Positions 1 through 64,000 of a stretch of 64,000 nt of DNA are shown here, one piece after another. Every line of letters begins with the position of its first letter. The first letter of the stretch is position 1. The position numbers and the translations under genes were made by a program. Origin of the DNA: Botryllus schlosseri (lineage: Eukaryota); contig CM119381.1 in the NCBI GenBank assembly GCA_051294905.1, forward strand, positions 19,034,001-19,098,000. The letters are read 5' to 3'. The notes beneath the pieces were generated by a model. It was not told where the DNA came from. It did not search any database and worked only from the letters and a program-made list of their open reading frames with translations.

Positions 1-330
1 CACTGTTCATGTGTGCTTCTGTAACCAACCACCTTGCCTCTACTCGGTATATGAAGATCTATTCGTATATGCAATAACTGTGGTTCGTAACCAGTTTTCC
101 CTGCAACTGGTATCACGCGCGCTGTTCTGTTTCGACCGAGCAATACAAAGAAGTCTCACTGATTTGCTATAAATATTCGATATAATGTTTTCGTTTTGTG
201 TGAAAATCATATTATGATAGTTTTGTTCTTTTTGTCCACCAGTGATCTGTAGCAATGTGTTGTATGTGTATTGCCGTGAGTGTTCCCCGTGTTAATAAAG
301 CTCAAGAACCACTGCGCTATGTATTTGAAG

Positions 331-1666
331 GAACGAGGTGGAAACATGCGCTCAAATCGTCCGCAATGATAACAACGGATTGACCGGGCTCACTTACGAC
401 GAGATCGAACGCCGCGTTCGTCAGATATCTGGATTGGACAATTCCATGGTATTGTTATTACGCAGTGTTATGTTACTCAGAATTGTATCGATCGGTTGCG
501 TCATCACAGTCATTTTGCTCTGTAACGAAGATGCATCTTCAAATTTCAAAATTTGCCCGCTCCGATTTGCAAAAAATCTTATGCAAAGCCTCGATCAAAT
601 CTCACTCGAGTACTTTCCAGACCATTCTTTTTGTACCAATTAGATTTGGCATTTATTGGAAATCGTTGGTACTCGGGTAGAAGTAGAATTAACAACGTAA
701 TTTCTACGCAGGTACAAGTAGTAGTGAGTTTCAAGATAGCAAAAAGGTAAGTATATTCCACGCCTAGTTTTGCCTATAAGACTGAAAACAGAAGTATTGT
801 AGTGGTGCAAAAACAAACCGCTGAAGTAGGATAAAAACTGCTTCAGTACTTTGAAAAGTAAGAATACTTTGTTACTGACATCCTCTGGTAGTTACAGCTT
901 GAAAGCACCGGTTGTTATAGGCTCATAACACTTTCTATTTAGAATCCCGTGCCTCTCATGTCCATGCCCTCTTCCGGACAACAGAACTGGAAACTAGACG
1001 ACGCAACAGCGTTTCGAACCTTGGCTCGGGTATGTTTGCGAGAGTGTTTGCGTCGATGCCTTGGGTAAAATTTTTATTCTTTCAAAAGACTGGCGATGAT
1101 GAAGAAGCCCTTTGTCCGATCTGTTGCGACCCGCTGAAGGACGGTCATATTTCGATGTTGGAATGCTCCCACAGGTGAACTGCGTTGTTTCTCTTCTCAA
1201 ATGGTAGAGTCGAATTTGAACATGAATTTTTAAACAGTGTAATTGTGTCATTTGTGTGCGTTTGGCTATTTACTTATGAATATTAACACCGCAGCGGTGA
1301 TAGCTTGTGATCAGTATCGGTGCAATGAAAACATTTAGCCTGTTTGATTATGGATTGGTATTTTTGACTGCCACGGTAGCGCAGTGGTTGCATGTCTAAG
1401 AACCCAGCAGCTCGTAAGCTAAACTGGTGTCGCCGTTTGTAAATTTGGTTCTGGTGTGGGTCGGCTTTGTCTTTAGAAGCACTGATTCATGATTATGTGA
1501 CTGGATGTGTCAATTTCATTCCAGGTTTCATTCCGATTGCATCAGCACATGGATGAAGAAACAACGCACCTGCCCCAACTGTAGGAAGTTCATGTCTGAC
1601 ACGACTGAATTTCCGTCTTTGAATAGATCGCCGCCTGGCCTATCAAGAAATCCGTTCCGCAATTGA
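331..1666 (+). CDS. 3' end of TTC3/DZIP3-like RING-H2 E3 ubiquitin ligase (4 exons visible; 5' part outside window)
   Basis: GT-AG exons 331-448, 943-1029, 1089-1174, 1525-1666 join in frame: NEVETCAQIVRNDNNGLTGLTYDEIERRV...EEALCPICCDPLKDGHISMLECSHRFHSDCISTWMKKQRTCPNCRKFMSDTTEFPSL...stop. C3H2C3 RING at the C-terminus; the upstream GLTGLTYDEI motif and downstream EFP resemble TTC3/DZIP3. Confidence 0.8.
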
Positions 1667-2430
1667 ACTTACACGCTGCCTACTTTTTTGTGACTTTACG
1701 ATTAGCGGCCGACTTGCATTCAAATTTTAGTCTTTTAACTGGTCTGTAGTACCAATGTGGATACATCGGTGTCGGCTCGTTAGTTGAGTGGGTACTGGGA
1801 TAATAGTAATAAACAGAAATTTGTGTGACATGACTTGCTTGGTCATTTTCAATGCCAAGCCAGTATATCACCTTGTATATATCGCAAGCTTTTGTTTCAA
1901 GTATGAGTGAAAACACCATGTCTTGTTAATAGTATTTTTGCAGCTGTCGCTACATAACAGTATTCTGAAGGGTAAACAATCGTGTAGTTCAGCACTGCTA
2001 TGTTCTGTCGCCGTATTTGTACATTTGTAACCATCCCCTGCCTGTGCCTGTGATATATATTGCTGAAGCTTCTGCCCGTGCTGTAACCGATTAATGAAAA
2101 TGGTACATGTTTACTTCAACAGTATTCCGGTTGAACGCGTTCGGTGCTGAGCAAGTGTTTGAATTCTTGGATCTTACAAATCATGTTTGTAGTTCATCTT
2201 TTGCCACTGCCCTGGTCAATCGTTTGTGATATGGAAGTATGTTGATATTCTCAGGTCGTTATTCCAAGTCTTACTGTGGCTCAAGTCGAGCCCAGCATGA
2301 TACGCTGACTTGGTGGAAATAGGGCAGTTGAAAAAGTGCAATGGTAGCAGATATGTGAGAACACCTGGATTTGAAAAATAGTTTTTTTTTAAATTTGAAC
2401 AAGTATACCGCCAATGTTGTCCTATTGTGC

Positions 2431-2596
2431 CTCTCCGTGCTGGTAATCATTATGGAAGTGAAATAAAGTTATGAATTTGGATAAAGTACGCCATGAAAGA
2501 ATGTCATGCTTGCCTCTCCGTGCTGGTAATCATTGAGGAAGTGAAATAAAATTATGAATTTGCATGAAGTTCGCCTTGAAAGAATGTCATGCTTTC
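2431..2596. repeat. Two-copy tandem duplication, 83-bp period
   Basis: ctctccgtgctggtaatcatt...gaaagaatgtcatgct starts at 2431 and again at 2514 with few mismatches. Confidence 0.85.
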
Positions 2597-2874
2597 TTGC
2601 TGACACAGTACGTTATTGGGACTAGTGTACTTCGCAACCAGCCAGGTATGCAGTTGAATAGTAACCAGTGGTTGTAGTTGTGTCACATTTTCTTCCTGCA
2701 CTTGAGGAAATGCTGTACTGGGGTTAGATAGACAAGCCAGACTGATTTCAGTCCCAACATGTCACATTCTTACAGGTAAACCAAGAATGGTTACAATTTC
2801 AATATTATTAGTCAGTGATGGTACACCAGCCGTTTTCACCGCAGTGAGGAGGGGTGGATTACTTTGCCGTGAAG

Positions 2875-3600
2875 CAGTGTTGGGATGACTCGAGTCACCT
2901 TTTTCGTATGACTTGACTCAAGTCTCTTTGCTAAAATGACTTGACTTGGCGTATCGGAAACGTGAATTGACTCGTGACTCGGAGCAAAATTCACGAGTCA
3001 ATTTCAAGTCATCAAGTAATCGGTGTCAATACAAATCACTGTATTTTGCCTATGTTCGGATTGTTCTCGATACGCTGGTGATGATTTTGCATTTTACTTG
3101 AGCATCACTTGATCTCTCTCAAATGAATAGGCCGCAAACGAAGCTTACAGCTTACGCTGTCGTAAACTTGTATTGTAAAGTAATTTCTGTTCTCTCTTTT
3201 GACCTTAACTAAACCTCTTGTTTTATTGAAATTGATTTCGAATTAGAATATAGGCCTAGTACTCAGCCATTGGCGCAGGCTCAAATTGTATCAGATCAAT
3301 TTGTAAATATGTAATATATTGCATCCTATCAATTCATATCTATTCTCCATTTTGGCTGGTAGCTGTGAGCGATACAACGCCTTCTTGTGTGCATATTCAA
3401 CTCTATATTCGTTCATCGGTTCAAAATCAATGACCACTCAATCTGTATTTCAGACATCTAGCAAACCGCAATGACGTAATCACCTCCAAAAATCGAGTGA
3501 CTTGACTTGAATCGAGTCGCCTTTGAAAACTGATTGACTTGACCCGAGTCAAAATTTGCAATGACTCTTGACTTGAAGGTAGTGAATTGATCTCAACACT
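2875..3600. mobile_element. Non-autonomous DNA transposon (MITE) rich in GACTCGAGTC/TGACTTGA motifs
   Basis: Ends cagtgttggg... and ...ctcaacact; repeated subterminal tgactcgagtc/tgacttgact motifs; same family as 53992-54599. Confidence 0.6.
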
Positions 3601-3866
3601 TATGTGACGTTGAATAGTAGATCACAAGCTGCTAATTACTGTAATATTACTGATCTAGTAGTAGTCTGGTAAAATTTCCAGGAAATTTTACCAATGTAGT
3701 TGGCACTATAATAGTTGCCACCAAACTGCTGCCAAATCAATCAAGATAGAGTTTCGGAATGTATTTCGACAATGCCTCATAAACATTAAGATTCGTTGAT
3801 ACTTCGAGTAAATACACAGTTAATTACATTACTAGCTACACACAGCAATCAACATCGACCACGTCG

Positions 3867-6677
3867 CTAGTATTTGCTGGCATGCCTCCCGCTTTTGCCA
3901 GGTCCTCGCGGTCTGGAAGGTTCTATCCCGCTGCCGCGGACGGCTACCGCAGGCGTTTTCACTGGGCGTTTCTTCGGAGCCCTGAAATAACAAAATTTAA
4001 CGACCGACTGAAGAAACTGCCGAGTGCGTGAGCAATTACAAAGCGGCTCCTCCGTGCTTTTGTTTTGGAGCCGCGAGTCCACGTGCTGGTTTCGGTCTGC
4101 CATAATCGAGATTGTAGGAAGTGGTGCGTTTGCGCCATTCGTTTTCAAAGTCCTGTTCCTCATCTGCAAGGGACAATGTTATCGTAAGCAGACTGGTAAA
4201 CACATAATATGGGACAATGCATATAATACTTCTGCAAGAGAACTAGTCAAAAACCACCTGCCTAAAGAGATGTAGGCATAGAATATACAGACCAAAGGTT
4301 GGAAACTGTTCAGGTTAAAGTGGAGTTAGTCTTACGACGTAATCCCATTACATGGCACAACTAAGCAAAATCTACTAGAGTACTCTGAAAGGGCACTTTT
4401 TTTACTGGCCACCTCCGCTACCTACAGACAAGTGAAGATTTTCAAAGCACAAAATGTAGATAGTGTTGTTAGGAAATGTTTCATTTTTGCGACAATTGAA
4501 ACTCGCGGTAGGTTGTGAGCGATCAACTTGAATTGGTAAACGCAAATACTTCATTATGTGCTTGTTTATGGTAGGGCGGCATGTCTCGGAATACCTTCAT
4601 CCATATGGTAGTAATTTTTCTCTTCGATAGTTTCATTAGCCTTGTTATTACGTCGCCGTTCAACCACCCGCCCCTTGTCGCCAATATGGTGTCCGATAGC
4701 CATCTTGTCGATTCCTGTTTCGCTGTCGCGGAGAGTTCGTCTGGTCTCCTTGACCTAGAAAAGCGGTTTCAAGTTTTGGAGAAAATCAAAATTATTGTAA
4801 AGTAGTTTTATATCTTTGATGTCGACACTGACAAAATTTTAGTTTCCTATTATACATACAGATATAGAGATTCAGTCATATCAATTCAAGCAAATTTTCA
4901 GCCTAAAGGAGCACAAAGAGTTACTGGTATGTACTACGCAAGAATAACTCTATAAGACAGCAATTGAATGAAATACAGAATTGTGTTGTAGTCGATGCTT
5001 TTCCTCCACTTACAATTGTTGAGAAATGCAATTCATTCCTAGACAAAAACTGTCGATTACCATTGTAATTATGATTCTATGGCGGCAGATGTGCAGAAGA
5101 GTGTGGAAATGTACTAGTAGGCTAGCCTATAATTTTCAATCGATGTCGCTGAAACAATTGATAACAGAGATGGTCATCATCTCAGCAAAATAGAGCAAAG
5201 TAGCTTTTGCCTACTTGTACTATTTATTCAAATGTTCATGTTGCTAGACATCTTCTACTTTACAGTTGGGTTTTCTAAAGTGGAAAGTAGCTTTGGGGAA
5301 TGTTTCCATCACCACTTTTATGAGTGAAATTATCACGCTAACTGGGCAATCTAGTCTCTGTACCAAGGTAATTGAATTTATTTTCAGAAAATGCACATAT
5401 TTGTAGTCAAGCGTCATTAATAGTTTTTCATCAGTCGCAAGATACGCCAGAAAATGCCAAAAGTAGCCATTCTGATAAGTCCTAAAAGTATTCCTCTAAA
5501 ATTAGGGTTAGGTCAGGGCTCAAGGTTAATGCTAGTTTTAGGGTTATAGAGTCAAGTTACTTGTACTTGTGGAGTTAAAATTTACTACGTCACTTCTACT
5601 CAAGTACTGACGATGGCTACTTTAAAGTCGCACTGGCGCTCACTTGAAACATCACTCACGTTGCCCGGAGCGCGTCTCGTCGACGTCGAAGCCTGATAAT
5701 ACTTGGGCTCGGACTTCCCGTCGTTCCTGTAGCTCATCACGGTCGAAGAAGAAAAGCTGTGAACGTTAGGATCGCCGCCGTCCTGTTCAACACATCGCGC
5801 CGTATAAGTCTACGCGTCTTTCGGGGCTCTGTCTTGCGCGCCTACCGCCTTCCCTTCCAGATCCGCCATGTGACGATGCATGTCCGACATCATGGAGTTC
5901 ATGGATTGGAAAAATCCGCCGAAAGGATGAGAGACTCGCCGATCATTTCCTTCCCTGAAAGGGGACGCGAATATTAAGGTTGACGAGTCAGATGGGATAT
6001 GGGTTAGGAATCACTGCTCAGATTCAATATGGCAGTCGGAGTTATAGAAATTTTGTAAGACGCTTTGAAGTCTAAGTCAGGGAAACACATACTGGCGATG
6101 GTCAGAGTTAGTTACAGAATTTCTTTCTGCGACCCCAATTTATATTGAATTACAAGACGTCATCTGATTCACTTAATATAAAAGTGTACGGTAGTAGTAG
6201 GCTAGGTATACAAGAAGAAAATATTCGAAGTCGAAGTGTTCAAAATTTCTGGTGTCATATTTGGTATTTAAAAATGTCAGGAGTCAGAGTTAGATCCAAT
6301 GATAAAGCGGACAGACTCCACATCCCTGGTTACAACCATTATCAATAATCAGGGTGAAGGCATGGGTTAATTATATTTCAGAATTTATCATATTTCAACG
6401 GGGTTGAACTGATATCCCAAGCTGTCAGGGGGTTATGTGAATTTGTGACATTTTATCAAGAGCATACATACCTGTCATTTTCTCTGTTGCCTTTGCCGTC
6501 TGCCAATGCCAAGAATGGATCTCGAGATCCTCCCATTGACTCGAAGATATTGCGATGCGCCCCGAATCCGCTGAAATCCCAGGTCCATGATTACACGAAG
6601 AACAAAATAAAGCACAGTGTTAATCGTTACCTGAAGAACGGATCTTCGTCAAAGTCTTTCATGAATCTGCCAAACAT
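3867..6677 (-). CDS. MLF: Myeloid leukemia factor (MLF1/MLF2 family), 7 exons, ~258 aa
   Basis: Minus-strand exons 6631-6677, 6472-6570, 5846-5954, 5660-5782, 4595-4754, 4040-4163, 3867-3981 (777 nt) with GT-AG introns in consistent phase. Translation MFGRFMKDFDEDPFFS...HSFSSSTVMSYRNDGKSEPKYYQASTSTRRAPGNVKETRRTLRDSETGIDKMAIGHHIGDKGRVVERRRNNKANETIEEKNYYHMDEDEEQDFENEW matches the conserved MLF core. Confidence 0.95.
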
Positions 6678-7110
6678 CTTTTCTTGAGGGACTAACACAA
6701 GCTCCCGTAAGAACGGGTTTTACAACAAAATAGTCAAATAATTGAGGTTTCTGTTCGAGATGAAGCAATGATTGTATTACTGAAGACTGGGAAATTTGAG
6801 AAAAATATGCAAGCTGCCAGTAATGATGCATCTAAACCGACTACATGGTCACTATTCATAAAATGTTGAACCTTGCAAAGGCGACGCTTAGTAAATGGCG
6901 GATTCTTGGAGCAAAGCGTTCCTTGTAACAACTGGCAGTGACATGGGGACAAGAATTTTGAATGAATCAATGTAACACTATTGCAAGATTATTGTAGAAC
7001 ACTGTATTCATTGAAAGTGGTAATGAACTACAGCACTGGAGTGCCATGTAAAATCAGTGGCAGGGTTCTGAATTCTTACAATTTGACAACAGACCAGAGG
7101 CGAATAATAA

Positions 7111-8196
7111 TCACTTGATAAGTGAGTACAACAGCTTGATTTCCTTTTTGTAAATGTCATCATTTCCGTACGGAGTCTCTAAAATCATTGGTATTTTCGC
7201 CAAGCGAGGATCATTCATAATCCTACGAAATCCTTCGAGACCAATGGTTCCCTTCCCTATGTTTTCATGTCGATCTTTATGACAACCCGATGGTCCTTTG
7301 GAATCATTCAGATGAAAAGCTTTCACATATTCCCAACCAATAATTGATTCCAAATCCCCTGTAAACGCATCATAACCTTCAGAAGAGGAAAGGTCATAGC
7401 CAGCGGCATGAGAATGGCAGGTATCAATACAGACGCCAATCCTTGATTTGTCATCAACTTTATTTATAATAGACTTCAGTTCCTTAAATTTTCCACCCAC
7501 GGTGTTTCCTTGACAGCTCATATTCTCCAGGAGTACGATAACATACGTTGTTGCACGGTGTGCTTTGTTAATTGCATCCGCAATAGCGGTAAGACATTCG
7601 TCAATCGATACTTTTCCAAGAGTTGATCCTGGATGAAAATTGAAGAATACCAAACCTAATTTTTCACATCTATTTAATTCTTCCACCAACATTGCATCAC
7701 TTTTTTCCTTCACGTCAGGCCTGGGAGAACCGCAATTCATCAAATATGATCCATGCGGCACTATCTGATTTGGTTGATATCCCAACTTTTTGCAAGTGTC
7801 CATGAATCGTTTTGCATGTTCATCAATCAACGGTTTCATGTTCCATTGCTGCTGGCTGTGGAGGAATAGTCCGAAAGCTTTCGCACCAAATTGTGCGGCC
7901 TCTTGAGGGGCCTTCCACAGGCCCCCTGAAATGGACGTGTGACAGCCGATGAACATACTATCAGCGAAGTTTTGAGATATTGGTATGTCAGATTCTGATT
8001 TTTTCACAGATGTCACTTTGTCGGTGGGAGTTTTGTAGTATTTTTCAAGAGTGGTATGTTCTTTCTTCACGTTCTCTACCGAATTTAATGTTTTCCTTTT
8101 TCGAGACGTCTTTTCTGCCCCAACTTTGGGTTGATTGGCTACATGGGGCTCTGATTTACAGTCCTTTGTAGCCAATCTAGCACTTCTTCGTAACAT
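7111..8196 (-). CDS. APN1: Intronless endonuclease IV (Nfo/APN1-family AP endonuclease), 361 aa
   Basis: Single ORF with motifs for all nine Zn ligands of the family: VPHGSY, NFHPG, LLENMS, IDTCH, FHLNDSK, KDRHENIG, ILETP. About 80-aa basic N-terminal extension. Confidence 0.95.
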   Translation of the reverse strand: MLRRSARLATKDCKSEPHVANQPKVGAEKTSRKRKTLNSVENVKKEHTTLEKYYKTPTDKVTSVKKSESDIPISQNFADSMFIGCHTSISGGLWKAPQEAAQFGAKAFGLFLHSQQQWNMKPLIDEHAKRFMDTCKKLGYQPNQIVPHGSYLMNCGSPRPDVKEKSDAMLVEELNRCEKLGLVFFNFHPGSTLGKVSIDECLTAIADAINKAHRATTYVIVLLENMSCQGNTVGGKFKELKSIINKVDDKSRIGVCIDTCHSHAAGYDLSSSEGYDAFTGDLESIIGWEYVKAFHLNDSKGPSGCHKDRHENIGKGTIGLEGFRRIMNDPRLAKIPMILETPYGNDDIYKKEIKLLYSLIK

Positions 8197-8454
8197 TTCG
8201 GATCAAGGTTGTACTGTTATATCAAATATACCGAGTCTATTTAGTATTTATTATACCTTATACAGTTATACGGTTATACAGGTGTTGTACCATAGTAAAA
8301 GAAATGGCGGAAGTAGTGTGGTTAACTACCAACCAGTGGCCCTTGGAATCGCGGTACGTTTTGCCTGATACAACAGGTGAGCAGCGATGATTCTCCAAGT
8401 TAAAAAATATTCAGAAAAATCAAGAATTGTGTGAGTACAGGACACCGATTCCAT

Positions 8455-9137
8455 AGAGAAGGGTTGGTGCTCGTACCTTGCAAATGACCAAGAAGCCTTG
8501 CAAATGACCAAGGATTCACCTCGCAAATGACCAAGGAACCTTGCAAATGACCAAGGAATTACCTTGCAAATGACCAAGAATCTTGCAAATGGCCAAGGAT
8601 TTGGATTTTGCCGAATTGGTGATGGGAGGGCCAATCTGGATGAACCAGTTAACCAACGTCAGTTTTAGATGAAAATTTGAATTTTTGGATTTGAATTTGG
8701 ATTTTGCCGAATTGGTGGGGGCCAGAGTAGAATTGGTGGCAAACGTCACGCGCAACTTTTCATTTAATTCTTTAATTATTCTATGGAAGAAACCCTTCTG
8801 TCACAACCACTGATTCCAGTCTGGGGTGGGGGGAGGACCCATCTGGTTGAACCAGTTAACTGACGTGAGCTTTAAATGAAAACTTATATTTTATTTGGAT
8901 TTGGCCTAATAGGTGGGGGAGGACCCATCTTGTCTTGTCCCACTCTGCCGTGAGTTTTGACCCTTCTTGGTCATTTGCAAGGTAAAATCAATCCTTGGCC
9001 ATTTGCAATTAAGATTCTTGGTCATTTGCAAGGTAATTCCTTGGTCATTTGCAAGGTTCCTTGGTCATTTGCAAGGTAAATCCTTGGTCATTTGCAAGGT
9101 TTCTTGGTCATTTGCAAGGTACGAGCACCAACCCTAT
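8455..9137. mobile_element. Foldback/MULE-like non-autonomous element with tandem-repeat TIRs
   Basis: Left arm gggttggtgctcgtacc plus about 6 copies of ttgcaaatgaccaagg (8461-8600); right arm is the reverse complement (8967-9134). Flanked by a 9-bp direct repeat cgattccat (8446-8454 and 9138-9146). Confidence 0.8.
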
Positions 9138-9625
9138 CGATTCCATGCAGGGTGGGTGATGTGCCTTTCGTTCCTTTAGATGACAGGTTTCGTGTCGTAC
9201 GTTGTCTATGAAAGATGAGGGCAAGGTTGTTGCCATTTATACAGCACCGACTTTCGAATATGCATACTGCAACCTTGCATGTTTACCGCCGAAATATAGA
9301 TGTTTCCTCTCAACCTCAACGGAAGTCGAACTCACACTATACCGCATTTTACTACACATAGCATACGCAATGGAGAAAAGATTAACTTCCCTCATGCACA
9401 ATGCACATCGAGCGTCGAAGGTAACAAATTCACAAATCCCATCTCGCCATGTCCATTACCGGTAGTAAAAATGGAAATCCACGACGGAGCGTTGGCGTTC
9501 GTCAGCTCGGCTCCGTTGCTACGCGGAAGCAATCGTTCACTGCACCAGCGAACAATCGAGAAATCTCTTGCCAGTTGTTAGAGAACCATGGAGATTACAT
9601 CACATACTAGTTTGGGGGTACGTCA

Positions 9626-10027
9626 CAGAGATGAGCATGGATTAGGATAAAGTTTTGAAAAAACTGGATTTGTGAAATTTTGTCGGATTTGGATTAGACA
9701 TTGTTTTCAGAACGGATTAGGATTTGGATTGGATCTACCTATTTTCTGGGAGATTGAAATGTCGTGTGGCGAATGGCGACAAACTTTATTCAGATCAGTT
9801 ATTAATGTACTTATGGTTATCTTGAATCAAGTGAATCGTTGGTTGCGAAAGAAAATTTTCGAATCCCTCCATTGCATAAATTAGTATTTTTTCTGAATTT
9901 CCAGTGGGAATCGGATTAGGATTGGACATGGACTTGAATATGAAAAAGTTATGGATTAGGATTTGGATTTGAACGTTCGGATTTGGATTGGATTAGGACA
10001 TAGAAATTTCAAATCCGCTCATCTCTG
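9626..10027. mobile_element. hAT-type MITE
   Basis: TIRs cagagatgagc...gctcatctctg; perfect 8-bp TSD gtacgtca (9618-9625 and 10028-10035); internal ggatt(a/t)gg repeats. Confidence 0.85.
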
Positions 10028-10040
10028 GTACGTCAGTCAG

Positions 10041-10271
10041 GTTTATTAATATTTTCATCATTTCAAAAGATCACAAGACTGCGATACAATGAAAAGATAG
10101 GAAGGTGTCGAAACAACTTGGAGTAGCCTTTAATATCAGACACCCACCTTAGCCTAGGCGAAGTAAAGAAGAGGCATGCACACTGAATGAAAAGTAATGC
10201 AGATAATTAAAGACGCAGGCTACAAAATGAGGTGGCATGTGGTGGAGGGCGAGGTCGATGTTAGGTCGTGG
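10041..10271 (-). mobile_element. 3' UTR fragment of an L2/CR1-type LINE (inverted relative to 10340-10965)
   Basis: Reverse-complement match to 10710-10945 (gcgatacaatgaaaaga..., gacacccacctt.gcctaggcga, ggcatgcacactgaatgaaa). Confidence 0.7.
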
Positions 10272-10339
10272 CCCGGCCTGCAGACTGGCTAGTACGTGCG
10301 CATTATGCAGCATGTCCAATGTCCATTTCCCAATGACCC

Positions 10340-10965
10340 ACTGTACACTTCGCAGTGAAAATATGGGCAAGTCGCTGCTGAAGAGATTCGGCGTCCTAAA
10401 CATAGAAGATATGCGGAAACTAGAAATCGCCAAGTTTATGTGTCAGTTTCACTGCGGTCGTTGCCCCGAATATTTCAATGACTTCTTTACCTCTGAATCA
10501 AAAGCGCACAAGTACAACACACGCGCATCCACGTCGTCCAAATATCATATGATCGACCGAAAAGATCATCGCTCCATCAAATATGCCGGACCTGATGTGT
10601 GGAACAGTATCCCGCCGGCCATCCGACAGTCGACGAGCATGTCCACATTCAAGTCGAAATACAAGCAATTACTACTAAATAAATACAGTCCATCCTCAAG
10701 ATTACCGGACCACGACTGACCTATCGATCTCGCTTCCCAAGACATGCCGCCCTATTTCTTGTCGCATTCTTCTTCTATACTATCTTCTTTACTTTCATTC
10801 AGTGTGCATGCCTCCTCTTTACATCGCCTAGGCCAAGGTGGGTGTCAGATTCCATAGACTACTCCCTGTCGCTTCGACATCTTCCTGTCTTTTCATTGTA
10901 TCGCATTTTTGTGGTGTATTGAACTGATAAAATTGCTAATAAACCAATGATGAATGATGATGATG
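10340..10965 (+). mobile_element. 5'-truncated L2/CR1-clade LINE (ORF2 C-terminus, 3' UTR, (ATG)n tail)
   Basis: ORF 10237-10719 contains LNIEDMRKLEIAKFMCQF...HKYNTR...RSIKYAGPDVWNSIPPAIRQSTSMSTFKSKYKQLLL, typical of the post-RT region; ends aataaaccaatgatgaatgatgatgatg. Confidence 0.8.
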
Positions 10966-11305
10966 GTACTGAACGACTTGGGTGAAAACAACGAGAAATC
11001 GTGACACGAGAGTCGGACGCATATATTATCAAAGGAAAGGACGTAGTTCATTTTTGTCCTTGATGTGTTTTTTGCGGCATATACACCAACTCATGATACA
11101 ATATCAATATCTGAAAATGCATGGTTGAAATCTTGCCGATGGAGTGAAGCCTTGTGTTACTGTATATTGATTATATATCCTCCCTTTGTTAACTTTGGCT
11201 TCGCCGTTCCTGCCCCCGCTTTCCGCTGTCTTCGGTCACATGGTTTACATCACTTAGTCAGATCAGCCTTTATTTCAAAGAATTTGCATGGTAAATTGCT
11301 AGGCG

Positions 11306-11648
11306 TCTAGGTTGCATTTGTAACAGTGAACAGCACGCATTCAGTGGCCACTAGAGATGATAGAGTTTAAAACAAAAAATTCACTGATTGCTTGACCTGA
11401 AAGCCGAAGGGAGTGAAGTGAAGTCAGAGGAACACTTTTTGGTCTGTTCTTTTGTATACAATAAGCGGAAGCGATACCATATTCCTAACGAAGGTTTTTC
11501 AGTTACCAGTCCATTCTGAAACGTTCAACTTGAGATATTGTGAGAAATTCAGTTTTCAACGCTTACGTCATATCCATCCTTTGTGCTATAAGTGCATATA
11601 GTTTTCACTGGACTTGCACCCGCATTTGTTGAGCGGTTGGAGTATATC
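11306..11648 (-). other. Possible 3' exons of an unidentified spliced gene
   Basis: In-phase open segments of about 11567-11648, 11397-11515 and 11306-11350 are bounded by GT/AG (introns of 51 and 46 nt), with AATAAA on the minus strand at 11269-11274. No family recognised. Confidence 0.25.
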
Positions 11649-13021
11649 TGCTTGGAACACGATGTGTGGGTGAAGCGTACTCGTGGCTTCATTTAATAGT
11701 AGTTTTCAATTGACATTGAATCGCGACTAAATGAACATCTGAGCATGAACACTGATGTTCAAACTAAAACGTCAGGAGTTAGAGCAGTACCAGTTGATAC
11801 CGCAGCGCACCTGATAATTTGTTGAAAGCTCGGTGTACTTCCGAACAAAGGTTTCTAACATATCCCATTCCCAACTTCTCCATCACCCATCTACCTCATT
11901 TGACATTTCTGTGGTACTGTAGTGCAGTTGACATTTACACCAACAAGTGATGCATGATAGATGACTTTATTGATAGTAGTGATGTCATTCGAAAATCATA
12001 CAGCCTGTAGCCCTCATCTTGATGGGTCTGACAAAAGTGTCAGTATGGTCACTGAGTTACTGACTAAATATAGCATAAGCTTGGCGACAATGCATCACAT
12101 TAGACACTTGAAACAAGGAGGTGACTTATTAATAACCTGTTGCTTGGCATTTGATTATATAATAATCGCAATCCTATTCTTCTGCATTCAAGACTATTGG
12201 GATTTCTGTTTTTATTTCATCAAAAAAACTGTAAAGCTAAAATCTTTATTTCATTGATAGGAAGTTTCTAAAATTTTGGTTAGCAAGTTTGTTGTGACTC
12301 TATTGTAGTAGTGACCCCCTGTATGGAATCAGTGCCCAGTGCTCACACGTCACACCACATTTTATTTTTTGATTATTTTTTATTGAATTACTTCAACTTG
12401 GAGAATCATTTCTGCTCACCTGATATATCAAGCAAAACGTACTGAGATTCCAATAGGGGTGACCCCTCTTTGTATGACACACTGCTCACAGCAGCATATT
12501 CAAACTGCATTCGCGATAGTTACCCAGTATCTAGTAGGTATAGCATGATGCTGTCAGGAATTATTTTCAAACAAAGTAACTGTATGAAAATCCTTCTGCA
12601 AAAGCCCAAACGGTGGATCAGATTGAACTGTAAATTGGTGTGGTACCGCTTCATATGGTGCCAGCATAAGCGTCGCAGATCCTGTTTACAGATGCAGCCA
12701 CTGATACGCAAATGAATATGAAAACGATGCAAAATTATAAAAATATTAAAGTCTGTTGAAATTATACTCCTGAGGTCATTTGACAACAGTATAATTATTA
12801 TGTATAATTTGGAGTTTATATCTCACTCAGGTAGTGCAAAATCAGCTCATCATAAACGGATGCACTTGAGCTAAGCTGCTAACAGTGATCTGAAATTTGT
12901 GCCGGAGTTCGCAGGTGTCTTCCGGACAACTTTTTCTTGGAAATGATTCATGGTGTCTTTTTCTAGATACTCTTCAATAGCATTGTGATAATTATGTTAC
13001 GCTAATTAATGATCATCAATC

Positions 13022-16000
13022 ATGAAGGATTCGCTTCAAATAGGGAAAAATCAGCATTTGGAGCCTAAAGAAGTGCTTCGACAGCGTCAAGGAATCGGAC
13101 CGCAAACATCAGAGTTTCTGGTACGCTCAGCCTCAGACAAACTCGTGATTTTTTATTTGCTTTCGATCTTATATATTTACTTGGCAATCATCCCTCTTCC
13201 TGGTACACATTTGAAAAACAAATCACTATGTGCTCTACATATGAACCAATTGACTTTGACGCAATATTTTTTTTCATTCGACATCCAAAAGTCATAGCAA
13301 ACTAATTAGATATTTGCAGGTGTATCAATGTGTTTTCTAACATACCAGATGTTACTTACTAGTCAGATTGTACTACTCGTCGAATATTTTCCATAGCATG
13401 ATAAATATGGTACTTGTTTGTTGTTCTAATTTACTGGGTTAAGTTCATCACAGAGTCAGCTGTAGTAGAGCTGTGTAGCAATATACTTTATTGATTCCAT
13501 GTTACCTTTATTCCAGGTGAAGTGGAGCGTCGTCACACAGTCATCCAATGAGACGGGAAATTCGTCACAAAATGGCAAAGAGGAAGAGAGTATCTTGATG
13601 TGGATGACCAAAGATGAGGTAATTTTTCAATTTATTTTTTCGAGAGAAATTCCCATACGGTAATAAGTCTTACCTTTTACCGATAAATTTGTTACTAAAA
13701 ATGTAACAACTAGCCTACCTACTATTAAAATGTTTGAACAGCTTCTTGGGGGTACTGAACTTCAATATACAATTGAATAGTATATTCATATGGAAATGAA
13801 CCTGAATATTTTCAGCTGACACTCGTCTGGGGTAATCATCAGAAGAACATCGTATATCATCAATCCTATCACAAAATATGACTTCACAAGCATGAAATTT
13901 TGAATACGAGAGCGTTCAATGTACTATTTTTAGATGGTACACAAACTCTTTTTGTTGACGCTGCCTTGGCTGGTGTATTTTGATAAAGTCAACCCTATAG
14001 CACACAAATGAAAGTGCGAACAGCCTCTCCCAACAACGCGACATTTGTCATCTGGATAATTTTTCCGCACAAACATGATTATCCAACAGATGTCTGCCAA
14101 TTGCAGAATTTATGGCCAGTGATTGTTCCGCATCAATCTTGAGCGGATGAGTCAAGGGTGAGCTTTACACCAAGCGTGATGCGTGTGTTCTAATAAATCT
14201 AGGGACGTGCTGATTTATTCCTCCCACGTAGCCAGAATCACAGTTCGTGTACATTGAACCGCTCTCGTATTCCAAATTTCATGCTGGTGACGTCATATTT
14301 TGTGTTATGATTGTTGATATGCAATGTTCTTTTGCATTCTCTACTAGTTGCTGACGATCACCCCTGACGAGTGTCAGCCAAAAATATTTGGGTTCATTTC
14401 ATTATGAATATGCTATTCAATTGTCTATCAGAATGTCGTAGGCTATTATTAATTTCGAAAATTACTGTAGCCTATCACTAAATATGAGTGTGAATTGTGA
14501 TCTGTATATGATATGTCGGTTGCCAATAAATTTGGCACCTGGTGAATTTAACAATAGAATTGTAATAATAATTATGACGATGTTATAATATTAAAATTGA
14601 GAATGACTGATTCACTGAATATGAGCGTGAATGCATGGCACTTGGTGCATTCGGCACTTGGTATGTATGTATTAATTTATTTGGGTTAGGGTAGGGGTAG
14701 ATTAGGTTTAGGGGCTGCCAAATGACAAATTCATTTGTAACCATCATTCCATCGGCATGTAGTATTCTTTGGTTTACGTATGAACATGCTTGAGACGAGT
14801 ATCGCATTTACGCTGCTGTGTGTCCTTTTCGATATATGTAATCTTGACACCAAGGCTCTCTGTATGTTAGGTGGAAGTATGCTGCAGCAGTTTGATAGGG
14901 AAAGCGTCATCGATGATCGGTAGTCGAAGCAAGAGCCTGTCTCCGCCATACCGTGACGACGACAGCGAACTACCCGTCGGCGCCGACACTGAAGATTTCG
15001 AAGATATGCGCGACGGTGATTACTTTTATCGTTTTTACACCTGTTTCCGATAGAGACGCCGGGATTTGTTCTTGCAGACGTCGAGAAACTTGTGGTACGC
15101 GCGCGAAGGCAAATGAAAAAGTTAGAAGCCGGGGAGATGAACCCTATAAAAAATATTTCGTACACGCTCAAAGTTTTGAGCACGTATGCCAGCCTGGGTT
15201 CGTTGGCCACCGTGTTCAGGCAGACCGGTGCATTGGATTTGATTTTGGAATTGCTGTGGTCGAAAGACGTGGAGACTAGGCGCCAGGCGGGGCAAATTTT
15301 GAAAGCCCTCGCATCTCACGATGGCGGTGAGTATTTTTTACTTTCCTGTAATTATCTTTTGCTGGCATGAACAAGGAAGTTTTCTCAGTAACCCGATTTC
15401 CATTTTAATTTATATCTTCAATCAATCAGTCTAACGTACATGCCTAGGATGTCATGATGTCGTTTGAGATGATGACTGATTCTTAGTCACGGTGACTTGT
15501 TATGATGCAATTCTGGTTTTCAGTTTGGACATTGTCTTACAATGTTAATAACTAATCTCGCAATTTTGTAGATAGGTTCGTAGGAGGTGATCTTACGTTT
15601 CTTGTTGCTGAATAATTTTGGCATATTAACTTCTGACATGATTTCACTACTTTAATACAAACTGAAGTGTAATTCGACATCATAAGATTATATTCTTAAC
15701 TAGCAATGGCCAATATGTATCATTCTGTGAGTGAACATATCACAGTTCTGGCAACGTTAGCGCACAATACCATCTTGGTTGAATCCAGACTGTATTGGCG
15801 GTGGCTGATCAGCTACCAGTACTCAGATATCAGGAGATGTGCTCACGTACTGCACAGGTACCCGGATAATGACTGGTCTTGAATAACGTCTTGCTTGATA
15901 TCAATAGATATAACTTGACTCATATTAGTAGTTAAGTTTCTGCTCGTAATGTCAACAGAGGTGTGTCATGTGTCTGTACTGAATATATTATGTTAATCAA

Positions 16001-19000
16001 AGGGGATTTCTACTTGGCTGCATGAGCGGTGTGGAAAAGACATATTTGGCATCAACACTGCAGGTAACAGCCCGAAGCGGCCAACATATCATATTCAAGT
16101 CAAGAATGCACTGATCCACCCTCTTATCCTGGTACCTAGCGGAATGAAGAACCAAGATATAAACGGAAATTGAATCCTGGCAGAATCTAGCTAATTGACT
16201 TGTCTTGTTCCAAGAAAATTCAAGAATTAAGAAAATCCTAGGATCTAGTGAACAACCCTTGTTTTTAGCTTCTACATTGAAAATATCAAAGCTCATGAAA
16301 CAACAGTGACAAACTCACAAAATAATGATTTTCTCATTTTGCAAAGCAGTTATGACTAAAAGCCCAATGACCAAGTTGACTGATCATTGATCCCTGAAAT
16401 GTGAACGATGGTCTATGCAAGCATACGCAATACAATTATATGTGCAATGCACGGGCTCAGTGTTGTGTACTGATGCTAGTATTCATTGATTTTAACCAAT
16501 AACATCAGAAATGGCGATTTGATCCTCGTTGGAAAATTAGAATTGGCTGTGATTCGAACTGAACGTCAGTAAAACAAATAACTCACTATACACATGAGAC
16601 TTGTGTCGTAGTCTGATTCATATCTAGGTCAATGAGGTGTTGATCTCTAACAGTTGAATCATGCCTGCTAGTTGCAATGTCTTTCATGAAATTTAAGTTT
16701 TGGACTCCTGTTTCAGGTAGCAGAGCTTACGTGCTGCTGTCTCTCATACAAGACAAGCACGGCCAGATGTCCATCGGAGATGGGGCCGACTTTGAAAACC
16801 GAAACACTGTGATGGAGATGTTCGCCGATACTTCCTCTGGCGAGGAGACGCATACGGTCTCGTTAGATTTCGTGCAACTGCCGCAAGTGAGATATCGCAA
16901 TTTTCGATTTCCATGGTATACATCGACGCTTCATGCTTGCTGTTTTATACCGTGCACGCATTTCAATCAATAGTCAATAGTCATATGTATCTCAATACCG
17001 CATAGAATCGAAAGTGATGGGTATTTGTGATAGATATTGTCAATCTGAGAATATTTTGTCATGGTGTGTCAATATTTCTGTTGCTAGGTCTCCGGAAAAT
17101 GCCTTTTTAAATTGATGAGATGCTATCTGAAAGTCACCTCTCTCCTCGATATGGACACACAGTTTGGTCAGCTACTGAACGGCGATTGCGGAAATGGTAA
17201 AAAGAAAGGTAAGTCGCATTGATTCAACTTCTTGTGTCTTATATTTCAGCTCCTAGCGAGATTCCTTTTAGACCGACAGCGTGAAATTGAATAAATTTGA
17301 ACCTGCGCAATCGGCTGCGAACAAACGTAATCGATTAGCGCTTATTTTAAAACGTCATAAGATGTTAAGGCCGAGTTATCAAAAGATACGACATGCCTGA
17401 ATCGGTCCGTGGACATATGAGCATGCGACACTTTAGCATGCGACAATTTGGCATGCGACATATGAGCATGTGGGTTAAATTACGGGTTAGGGTTGGATTT
17501 ATGGTTGGGTTAGGGTTAGGCTTTAGGTTAGGATATATATAAGGGTTAATTTCAGGGCTATGTTTCGGGTTAGGGTAAGTTTTTTGACTATAAAGTCACA
17601 TCCTGAAGTGACGCATGCTGAAGTGTCCCATGCTGAACTGTCGCTTTCCATAGTGTCGCATGCTCATATGTCGGGCAACCCGTTGGATCTATACTGGAAT
17701 TAGGTATAGGTTAGGGTAAGTTTTTTGGTTACACAGTCACACGCTGAAGTGACGCATGCTGATGTGTTCCATGCTGAACTGTCGTTTTCCATTGTGTTGC
17801 ATGCTCATATGTCGGGCAACCGCCTGAATCACCTGAACTTGGTGCCATCACAGAACAGATTCCACAGTAGACTTCAATCGTATTTATTCGTGAAATGTTT
17901 TGTCGTCGCCGAGGTTGCGTATTCAATTGTTCGTGCTTGTGTTGGTGAATAGTGAATAGTTGATATTGAAGCAAGATTGAGGAACGCTAAATAATCGCTG
18001 GCAAGCTTACGCCGGCTTATACGTGTAAATTCGTCAGCACGATGAAGCTTGTCCTATCCGTGTAGTATGAGCATTTACGCATGTACTTAACCATAATAAA
18101 TTGATGCTAACTCTATAATTTTAAAACAATTTCAAACCCCTCTTTTTATTCAAACCCCTCCCTTTTTTTCATCTGGCCAGCCCATGTAAAAGTAAAAGTC
18201 GGCTCCTCTGACAGGAATAGTTATTCATCACATTGTGTGAAAGAATAATAGAAGTGGAACATGAATTCGCGCGTTTGGTCGAGAGAGGAGATGGTGTTTC
18301 TCAGCGAAATCCCAGTCCAAATCGACGCCGTAAACGAGGACGCTTCGAATGTATGATTACTAATCACGGATTACAATTTACTGGGACGTTTTAAGCACTA
18401 GTTGATCGTCGCCCACGAAGCTGTGTATTCAATTATTCTCGCGCGCATCGGTCAATTGTAAATAGTTGGCATTTACGCGATGATGATCTCAGACAATATA
18501 AATATACAAAAATTTGAAATAGCAGACAGCGGGCATTTAAGCATCTTGTATGAGGTGGCTGCCACCCCATAAATGTGTCATGGGGTGACGCAGCCATCCC
18601 GTAAATCTAGCGCCTGTGATTCCTGTGCTTTGCGGAAATAGTTTCACATTTGTCGAATTTCACCACGTCAGTTTTAAACAGAAGAATGTGCCGGGATGAA
18701 TTTTAATGGATAGCTCATGTAATACAAAGCCTCAGTATCCTAATGTTAGTGATAAACTAACCATAACCACGTATCATTGGTTATATAGTTGAAGAGCTTC
18801 AATAGAGGAACTTCAATATACAATTGAATAGTATATTCATATTGAAATGAACCTGAATATTTTCTGTCTGCGGTAGTGATGGGATCTCCCATGGGACCTA
18901 CTTTGGCTAACATCTTCGTAGGATATTATGAAGGCCAGCTTCTCTCCCAACGATATGTAGATAATATTTCTGTCATGTTCAGAAACGAGTTGAAGTGTGA

Positions 19001-22000
19001 TCAATTTCTCATTCGCTTAAACTCGCTTCACACGGCCTTGTGATTCATAATTGACAAAGAACGTAACTCATTATCATTTTTGGACGCTGCTTTAGTCGGG
19101 AAGCACATTTACCAACAAATTTGAAACGTCTGTCTTCAGGAAATCGACATTCACAGGCCAATACCTTCCTTGGAATTCATTTAGTCCTCAGCGCAGAAAA
19201 ATCAACCTCATAGGCACCCTCGTGTATAGAGCGTTGATGATATGTTCGGGTAACAAACGAGTTTAGAACTTGACAACATCCGCAAAATCTTACTTGACAA
19301 CGGTTACCCTGAACACGTCATCAACTGCGACATAGAGAGGAAATTAACGCAGTTCAACGCAGAAAAGTCAACAGAGCCCACCGAACGGACAACCAAAGAT
19401 GTTTATATTCATCTGCCTTGGATTGGTCCTATTTCCACCCGTTGAAAAACAATTGATATCTGCGGTCAGTAAGTGTTACGACACAGTCAAAACCAATGTG
19501 ATTTTTACGACTACACAACTGCTCCCTTCAACACGCAAAGACGTGCTTCCTGCACTTCAACAAAGTAATGTAGTGCCCGAATATAAGTGCCACTGTGATT
19601 GTGGCTACAGGAACGCATAAACCAGCATTGTCCCCAGATTTATCACAACACGTGCATCACGCTCGGTGAAAAGCTCACCCTTAACTCATCCGCTCAAGCT
19701 TGATGCTGAGCGATCAAAGGCCATAAATTCTGCCAGCGGCAAACATCTGTTGGATAATCCGATTTGTCCGAATAATTATCGAGACGACAAATTTCACGTC
19801 GTCGGAGGGACCGTTCACACTTCCATTTGTGTGCCTTGGAGTCGACTTTTATCAAAATACACCAACCAAAACTCTGTCAACAAAAGGAGTTCGTTTACCA
19901 CCTAAAAATAGTACATTGAGCGCTATCTCAATCGAAATTTCATGATGTTGACGTCGTATTTTGTGATACGATTGTTGATATACAATGTTCTTTCCCATTC
20001 TCTACTAGTTGCTGACGATTACCCCTGACGAGTGTCAGCCGAAAATATTCGGGTTCATTTCAATATGAATATACTATTCAATTGTATATTGAAGTTCTGT
20101 ACCTGCAAGAAGCTCTTCAAAACATATAGTAGGAAATATGACAATCATTAGCAATGAAAAGTAGGTATAGTATTAAGCGACAAAAGAATTCATAAAATGA
20201 AGGGTTTTCATCGATTAAAACTCGGGGTGTCGGCTGGCAAAAATGGTTCAAAATAGGCGTACTCGACTCGGATACTCGAGTTGCAGACACGAGTGTCAGC
20301 CGAAAATATTCGGGTTCATTTCAATATGAATATACTATTTGCTGATAATATAGTATTTCATTTATGCACAAGGGAAGAATTTCTGCCAAGTTTAGGCCCG
20401 CCTTATCTTGACATATTTTGATATACACCGTCCCGTTCCTGATATCCTACTGCTATAGAACTGATTCTGCTCAAGATCTCGCTATGTACTAAATCTTAGT
20501 TTATCATTGATACGTTTGGGTCTATCCAATTCCTTTTTGTTCTCATCCACATCTTCTCATTCTGTGATTTCGTTTGCAGAAACTCCCAGCGCGAAAGCCA
20601 ACGTCGGTTTGTTCGGCGAGCGGAAGTTTGAAGTGGTCATGGCGATCGGCGACCTTATTTACGAACTGTGCGAGGTGATGGGGTGGAATAACCTGGCGGT
20701 TGGCACGGAAGAGACACCGCAGCGTGCGACCGACAAAACCACGGACACGCCCGGTATGTTTTCTGTTTGGCGGCGTACTCAGTCAACACTTTGTTAGTCG
20801 CCCGTTTTTCGTTATAGCCGCAGAGTCAAAAAAGAGCGATGTCGTCATGCAATACGGTCGGGATTTACTGTCGTTTGTCGAGAAATTTGTAAAAGTCTCC
20901 GATCAAAAGCAGCCTGGTTAGTGTCGATATTCCAAAGTCCCACCCGTGATGTCATTGCCAAAAGGATTGTCTGGTTTTGTGTTTTCATGATGATGTATAT
21001 CAGTATTGCCTTTTCACGGACGACCTGACACTAGTTCGTGTACCTCGGTTTCAGAAGCCCCGCTGTAGGCCAAGGCGCATGTCTGAGTAAAAGACTAATT
21101 CACGTCGTTAGACACCTTCCTATCTTTTCATGGTGTTTTCAAATCATAAAACTAAAAAATTAGCAAACTAACCACAACCAGAATCGGAAGTTAATCGCGA
21201 ACGGGATGCCTTCAATTCCCCGTCTTTCTCCTTGCGTCAGGGACGCCCGGGCATTCTTCGCTTCACGACAAGCTGGGTCTGAGGCACGGCGCGCTGCCGT
21301 TGGATCGTAGGATTTTGAAAAAAGTGATGGACGCGGAGCCGCTAGTGAAACAGCCCGAGGGACATCCTATGGATGTCGACTCGGCGCCGTCTACCTCTCA
21401 GGCGCATGCTCACCCGAAACTAGCTGCGTTGCTGAAAACTCACGAGGTGAGAAGGCGTAGACTGGTCCCTTACATGTTTTGACTTACTTAAGTACTTCTA
21501 CTTTTCTGTAGTACTCAAGTACATTTGTTATCTACTGGTTTCACTTACTCAATTAGTTTTGTTTCAATACTAGTTTTACTTCAACAGCTTTCGGCGTACA
21601 AATTTTTGCATGCTTTATATTGCCAAGTGGAAAGTGGTTTGGTGATTCATAAACAAGTTCGGCGATTTGAACCTTTTCTTGACCATCGAGTACGATTTGA
21701 GCTTTACAAGAGACCAAACGGTTAAAATTACTTGTCGTTCCAACATTTTTGCCCTCCTATTGCCCTCTTCATACGCTGGCAATCCGTGGATACGACCGCA
21801 TAACTTATGCATTTTTTTATCATTTTGTTATTTGGGACCGTCGATTGACTCTGTGCGACATCGCCCTACCGTTTTATACCATTTGGCAACCGATTGTGCC
21901 GCCGAGTTTAATGTAATGAAATCTTGCTTGTTTGATCGGTAAATATTTCCCTATTGAACTCGTAGCACACAGTTTTTATTGTAGCTTATATATATATCTC

Positions 22001-25000
22001 GTCCACAAATGCTCCATGTTACTTGGCATCTTGGATTGTCTTTGGAGTAAAACTGTACCGGGCGTTGCATGTGCGACTCAATTTCATTTTCCTTTGACCT
22101 AGCCTATGGAGACTTCGGACGTACCTGCACCGTCGAATTCACTTCTCGAACCGAGGAAATCGAACTGTATTTTTGCTTCTAAGACGAAGGAAGGGCTCGA
22201 TCAAAACCTGCTTTCGGAACTCATCAAAAACGACCCCGCGTTACACAGATACAGGTGACTTTTATGGGCGAAAATTCTTACGTTATATTTCTCGATTTTT
22301 TCAAAAATTTCTTGTGAGCGGATTAAATTTGGACAGTAACGTATGTTTTCAACGGGTATTTTGGGACAGATTTTTGTGTTCATTAATAACTAGGTAGGCC
22401 GGTGTGGTTTTGTTATGAACTTTCAAAAGAAGCTGTACAGATTACGTAATCTCGATGGCACCTTGAACCTCGCAGTTGTGATTCACTGTGATACCTTGTC
22501 ACATAATCGTGACGACGTGATCTCGTGAACATACAAGTCGCGACAGCACATAATTTGTATTCATTCGTGCTTTCACTTCCCTGCCGTAGCGCTATACCCA
22601 GTTGAGCACCATGTTTCCTTGCGATTGTTGGAATGCCTATTGATATCTCGGAAATACGATATTGTTTTGATATTCGAGTTTCAAAACCTTTGTTATACGA
22701 CGGGGCGGAACTATCCGTAATGAATACGCGGAACCTCAGATTTATATTCTCCGACACGGTGAACTCAAGTAATTTAAATGTTATTGTTTGTTTTTAGCGA
22801 ACCCTTCAAAGAACGGTCCGCGTTTGACTCGGAGAAAGAATATGAAGAGTATGTACGTGCCATGTTGCGTCCTGGGTGGTTTGTGAAAGCCATCGACGGT
22901 CATAAAAAGGTGGAGAAAGGCGACACGGGGATATTTGAATCTTTTGCGGTGTCGCCAACAGGAGAATGCGCCGTTGTGAGTTCATTCACGTATCAAAACA
23001 TTGTTCTGTCGGCTTACTAATCAATGAAGCTGTAACAGTGGGATGAGTTTACGCCAGAGGGGGCCAGTAATGAATAACCTCTATTTTTTCAAAGTCTTAG
23101 TGTGGCAGAAAGTGGTTTCGGGATAGATTTGCACAACTTTTACGAGTGCAATTGACACAACGACCGGGCAAAATATTCCTATATCACAATAATTGAACAT
23201 AATTTTGAAAATACCACCTTTTTGTGGTGACGTAATCATTTTGCTTCGGCCGCTACAAACACCATGCAATATCGAATGTAGCCACTTCAGATCATCTACT
23301 AGAAGTATCGCGAACCCTCGGCCAAATCAGCTTCTTGAAACTAGTTACTTGATGTTCCTTTTCGGCTTCCACGTGAAGAAGTTTTGACGCGTGTTTAAAA
23401 TCGGTATTTATACTTGTAATTGTGTAAAAACGTATGTCTATTTTGATCCGTAGCCGGCACAAGAATTTCTTGCTACAAAGCTTGCTCTTACATCCGAATT
23501 ACATTCTTGAGGAGATTAGATTGCACAAAATTTCCGTTTGTCATCCACTTGTCACAGGAGAATGTCCTTTTCAGGTTAATTGGAACCGCCTCGGTCAACG
23601 CTATCCAGTACGGGAAGGCGGACTACAAATACTCGGTAGAACCAGGCCGGCCTCGGGGAACATGTCGACCAAGGACGCCGCGAAACATCTTCCAGATTTT
23701 TTGAAAACCCCGGAAAACGCCAAGCTCTGGCCTGTTTTAACGGGTAAGGTCTTTACACTGCTTTGTGCATCTGACACTTTTGTGCGTTCTAGACTTCTTT
23801 GAGAGGAAATTTTCAACTTTACGCAAAGGTTATGGTGGATCTCCATGTGATGACCTCTAGTGTAGCCATGGATCTGTACTGAGACCTAATATGGAGATCC
23901 AAGACAAAAGTCCAATGACAGTCACTTTCAGCCATTTATTACTCATGGCCCGCTACCTTGGTGTCTTCCCTGTGACTTTAAATGAAGACCTACTAGCAAA
24001 ATTTTGAATGATGAGCACTAAAAAGGGTCATCACTTTAGCCTGGTCGAACTTGTGTCATAGTCTTTTCAGCAGTTAGGGTGTAAATTTTTTAAAGATATT
24101 GCTGCCCTTACAATTCTCTAAAATAGAACGGTATGGCGCCCATCTAAAACAATGTCCCGGCCCATAAGTTGAAAATCCTTATGTCAATATTGGAAATAAG
24201 AACCTTCCGCTTGGCTAATAATTCGACTTATTGCAAGGAACTTTTGCAAGCAGTTTAGTGTTTGTTTAGTAATACGTTACTGCCACGCGAAGAGGTGCTT
24301 TGGCCCCAGTGGCATGCCAAGACCGATGATATGTAGTCGTTGTTATTGTAACTATTTGTTCCACTCGGCTTCTCACTTTGATTTTCAGGTCAAGACTTTT
24401 ACAAGCTGTCCGCTCGCCCGTACTCATCCGGCATGGAGTCTAATTTTGGGGAGTTTTTGAAACCAGAGAGACAGGATAATGGAGAAGTGCTTTCTCAGCG
24501 GCTGTGGTGGGAGGTGCTGTTTTTTATACACAAACTGAGTTCGGAAGTCCGGAAACAAGCTTACCAAAAGATTGCTGATGTCACCCAGGTAAAAATTAAT
24601 TCTATGATGGCAACCCAGCTTTTATTTTTATTAATTTTTCAAATCTTGTTCTAATTGAAATCCAATAATTTTTTCCTATTGTGTTTCCTACTTAATTCCA
24701 TATCTAAATTCAATGTAGAAAATGTAAACCCTAATCCCTGCTTATCTCTGCTGTCCTGGGGCTAGTATGGAGCATAACGGTCTGCGAAGTATCCGGCCTT
24801 CGAGTACGATTATGGTCATCACGTCAGCCCGTGATTCAATTATTTAATTCTAGCAATATGCCTACTATCTGGGGCGTTTTATGACATGTCTTGTGGCAAG
24901 CTGTTTGACATTGGTTGTTTTTATAGAATGGAGTGGGAGACGCGGTCCAATCGCTGTCTTGTTTTAAAGACCACTCGATGAGTTTGTCTCAAATCACGGA

Positions 25001-28000
25001 GATTATCAGATATGTCGTCGATCTGCATCCTGATTCCGAGGTATCCGTTTTGCCGGCTATGGCATCTGGTCTTTAACTCGTATCTTTATGCGTTTTTATA
25101 TCTATCGCTAACCATACATAATGTATATCATTGTAGTGATAGATAGACTTGCTGACCCACTTTTTTACAAAATCACTGGTACAGCTGTCATTAACGAGTC
25201 CCGGCGAGGCAAGTGGCGTAGTCGAAACTTGGTGGCATTTGAGTCATTCGAGGTGTAAGGCCGGAGAGAACGCAACAGAAAACTGATCTGAGAGTTGTGT
25301 TATTGCGGCATTGCGTACGCGTGCATCGTTCTTTTGTGGCTGTTACTCAAACGAGGATTTATATGGGAAGTCATGCGGTACAGACATAAACTCGAGGTGT
25401 AAATAATACTTTTATCTAAATATCACTTGCGTAGAGTTAACTTGTTATGTTGATTTCAAAAAAGCTGCACACCAAGTCTGACTGAATTTCGACCAGTAGA
25501 ATCCATGCAATCCCAAATTGAAATTTGACAATTTTTCAAACAGCCCTAACGTGTACTCGTGTGTGCGTTCAGGTGATTTTTCGCAAGTCCGCGTGCTGCT
25601 CGCAATTCCTGAAAGCGCGCGCCGTCACGAAAGAGGCCACAGACGATGTCGAGGATGACGCGAAATCCCGTGACAGTAACGACGCAGACGGCAAGCCGAA
25701 AACTTCCGGCGAAGCCTTGAACGAGATATTTCTGTCCGGTCCCCATGCCGGCCAGGACGCCGAAGAATCGAAGATCAGCAAATATCTCGGTTTCATATGC
25801 CACCAGTCCTGCCGGTTTTTGGAGCACTTTGTGCTGAAGGGAATGGTATCTTCGGTGAGCGTACTGCGAATGTCTTGCTGCCCCGCTGCTTTACGTAACG
25901 TCCTGTCTTGTAACGCAATGTTTTCATAATAAAATGGATGAATTTCGGCTGTCACTGCTTCCAAATCCTATTCCATGATCTATGATAAAGCAAAATGATA
26001 TCGGCCCCATTCGCATCTTCATAGCCAGACTTTTCTATTCTGACTTGTTTTAAAATGCTGTAACCGAGAAAAACTTATTGCTATTGACGAAGTAATACGG
26101 GTATATCAACAATGAAACCTATTTCTGTCCCATGTGTTTGTATTAACAAGAGCGTCCATCTCAACAGGTGAAGATATTTATCAGGCAAATTTCCTTATTT
26201 TGTGAGTGTGCTGTAAAAGTTTTATAGTTTTTCTAGCGTGCCAGACAAGTGCCACTGAACCATACCGATTTTCATTAAACGGTTTTTATATGCTAGATGT
26301 TTGCTGATACCATGACTCCAGTGGCACGGAGCGCTTTAGAAGCGACCAACGCCGTTGAAGCACTGAAGTTACTGGAAGGTGAAAGCGGTCTGGAAGAAAA
26401 AACCGTCGGCATGATATGCCTGCACACTGTCCTGGAGAAGTGAGTGTTCTCGCCCAAAACTTACGTCGTAATGCGTATAACGGAGCCGTCGTTCTTCTGC
26501 GCAGGGATCTTCGAGAAAATCCGTTCGATTGTTCGAAGCTGAATGCGATTCTGGTTCGTCTTCAGAACTTTGTGGAGGCTAGAGACGCGTGAGTGTTTTT
26601 TTCTTCTGTTTGTTTGAAGCACGGCGGTTTTTGGGGAGAGGGCTGAATTTCGATGCAAATCTCAGTCTCAAAACCTCACCAAATTTTTTCCGAATTAGTG
26701 ATATCATAAAGAAAATGCGTGTGCTGGTGCCGACTATGATTAAGTGGAAATGCATAACTTCTTTTTAAATTCCACGGAAAGCTGTTTTATCATCAAAAAA
26801 ATGGTTTGCTGCTTTGAAGATAGTAGCAGAATTATATTTTATTGACTCCTAATACTTTTCGCGTGCCCCTTATCAAGAGTTACCAGAGTCACAGCAAACA
26901 TATAATCATAGATTCAAATTCGATATATTTAAATGAAGACCAGAAATGGCCAAGTATGACCTGCAATGTAATGCAACATGTAAAGTGTAACGAACAGTTA
27001 ATCAGTTATACTACTATGAATGTTGTCTTGAAAACGAAAAAAATTCAGGAAATTTCTAATCGGATCCCAATTTAAATTCTACCTTTGCGAGCGTTCAGTC
27101 ATGACGATATCATGAATGAATCATATCGTAACTTTGACGACAGTTCTTTTTGTCGCATATGTTTCCACAGATTTTTATTTCATCATGTTTTAATTCTGAC
27201 TTTGTGCTTATCACCGCCAAAGCCAAATTATTGATTGCACCATATGTTGACGACAGCAATGTGTGCATCGCGTGGATGGAATGCATACGCATCATCTTGG
27301 CCGCGTCACAATCTCATGGCGCCGGAAAGATACAAGGCACTGAAGTCATGATAGCCACTTCGGGCAGTTTGGCAACGCTCGTGAGGACCTTGAAGTGGTA
27401 TCCGCGAAATTTGTCTGTCGCTATGAAAGCGATCTCTGTGAGTATTATTCAATACCGGCAACCTTTGGATTTCATTTTTAACGGGAGTGTGTTGCAGTGT
27501 TGGAGCATGACTTTGCAAGCGGTCAAGTATCACGTGTCGCCAAGCGAGGGGCTGCGGGCTCCCGACACGCAAATCATCGGGGCCGTAATCGAATCTATCG
27601 TGTCTTCGACGCAAAGTACAGACAAGGTATGGTATGTTAGCTTATTGTAAGTCGATGGGTGACAATTTTCAAGCTCGGCTTATTTGTCAAACAGGTTAGT
27701 GCGGTTTAGTCGGAGGTGGGAGGTGGGCGGTGGGTTTGTGCCTGCTTGCGCTACTTATTAAGTGTTCATCTGCTAGTAATCGGTGGAAGTTTACGTTTCT
27801 TTGACAGAACTCGAATACCAATGATAATTACTCTGACCATCTCTAGTGTAGTTTACCCAAGCGACCTCCTTTTTGACTCTGTCAAGAATACAATGCTACG
27901 TATTGGAATTGGATATTCGCTTCCGTGTGTTTTTCCTAAATTCTTTATTTTTCTATTATTTCCAGAACGAGTTGGTCGCTTTTGTTGAGACCATACAGTA

Positions 28001-31000
28001 TTTGCTCGAGGAATTGAAAAAGGTACTCTCTTCGCCCGGTGGAACAGTCAAAGTTAGATGGGCTGATAAAGAAAGGTGGGTGAGATCGCTTGGTGCCGAC
28101 TGACGATTTTTATCGTGGGTGGATTTTTAGCTTCACCCTGGCCGGGGCGCTGTACGAAGCGATGTGCGTCTGCAACTGTGTCATCTCGGGCCAACAGGAA
28201 TTTGTGGTCAAAATGAAGGATCTGGGCCCGGTTATACAGGAAATTCTCGAGGTGAGGGAAGTGTTGAAATGGTTGCTCTTACTGTAATACAGTGTGGTTC
28301 GCAGCCGCGGGGAATTTCACCTTAGGGGGAATTTTGAAATATTTAGGAGGGAATCTGGCTTTTGTGTTGTATCGGAGGATACAATTGGTTCACAAGGTTT
28401 TCAGATTTTTATGGTCAAGTATAAAACTAGTTTTTACAATTGTATGTTTCTTTGGCGGATTTTAAGCTAATATAGGTGTATGTTTAAATGTCTTCCGTAG
28501 ATATTATACCCCCTGATAAAGTGAGGCTCGCGAGACGATTGCGTTAGGCCTGTGACAGCCTCTCGTCCAAATTGCTACTAAGCAGGAAAACGTCAAGCCG
28601 TATTCAGCACAAGGCCGCTGTTGAAAATGTTTACCTTTTTACGCCAACATATGAGCAAACGTGAAAAACATACCGAATTCATCGATTCAACTCGAGGCCA
28701 TCGCAAGTGGACTCGGTGGTTTATTTTTCGTCAGCGGCTACCCGACCGGTAAAAAACCAGGTCAAATTTAGCTGTACTTTACCAAAGTGTAGTGCGGTCC
28801 GCATTCGACATAGCCCGGACATAACTGAATGTGTTTGGCCATATACTGCTCAATCAACAAATGTTTGTGCGTTAAAAAGCACCTTTTCTAGTAACAGGCA
28901 GCTTTTTCATAGGGGGGAATTTTAGCTCAAATATCGGCCAAGGGGTCCATGATACGAAAAAGGTAGGGAATCACTGCTGTAGTAGAATCAAGCTGATTCG
29001 GAAATCTGTTCGGAATTTCAAATTTTGATCGGGGTTCATACAAATGAATGCCCCTATTGCATGCATGTAATTATCAGAGAGGAGGGGATTTGAATTTTTT
29101 ATTATCCGGCGTTTCACGCGCTACATCCTTGTATCGCAAAGAGCCGTTTCTGTTATCGAGAAGCTGTGTCGTTTTTCCTGGCAGGTCGCGCCTTCGACTT
29201 GTCCCCTGGCGGAAATTTGTAAGATCGTGCAAAAAAAGATGTCCGACGAGGACCCGGAAACGTCAGACGCAGCAGGATCGGCCGACGCGAAGTCTGGGCA
29301 GAAAACGGGCGGCAGCAAGCCGCAGCTGTCCCGGGAAGAGATCGAAAGTAAATTAAGATTTTTCACAATCATCGCTAGCTGTCAGGCTCGGATAATGATT
29401 ATGTAGTTGTCTAATTGGACTAATTAGTGTAAAATGACGGTAATTTAATTTGTGAAATGTTTTTATGCTCTATTTTTTTCATTACAATCTAATTTCTGTT
29501 TTTCTTGAAAACACCGTGCCATAGGAGAATTGCATAGCACGAAAGGAGCCAAGCTTGTTGTACAGACATTTGCCATTCTTGTGCTTTAAGAGAGAGAACT
29601 CTGTTTTGATATATACTCAATTTAATTTCCAAGTTTTTTCGAATTCAGTAATTCTAAGTCTAATCCACAGGCCGCATGTAACGCCATTCATTTAAGAATT
29701 GTGCGGCATCCTCATTCTTCGCACAGGTGTCACAGCGCAACTCCTGGACCAAGACCGATACCCCAAGCTGGCCCGATCGATGGGTAAGCTACTGGAATCG
29801 ATCGAGACCGTCACAAACCCCGAAAACGGCGTCGAACCTTCGAAAGTCGACAGGATCGTCAACACAGTGGTAAAAAATATGATTAATCCACATTTTGCGG
29901 TGCGGCGTGTCTGTGAGGAACATTTTTTGTTATATGCAGCTGCCCACCGTTTTATTTCCGAACATGAGCCAGAAGCTGACTGCCCCCGAAATGGAGAAGG
30001 CCGCCGAGCTGACCGAGGGGGTCTTGTTCGACCCTGCAACTTCGGGTGCGAACGGCAGCTTGGACGAGAAGTACAGGCCCGGCGTGATCGGCGCGCTCTT
30101 GCAATCGGTGGACGTACTTAACGGCGGGACTGTGAGGTCGGGTTTTGCTGCGCCGAGTCCGTCTGCAGCGAAAGATGTGAGTATCGTTGTACAAATGGCT
30201 TTTTCTTGATTTTTAAGAGTTGTTGATTTTATTCGGGTGTCTGTGGCAGTCTCTTAGTTGCTCGACTAGGTCTTAGATTATAATTTTGAAAATATATAGG
30301 GCGTCCTTCCGTCCATTGCAATGTTTTTTCTATTTTTGCCTGAAATCGACTAATCTTGGTTTAAATACGAGTATTTCGGCACTACCTTCAAACAGGCTAA
30401 ATTGACTTATGAATATCTTGTGCGTTTTGTCTTCTATGCTACAATTTATGTGTGTCTCTGTTTGTCCTGTCCACCTCCATGCCAACAAATTCTTCACCAC
30501 AATCAAGAAAGCTTGCGAGCGTGGCGTCGCCACACCAGATCAGCGCTAAGTGATAGACACAATGATTTGGTCATAGTTTTACGCTGTGTGCCTTTCCTGC
30601 AGCAACGCTATGCATTTTATCTGGATTGGTTTTGATTGCAAGCAACTGAAATCGATTCAGACACCTCAGGGTTGCAAGTTGTCATCACTCAGCTATGGTG
30701 GTGGTGGTTCTGGCCTAATTTTGTGTTTTGCGTACCAATATAGTGGTAACACATTCATTATAAACATAACTTGCTGCTGCTGCTGCATAGGCATTGACGC
30801 TATTGATGGTGAATCTGTACACGTGGTCATCAACTTTATTGCTTCTCTTGCGTTATAGATTATCGCAAAGATTGTCACGTTGCTTCACCGTATCGCCAAC
30901 AGCGACAGAGACTTGGCCGTGGTCATGTGCGGACTGGAAGCCAAACAATATCTGAGCAAAGCTATTGAGAAACAGGACTCTGTACCGGTAATGAGACTTG

Positions 31001-34000
31001 ATATTCCCGAAAATTTGCCCGATTGACCTGCGCAAAGCATGTGATACGCCCTGTTGCCAGATGTGGTCAAAGTAGTCAGTGTTGCTACCGTACTTGAGTA
31101 GAAGTAACACCTTAAATTTCTACTCAATTATGACCGACTAAATAGGATACACCGCAAATGGATAGAATCTCGCTTCAAATACTTGATACTGGGGCTATTT
31201 CACGCGGTTCTTTTTTAAAGTTTCATCCATAGAAGCGATTCCAATTACTTTTTAAGTCAGTATGTCTGCAGAAGTAGGTAAAACCTCAAAAATATAGAGC
31301 TACTTGTTACTGACCACCTCTGCCGTATCACTTTTCAGAACGCGTCAGAGCTGATTGAATATTTGTCCGGATTCGACCGCTACAGGGCGCTCTATTCCAA
31401 ACTCCTCGTCGTTATACTGGGAGGCACCATCGGCGTCGCACTGCGGTGTATGGAAGACGCTCGTCGCATGCAAGTGGCTCTGTCGATTCCCTTGCTGGAC
31501 AGGCTGTTTGCGAGCTTGTGCAAAGGTACGGCGTTTCCGCTCTCGCTTTCGAGAGACGGAGTGAATTTTGACACCGTTTTCGTGGCGCAGGATCGGATTT
31601 CGACTCGCGGGAAGATAAATGCTGGGAGAAAATCGAGGTGTCGTCCAATCAGCGTCAGGCTAAAAATCTGACCGACGGAAACTCGTCGACGTACTGGGAG
31701 AGTAACGGGAGCTCGGGCTCGCACTGGATCAACATTTTTATGAAGAAGGGCGTCGTAGTTCGGTGAGAGACTTCTCTTATGGCGGCGTGAGTGTTGATGC
31801 GGTTTTGAGGTTGCCGGCAAGAGGCACGGTCTGATTTCCCGTAGGTTTAGGTCGAGGAATAAGCGCATTTTGAAGACTGGTGACGGTAGAAAATTGGTTT
31901 AATCTTAAGCTCTGAGCGCACGGTCGCATATCATGTTTCAAGCAGATTGCTGGTAGCCGGTTCCGCTGTTGCCCGGGTATAATTAATTACTTGTGAATGT
32001 TTACTTTAAATGTTAAAAGCTGTCGCCCTCTTTAAATTTTGAAACAAATTAGTTGGGCAACAATGATAACAGCATCACTGCTTTCGTTCTTGTCCGGGTG
32101 TAGGTATTCTGTGAATATTTCGATGCTTTCAATGTTGAAACCTAATATTCTCTGTCTGTCTCTATATTTTGATACAAATATTTCTAGAAACTTCAATCTG
32201 CACTACGCCGTATATAATGAATATCTAGGAATCTTTGAGGTGTACGAATTTCCAACCGTTTCCGATATCTTTTCAGAAAGTTATCGCTGACAGTTTCGAG
32301 CGACGACTCGAGCTACATGCCGGCCCGACTAGTTGTAGTCGGGTTGCTCAGCCCGTCCGACGTGACCCAGCAGCTCAACGTCATCACCGTGTCCAGCTCT
32401 AGCGACTCTCAGATCGTCGTTCTGGAAAACGAAAAGAGGTACTGGCCCATCGTGCGCGTCTGCGTCAGGCGTTGTCAGCAAGGCGGCATCGACACGCGAA
32501 TCCGCGGCGTCGAAGTGGTTGGGCCGAAGCCCTCGTTCTGGCCGGTGTTGCGGCAGCAGCTGTGCGTGCGGACCTGCCTCTCGTATTTTGTGAGGGCGCG
32601 CGCGTGGATCGCGGCCTGCACGAAACCGGACGAGGACGGGCAGCCGGCCCCGAAAAAGAGGAAGTTGATGAAGCACGGGATTTTGAAGTTGTCTTCCAGG
32701 TAACGGATTTGGAGTTCATCAACAATTTTGATCACATATGGATATTGTATTTTTTTAAATCTAAAATTCTTGTGTGAATTTTGAATATATCTCAGTCATT
32801 ACTGGATATGGACTTGTGTGAGTATGTGTACTTCTCATTGTAACGTGGTGACTATAAGATCGGTGATCCGACTGTGGATATACAAAGTTCTTGTGAATTC
32901 TTTACTAATTGCTGACGATTAACCCTGACGGGAGTGAACTGGAAATATTTGGGATTATTTCAATACGAATATATTGCATATTCGATTATGTATTGAAGTT
33001 GTGTACATCCAAAAGTTTCTTCAACAGTAAAACTGTTTCTGTGTTTCGAATTTGGTGAACTGCAGTTACTGGCGTTGACTCCTTATAAGAGCCAGTCGTA
33101 ACGCTCGAGTGGAGTAAATCTGGTAATGTGGACAAATGAAGGTTTTGTATAGTTTGTAGGACTACACTTGATATAAGTAAATTTCCGGACCCAGACTCGA
33201 ATCTGAGATGTGGATTTGTATCTCAAAATGTTGACGATATTTTTAGGATCGTGGAGGCGATACGTCACGAGCAGAAATTCGCCGACCTCTACCTGCCCAA
33301 CGACGAGTCGTCCATGGTTTTGGGACACGCGTTCCGAAACGCCGTCATACATCCGTTTTTATCCGGTTCGTCAAGTTTGTATTATTATTTAATGTTAATT
33401 AGTGCCCTGGTTTCTCCGACAATTTGTTTGTAGAATGTCTGGTGTCGTCATTTGGCCGTTTTTACAAGTTATTTCTTAGAATTAGGCTGTATTTTTGCAC
33501 AGTTGCGTTGCAACCCATTTTTATTTTTTTTAAACATTTTGCCTTGAAAAAAAAAAAGTGTTACCGGCTAAAAGGAGCCAAACTGTCACTTAATGCATTG
33601 CAAATGCGCGATGTTCTTGTTTTGATTCTATTCGTGTTGTCTCCTGTGCGGTTACTATCTCGTTGCTGGGGAATCAAAGCTGCCAAAGTCCAATTTTCAA
33701 ATTTTGAGATCCATTTTTCGAATTTTGAGAAAATCAAGTTTCTGGTAAAAATTTTCATTCTTTAGCGCTTTATCTTAGCCATGGTTACGTTTGTCCCGTT
33801 GTTTCAAAGTTAACTATGGCCGAGATAGGGTCGAAAGAAATTGAAAACATTCCAAATTCTTCATTCTCTCAACATGTGTAAAATGTACAATGGAGAAGCC
33901 ACTCTGCTTCCGCAGCGACGATATATTCATCAGTTGTGGGAATTTTCGGAGGTCAACTAATTCTCTATGTACTTATCACTGTGTTACCAATATTTGGTTT

Positions 34001-37000
34001 CATGCAACACACTGTCGGGCTGTTGAGATCAACGAGATTGGCTCTAATACTAAGCCCAGCGTTGGTTGCTATGTTGTCGTTAGCTTGTCAGCCCTGTTCT
34101 TTATCCGCAGCGGTTCAAGAAGCCAGCGCCGGATTCGCCGACGACAAACCTCTAGTATTTCACTTGCTGTCCCTCTACTTGGAGATGTCCAACCCGTCGA
34201 CGCCCAAGTCCACGTCGTTCGAATCGGAACAGATGGAGTTCCTGTCCCGACTGCGTCGCCTCACGAGATTGATGGTGGACTTGAATCCGAGCACATCGTT
34301 CCGGCCGCAAAAGTCCCAGAATTCGAGCGTCGACAAGTGGAAACAGAACATGCAATCCAAATCCCGTAAGAGATTTAGATTCGTAGGTTCTTAAGACTGT
34401 TTTACTGCGGACAGCCCTCCCTAAAGTATTTTTTGAAGTTGGCTGTAGATCCTTTTGTGGCCTAGTCTGTGAAATTTTAACTGCATTACCTGGATATACA
34501 ATGAAATTGCATATTCATATTGAATAATCCTGCCTATTTTCGGCCGACACTCGTCGGGAGTGATTGTCAGCAACTAGTAGAGAATTCAAAAGAACTTGGT
34601 ACGCAGTATCAACAGTCAACTGACTATTGAGTTGATATACAAGTAGTAGCCTAGCTGCAACTGATGATTTTACGATGCTGTAATAGTGTAAATGACACAA
34701 CTATGTGGAGAGTGATGCGTGACAGAAGTATATAACAACCAGGGCTGTGGAGTCGGTAAATTTTACTACCGCCTCCGACTCCAACAGTATTACCAATTCA
34801 CTTTGAAAATTTTATGCCACAGTGACGGGTAAATAACTATCATATAACCATTAAACATATGCAAACATCCGATTAACGATGGCATGCAAATTTGTTTAAT
34901 TATGAGACAGCTCGAATTATTCACTATGCATGAAAGATTGCCTTTCTAAATATCCTCCCTTTTTCATATTTTATCAGTTTTTATAACATCGTCTCTCTAA
35001 TAACCTGGTATGTATGAATCATTCAAACACGACATATATCCCATCCTGTATTATTTAAATGTAGATAGAACAATCGAAGTGTTGTTCTTATGTATGAGTC
35101 AGCAACTATTGAGATGCAGAGATGCATCTTACAAATTACTTACTAATAGACTAATAATCTCACTTATAGGCATTGGCCATAAAGGAAATTTAGGAAGTAG
35201 TCAGATAGGATATGTCTAGTCTACATGCACTTAGTCAAGTAATCAGGGACTAGGACTTGCAGTTTGCAAAATAGTTACCAAGGTAATGAATGAATTCGAT
35301 CAATAATTATATTACTTGCATATATTAGGGGTCGCCTCTGTATGGCGATTCCTATTTTCTTTTCACTAACCCCTCAAAACTACTCCATGGACTCCAGTTT
35401 GAGAGCCCCTGGAACAGATGTAGTGTGAATGAAAATTTAGTGAGTCGGCAATTATTTTTCATTCCCAGTCGATGACTCGGCGAGAAGCGATAAAAGCAAG
35501 CCGTCCTCGCATCACTCTATGCAGTCGCTTCTGATCGAGACGTCACGAAAATCGGCAAAAGAGACCGGCCCTTCGGTCGGCGATGACATGCTGGACCCCG
35601 TGTTCGGGGGCAGTTTGTCTCATTCTGGGACCCAGCCTCTCGCGTTGCAGTGGTGTGAAGTGGTTTCGATTCGACTGCAGGAGTTTTTGACGGGCGCCCT
35701 TGAGGTTGAGTCTTCTGCCGACAATATGGTGTCCATGAAAAAGCTAGCGTCTGGCTTCTGTGAAGGTACAATTTTTTTTTTCTTAAGTTGAGGATCGCTA
35801 TTTTTGACTGTTCTGTGGATTTCTGCAGCCCTCGCTAAAGAATTCGACTGCTTGTTGTCGTGCACGTCGGAATTGTTTGGAAACAACGTGCGGTATTTTC
35901 TACGTATGATTCGCGGTATTTCGACAGCCATCGGAACACTCGATATTGGACGCACTGTGACAGTAAGTTGTCTCTGTCGGCCTGACTGCTAGTGATGTTT
36001 GCACGACGGTGATATACATAGGGCAGTGTCTTTCGATTATTCTGTATGTTGAAATATGTGCGTTACAAGTCACGATTCCATGTGTTGAGGTTTTGCTTGG
36101 CGCTGATTATTACGCAGCACCCAGGTGTCGAAATCCACCATTCAGCAAAAAAGAAATTTGTGATTTTTTTTTACATCTTTACAACTAACGCAAAATGACT
36201 GATGATTCAATTTTGAAAAATGTATTCAGCTGCAGTTACAGTAACGTGTCTCTTTCGCCCATTTACAACGATTTTTCTCAGAAAAGTCATGCCAAACTAC
36301 TCCGAAACTAGTTATTGCATACCCAGTTTATCGAGATCCGAAGTGGAATGAGTAAGCAGTTTTGATGAATAGATGTGGAATAGTCTAACAGCATAGCCAC
36401 GCAAGTAGATAGCGCAGGAAAGAAGGCAAAGCTTATCTCAGTACTTGGAAAAAATGGAACTTTGTTTACTGACCGCTTATGCTATTCCAATGAACGTTTT
36501 CGAGACATATCTCGACGTGACCTCGGGTTAGAACGTGTTAGCTACCAAATACCGCTTTTCAGTGGTATTGTGATCACAAACGTGATTTTTATCACAGTTC
36601 AGCAAACACGTGGCCGTGGCGATTCATGATCTTTTGACGAGAGCGACAAATTTAACACTGTCCTCACCGGAACTGGACGTGTTGAATTCGATAGCAGAGT
36701 TTCTCTACGTCACCAAAGCCTTCAACTGGGGGTGCATTTTCGAACCTCTTTATTGGTGAGTCGACCCCCTCTCTAGACCTTCCCCACGTTCTTTTACGAT
36801 TTTGTCTTCACCAGTTCCTTATTGGCATCCCGATTGCTCAACCACGAGATCCGCGCGATGGACCACGAGAAGAGGATCGGCGCGCTTTTACGGCCGTGCT
36901 TTTCGAACGACAGGCCGAATTTGATGCTTCAAGACCTCTCGCATTCCAAGGTACTTTGTGCGTGCGCTACCGTGGGTTACTCTCAACGGCAGCTGCATTA

Positions 37001-40000
37001 TTTGAGACGTTATGAGGTTTTGTAGAGTAATAACTAGAGCTGGTCGATATAATTTTGGTACTCAAATCTGGATTGAGTGTTAATTCTAATGATTTGTGTA
37101 ACTATTTTGGGGGTGCCGAAATTATATGATCCTTTCCACCAACAGTTATATTATTAATGAGAATTATAGATTTGATACATTTTTCTCGCCACGGAATCGT
37201 TGAAACCTCGATTGGTGTGGTATCACCGCATCCAAACCATCTAGCGCAAAGTTCCAAACACACGTGGAAATGACATTTCTACGAAATTGTGATCACAAAG
37301 TGCAATGAAATAGTAGTCAAAAACATACCAAATTACCTTCAATGCGGTGCAGACTGCCGTTATTTTCTTTGCAGTCGCATCACGCTCGAATAATGTCACA
37401 ATGAGTACTGCTCTAATAAAAGCCTAATGCTAGATTCTGAATCGCTCACGTACACAATTTTTCCCAACCATAGTGACAGTCATGGACACTGTTATCTGAC
37501 GCTGTTTGCGGCACATAATGCCCTGCAATCTGTGTTCCATTTTTTTCTTATAGTTGTGCGGTGTCTGCTACTGTACGAGATGCTATGTTTTGTTGCAATG
37601 TATTACTCACCAGACAAAACATGTCTGAGGATTACATTGATTCTTTTTACCATATTCCTTCTTTCACCGTAGATCTTGAAACATGCAATCCCAGCTCAAA
37701 ATCGAAGATATTTACGCAGCCTAGGTCAAACCATTGAATTGTCTCGCTTTCTCAGAGCAAAGGTGGTAGTCCGAAATTGCCGTAAGAATACACCGCCATT
37801 TTCAATTTTATTAAACCTGTTCTGCCGACTCCTTGTAGCGTAGAAATCAGCGACAGGATAATGGATTGTGAGTTTTCCTTTTTGACGCAGGTTTTATGGA
37901 AAGGATTTCTGTCCCACCGGATGGAGATCTACGACACGCTCTCCATGCTAGCTGCGTCGGACGACGTCACCGAGGAGAAACGCACTCGGCTGTATTGCTT
38001 CGTGCAAGCGAACTGGCGAAAGTTTCGGTGATTATTATCAGTCGCCTTTCAAATTTTTCTTTCGACTCATCGTGTGCCGCACCGTACAGGATGTACAAGG
38101 AGGGCTCGCTGTCGGTACAAGTACTAAGCCCGGTCGCGTGGATGGTGAGGGCGATTCGCAAAAACGCAGTCCCGGACGCGCTCGAGTCTCTGGACCCAGA
38201 CCTTTTTTCCTCTCTGAAAGATTACGAAGAATATTTCCGTAGTGGTAAAGTTATTTTTCATCCCTCGTCTTGTTGCAGTTCGACATACCTTCCAAATTTT
38301 TACTTTTACTTGTAATTAATTAGAAAATGACAGCATTACTTCTAATTCTACTTGAGTAGAAATGCTAGCTACTTTGACCACTTATTATTATTATTACTAC
38401 ACATTCTGTGGTCAGCTTACCGAAGGACCGTGTCACCTAATGGCGGCGGCACGACGGGACCGCTGCATTGGACCGCCGAAGGCTGGGCGGAAGTTGTCGA
38501 CACTGTGACAGGGCAGACGTATCGGGTCTCGACTGCTCAAATGCTTTTGCTCCTGAATTTTGACGTGGGCTGCAATACCGAGGTAAGACAGACTTTGTGT
38601 GTTCGAATTTTGGTATTATCTAATTTGCATTGCGATTGACCCTAATGGAAAAACCCAAGATGCGGTCAAAGTTGTCCATCTTTGGCACTCAAGTAGAAGT
38701 TATGCCATAAATTTCTACTCAATTGGGCTCCAAGTACAACTAGATTTTCAAATAATTAAAAAAGTACGTGTGCAAGGCCTGGTTTTGCCTAAAAACGGAA
38801 ACTGTCTACGTAATCACATGTCCCTATTACACCATCTACTGTGACGCCATTTTTTCTTTAGCGTGGTGGTGCACCCCGGTACTTTTGTATTCTTTCCCAA
38901 ACTTGATTTTTCACGCCTTTCAGTTCGATATCTCATCTTGGAAAAGGGCGTTGCCCCACCACTGGGACACGGCCCTGGAAGCTCTCGCGAAAGCCGATAT
39001 ATTGACGTGTCCGACCGAAAACAAGGTGGCGCTCAGCGCGAATTTGGATTCCGTCACTCCGGTCCAGACTGGTGAGTTCGAGACCTATTGTCGGGAATAT
39101 GCGTCGGAGTCCGTATACTCGAAGTTGTTTTATCCCATGATTTAGTTTCTCAGGTATGCGTTTGTTTTGCAGCAATCGACGTCACGCCAGACTGCGCAGA
39201 CGAAGTCAACTACGTCAACAAGAAGCACGGCGATCTGCAGATACTCACGGAGAGACGGCACGCGCTTATCGACTGCGCCATCGTGCAATGTCTCAAGACT
39301 TCACCGTGTCATATCGACGCTCTTATTTTCTACGTAACGCCATCCGCTTTCGTCTGCTTTCACACGCGTTCTGACGAGGATGCTTTCGCAGGTTATCAAA
39401 CACTGTTTGGGGGAACCCAGAGATCGGGGGTTTTTCGAAAATCCGGACGAGGAAGAGTCGGACGCGGGCGGAGACGATATGCGCAAGGATAAAAATCATT
39501 TTTATCCGCTTTCTTCAGAAGTATGCGAGACCGGTGTCAATTTGTTGGTTGAGATGTGTATTTACTGTTGTTGACGACTGCTATCGTACAATCTCAAAAG
39601 TGTTCAATCCGGACAGGGAAATTTTTGTTTCTAATTTCATTTTTTTGTCATTTGATGACGATATGCCAGCATATCTATCCTGAATCCCAGTGGTGGTGAA
39701 ATTCCAAATATCTATTCACACAGCGATATATAGCTACCGAAAAACAAATTAGTACATTTTGTTCCCTCTCGTCTCGATTTTCGAGTTGAGCCGTCGGTTT
39801 TTGTCCAATTTCAGGTTGTCGCGAGATGCGAGCTTTTGATCGACCTGGGTTACGTGCAGCGCGACTCTGACAATCCGCAAGTCGTTTCCTACGTGCACGA
39901 ATCGTCGTTGCCGCACAGCAGGAAGCCCACCGTGTCGAATGAAGGAGACGAGACTGAAGTCGAGAAAGAGGAAACCCCGGCCGGCGACGCAGAGTGAGAT

Positions 40001-43000
40001 ATTCGACTGTATATTAAAATTCGACATCACCTGTTTTTCATGGACGTGTAACAGAGACGGGCGTATTTCATACTTTCAATCACAAATCTTGTGAATTTCT
40101 AATTTAAGTCAAAATTTAGATCTATTGACCGAAATATTTTGTAAATTTTGACTATCAGAAGTTCCAAGTGAACCGTTTTGAAAATTACAAACATTCCTCA
40201 CGCTTGATCGAGAGAAGTCAAAATCTGTCTAAAATACGGAATGCTTGTGGCATTCGTATAGCTTATTTCATCTTCATGTTTTAAGAGAACGCAAAGAGGA
40301 AGTTGGCATCATGCATTTTTCTGAGGCTATGGAGATGACAAAAGGTAGGTCTGCTTATGACGTTTGTACTTATACAACTCTTGTTGGCAGCGGCCTGTTC
40401 TAGTACGATTTTGAATGTATGCGACCGTGTTTGAAGTATGACAATATCCGTCGCGTACCTATCAAATTGGGTCCTGCGAGTCTATTAATGTATTAAGAGT
40501 ACACCTCGGCGAGGCTGGGTATAAATCATGCCAATTGTCTGAAGTTGTGTGGCTGAGATTGTTCAGTGCACTACATTTCATCGAAAGATGATGAGATGAA
40601 ATGTATCGCAACCTCAGTCCCAAACCAAAATTCGCTAATAATTAACGTGTCCGTGCGCTGTTTTTACTGATTGCACACGTTAATTACACACTCATTCACA
40701 AATGATAAGTGGATATCAACACAAAAGTCAATAATTTGTAAATTTCAACACAAATTCAATTTGGTGTCGCCTTTCAGGTCCCTAGTTCCATCTTCAATCG
40801 GTGTGCAAATACTGGAAGGCGACGAAACATAGTAAAGAAGACATGCCGGACAGGCCGCATATCTCGCATTCTGTCACCGTATCGAATTCGGGGATTGTGT
40901 TATGTCAAATATTATTGTCGCTAGCGTCGTAAAGAGATAAGCGGCCAGATCGCGTCATGTGTGAAACGTAATGTGACATTCTACACTTGAAGCGAACTGA
41001 ACTGAACTGAGTAGTTTCAATCGAGTGAGCAAATCATTTAAGTTCATCTTCCCGCTCCATTGCACTTAACATCTCGTATACGATTCGTCGTTCAACGTCA
41101 AATTTTACTACGTTATAATTTGTGACTGACTGTGTGTCCCTCCAAGTGAAATCTATTAAACGAATCTTCAAGCCGCACCGGACTGTGGACTGTGTTACTT
41201 CTCAGGGAGGCTAGCGTGTTGTTTCTTCAGCAGTTATTTGATCTGGTGTGCATTAAGATTGATTGCTATGCAGAGAGGGACGGTAACTTTGATATTGAGT
41301 CGGCTGTCAGTAGAAGGATTTTACCGAGTACCAAGAAATTTGGCAATTGGCAGCCCCTAACCCTAAACATTAATATATACGTGGCCAAGTGGCAAATTCA
41401 TCCACTGCAGTATATCATAATTCGCCATCCAGTGAAACATTGAATTTGGAATTTATCACTACAATGGTGATGCATGATAATTACTAATTATTACAAATGC
41501 ACCAAGTGCTATTCATCCTAATTGGTTCATCGAATCATTTATTTTCGAAATAATGCGATAGTGATGCATCTTTTTCATAATAATAATAATAGTTATGGCA
41601 AATTCACAGGTAACCACTTCACCAATTCCAGACCGTGCTGGTACTGTAAATGCACTCTACTCTGTCGATTACGACCAATAAAAAATCTCGCTTCTGCTAA
41701 AATTCATTATGAAACCGGAACCCAATCCGATATTTACGCGGCAATTTCACCGCAACAATTCGACCGCCGTCATATTATGACGTCACAGATATCGAGATAA
41801 GTTTCGGTCGTCCCGATGAGGAGGATGACGATTGGGAAACAGTCACGAGTGCATCGTCCACTTCGTCTGCGACGTCTCCGGTTAAAAGCACAAGACAATC
41901 TAGCACGCCAAAGATGTCTGTGGAGCAAAATGCGAAAAGTCTGGAAATGCCGCTATATCAGGGTAAAGGTGTGTGTTACAAAGGACTTGAGCAGGGTTCC
42001 ATGGAGACTACAACTATGAAATTATATTGTCCTTTACAAGATATGTCGTTACTGTTGACTTGTCTCCTTTTTTAGTCTTATTACACTGGTCAACACATTA
42101 TTTTAGGCAGACAAAGTAAGAGTGGTTTTACGGGTTCTGAAGGGCACTGATTCCGAATATGACCTTAGTTTTTTCAAATTGGCTTTTGTTGTGGAGAAAA
42201 CCCATGGGGCTGTTTTGACCAAAATCTCCCATTTTCGCGGTGATGACTAGATATAAAATCGGCTTAGTGGTACTATAAAGTTTAGAAATTCAATCTACTT
42301 GTTATTTTTACACACAGAAGACTATATTAAATCAAAATACAGCAACAGCACTATATTTTAGGGTATTAGATTTATCATAGTTACTAAATAAACTCCAGTC
42401 ATGTATAGAAGTATTTACCTAGATACTCAAATAACGCGGCATTATTTCAATCAGTGTTACGTCAACCACCTATTGTACATTTGAAATAATCAGTTGGAAT
42501 ACAATATTATTGATATATTTTGAATCGAAATTTTTTTTTGTACGATTTTCGCCTGTAAGCTATTTAGTGCGGTTTCTCGAAAGGTTCCGGCAACGGTCTG
42601 ACATAATATGATCAATGGTTCATCTCATCTGCCCTGGTATCTTTCTATTGTTGTTCTGATGTCTTGTTAGAACCTCTCTCCTTGCTAATCAACATGATGA
42701 TCGGGAAATATATAAAGATGACTGAACAGGAAGTGAGCTTTTATGCTCATGTTTGTTCCAAGTTTTCGATATGCAGATACGAATTTTCGGACCAACTGTT
42801 TGTAGTTGGGTGCTTTGTGATCAGCTAAAAAGTTTTATTTACTACATCTCAGGAGAAATTACATGCTGTGAACTCCTCCTAATGTGAAATTGGAATCTTT
42901 CATCGGTATTCGAATCGATATTCTTCATAGACAATTAGCCATTTATGCGCAATATAAAGTTAGAAAAAAATACGATTTTCTTCCCACCAAGTGGAAATAC

Positions 43001-46000
43001 AGTAATTTTGGGCTTTTTTAGGGGTATAAATATCGTCTGACAGAGAGCCAATCTGACAAAAGTAATGTGATATTCGTAATCAGCACCCTCAAAAACCCCA
43101 GAAACGGCTCTCATATTTTCTGCCTAAAAAAAAAAATTTCATTTTGTTGAACAGTGTTATCAGTGCTAACCACAGTTCACAATGGGCATACGGTTGACGT
43201 GAACACTAATAATTGCATTTCGTTGCTAAAATTGTCCTCTTTTGTTATCTATTTAGCAGTCAGCTTCCCAAATTTCACTTGCCTCGTTTATGGGCTCCAC
43301 GAATCCATCCAAAAAAAGTGTTTGTGCCAAAAAACGGTCAAGAACCTCAGAAATAGAGAAAGGCTGATATTTTCAGTTCTGTCTTAAGAATTCAAAACTG
43401 TGTCTTATCTTCATTTATTCAACCGACAAGACAGCATAGTGGTAGAGTGCCCAGCCCCACCATAGGTAGTTGTGAGTTCCAGCCGCAGATGACAGACTAG
43501 ACTTGCTTGTGAAACTGGTATATATGGCATCGCTGCTTGTCCCTCCAGGATACCATGATAAACATATATAGAAATGAATAGGGGTGATAACTAAGCTGAA
43601 AACGCTAAAGGCTTGGAGTGCTCTCCTGACGGCCTGCCTTTTTTCTTTTCTGTAGCGGCCAGTCTTTACCCGTATCCGGATTTGATCTCGTGGCATTTGG
43701 CTCACGGCATGACGTCCAATCCTGCAGCGATAACCATAGGAAAAGATTGCCAAGCGCTCACCAATGACCAGGTAAGAATTTTGATGCGCACACATTGAAT
43801 TTCGTGTTGTATTGCCGTTGCAATGTATTGTCTTGCGGAACATGTGCTCGGCCTGTAACGTTAAGAAAAGGCGGCGTCCTTAAGCCGTTCTTTATTCCTG
43901 CAGATTTTTCAAGAGATCAGGAACACCATTGCAAGGTGTGCCCAAACGCTAGACTGCGATAGGGCCATCGTCGAAGCCTTGCTGTTGGAAATGGATTGGC
44001 GAACAGACGAAGTGATCGAGGTGTGTTCTTGAGGCGTAGAAGTATTACCTAATCTGGTCTAGATATTAAGGAGGGAGTCCATATATAAAGCTGGATGTAT
44101 TAAAGAGTAAATTATCGCATTCATCAGGATTTAGCACACCTGGATTATGGAAACCGATTAACAGTTTTTAATCGAAGCATTAGTATTCTGCCAGATCAAG
44201 TAACCTCATGATTTCCGCCCTCAGTGTCATCGGACTGATCAGGAAGTCTGTCGTAATTGAATTGAATAATTATACTTGGTTAATGATTATGTTCAAGAAC
44301 AAAGTTCTCTCGGCAAGCCTAAACGAACAGATTTTACCACTCAATATTGATGACTTGCCTAGAGCTCATCTCGCATTGAAAATTACTGTAAAAAGTACTG
44401 TAAAAATGGCAGCACTAATTTACTTTCATGGCCGGTGATTCTGAAACTTTATGAACAACAGTCGGCTACTTGCATGCGTTTTCAACTCGGCGGTCGCTTA
44501 ATTTTCAGCGTTACGCGACCAACAAAGATCAAACGCTGTCCGCGATTGGATGCCAGGAGAAGCACCCGTCTAATGTAGACGCCCAAAGCTGTGAAGATGA
44601 CAATTCCTGTCCTATTTGCACTCATGAAATGATGCCGGGAGAAGGTTTTGCGCTGCATTGCGGCCACGCCTGCTGCCAGGTTAGGCGTGTTTGCGGTTCA
44701 AGACCCTAATCGCTTTATATCAACAATTGTGTTGCAAAGATTTGAAGATATTTCGCCGGCTAACGCGATTTCTCCCTTGCAGGACTGTTGGAAAATGTAT
44801 CTGTCGCAAAAGCTGGAGGAAAACCGCGCTTTCAACACGAAATGTCCGATCGCAAACTGCAACGCGCGTCCGACACTCGGCACGTACGAGACAATTTTCA
44901 CGTATGACGGAGAGAAGCTGGAGAAGTACGTATGCGAATTTTATTACAAAGCGGCCGCGGCAACGCAGTAAACATGAGGTACACAAAGGCACAGTATGGC
45001 AATCCAATGAGCTTTTGTGAAAATATTTCTTCATCACGGTTGAATAACCATCCAAAGTTCCATACGACCAAGAATCGATAAAATATCAGGGTTAGAAGCC
45101 CAAAAAGACCAAACTCAATCGCGCCGAAACTGCTAGGGTAAAAGATCAACTATTCTTGTGATTAGTATTTCTCTTCTGAACCGCCGCCGATGTAAAACCA
45201 CACGATCATCGACAGGTACAAAGACGCTCTGGTTCGTTCCTACGTCGAAAACACGAGGTCTCTGTCTTACTGTCACTGTCCCTCTGGGTGCGACAGAATC
45301 CTGCGCAAGGGCACGGCGCATCAAAACGTCGGCACCTGCCAGAGATGCGGATGGCAGACCTGCTTCGCCTGCACTTACATCGAGGTACGGCTCGTTCGGC
45401 ATTGTGATTTTAGCATATCTATCAAATGGTATCTTGTCGATTTGCAGGCGCATTACCCTGCCAGCTGCGCGCACATGTCCCAGTGGCTCGAAGACGGAGG
45501 CTACCACGAGGACATGGGCGAGGATGCACGCAGCAAACTTCTGGCAAGGCTCATCTCGAAACGTTGCCCAAAGTGTCAGGCTAATATCGAGAAGGATGAC
45601 GGTTGCCTGCAGTAAGTGACCTTATATATTGACGGCTATCTGACAATCACCAAGCACTTTAGAGTCGAAATACAAACAGTGTCTACTGAGTAAATACCAG
45701 ACCACAATCTGAGTTTTCATACCGTCACATGCCACCACATTTTCATGACTTGCCCTTTTTATGTTATCTTGCATCACTTTTCATTCTGAACAGCTTCTTG
45801 GAGGAACAGAACTTCAATATACAATTGAATTGTATATTCATATTGAAATGAACCCGAATATTTTCGGCTGACACTCGTCAGGGGTAATCGTCAGCAACTA
45901 GTAGAGAATTCAAAAGAACAGCGTATATCAGTGGTTCTTAACCTTGCCTCCAGCGCCCCCCAAGGGGCGCTGGCGAGTTTGAAGGGGGCGGAAACGCTCA

Positions 46001-49000
46001 GGGGGCGATATGGGGGGCGCTGGGCTCAGGGGGGCGGTATGGGGGGCGCTGGCGAAAATGGCTTCGCAGTAGATGATGTGGTAGTGGGACATATCCCTAA
46101 TGAGTATTCAGAGTAAATTAGCACCGAAAACTTCGTTATATATAGCCTACATAAGACATATAGGTTTAATTGTCCATGGGCGCCTAAATGACTGGCACCA
46201 AATGTTCCTGTCTTGGCAACCTGAACCCCAGAAGACGAATTCCACCTGGCAGGGAAAAATTATATGCAAGTGAAGAAATACCACTCTGAATTCGTGTGCG
46301 TCTTTTAGTTTAGTACGATTGGGCGACAGGGATATCTAAAACTAGATATTCCAGTTAGGCGATATCCCGCTTGGGTAGGCTTACCATATTTTGGAAATCT
46401 AAACAGAGGACACTTTTTCAGAAATTTGAGACTTGCAAAACCGGAGAAGAATTCTCAAAAACCGGTGAATTTTTCCCACTTTGTGATCGGTAGACTAAAA
46501 AAAAAAAGGTCATCTTTCCGCTCAGAACTCAAAATACCGTTTTTCACTCCACACTTCCTGGTGGATGACTAAAAAAAAGGTCAGCTTTTCGCTCAGAGCT
46601 AAAATCACCGTTTTTCACTCCGAAATACACGCCGGAGCTTCACTTCTGTGCTCATTTGCGTCATATCACACACAATTTGCTCTAAATCTGACCTAAACTT
46701 TCAAAAAAGAGGACAAAATCTCAAAAAAAGAGGACAAAAGGGCGTCTTCCGAGGACACTTTCAATAAGGTCAAAAAAGAGGACAAATCCTCTTAAGAGGA
46801 CGTAGGGTAAGACTACTGTAGGGCGATTCTATATTTTTTGATATAGCAGACAGGAGGTCACGAAATAACATCATGCAACGAAGTCATACCAACGGGTTCG
46901 CCCGCCCGAATATGTTTAATTATCAGTTACGGGCCCTACAGTTTCCAAGACACCTCACAATGTTCGCTCTAAGTTTTGATGAGTCTGCGCACAGTCTGCG
47001 CTGACCCTTGGACAATAGTGCGTAACGACTAAAAAAGGGTCATAACTTTGAATTTGTTGTGCGCAACGCAGATTTTCTGTGCGCAGAGACCGTGCACTGC
47101 GCACGTGCGCAGCTTCGAGGGAACATTGCACCTCACTCAGCTCTACCGGTAAATCTGGTAACGTGAGCAGAGAGGACAAGAAATTGATAGCAATATATAT
47201 GCAATTATTACTGACCGATTATATTATGAATTATCCAAAGTTTTCGCGCTTCGCACTGGCTCGCTAAACAGTACAGCTGATTCCTGGCAAAAGCGAACTA
47301 CGTGATGGGGGGCGGTCGGTTTATCACCCTATGGGATCCGAAGACCCAAGTTTTTTCGGGGGGCCTGACGAAGTGCCGTTGCGTTCCTGCCAACGGGTAT
47401 ACGCCCAAAGATGTATAATTATTATTGAGGGTCCTACCTTTTCAATCACACATCACTCAATATACATGCTATATTCCCGATCATATTGACCAATTCAATC
47501 ATTAATTAGTCAAATTTTTCACGCTTAGCGCGTCCAGGCGAGAATCGCTGCCTCAGTAAATGGACACCCAATGTTGATGATGACTAGTTTCAGCAAATAG
47601 CGGATAGCCGAAAGGGGGTCTGGGGGCGAAACCCCCTCGGAAGTTTGGTTTATCACCCGATGGGGGGCCCAAGACCAACGGTTTTTTTGGGGGGGGGCTG
47701 ACAAAGTGCTATTAGGCCCTGGTAACGAATTAATTGTACCTACGAGCACGCCCGAATATGTTTAATTATTAATTACGTGCCCTTTATTTTCCCATACAAC
47801 AGCTCACTCTGCGCTACTGGTAAATCTGATTACGTGGGCTGAGAGGATAAAAAGTTTATAGCGACTTGAATATGTAAATACCACCTATTCATTCATGCAT
47901 TATAGAAAATTTTGGTACCTAGGGCGACCAGGCCACACAAACTTTGCCGACCATCGAAATCACGCTACGGGGTTCTTGGGGGCAAAGCCTTCAGAAGTTT
48001 GGTTTATCACGCTATGGGTGCACAAGGCAATCGTTTTTAGGGGGGTTGACGAAGTGCTGTTACGGCCCTCCCTCCTACTCATTGTCTTTATTACATTCCC
48101 TACAATATGAGGTTGGGGGGCGCTGAAGCACGATAATATTTGAAAGGGGGCGCTGGAGGAAAAAAGGTTAAGAACCACTGGCGTATATCATACACGAACT
48201 TTTTTTGTTGACACAGCCTTGGCTGGTGTATTTTGATAAAAGTCGACTCCAAGGCACACAAATGAAAGTGTGAGCGACCCTTTTCGAGTATGCAAAATCT
48301 TGTCGTCTCGATAATTTTTCGCACAGGCTGGATTATCCAACAAGTGTTTGCCAATTGCAGAATTTATGGCCTTGATTGTTCCGCATCAATCTTGAGCGGA
48401 TGAGTTGAGGGTGAGCTTTTCGCCGAGCGTGTTCTAATGAATCACTTTTGCACTTTTCATTCTGTGTACATGCTTCTTATTGTCATGTTCTTGGTCGGGT
48501 GTCTGATTCAAAAGACTACCCTAATCTTGTGGTGTTTAGAATTGATTAAAACCCAAAATGAACAAATGACCATTGATGTTTAGCATGAAGTGCTTGAAGT
48601 GCAGTCACGACTTCTGTTGGCGGTGTCTGAAGGACTGGCGGCCGACGCATCGCGATTACTACAAGTGCTCGGCCAAAGTCAGCAAGCTGGCGCAGGCCGG
48701 GCAGAAATTTCAGGATCATAACAAAAGGTGTCAGTTTCACCATCAGGCCAAGGTGGGTCCGCCGCATTGTAGCGATCTTGATGTGCGCATGTGTTTACGG
48801 AATGAAAGTAACTATAAAAATTGTCCCTTTGTCATAACCAGAGGTGGTCACTTGTCTGGTCAGTAACGAAGTACGTATTAGAGTAGCAATAGCCCCTACA
48901 TAACAGTAACTGAACGGATATTGAAGATTGAATCCATCTGTATCGCTATTGGTCATTTTGCTTGAGCCACCTCTGATTTAGTGCAAGAAGCAGGCGATCT

Positions 49001-51039
49001 TTCGTTCGAATTCACTTTTCCAATCCAATTACTTAGTACTCTTCAGGCCTTATATTTTCTCCTTCCACTTGCAGTAAGTTTGATACAAATTAGAAGCCAC
49101 TACTTCAACCTGAGTAGCAGCGCTGACTACTTTGACCACCACAACTCCCCTTTTTTCTATTTCAGGCCTTTCCGCAGTGGCTTTTGCGGCGTCTGAGCCA
49201 CGTGGACGTATCGGCCGTGTCCGCTGTGACTTTGTTGCGTGCGGTAGAGGCGTGCAGGACTCTCAGCCGAGCCAGGACGGTAAGCCTTCATCGTAGAACT
49301 GAGATTTTCTATTATATTATATTTATCGACGCATTGTTCCGCAGACTTTGGCCTACTCGAACGTGTTCAGTTTCTACTCGCCCGACTCGGAAAAGATGAA
49401 ATCGTCGGAACTGCATGCTCAAGTTCTGGAGACTGAGGTGCTTCGATTGCAAGACTTCCTGGGTGAGTATCCCGACGTTTAGGAATGTTGATTTTATGTT
49501 TGCAGATAGATCTTGTAAACCTGTTAGACCGGCAAATTCATATTTTCGTTTTGTTTGTTCAGAGAAATCGCTTCAAGGCCGCGCCGATATCACGCACTGC
49601 GTTGCGCACTTGAAAGAAGCCGACTGTGACCGGCTCGCGGAATTTACGCGCAGCATCTCGAAGAAATTGGAACGCTTGCTGTTGTTTTCGAATCAGGTGA
49701 GTCGCGGGGGTGGTCGGTAAAGGATTACTACTGCTTTTTCAGATTCCTCGAGTGGTTATGATTTTAAACTGATTTTACTTGTACTATAGTATTTAGAAAA
49801 ACCAGGCCTAAAATACTCCTTTTTTATTTAGAAATCGCTACTTGTACTCAAGTAGAAATTTATGTTGTTACTCGTACTCAAATACTAACTAGGACTACTT
49901 TTCCCATGCCTGGTCGTGATTGCACGAAGGTGGTAAGTAATGAAGTACGTCTACTGGGAACCTACTCTGAACTCCCATTTATATGTCCTCTTTTTTCGGA
50001 TCCGTAAATATGGGGGGGGGGCGGACATATGTGTCGAGCTTGATTAGGGAGCGATGAGTCGATAAAGTTTGTAATTCGAAGTAGATATGGCATGTCTTGA
50101 GAATAACCACTTTGGCTTGTCAATGAGAAGAAATATGCTGCCTTGCTTTCTCCACGTGACTACCAACGGTACTTGACATTCACTGCTATCGTAAATGTGG
50201 CGTACGCACCATCGTAATGGTTGTTCACTTGTAAATTGTGACAGGGCATGAAAGTAGGAATGCCGACCGGTCAGATGGAACTTGAAGGCGCCGTCCAACC
50301 GAACACACAAGCACGGCCGGCTGGGATGTCGGACGAAGATGCCGACGACGACATGTTTGAGGTAATGTCACCTCTCCTGCGTAACTGGTTTTGGTTCGTT
50401 TATGTGTGAATTACACTCTTGCTGTTCGCTAACCCTTTTTACTAAGTGACTCATCCAGACTTGTTAACAAGTATCTTAATGACAGCGGGGATCGATAATG
50501 AAGCACTTCTGCTTTTTTTAGTGATACTGTCTCGATTACTGGTCGATGTAGATCCCTGTATTACAGTGACGGAACTTGGTTTCAGAGTCGCACCCACTGT
50601 GTAGCACCATTGGTTGGTCTTCTGTGTTCATTACTATGATGTGTATTTCAGTTTTAGATTTATGCTAAACGATTTGCCCATCTCTGCAATTGTGTGGTCA
50701 TTTTTCCAAGTACTTGGTGAAAATCGTCCAATTGCTCATGGGTAGTCAAGTTTTGTGACTACTCTTCATTCTACTTCTAGTTTTTGCAGTCAGTTGCTAC
50801 TTTTTATCTTAAGAAGTTTTGCCATGCCTTGAAAATCCCCACTTCTAATTGCAACCAGTGGAAATTGACATTGGTTTTTCTACTTCAACCCGAGCACCAG
50901 CAAGAACTGTTTTGACCAGCTCTACTCTATCGCCGAATGTACCAGCTTTGCAATGTTGTTGCAGGATAATTTTCAAAGCTCGGAAGATACATTCAGCAAC
51001 GTAGATGATGACGACGACGACGAAGATGACGATGATGAT

Positions 51040-51071
<32 letters not shown>

Positions 51072-51214
51072 CGACAGTGACGGTATGTTATTCCTATCAG
51101 GCGATGTCGACTGAACTAAAATCGACCTTCCCATTTACAGATTCGCCTTTCAGACTGGACTATTCCATGGGCGGATACGATTCGGACAATGACCTTTTTG
51201 ATACGCTCATATGA
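13022..51214 (+). CDS. CUL9: Cullin-9 / PARC (CUL7-type cullin fused to an Ariadne RBR ligase), 56 exons, ~2,930 aa
   Basis: Phase-consistent GT-AG exons: 13022-13120,13517-13618,14871-15015,15078-15326,16717-16886,17088-17208,20580-20753,20818-20916,21241-21446,22103-22254,22798-22975,23575-23743,24389-24588,24927-25040,25573-25845,26297-26439,26505-26588,27257-27437,27498-27626,27966-28075,28131-28251,29185-29347,29727-29869,29940-30176,30859-30987,31339-31525,31591-31762,32277-32699,33247-33365,34111-34365,35469-35765,35829-35962,36598-36755,36815-36950,37891-38027,38090-38244,38416-38582,38924-39071,39173-39333,39392-39520,39815-39993,40286-40344,41789-41962,43656-43771,43904-44020,44509-44679,44783-44925,45216-45384,45448-45611,48584-48752,49166-49279,49345-49462,49563-49696,50245-50361,50965-51082,51141-51214 (8805 nt). 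Hallmarks: N-terminal EVLRQRQG..EFLVKWS..ILMWMTKDE, CPH, DOC, cullin/neddylation, RING1-IBR-RING2-Ariadne, acidic tail. A few linker exons (27257, 29727, 40286, 41789) are less certain. Confidence 0.95.
13735..14424 (-). mobile_element. Degenerate Penelope-like element fragment with inverted pseudo-LTR (CUL9 intron 2)
   Basis: 13735-14190 is the reverse complement of the GIY-YIG end plus pLTR seen at 19670-20120. 14230-14424 is a plus-strand pLTR copy with a mutated hammerhead. Confidence 0.8.
17270..18595. repeat. Rearranged copy of the MITE family found at 57501-58589 (host of the 17404 insertion)
   Basis: 17276-17370 and 18075-18210 match 58380-58585; 18480-18590 matches the reverse complement of 57515-57600. 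Confidence 0.6.
17404..17821. mobile_element. MULE-like MITE with internal GGGTTA-like repeats and a duplicated right arm
   Basis: TIR gacatatgagcatgcgaca / tgtcgcatgctcatatgtc; 9-bp direct repeat gcctgaatc at 17395-17403 and 17822-17830. Confidence 0.7.
18789..20120 (+). mobile_element. Degenerate 5'-truncated Penelope-like retroelement (RT + GIY-YIG remnants, 3' pLTR, inverted partial pLTR at 5' end)
   Basis: Remnants VMGSPMGPTLANIFVGYYE, RYVDN, FRKSTFTGQYLPWNSFSP, LLDNGYP, KDVLPALQQSNVV.EYKCHCD and GKHLLDNPIC. Termini ttgaagagctt / aagctcttcaa are inverted; stops and frameshifts present. Confidence 0.9.
20011..20054 (+). ncRNA. Minimal type I hammerhead ribozyme (Penelope pLTR), intact core, sense to CUL9
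   Basis: Helix I ACCC 20021-24 / GGGT 20051-54; CTGACGA 20025-31; helix II G20032-C20040; GAA 20041-43; palindromic helix III AATATT 20044-49; cleavage nucleotide C20050. Confidence 0.85.
20290..20340 (+). repeat. 5'-truncated second pLTR/hammerhead half (lacks the CUGA core)
   Basis: cgagtgtcagccgaaaatattcgggttcatttcaatatgaatatactatt is identical to 20029-20079. Confidence 0.85.
22798..23630 (+). other. CUL9: CUL9 CPH domain (exons 11-12)
   Basis: FKERSAFDSEKEYEEYVRAMLRPGWFVKAIDGHKKVEKGDTGIFES...VNWNRLGQRYPVREGGLQILG aligns with the Cul7/PARC/HERC2 CPH pattern. Confidence 0.85.
28290..28976. mobile_element. hAT-type MITE
   Basis: cagtg...cactg termini; near-perfect 8-bp TSD ctgtaata / ctgtagta; ggggaattt subterminal motifs. 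Confidence 0.65.
31591..32540 (+). other. CUL9: CUL9 DOC/APC10 domain (exons 27-28)
   Basis: [51 protein letters not shown]...DSSYMPARLVV...[26 protein letters not shown]. Confidence 0.95.
32895..33030 (+). mobile_element. Degenerate Penelope pLTR remnant
   Basis: gaattctttactaattgctgacgattaaccctgacgg...aaatatttggg...gtattgaagtt is a decayed copy of 19990-20120. Confidence 0.65.
34512..34600 (-). mobile_element. Degenerate Penelope pLTR remnant
   Basis: tattttcggccgacactcgtcgggagtgattgtcagcaactagtagagaattcaaaagaac is the reverse complement of the pLTR hammerhead region. Confidence 0.7.
34740..35411. mobile_element. MITE with GGAGTC/GACTCC subterminal motifs
   Basis: Begins cagggctgtggagtcgg and ends gactccagtttgagagcccctg (imperfect TIRs); no clear TSD. 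Confidence 0.5.
45852..45895 (-). ncRNA. Minimal type I hammerhead ribozyme, intact core, antisense to CUL9
   Basis: Reverse complement reads gctgacgattacccctgacgagtgtcagccgaaaatattcgggt, identical to 20011-20054. Confidence 0.85.
45929..48180. mobile_element. Non-autonomous hAT element (2.25 kb) with internal ~330-400-bp repeated units
   Basis: TIRs cagtggttcttaacctt / aaggttaagaaccactg; perfect 8-bp TSD gcgtatat (45921-45928 and 48181-48188). Confidence 0.9.
46376..46815. mobile_element. MITE nested in the hAT element
   Basis: taggcttaccata... / ...cgtagggtaagacta imperfect TIRs; repeated aaaagaggaca motifs. Confidence 0.6.
51004..51081 (+). repeat. GAT/GAC trinucleotide run encoding the poly-Asp tail of CUL9
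   Basis: In-frame D6-E-D17-S-D in exon 50965-51082. Confidence 0.95.
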
Positions 51215-52019
51215 TTATCTACCTAGCATGATAAATAGCGAGTCACCGCGGGGCGAAAGATTCCACTGTGCAGTAAATCCTTCAATACTATTTATTGCGT
51301 GTCGCTGAGACTTTCCATCGTGCGTAAATATGGAAATGTGTTCAGTTCGCTAATTTCGCGCGTGTGCGATCTTGATTAGCGGTTAGGCGGCTCTGTCCCA
51401 AATCTGAGCTGTTTGTAAGGCTATTACTGCTATAGTGTGACGTGCCTCCGTTGTACCTCTGTTCGTGTGACGACTTCGTATTCGATGTAACTTGTGACGT
51501 GTTTTTCGTACATGTCGATTGCATTTTTCGCTTACCAATTGCGATGTGATTTCGTGGCTTCAATTGGCAGTGTTCGCGTGTTGTCACACTGTTCTTTTTG
51601 TGTCTCAGTTCTTCGTCCTATGCACGGGTTTTTCGTGGTTATCCTTTCTGGTAGCGTGTTCGCCGTGGGCTTGATCATTACTATTGCCAATAGAACTGAA
51701 CATTGTAAATTTCCTGGTGCTCATTTTAGCCGTGCTGGTCGGCGTTGAGTTGTGAATTTCGCTTCTTAAGCTTGGAAGAAGGTCATGCATATGTCTATTT
51801 CGTCTACTGATGTGACGTCGTTCACGAAAGAATGGCTTCTGTTAACGTAGCCTGTAACCTGTTCTAAACCAAGGGAAGATCGAATTTACTGTGCTAGGAT
51901 GGAAATATTACTTTTTGCTCTGCGATAACTCGACGCTAATTGCTGTGGCGAAAAACTACATTGTCGACTGTAGAAAACGAAATGTAAGAACGATTTAGGG
52001 TGTCGGCAAAGAGATGTTG

Positions 52020-53435
52020 TCAAGTCAGTTGAAGCTTTTTGATCCTGCTCAAATTCGGCCGAATCGTCGCCCTCGCAGGGCCCTGGTAGGCTATCGATGT
52101 CAGAGATGGCCTGCCGTGCGCGCATTGAAACGGTAGTTGACATGTTGCAAGGTCTGCAATGATCTTGCGACAATCCTCCACGCTCAACACATCACCGAAC
52201 CGAATTGCTCCTGAAGATGCATGATGAGGCTATAGTCAATGTTCTGGACACGTTCGAACGTTGCGTTGAATAAAATATTTGTATATATAGTACTACTACT
52301 ACTACTCACCGTGACATGCTTGCGAGCAGAGGATTTCAAATATGCAGCGAGGAGTCGATGATGATTGAGTACCGGTCTCTCTGAAAAGCTGAAATAATAC
52401 GTATGCGACCATGCGTAGCAGGGGCGAAGTTCTAGCTTGGAATATGCGTTGCGTAAATTCCGTAAATGTCATCAAAATAGCCGGACGCGGCTTTTCGGAT
52501 TGTTCGTCCGAATATTTGGCAGCATGCACCTTACACGTTTGTTTGCACGCCTATGTAATACGACGCCCTCGGGCAGGGGTCTAAAATCTAATTAGTGCGG
52601 CGACTTGGCCAAACTTTTTCTCATTATATTTCACCATGACAATAAGTTATAGCCTCACTATGTTTATTACTTATTTTTGTTGCTGCCGCAATAGCTTGAC
52701 CTCAAGGCCCACGATTTTTTAAGGTACACTTGCTAAACATCACAGAAAGTCAAAACAGAAATGACATAATTCTGTTCACGAGCGTGATTTTGAATTGGAA
52801 ACTTTTAGTGCTGTGCTTGGAAAAACCGATTCGCGAGTGTGTTAGGTACATTCGTACTCGATATGTGTCGAGCTATTTTGTGTTTCTATTTATATCACTT
52901 TATTGTAGAAACGTACGTAAAGGTAACATGGTTGTGATGCTGTCAGCATTGTGCGTCCTAGAGGTAAAGCAAACGTAGCACAATGAACATACCTGTTGCA
53001 AGAATCGGCGCAAGCGACTTTCATCGCTAATGTCGACAAATAGGTTATTGAGGACGACCAGCTTATAAGATCTTGTCAATATTTCTGACGCTCCATATTT
53101 TCTCCATAACCATATAATCAAATAAAAATGTGGCGTTTCGGCTGAAAATCTCTATTTACTAAGTGCGGCCCGCGAATGGATCCAGATGTTGAATGCGGCC
53201 GGTTAGCCAAAAAGATTGCCCATGGGCCTAAGGGAGAGATGAATTCCAATCCACAGGCATGAATTAGCTATATCACGTGGCGATCACCGTATAGATCTCT
53301 CTGGGCTTACCTGTACTTGATCCTTAATTAGCCTCTGAGTCAGCAATTTTAATTCCGATGATCTCCGAATCCTGTCTCCTAATCTAGCAGTTTTTTCAAG
53401 AAAAACTCGCGGTAGTGCGACGATATCCAAGATGC
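52020..53435 (-). CDS. MLH3: MutL homolog 3, last three coding exons (endonuclease C-terminus)
   Basis: Exons 53311-53435, 52310-52388 and 52020-52210 join in phase: ILDIVALPRVFLEKTARLG...RLIKDQVQ|LFRETGTQSSSTPRCIFEILCSQACHG|AIRFGDVLSVEDCRKIIADLATCQLPFQCAHGRPS...RPNLSRIKKLQLT*. ACH and FQCAHGRP are MLH3 signatures. Confidence 0.92.
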
Positions 53436-53991
53436 CTGCATAAATGTTTTTTAAGGAACTGTGTGTTTTAAATCATAAATTGGCTATATTTGGCTTTGTG
53501 ATTGAAATCTAGATTAGCCTAGATATCGCGTCAAGAATACAGAAATAGCATGCTGCAGTCATTCCATACAGAAGCGTGACCCCGTATGGAATGTCGCGCG
53601 TGGTCAGTTATCACGAATACGGCTTAATGAGTTTGTTTATGATGACATAGACATTCTCTACTACTAGAATCACGGGTGCAGTGTCCACGTCCTCTAGCAA
53701 TGATACAGACAACCTGATATTGTGGTTTTTGCAGTGACCACCAAAGAGGTTTCCTAGGAGCAGCACCCCAGCAAAGAATTTAATTTAGGTTGAATTGGAG
53801 CTAAACTTAACTAGGGGTCCATGGACCCCTTGGGGTACGAAATTCAGTGTAGAATTATAGGCTACTACTCCAGAATGAAAATTATTTCGCAAATCAAGAT
53901 CAAGTAGAGAATAGATCATCCCCATCCTAAACCAAATAAATACCTGTGCTGCCTGCCGTCGGTTTGTCTTGTATTTTGGTTGGATAAAAGT

Positions 53992-54599
53992 CAGGGTTGT
54001 AATGACTCGAGTCTGAATCGAGTCACGATATTTTGGTGAATAGACTTGACTCGAGTCATTTTTTCAAATGCGTAAAATGACTCGACTCGAGCCAATTTGT
54101 GTATTGACTTGACTGGCACTCGAGCGATTGTACAGGACTCGAACCAAGTCATGTGACTCGCGACTATGGGACTATCTATATATAGTCTCTATACTATACT
54201 ATCTATACTAGGACGGCCAAGACACATTTTAACTTTGAAGAATAGCAAAGTCACCACATTATTTTGGTATTTCGTCTAACAGTCCTAATACTTGGCGATT
54301 AGGATTGGTCAGAAACTGTAAAGACTGAGTAAAATTACGATAATTTGAATGCGAGCAGAGTTGAAAAAAGTGGGTTGAACCAAGTCGAACTCAAAACTGA
54401 GCACTGAACACAATGACTTGGACTCGGACTCGAGTCACAGGACGTACTATGACTCGGACTCGACCATTGACTCACTGACTTGGACTCGGACTTGCCTCGG
54501 TGGTGAATTGAAAATGACTCGACTTGACTCGAGTCAAAACTACAAAAGTGAGATTGACTTGTGACTCGGAACCTTGTGAGTGACTTAGTTACAACCCTG
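53992..54599. mobile_element. MITE of the GACTCGAGTC family
   Basis: TIRs cagggttgtaa / ttacaaccctg; dense gactcgagtc/gactcggac motifs. Confidence 0.75.
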
Positions 54600-55446
54600 A
54601 TAACAATAAAGACTATCGAGAGAGAGATAAACAATGGATGCCCCAGCAAACACATTACGGCAAGCGGTTATCCGTCGGATAACTTGTCCTTTGGCCCAGA
54701 TTCATCCTAGTGCCATCCGGTTGCACCGAGCGTGTCGACTCCTGGTGTTATCCAGTGGGTGACCACTGACCATCCAACAAGTCATTTCTGAGTCACTTCC
54801 TGGCCACTGTAGGGACAAAGTCCGGTTGGGACCGATATCCATAGACTATCCACTGATCAACCCTCTGAATACTAGCTAGCTCCTGAACCTGCATATTTCC
54901 TTACCACAGGTTAGGCGACGCACAAATACACTTACACAAGATTGATTTTCAGGCAAAAAGCTTATATTATCGAATTGTCAACAATAAAAACTAAGCAGCA
55001 ACGAGTAAAATTAACAACGGCTCTAAATCACGTCAAAATCAATCACTCACTCAAGTTCAAGACATACAATAAAGCAACAGGTGGACTCAAAAATATGACA
55101 AGCAGTCGATCAATTAATCAATCAGGCTAAAAATAGGATGACTACGAAGTATGTACACTGGGAGGATTACAGAATACCACACATACACAACTTATCAGAA
55201 ATACCAGAGGTTGGCAAGTTTTGAAAATCATTATAGGCAATAATAAAAACTGCAGCAAAGTAAAGCACAGCATTGAGTCAAAGCAACAATAATTGTCAAT
55301 CAATCAAGGTAAAGAAGCATGCACACTAGAAGGATTACAGAATACGACACACGGACAAGTGTTGAAAAATTAAGATAGGTCGAAGCAATTGCCTAGAATT
55401 CTGCCTATGAGAATAAAACAAGACACGCACTGCATTACACATGCAC

Positions 55447-55861
55447 ATTAGGGCTCTTCAAAAATAACTTTTTTTCTCAAATCTACTTGATAAAATTGTT
55501 AGGTTACCTAATATAAGCCTACACACAAAATTTGGTTCAATTCCAGCCAGTAACCGCTTTGCTACAGGAGAAGAAAGTTCCTATTTATTATATAAAAATA
55601 AATAATAAAAAATTTGAAAATTTTCTGTTCACCCCATGAAAAAGTTAGGCTGTCTATAGAAACGATGCTCACCAAATTTGGTTCAATTCCAACCAGTGGA
55701 AGTGGAGTTATTGCCGTCGAAAAATTTGGATTTGAATAAAATAGTATTTACGGTGAGCACAACTATAATAAATAAACAAAGAATCGGTCACCGTAATTAC
55801 TATTTTATTCAAACCCAAATTTTTCGACGGCAGTAACTCCGCATTTTTGAAGAGCCCTAAT
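55447..55861. mobile_element. MITE nested in the EnSpm element
   Basis: Perfect TIRs attagggctcttcaaaaa / tttttgaagagccctaat. Confidence 0.8.
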
Positions 55862-56654
55862 GCGCATACACAAATGTATCAGAAAAACAGAGGCTGGCAA
55901 GTTTTGAAAATCATTATGCCAACAAGACATAGCGATACATTCAAAATTGCAGTGCAGTAAAAAAAGCACAGCATCGAGTCGAAGCAACAACTGTCAAATC
56001 AAGTCGCAAAATTACGTTCACTATATGAGAATACCATAGGAAAAAAAATTCAAAGTGGCAGGTTGAAGTTCTTCAATGACAGTAAAAAGACATGCACCGT
56101 TGCACACTAGGGAAATATCCGTTGATATTTAAGAATTAAGATGGCAAGTTTTGAAGGTGAAGAGGTAATACGAATAGAGATACAAAAAAAAACAGGATGT
56201 TTTATTCTGGTCAATTGCTCGTTACGACATCCTCCATGTGCAGATCTGTCACACATTGAGCAAGGTGCAGTATAACAAACAAAGCACTTCTACTCGGGTT
56301 TCGCCTACTTGTACTGCATGTTTTTTCACTACTTCTACTTAGGTTTGTCAGACATAACCAGTTAGATAGCTCCTAGAATGTAGTAAATAGTGAATGCAAT
56401 TTAGAAATCGCACTATAATTGGAGTGCCATTATATATTTTTCGCGTACATCCTGCAGTTTTGAAAGCGGCCTCTACCAACTGCAGTAACCTGCAAGTGTG
56501 CGACTCGTTCTACTTTTGGAAAATACTCAAGTAGTCACAATTTCAGATCCACCTTTACTTGAGCAGCAAGGATGACTCACTTTCACCCCTTTTTGATCGT
56601 ATATACCGTGTCTAGAGCGGATGAAAATAATAATCAGCAGATTCAACTGTAACT

Positions 56655-56860
56655 TGTAAAAAATTCCACAGCAAGCAATGCACACTTGCAACCAACAATC
56701 TCTCTAGCTGGAAATATCTTCAATCTTCATACAGGTTCAACTTGCAACGAGGTCAAAAGTTGGTATGAGGGAAATGACTTTATACTGCATCCTCTTCCTT
56801 GTTTGCGTAAGACTGAGACAGGATACGGACTTGTTCTACATTCTTGTCCTAAAATAATTA
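56655..56860 (-). pseudogene. Degenerate C-terminus of an EnSpm-type transposase
   Basis: Minus-strand remnants NVEQVRILSQSYANKE and LKIFPAREIVGCKCALLAV, broken by stops and frameshifts, resemble the tail of animal EnSpm transposases (recalled, not searched). Confidence 0.4.
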
Positions 56861-57500
56861 GCAAGAAAATCATTACAAGCGAACATGAAACGATCCTTCA
56901 AAATGCTGCCAATTCCGAACGCCTTGCAAAATTCATTCAAACACTGACAAAGTACAGCATACTATGCATAAACGCACAAATCATGAATATTAAAATTTAT
57001 GATCATTATGGAACAGTGGACACTAGGGGTGTTCAAAAAAAACTTTTTTCAAATTTGATTGGCTTAGCTGGCAAATCATTAGGTTACCTAAAATACCTTG
57101 CACAAAAAATTTGACTCATTTCAATTCGCAGATGCTGAGGTCATCCAATTAGAAATTTATATCATTTTTCAAATAATAGTATTTACGGTGAAAAATTTCA
57201 CCACTCCGACATGATCAAAATGCCTAAGATGTAGGGATGCTTTTTCCCACTCATTTCCATCTTTACAGGGGCCTATGGTAGAGTTTGGATGAAGACATCG
57301 CCAGTTGACGAATAAAAGATATGACACGGATTAGCTGGAAATTAGTAGACTTCATTGAAATAGCTAATAGACACGTTCAAATGATGGTGATATACTTTGC
57401 AAATAAACTACTTTTCACACTAATATTAACGACCACGAAAATGAAAAAAAAAACTGACACATAGGTAAAACAAGGGTAAATATATGAGTATGGTCATGGT

Positions 57501-58589
57501 CATAGGCGCCGAGTTACGGGGTGGCACCCCATTCAATATGCTGAAACGCCCGCCGTCTGCGATTTCAAATTTTCGTATATCTCTATTGTCTAGTCATCTA
57601 GATACGACATCAGCGCTGTCAATGAGCAAGTCCGTGATATCGCGTAAATGCCAACAATTTACCATTAACCGATACACACGCAAATAATTGAATACGCAGC
57701 TTCGTAGGCGGCGACAAACTAATGCTTGAAACGCTCCAATAAATTGTAACCCGGGATTTCGACATGCATTTGTCGTGTTGTCAGACTAGGTTCCGACCCA
57801 TTGTGCTGTATTCAAGTTGGTGAATTACTGATTAGATGCGCCAGGTGAGGCCTACAATATTCGTATCGTAGGCCTCGGATGCGTGCTTTTTCGTCTGCTA
57901 TCATCTGTAGGCTACTAATTCTTGTCTGGTTTATACACTCGCATTTTCTCAATGTCACGTGTCGGTGTTTGATTCGTTGATAATACTGCGCATTGTGCAG
58001 TGCAAGGCGTTGAATCACGTTGTCAAATAGTGATGCAACACGAGGTTTTCTGTGGCGTAAATTCTGAATTTATTCGATTAGTTCGAACGGGAACCTTCTA
58101 TTTTCCAATACAATAAACTTCATTGCTGGACGGACTGGAGCTCAACCATATCGCGGATCGAATTTCAAACCGACGCGCGACGCTATAATCGCTGGCATGA
58201 AATATCACGTGCGCCAGGCTATGCCTGATATCGTTACCAGCATGAACTATCGAGTCTACAGCAGGACTGGCGCATGTGATAACATCGCTGGCCTAAACTA
58301 TAGCATCTGCTACAGACATCATATGATTTGCCTGCTATCTCTACTTATTTGATTGTTATGTTATACTGGCTTAAGACTGCCAGCGTCAAATTGAATAAAC
58401 CTGAATCTGCGCAATTGGCCACGAACAGACGCAAACGAACGTAATTGATTCGCGCTAATACTGAAACATCAGAAGATGCATGTACTTAACCGTAATAAAT
58501 GATGCTAACTTGGTAAATTTGAAGAAATTTCAAACCCCTCCCTTGTTTCATCTGGTCACCCTATGTAGAAATAGAAGTCGGCGCCTATG
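57501..58589. mobile_element. MITE nested in the EnSpm element
   Basis: TIRs cataggcgccga / tcggcgcctatg; related sequence at 17270-18595. Confidence 0.7.
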
Positions 58590-58667
58590 AGTATGGTTAT
58601 GCAATATAACCATTATCCCCTCTGCGCAATATATTAAGACAATCAATATTGCACCTACCTCGTACTG

Positions 58668-60520
58668 CTGATTTCTGTTTTTGGATGGTGCATGGCGCAA
58701 CACCGATCTGACTTCAATCTCGTAGTCCTTTTCCGGAACAGTCGTAGGAATATTGCAACAAGCACCTTAACAGGAAGATTATAGTAAACAATTTATAGAG
58801 ACGACAACTAGTTCAACCTACGATATATAATATATTGTATAAACTCAGTGCAAACAGAGCTTTTTTCCCAGTTCTGCCCAACTTTATCAGTTGCCACTCT
58901 ATTGGGAAACTCAGGGCTACTCAATTAAATATACCATATACTCACCATTTCCAGTAGGAAATTCCCAGCAGAATGAACCTAGACGACTCTCCAGGAAGGG
59001 CTACTTGCTGAGACAACGTATCTGAACAGATAAATAACAGTCAGTGGCAACTCAAACACGCAATAACGGGCATGGGTTGATTAAACGCAGTCAAATAATG
59101 GTAATCTTATAGCTGGCGAACAGAGCGCAAAATTTAATAAAACAGGTCTCAATATAAAGCTACTTTCGCACTGATTCAGAAAATATAAATTAAAATCTGG
59201 TACGGGCACTAAACCCCCCGAAAATTGCTTTTAAAATCTGCATTGTTTCTAACAAAGGTAGCGGCAGTAGACAATGACAAATCAAATGTCTAGAACTGAT
59301 TGTGACATCATTGAACGCCTTGGCGAAGTCGTGCTGAATATAAATAACAATGAAATTCAAGAACCGCTGTGCCGAATGGAACAAACTGTTTTGTAGATCG
59401 GCCTGTTGCGTACCAAGAAATACGCGTTGATAGTAAATTCTACGATATATGTTTAAGCTTTTGTGCTATAATTTATACTTATCCAAAATTTTGAATACGC
59501 GACGACGCATAAAATACACAAACTATTCACATTACGACTTATTTGCGCTACAGCCATTGATACGACGCGCTATACTCTGAGAATCACGGGGAACACGGCA
59601 AGCGACTTCGCCAAGGCGCCTGCCCAATGATGTCACAATCAGTACGAGACATTGAACGGTCATTGTCTACCGACGTTACAATTGATAGAAAAAATACCGA
59701 CTTTGGCCTTTCGAGGGCGATTTCCGGGGCGTTCCAGTGCCCGGACCAGATTTTAATTTCTCTTTTCAGAGTCAGTGCGAAAGTAGCTTTCGATTGAGAC
59801 CCGTCTAATTAAATTGTTCATTCTGGTCGCTAGCTCTAACATTAACGCTGAGTTATCAAATTGGAAGTTTCTACAGTCATCATTGCATGAGCTGAGCATA
59901 GAAAATTTCAAATAATTCATAACTTACATACGGTATACCCAGCTCAGCTTTCTAGACTATAAGAGTTGAATAATTTTTTTACAAATCAAACGGTCATAAC
60001 TGCAGATGCTGTTTTGATACCACATGGAGGAAATAAGCTCTAACCTGCATTTGGTAAATTGTTGATGCACTGTCCGTAAAATCATGACATTACTGGCAGA
60101 TTTCTTCCTTCACTTTTCTTCAAGATGCTGAGATTTCTTTTCGAACTGTTTCGCCCGAGCTGCAGCAAGATCAGTATCACTGGCCGGGTTGGAATCCCGG
60201 TACGTTTAGCGTAATATATTTGGTGTGCAGTATCACACCGTGAGAACAGTTAGTAGAATCTTTGGTGTGCACGAGACACCGATTCCATATTGGATCACTG
60301 GTATCAGTGGAACATGTGCGTTTTCTTTGAATCTTCTCGTGACCACCCGAATCAGACCTTGAATCGGAATCATATTTGGTAGATCTTCGTATCCGTCGTC
60401 TTTTCCCCGCATCCGATGCCGAGCTATCCAAGTTAGTATTGCAATACTCAAAGCATAGCGCTGGCCGCTGGGTAGAATTGAATATCGGTACTTCAATACT
60501 ACAATTTGGAAGCCAAGCAT
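58668..60520 (-). pseudogene. Degenerate spliced accessory gene of the EnSpm element (DUF4806-like)
   Basis: Minus-strand remnants TNLDSSASDAGKRRRIRRSTKYDSDS, KLGRTGKKALFALSLYNIF and EKDYEIEVRSVLRHAPSK resemble the accessory proteins carried by animal CMC elements. Confidence 0.5.
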
Positions 60521-63146
60521 TAATATCATGATTGAAATACCAGCAATCACGACTCTTGAGTAGGGATGTCTATCATTCAATTTGGGTTACGGGTCTCATT
60601 CAAAAATTCTGATAGCTTGCGGTCAGTCAAGTGTTACCTTCCAATCCATTTCCAGTTATTAATCACAAAACAGTAACTCTTACCTTATGTTGATCAAGAA
60701 ATCAGGTTTGGTTACAATAAAAGGACGTACTATAACAGTATCAACTCTAAACCTACCTACCTACCTATACCGAACATCCGTCATAATAGCTCTTTAATAC
60801 TATATAGGGATTCAATAACCAAGCGCATTTTCGTTGTGCACATACGCCACTTCTGACTATAACCGTATCATTATCATTGACTGACTACACTGCTACAACC
60901 AGTGGTTATGGTTATATAATCACCGAGCTAAGTGGCACACAGCAAATGTCGAAAATGCTTCTCGCCGCTGACAACAATTCACTTCAAAGAATCACGGTTC
61001 AAACTTCCCAGACGAAAATTTGAATCACGTGAACTGGGCTCACTGCGCAATGCGCCACTGCGCATATGGATGAAAAAGGCTAATGATCTCATTCACTTCA
61101 CGCATGGCGCGACGCACGAGGAAAGCTCGTCAATCGTTGAGTGGTATTCAGTGGGGTAACATCACTTAGCTATATAACATCGGTAAAACATTATGAGGTA
61201 CAAAAATTGTAATTGTCAAATTGTAAAGTTTATTACATGCTCGAAATAAAAGTACGAAAGAGAATGTACCATTATCGAAGTCGATAATAGAGTATACCAA
61301 TATTCAATATACCAGCATATAATCCCTGTAAATTATATGGCGATCAAGTCAGATTCACTATGCGCAGTCGCCATTTCTGCCGACCCATTGAACGCATTCA
61401 AGTGAAAAACGCTAAACATCTCACGGCATGACGCACGCGAAAAGTTCGTAACATCTTTCGGAATTGCGAATGTTCACCGCAGGAACAAACAGTAACATGA
61501 CAGCTAAAAGGGCACAGAAATGGCAATGTTTAAAAGCTTGAAATGTAGGCCCGACAGTGAATATTGACCGTTCAATGCCAGCATGCATAATCCGGTTACG
61601 TGACGTCGCTATGAAGAATCACGTCCAGTGACGATTTTCCTTCAAATTCTATTGAAATATTTTGAAATACTGAAATGTGTGCAATTTGTGCATATCAGCG
61701 TCGGGAGTTATTGAGAGGTTGACTTTATAGCTGAAACAAAATGGAGCTATCCTCACACTGTCCGAATATGATATCCATTGGAATTCTGATTCGCGCTTTC
61801 AGTGGACTATCCCGAATATCGGTGTGTAAACGTGCGATTTTCTTTCAAACTGTACTCTTGAAACATTTTGAAAGGATGAAATATGTGCCCTTATCAGCAA
61901 TAACTTGAGTGGTTGACTTTTTAGCTGATACAACATGGAAATATCCGCACACTGTCAGATTATGATATCCATTGGAAATTGAATTGGGACTTTTAGTGGA
62001 CTATCCGAAATGATTTTCTGTATGTATGTCCTAGGATATCCGAACTGGACATTTTCCAACTTGGATAGCCAAGTATTAGCCCACGTCTGTCCAACCGGAC
62101 ACTGGGACACTCGGACACTGCTTGGATAGCCCTAGGCAATTATGTGTTTGCTGGGGCGTGACTGGAAGTCGTCCGAAAAGAATACCAAAAGGCAAAGACT
62201 AAATGAACATTACAACATTCATTATCATGGCGCAAATAACCTGATTATCCAAAATTGTTCAATAAAACAAACAAAACTGCCCTAAAACACCGTCCGTATC
62301 AGAGAAAGTACCATCCCGATCCGCCCTTATCACCAAAAGTATGAATCCGGCTCCGATCCAGCCAAAAAAGAAGAAAAATATCCGGCGGATATCCAGTCCA
62401 TGGACTATCCATGCCCCGCTCTGGGAGGGAGCCCAGATAAACCCCAGACACTTCTTAACGTGCTGGTGGTTTTACTGACTATACTGGAGCCGGAGCCTCT
62501 CGCGTCTGTGGCGGTGGATTGAACAACTTCGCGATCTTTTCAATGTCTCCTGCAGTAGAATATCCAGCTACATCGATAGTGAGAGGTTACTGTTACCATA
62601 AGCGTAGCTAAGTTGAAAATTTGAAAGGGTCATTCATGTCACTGAGGCTCACCCCAATTACAAAGTGTTTCGAAAGGTAGCGATTTCAGAACAAGTTTAT
62701 AGCCACACAAACACTACATTTCGGTCAACAATATCTCGATATCACAAACTTTTCATTGACGGTCGTGGGTATATCTATCAATCAGATTCGTCCCAACAAA
62801 TTCACGCCTTTGATGAAACTACTTAATCTACCATTTCAATAACGTTACAAAGCGAGAGAACACTAATAAAATTCTCGTAGCTAAATCCAAGGCAGGAAAC
62901 AGTTCATTTATCTCGACCTGGCGCCCGTTCTACCGCAATTCAACCCGACTTTGTTTTCTCTACTTTACAGACCTTTTCGTATCGAAAGCGGACACGATAC
63001 TTGGCAGGAGTGATGAATGCGACAATCTTTCGCCCGCACAAGGCGTCTTGTTGCGCTTTTCCAAAGCTCTTTCACGTCGCTAGCATGACTCCACGATTGT
63101 ATCTGTCACTATAATCACGATTCCTATTCCTGGTATTTTAGTAATC

Positions 63147-63497
63147 ATGCTGTATGAAGCATTGTGCAACTATATTGCCGCTGCTGCTGTGAAAGGTATT
63201 GCAAAAAGGATGGGGAAATATGTGATAATCGCCGTGATAGCAATTGGGGTATTCGCCGTTTCCGGCGTCCTTATTGCTTGTATGTGCTATTCACAAACCA
63301 CCGAAGAAGAGATCGAATTAGCGATAAAAGAAACGAAGCCAGATAAATTGTCGGTGGAACAGTCAGGACGATTGAAGGTTGTAGCAGACTGGTGCAAGAA
63401 GCTTAATTGGTTCCTAAAGACGCAATCTTGGGAAAACTCGATTCCACACCTCATTGTGGACGACGAAAGAAAAGTGATGTTCTGCGCGATACCGAAG
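63147..63497 (+). CDS. First coding exon of a Golgi carbohydrate sulfotransferase (CHST8-14/HNK-1ST, Sulfotransfer_2 family)
   Basis: Type II signal-anchor (YVIIAVIAIGVFAVSGVLIACMCY), then HLIVDDERKVMFCAIPK|GT at the start of the 5'-PAPS-binding motif. The rest of the gene is not seen in the window. Confidence 0.85.
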
Positions 63498-64000
63498 GTA
63501 ACGTATTAGTTACCTAATTGTTTCGTAGGCGACCTACGATTTTGACGTCAGAATGATGAACTAACTTAGAAGCTCCCATGCTTAAAAGTTCAAACTAACA
63601 CCGGTGCATTTCCAGCATTCAGACTTGTACAAATATAGACCCTAACTAATGCTACCGGAACAGACACATATCAAACTCACTGTAAATTTTCTCATATCTC
63701 CAATCTGAATCATAGTTGAAATCCCGATAAGTCGTCCGGCGGAATGCCATCAAACTACATACCAACCTATAGCTGAGGTGTATCGATCGATATCCACCGC
63801 CAAATTTTCCAGAACAGTTGAAACTTCGATCTCTTCCAAGACTAAATTTAAACGGGCTGTACAGAATGAATACTTACATACTGGTGAATAGATTTGCTGT
63901 ATGTACCCCGATACACGCATACACGTTCGGCATACCGATGTTCTACACGACTGCCTGGCATTCACACGGGATAATTTCGAATGCGCGTTTACTCAGTCAA

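What the first reader, a model, noticed from the sequence alone, without database searches (positions are those of the whole stretch)
20021..20315. Truncated second hammerhead half could be the in-cis substrate of the intact ribozyme
Seen: 261 nt downstream in the same intron and orientation lies a copy lacking CUGA but keeping GAA-AATATT-C-GGGT (20302-20315). Known: minimal Penelope hammerheads cleave as dimers through the palindromic helix III, with one monomer's core cutting the other's C17. Inference: core 20021-20049 could pair with 20305-20315 within one pre-mRNA and cleave after C20311. This would be a one-way, intramolecular split ribozyme assembled by chance inside a host intron, possibly affecting CUL9 splicing or output.
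Basis: partly seen in the sequence, partly recalled or inferred. Interest (0 to 1): 0.7.

Follow-up and report, generated by a model that had tools for sequence, protein, structure and literature searches.

The report
Penelope retrotransposon debris, not a split ribozyme

Summary
20028-20078 and 20289-20339 are an exact direct repeat 261 nt apart. Copy 1 (20021-20054) has a complete minimal type I hammerhead core. Copy 2 lacks the 5' strand of helix I and C3-G5.

Both are 3' ends of one Penelope-like element (PLE) family. Its 30-nt core occurs 3,662 times in this genome, and earlier follow-ups of this scan reported the same family on other windows. Copy 2 is a 52-nt, 5'-truncated, tail-less PLE end. 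It is separated from a 1.25-kb PLE copy by a 174-nt piece of unrelated sequence that looks captured. The arrangement is therefore an accident of retrotransposition.

The proposed register (20044-49 with 20305-10; 20021-24 with 20312-15; C17 = 20311) is correct on paper. It is a one-sided version of the known double hammerhead.

Three points weigh against function:
- The motif's predicted lowest-energy fold is two inactive hairpins.
- The same intron carries an antisense PLE arm (18808-18864) that is 98% complementary over 57 nt to copy 1 and 97% over 38 nt to copy 2. This far outweighs the 10-bp split pairing.
- RNA reads give zero depth on the unique intron parts and no pile-up of ends at the cleavage site, even for the whole family.

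Verdict: an ordinary finding of low interest.

The parts
16888..20577 (+). Intron of the CUL9-like host gene that holds everything below
   Evidence: Donor CAAG|GTGAGA at 16887/16888. Acceptor tttgcag|AAAC at 20577/20578, where a 1,520-nt transcript contig begins to match (table 8). The reading frame continues across the join. Cul7/CPH domain at 22778-23017 and IBR at 45196-45612, both on the + strand.
18790..18864 (-). Inverted PLE 3'-end fragment (tail plus the 3' half of the hammerhead, with G1.1 mutated to A). In the pre-mRNA it is an antisense arm against both hammerhead copies.
   Evidence: BLAST to family copies. Inverted repeats I1 (57 nt, 98%) and I2 (38 nt, 97%). Cofold gains of -73.6 and -45.2 kcal/mol.
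18865..18871 (+). 7-nt junction filler TGTCTGC between the head-to-head PLE pieces. Its complement GCAGACA is the same 7-mer that precedes copy 2 at 20283-20289.
   Evidence: Sequence; see Noticed in passing.
18872..20122 (+). 5'-truncated, decayed PLE copy: RT motifs from MGSP..YVDN onward, endonuclease remnant, hammerhead, and the long 'tail' end.
   Evidence: 83-100% identity per 60-nt bin to other copies, which share a 3' end near 20122. Weak RVT_1 hit. A full-length relative, L039, has an 859-aa ORF with RVT_1 at 36 bits.
20011..20016 (+). Upstream box GCUGAC, complementary to GUCAGC (20034-39) in loop II. Candidate pseudoknot that stands in for a proper helix II.
   Evidence: Direct reading of the sequence. 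Lead from earlier notes. The only hairpin alternative is 2 bp with a bulge. Covariation cannot be tested in this young family.
20021..20054 (+). Copy 1: complete minimal type I hammerhead motif, predicted cleavage after C20050.
   Evidence: Sequence. The exact 30-mer occurs 3,662 times in the genome. It matches the min-HHR features described in PMC4209133. No Rfam hit.
20118..20291 (+). 174-nt non-PLE block between the two PLE ends, apparently a captured fragment.
   Evidence: One 96-97% copy 174 kb away (L002). There it is part of an older repeat that continues 85 nt past the block's edge and is shared with L033. Junction overlaps are CAAAA and ACG.
20289..20340 (+). Copy 2: 52-nt PLE end, 5'-truncated inside the hammerhead core and ending at the tail-less 3' end class. 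It keeps GAA-AAUAUU-C(20311)-GGGU.
   Evidence: Tail-less ends at equivalent positions 20080-20090 in many head-to-head partners. The optional 30-40 bp tail of PLEs is described in PMC11167929.
20348..20354 (+). ATATAGT, also present at 18783-18789 and 20123-20129. It is a candidate target-site duplication, but which pair is the real one is ambiguous.
   Evidence: Sequence. For comparison, the L035 pair has a clean 10-nt duplication.

Best explanation
The region 18790 to about 20347 is debris of Penelope-like element (PLE) retrotransposition in an intron of a CUL9-like gene. It consists of a 75-nt inverted PLE end, a 1.25-kb 5'-truncated sense copy that carries the family's minimal hammerhead near its 3' end, a 174-nt captured piece of unrelated sequence, and a 52-nt tail-less PLE end truncated inside the hammerhead core. 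This most likely arose from one composite insertion with template switches, or otherwise from successive insertions. The 'half hammerhead' is therefore just an extreme 5' truncation. Its ability to pair with copy 1 as a one-sided double hammerhead follows automatically from the palindromic helix III of every copy in this family. In the real pre-mRNA the upstream antisense arm should zip up with copy 1 over 57 nt or more, covering G12-A14, helix III, C17 and the 3' strand of helix I. What is left unpaired favours two inactive local hairpins. The expected outcome is no meaningful cleavage at C20311 and no effect on the host gene. What is shown: the identity of the pieces, the family, the host intron, the pairings, and the lack of RNA evidence. 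What is inferred: the order of insertion events and the absence of catalysis.
For: Family and anatomy:
- The query's first 133 nt recur at 95-99% identity with variable 5' truncation and frequent head-to-head partners.
- The core 30-mer occurs 3,662 times.
- A full-length copy has an 859-aa ORF with RVT_1 and a weak GIY-YIG hit, and hammerheads 2,692 nt apart.
- There are two 3'-end classes about 35-43 nt apart, matching the optional PLE 'tail'. Extension of both target strands explains the inverted pairs (PMC11167929).

Captured block.

Folding:
- The lowest-energy fold of 20017-20058 is two hairpins, CUGAC/GUCAG and CCGAA/UUCGG, at -10.5 kcal/mol.
- The enforced cis-split fold lies +24.5 kcal/mol above the ensemble. 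That is 5.9 kcal/mol worse than the monomer hammerhead fold.
- The antisense arm is 98% complementary over 57 nt to copy 1 and 97% over 38 nt to copy 2, with cofold gains of -73.6 and -45.2 kcal/mol.

RNA:
- Depth is 0 on 20129-20283 and 20346-20562 in all four runs.
- Family reads are deep and flat across the site (X23: 180/160, 196/200 and 188/174 in consecutive bins), and table 6 lists no place where molecules begin or end.
- The window's private bases at 19996 and 20105 are rare in the reads.

Literature: PLE hammerheads have low activity even as dimers (PMC4209133, PMC6765202). No RNA-seq ends at the site were found in Anolis (PMC11167929).
Against: - The pairing register for a one-sided double hammerhead is perfect: a 6-bp helix III, a 4-bp helix I, C17 unpaired, and the A15.1-U16.1 pair kept.
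- In a two-piece calculation the split form costs +11.4 kcal/mol. The canonical full dimer costs +21.8 for two sites, or 10.9 per site. If the family's dimers work at all, the half dimer is no worse per site.
- Nearest-neighbour models ignore the core's tertiary contacts and the pseudoknot.
- The RNA runs are poly(A)-type or single-cell libraries sampled at 3-6%, and the host gene is barely covered. Absence of reads is therefore weak evidence.
- Helicases or co-transcriptional folding could keep the antisense arm from pairing.
Confidence: 0.85

Rival explanations
1. One reading: within the pre-mRNA, copy 1's core (with helices I and III supplied by copy 2) cleaves after C20311, 267 nt upstream of the 3' splice site, and this lowers or alters CUL9 splicing or output.
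For: Correct register and sense orientation in a single intron. Per-site cost is similar to the canonical dimer.
Against: - The antisense arm competes with 38-57 bp against 10 bp.
- Inactive hairpins are favoured.
- There is no RNA evidence at the locus or for the family.
- Low in vitro rates are reported for PLE hammerheads (PMC4209133, PMC6765202).
- From my own knowledge, not checked here: slow ribozymes placed in introns do not disturb splicing, because the exons stay tethered to polymerase II (Dye, Gromak and Proudfoot 2006), and only fast-cleaving ones abort processing (Fong et al. 2009).
Confidence: 0.03
2. Test-tube only: the short transcript 19995-20340, which lacks the antisense arm, shows slow cleavage after C20311 that may be independent of concentration. 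This would be a curiosity without a cellular role.
For: The register is correct. The 261-nt tether gives a high local concentration (my estimate is of order 0.1 mM for an unstructured chain). PLE hammerheads do cleave in vitro, and C3 or G8 mutations abolish it (PMC11167929). Dimer constructs cleave weakly (PMC4209133).
Against: The two-hairpin inactive fold dominates, and the enforced split fold sits at +11 to +24 kcal/mol in nearest-neighbour models. Helix III is six A-U pairs. Copy 1's own GGGU competes for ACCC at zero distance. At usual transcript concentrations, intermolecular dimers of copy 1 would dominate.
Confidence: 0.15
3. Trans cutting: abundant transcripts of other family copies supply intact cores that cut either C20050 or C20311 of this intron.
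For: Family RNA is abundant, at hundreds-fold depth against zero for the intron. All copies share the palindromic helix III and helix I.
Against: Family reads come from both strands, so antisense pairing would mask the sites. There is no end pile-up at the site. Reported activity is low (PMC4209133).
Confidence: 0.04
4. Retrozyme-like unit: the 261 nt between the two C17 positions form a small repeat unit that is excised and circularised.
For: The spacing falls within the 150-400 nt range of animal non-LTR retrozymes (PMC7229834, abstract).
Against: - There are only 1.2 'units'.
- The interior is a near-unique captured block, not a repeated monomer.
- The second hammerhead is incomplete, so C20050 has no partner core in cis.
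- Read depth over the block is zero.
Confidence: 0.01

Closest known systems
Minimal hammerheads of Penelope-like elements (Cervera and de la Pena 2014, PMC4209133; Lunse et al. 2017, known to me only through citations in PMC6765202)
   Same: Type I motif in the terminal repeat of a PLE, with a 4-bp helix I, a G10.1-C11.1 pair, a 1-bp helix III with a palindromic loop, thousands of copies, mostly on truncated elements, and pairs on opposite strands 100-700 bp apart.
   Different: There is no long hairpin helix II. Loop II instead complements a box upstream of helix I. The family is very homogeneous, so there are no covariations.
Double hammerhead of dimeric viroid and newt satellite RNAs (Forster et al. 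1988, cited in PMC4209133 and PMC6765202)
   Same: Helix III forms between two copies, and each core cuts the other copy's C17. With one core defective, only one site can be cut.
   Different: Here the second partner is a truncation product lacking C3-G5 and the 5' strand of helix I. The two are separated by unrelated sequence rather than by a repeat unit. No activity has been shown.
PAc (Poseidon of Anolis) in vitro retrotransposition (Frangieh et al. 2024, PMC11167929)
   Same: Two reverse-transcription start sites give an optional 30-40 bp tail. Both target strands are extended, which explains head-to-head pairs. The ORF starts beside the hammerhead. Hammerhead cleavage is not needed for insertion, and no RNA-seq ends are found at the site.
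   Different: Different host and family. Nothing was tested biochemically here.
Animal non-LTR retrozymes (PMC7229834; bioRxiv 10.64898/2026.07.22.740005)
   Same: Short spacing between same-strand hammerhead sequences derived from PLE terminal repeats.
   Different: This is not a tandem array of a repeated monomer, the second ribozyme is incomplete, and it lies in an intron. The preprint reports that retrozymes are depleted from introns.
Chimeric retrocopies made by template switching of a retroelement reverse transcriptase, such as U6/L1 chimeras (my own knowledge, not checked here)
   Same: A non-element sequence is sandwiched between element pieces, with short overlaps at the junctions.
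   Different: Here the element is a PLE. The captured piece is not a known small RNA (no Rfam hit). A single-event origin is inferred, not shown.

Membership tests
Hammerhead ribozyme, type I minimal form of PLEs | Conserved core C3-U4-G5-A6-N7-G8-A9 and G12-A13-A14, the A15.1-U16.1 pair, and H17 at the cleavage site | tested here: met
   Copy 1: CUGACGA 20025-31, GAA 20041-43, A20044-U20049, C20050. Copy 2 lacks C3-G5, so it is not a ribozyme by itself.
Hammerhead ribozyme, type I minimal form of PLEs | Helix I of 4-5 bp closing the motif, and a palindromic 15.2-16.2 / loop 3 | tested here: met
   ACCC 20021-24 pairs with GGGU 20051-54. AAUAUU 20044-49 is self-complementary. Features as listed in PMC4209133.
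Hammerhead ribozyme, type I minimal form of PLEs | Hairpin helix II (6-8 bp in published PLE motifs) with G10.1-C11.1 | tested here: not met
   G20032-C20040 can pair, but the enclosed UGUCAGC gives at most one more G-C pair, with a bulge. A 6-bp pairing GCUGAC(20011-16)/GUCAGC(20034-39) with the 5' flank is possible instead. It resembles the known pseudoknot between loop II and the 5' flank (my own knowledge).
Hammerhead ribozyme, type I minimal form of PLEs | Match to a curated hammerhead covariance model | tested here: not met
   No Rfam hammerhead hit at the gathering threshold on the whole window, nor at E up to 10 on 19800-20500. This is expected for motifs without hairpin helices II and III.
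Hammerhead ribozyme, type I minimal form of PLEs | Covariation supporting the helices | tested here: inconclusive
   All 158 loop variants found are point mutants of the one family, and the 30 fetched show no compensation in the box. The family is too young for covariation to be informative.
Hammerhead ribozyme, type I minimal form of PLEs | Self-cleavage at H17 | tested here: inconclusive
   No pile-up of read ends at 20050/20051 among hundreds of family reads per run (table 6). The libraries are not designed to capture such ends. There is no biochemical test.
Penelope-like element | Reverse transcriptase ORF | tested here: met
   L039 has an 859-aa ORF with RVT_1 at 36 bits, above the 29.6 cutoff. 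The window copy keeps the MGSP..YVDN motifs, with a weak RVT_1 hit at E 0.009.
Penelope-like element | C-terminal GIY-YIG endonuclease | tested here: inconclusive
   GIY-YIG at E 0.028 and 15.2 bits, below the 22.6 cutoff, at the expected C-terminal place in L039.
Penelope-like element | Hammerhead in the terminal repeat, tandem or inverted partial copies, 5' truncation, and an optional 30-40 bp tail | tested here: met
   Features as described in PMC4209133 and PMC11167929.
Double (dimeric) hammerhead | Two copies whose helix III strands pair with each other and whose helix I strands are exchanged | tested here: met
   20044-49 pairs with 20305-10 (6 A-U pairs) and 20021-24 with 20312-15 (4 bp), by direct reading. 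The structure could be enforced.
Double (dimeric) hammerhead | Two complete cores, and a dimer fold that can compete with alternative folds | tested here: not met
   Only one core is complete. The fold lies +11 to +24 kcal/mol above the alternatives, and the antisense arm gives -45 to -74 kcal/mol. The canonical dimer is equally disfavoured by this model, so the energy part is only indicative.
Non-LTR retrozyme | Tandem array of a 150-400 nt monomer, each with an intact hammerhead | tested here: not met
   The interior 20126-20288 is near-unique in the genome. No other copy of the 261-nt unit was found. The second motif is truncated.

The most novel reading that the evidence does not exclude
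The least ordinary reading still open: when the antisense arm is kept away (co-transcriptionally, or by helicases), copy 1 acts as a natural one-way hammerhead on a substrate 261 nt downstream in a host intron. This would show that truncated PLE ends scattered near intact ones can be cut in cis or in trans by family ribozymes.
Probability: 0.03. Interest if true: 0.5.

Novelty: new member of a known kind. Interest (0 to 1): 0.13.

Why it matters
If it were true, it would be a natural example of a split, unidirectional hammerhead acting on a host pre-mRNA. It would also suggest that the thousands of PLE ends in this genome can nick host introns. As it stands, it is one more instance of a known association (PLE terminal repeat plus minimal, dimer-type hammerhead), and its geometry is an automatic by-product of 5' truncation. 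The useful lesson for the scan is that in this genome any 'half hammerhead near an intact one' should first be read as PLE insertion debris and checked for inverted partners in the same transcript.

Tried and rejected
- **Rfam:** scans at gathering thresholds and at E up to 10 found no hammerhead. This says nothing for such minimal motifs.
- **Folding as a discriminating test:** it penalises the accepted double hammerhead as much per site as the split one. I use it only for the relative cost and for the antisense arm.
- **Covariation for helix II or the pseudoknot:** the relaxed core pattern finds only point mutants of the one family, with no compensation. This cannot be tested here.
- **Counting truncated halves genome-wide:** the 3' 36-mer occurs 2,797 times and the 46-mer with the core prefix 2,157 times. 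The 23% gap is about what 2-3% point divergence over 10 nt would give, so it does not measure truncation.
- **RNA reads:** no coverage of locus-specific sequence, so cleavage at 20311 could not be tested. Only one read-laying run was allowed.
- **Target-site duplication to fix the insertion's right edge:** ATATAGT occurs at three places, so the result is ambiguous.
- **Simple 'two independent insertions into native sequence':** rejected as the sole story. The middle block's edges coincide with both PLE junctions, and its relative L002 continues into an older repeat where the window has the PLE tail.
- **Lunse et al. 2017 (PMC5785218):** not held.
- **Retrozyme reading:** rejected.
Full report
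**Observation**

Copy 1 is ACCC-CUGACGA-G-U-GUCAGC-C-GAA-AAUAUU-C-GGGU at 20021-20054. In hammerhead numbering, C3 is 20025, G8 is 20030, G12-A14 are 20041-43, A15.1 is 20044, U16.1 is 20049 and C17 is 20050.

The repeat finder gives an exact 51-nt direct repeat, 20028-20078 = 20289-20339, with spacing 261. Copy 2 therefore begins at A6. It lacks the 5' strand of helix I and C3-G5, but keeps GAA, AAUAUU (20305-10), C (20311) and GGGU (20312-15). Rfam finds no hammerhead here at gathering thresholds or at E up to 10. That is expected for a motif without hairpin helices II and III.

**What the pieces are**

Searching the window's own genome with 19990-20345 gave 643 candidate matches. The best 40 match the first 133 nt at 95-99% identity. 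The exact 30-nt core occurs 1,846 + 1,816 times, against 0 for the reversed control.

BLAST of 17000-23000 against 29 fetched loci shows the following.
- Copies share a 3' end near 20122 and are 5'-truncated at all lengths.
- Most loci hold a head-to-head inverted partner, whose 3' end lies at equivalent positions 20081-20090.
- A locus with two same-strand hammerheads 2,692 nt apart (L039) holds an 859-aa ORF. It has RVT_1 above threshold and a weak GIY-YIG match at the C-terminus (E 0.028).

These are the marks of a Penelope-like element:
- a hammerhead in the terminal repeat (PMC4209133);
- an optional 30-40 bp 'tail' lying between two reverse-transcription start sites;
- extension of both target strands, which explains the inverted pairs;
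- an ORF that starts beside the hammerhead (PMC11167929).

Several earlier follow-ups of this scan reached the same family assignment on other windows of this genome. I re-derived it independently here.

**Anatomy in the window**

| Coordinates | Strand | Piece |
|---|---|---|
| 18790-18864 | - | 75-nt PLE end |
| 18865-18871 | + | 7-nt filler |
| 18872-20122 | + | decayed PLE copy, from the RT motif MGSP onward to the long tail, carrying copy 1 |
| 20118-20291 | + | non-PLE block |
| 20289-20340 | + | 52-nt PLE end (copy 2), stopping at the tail-less end class |

The middle block is almost unique in the genome. There is one copy at 96-97% identity 174 kb away on the same contig, and one weak relative. 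In that other locus (L002) the homology with the weak relative (L033) runs 85 nt beyond the block's edge, at 69% over 189 nt. At that same edge the window switches to the PLE tail. The window's block is therefore a fragment of a longer old repeat.

The block's two edges overlap the PLE pieces by CAAAA and ACG. I read this as capture by template switching during a composite PLE insertion. Successive insertions cannot be excluded, because ATATAGT occurs at 18783-89, 20123-29 and 20348-54.

**Host**

On the + strand there is a Cul7/CPH domain at 22778-23017 and an IBR domain at 45196-45612. The donor at 16887/16888 and the acceptor at 20577/20578 keep the reading frame. A transcript contig starts matching exactly at 20578 (table 8). 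All PLE pieces therefore lie in a single 3.7-kb intron of a CUL9-like gene, and copies 1 and 2 are in sense orientation. I could not check the exon numbers 6-7.

**Can the split ribozyme form?**

The register is right. It gives six A-U pairs for helix III, four pairs for helix I, and C20311 at position 17. This is a one-sided double hammerhead, the mechanism proposed for PLE motifs (PMC4209133, Fig. 1A text; PMC6765202).

Three things count against it.

1. The motif's lowest-energy fold is two adjacent hairpins, CUGAC/GUCAG and CCGAA/UUCGG, at -10.5 kcal/mol. This buries the core, G12 and C17. In the 356-nt transcript the enforced split fold lies 24.5 kcal/mol above the ensemble, and the monomer hammerhead fold lies 18.6 above it. 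In a two-piece calculation the split form costs +11.4, while the canonical full dimer costs +21.8, or 10.9 per site. The useful number is the roughly 6 kcal/mol penalty of the cis-split form relative to the monomer fold.

2. The same intron holds the inverted PLE end. Positions 18808-18864 are 98% complementary over 57 nt to 20041-20097, and 18827-18864 are 97% complementary over 38 nt to 20302-20339. The predicted gains are -73.6 and -45.2 kcal/mol. This arm is transcribed first. It covers G12-A14, helix III, C17 and the 3' strand of helix I of copy 1, or the whole substrate part of copy 2.

3. Helix II is not a hairpin. Loop II (GUCAGC) complements GCUGAC at 20011-16, so the catalytic half probably starts at 20011, not 20021. 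This lead came from earlier notes. I could verify only the complementarity, because the family's variants are uncompensated point mutants.

**RNA evidence**

I laid three raw RNA runs and one contig set on 19850-20750.
- Depth is zero on the unique block (20129-20283) and on the downstream intron (20346-20562) in all runs. The host exon is barely covered.
- The PLE part is deeply covered on both strands by reads that mostly run on into other flanks.
- The window's private bases at 19996 and 20105 are rare in these reads, so they come from other copies.
- Depth is flat across the cleavage site, and no place where molecules begin or end is listed.

This agrees with the report that no RNA-seq reads begin or end at the hammerhead site of an Anolis PLE (PMC11167929). 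The libraries are not suited to capturing such ends, so this is weak negative evidence.

**Verdict**

Any truncated end of this family can pair this way with any intact copy. The arrangement is insertion debris. In the real intron a far stronger antisense pairing competes, and nothing indicates cleavage or a host effect.

My estimates are about 15% for detectable cleavage in the short test-tube construct and about 3% for a cellular role.

The same PLE hammerhead family had already been found by this scan on other DNA of this genome.

Noticed in passing
window 20118-20291; L002 1501-1674; L033 1398-1582: A 174-nt non-PLE block is sandwiched between two PLE ends, with junction overlaps CAAAA and ACG. 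It has a 96-97% copy 174 kb away, where it is part of a longer old repeat. This is a candidate for capture by template switching of the PLE reverse transcriptase.
   Followed up: partly
window 18865-18871 and 20283-20289: The same 7-mer, GCAGACA, directly precedes both 5'-truncated hammerhead fragments in their own orientation: the minus-strand fragment and copy 2. It also extends the complementarity between the antisense arm and copy 2. This may be a chance match or a trace of the same acceptor template.
   Followed up: partly
L035, L036, L037 near position 1507; window 20289: At least four loci are 5'-truncated at the same point inside the hammerhead (A|CGAGUGUCAGCC). L037 carries a tandem duplication of the 12-mer CGAGTGTCAGCC at the junction. 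This may be a pause or switch hotspot at the CUGAC/GUCAG hairpin.
   Followed up: partly
L039 (G000:C1:13417700-13421800, minus strand): An apparently full-length PLE with an uninterrupted 859-aa ORF and hammerheads 2,692 nt apart. The ORF starts beside the upstream hammerhead and reads through the 'tail'. The family may still be active, with 3,662 exact core copies.
   Followed up: partly
L040 (G000:C1:7709700-7710600, minus strand): Two intact same-strand hammerheads only 212 nt apart, with an inverted PLE piece between them. This is a natural case where a complete double hammerhead could form in cis, and a better test object than the window's half copy.
   Followed up: no
window 19943-20128 (reads of runs X21-X23): Family transcripts are abundant on both strands and mostly run on into unrelated flanks (69-96% of the laid reads). 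This indicates read-through transcription of many dispersed copies and plenty of potential antisense RNA.
   Followed up: no
window 19980-20122 versus 19200-19979: The last 140 nt or so of the sense PLE copy are 96-100% identical to other copies, while the body averages about 90%. Either the 3' module is conserved between subfamilies or the copy is itself a template-switch chimera.
   Followed up: partly
window 18808-18864 with 20041-20097: A 57-bp near-perfect inverted repeat 1.2 kb apart within one intron would form a long double-stranded RNA stem in the pre-mRNA, a possible editing or silencing substrate.
   Followed up: no
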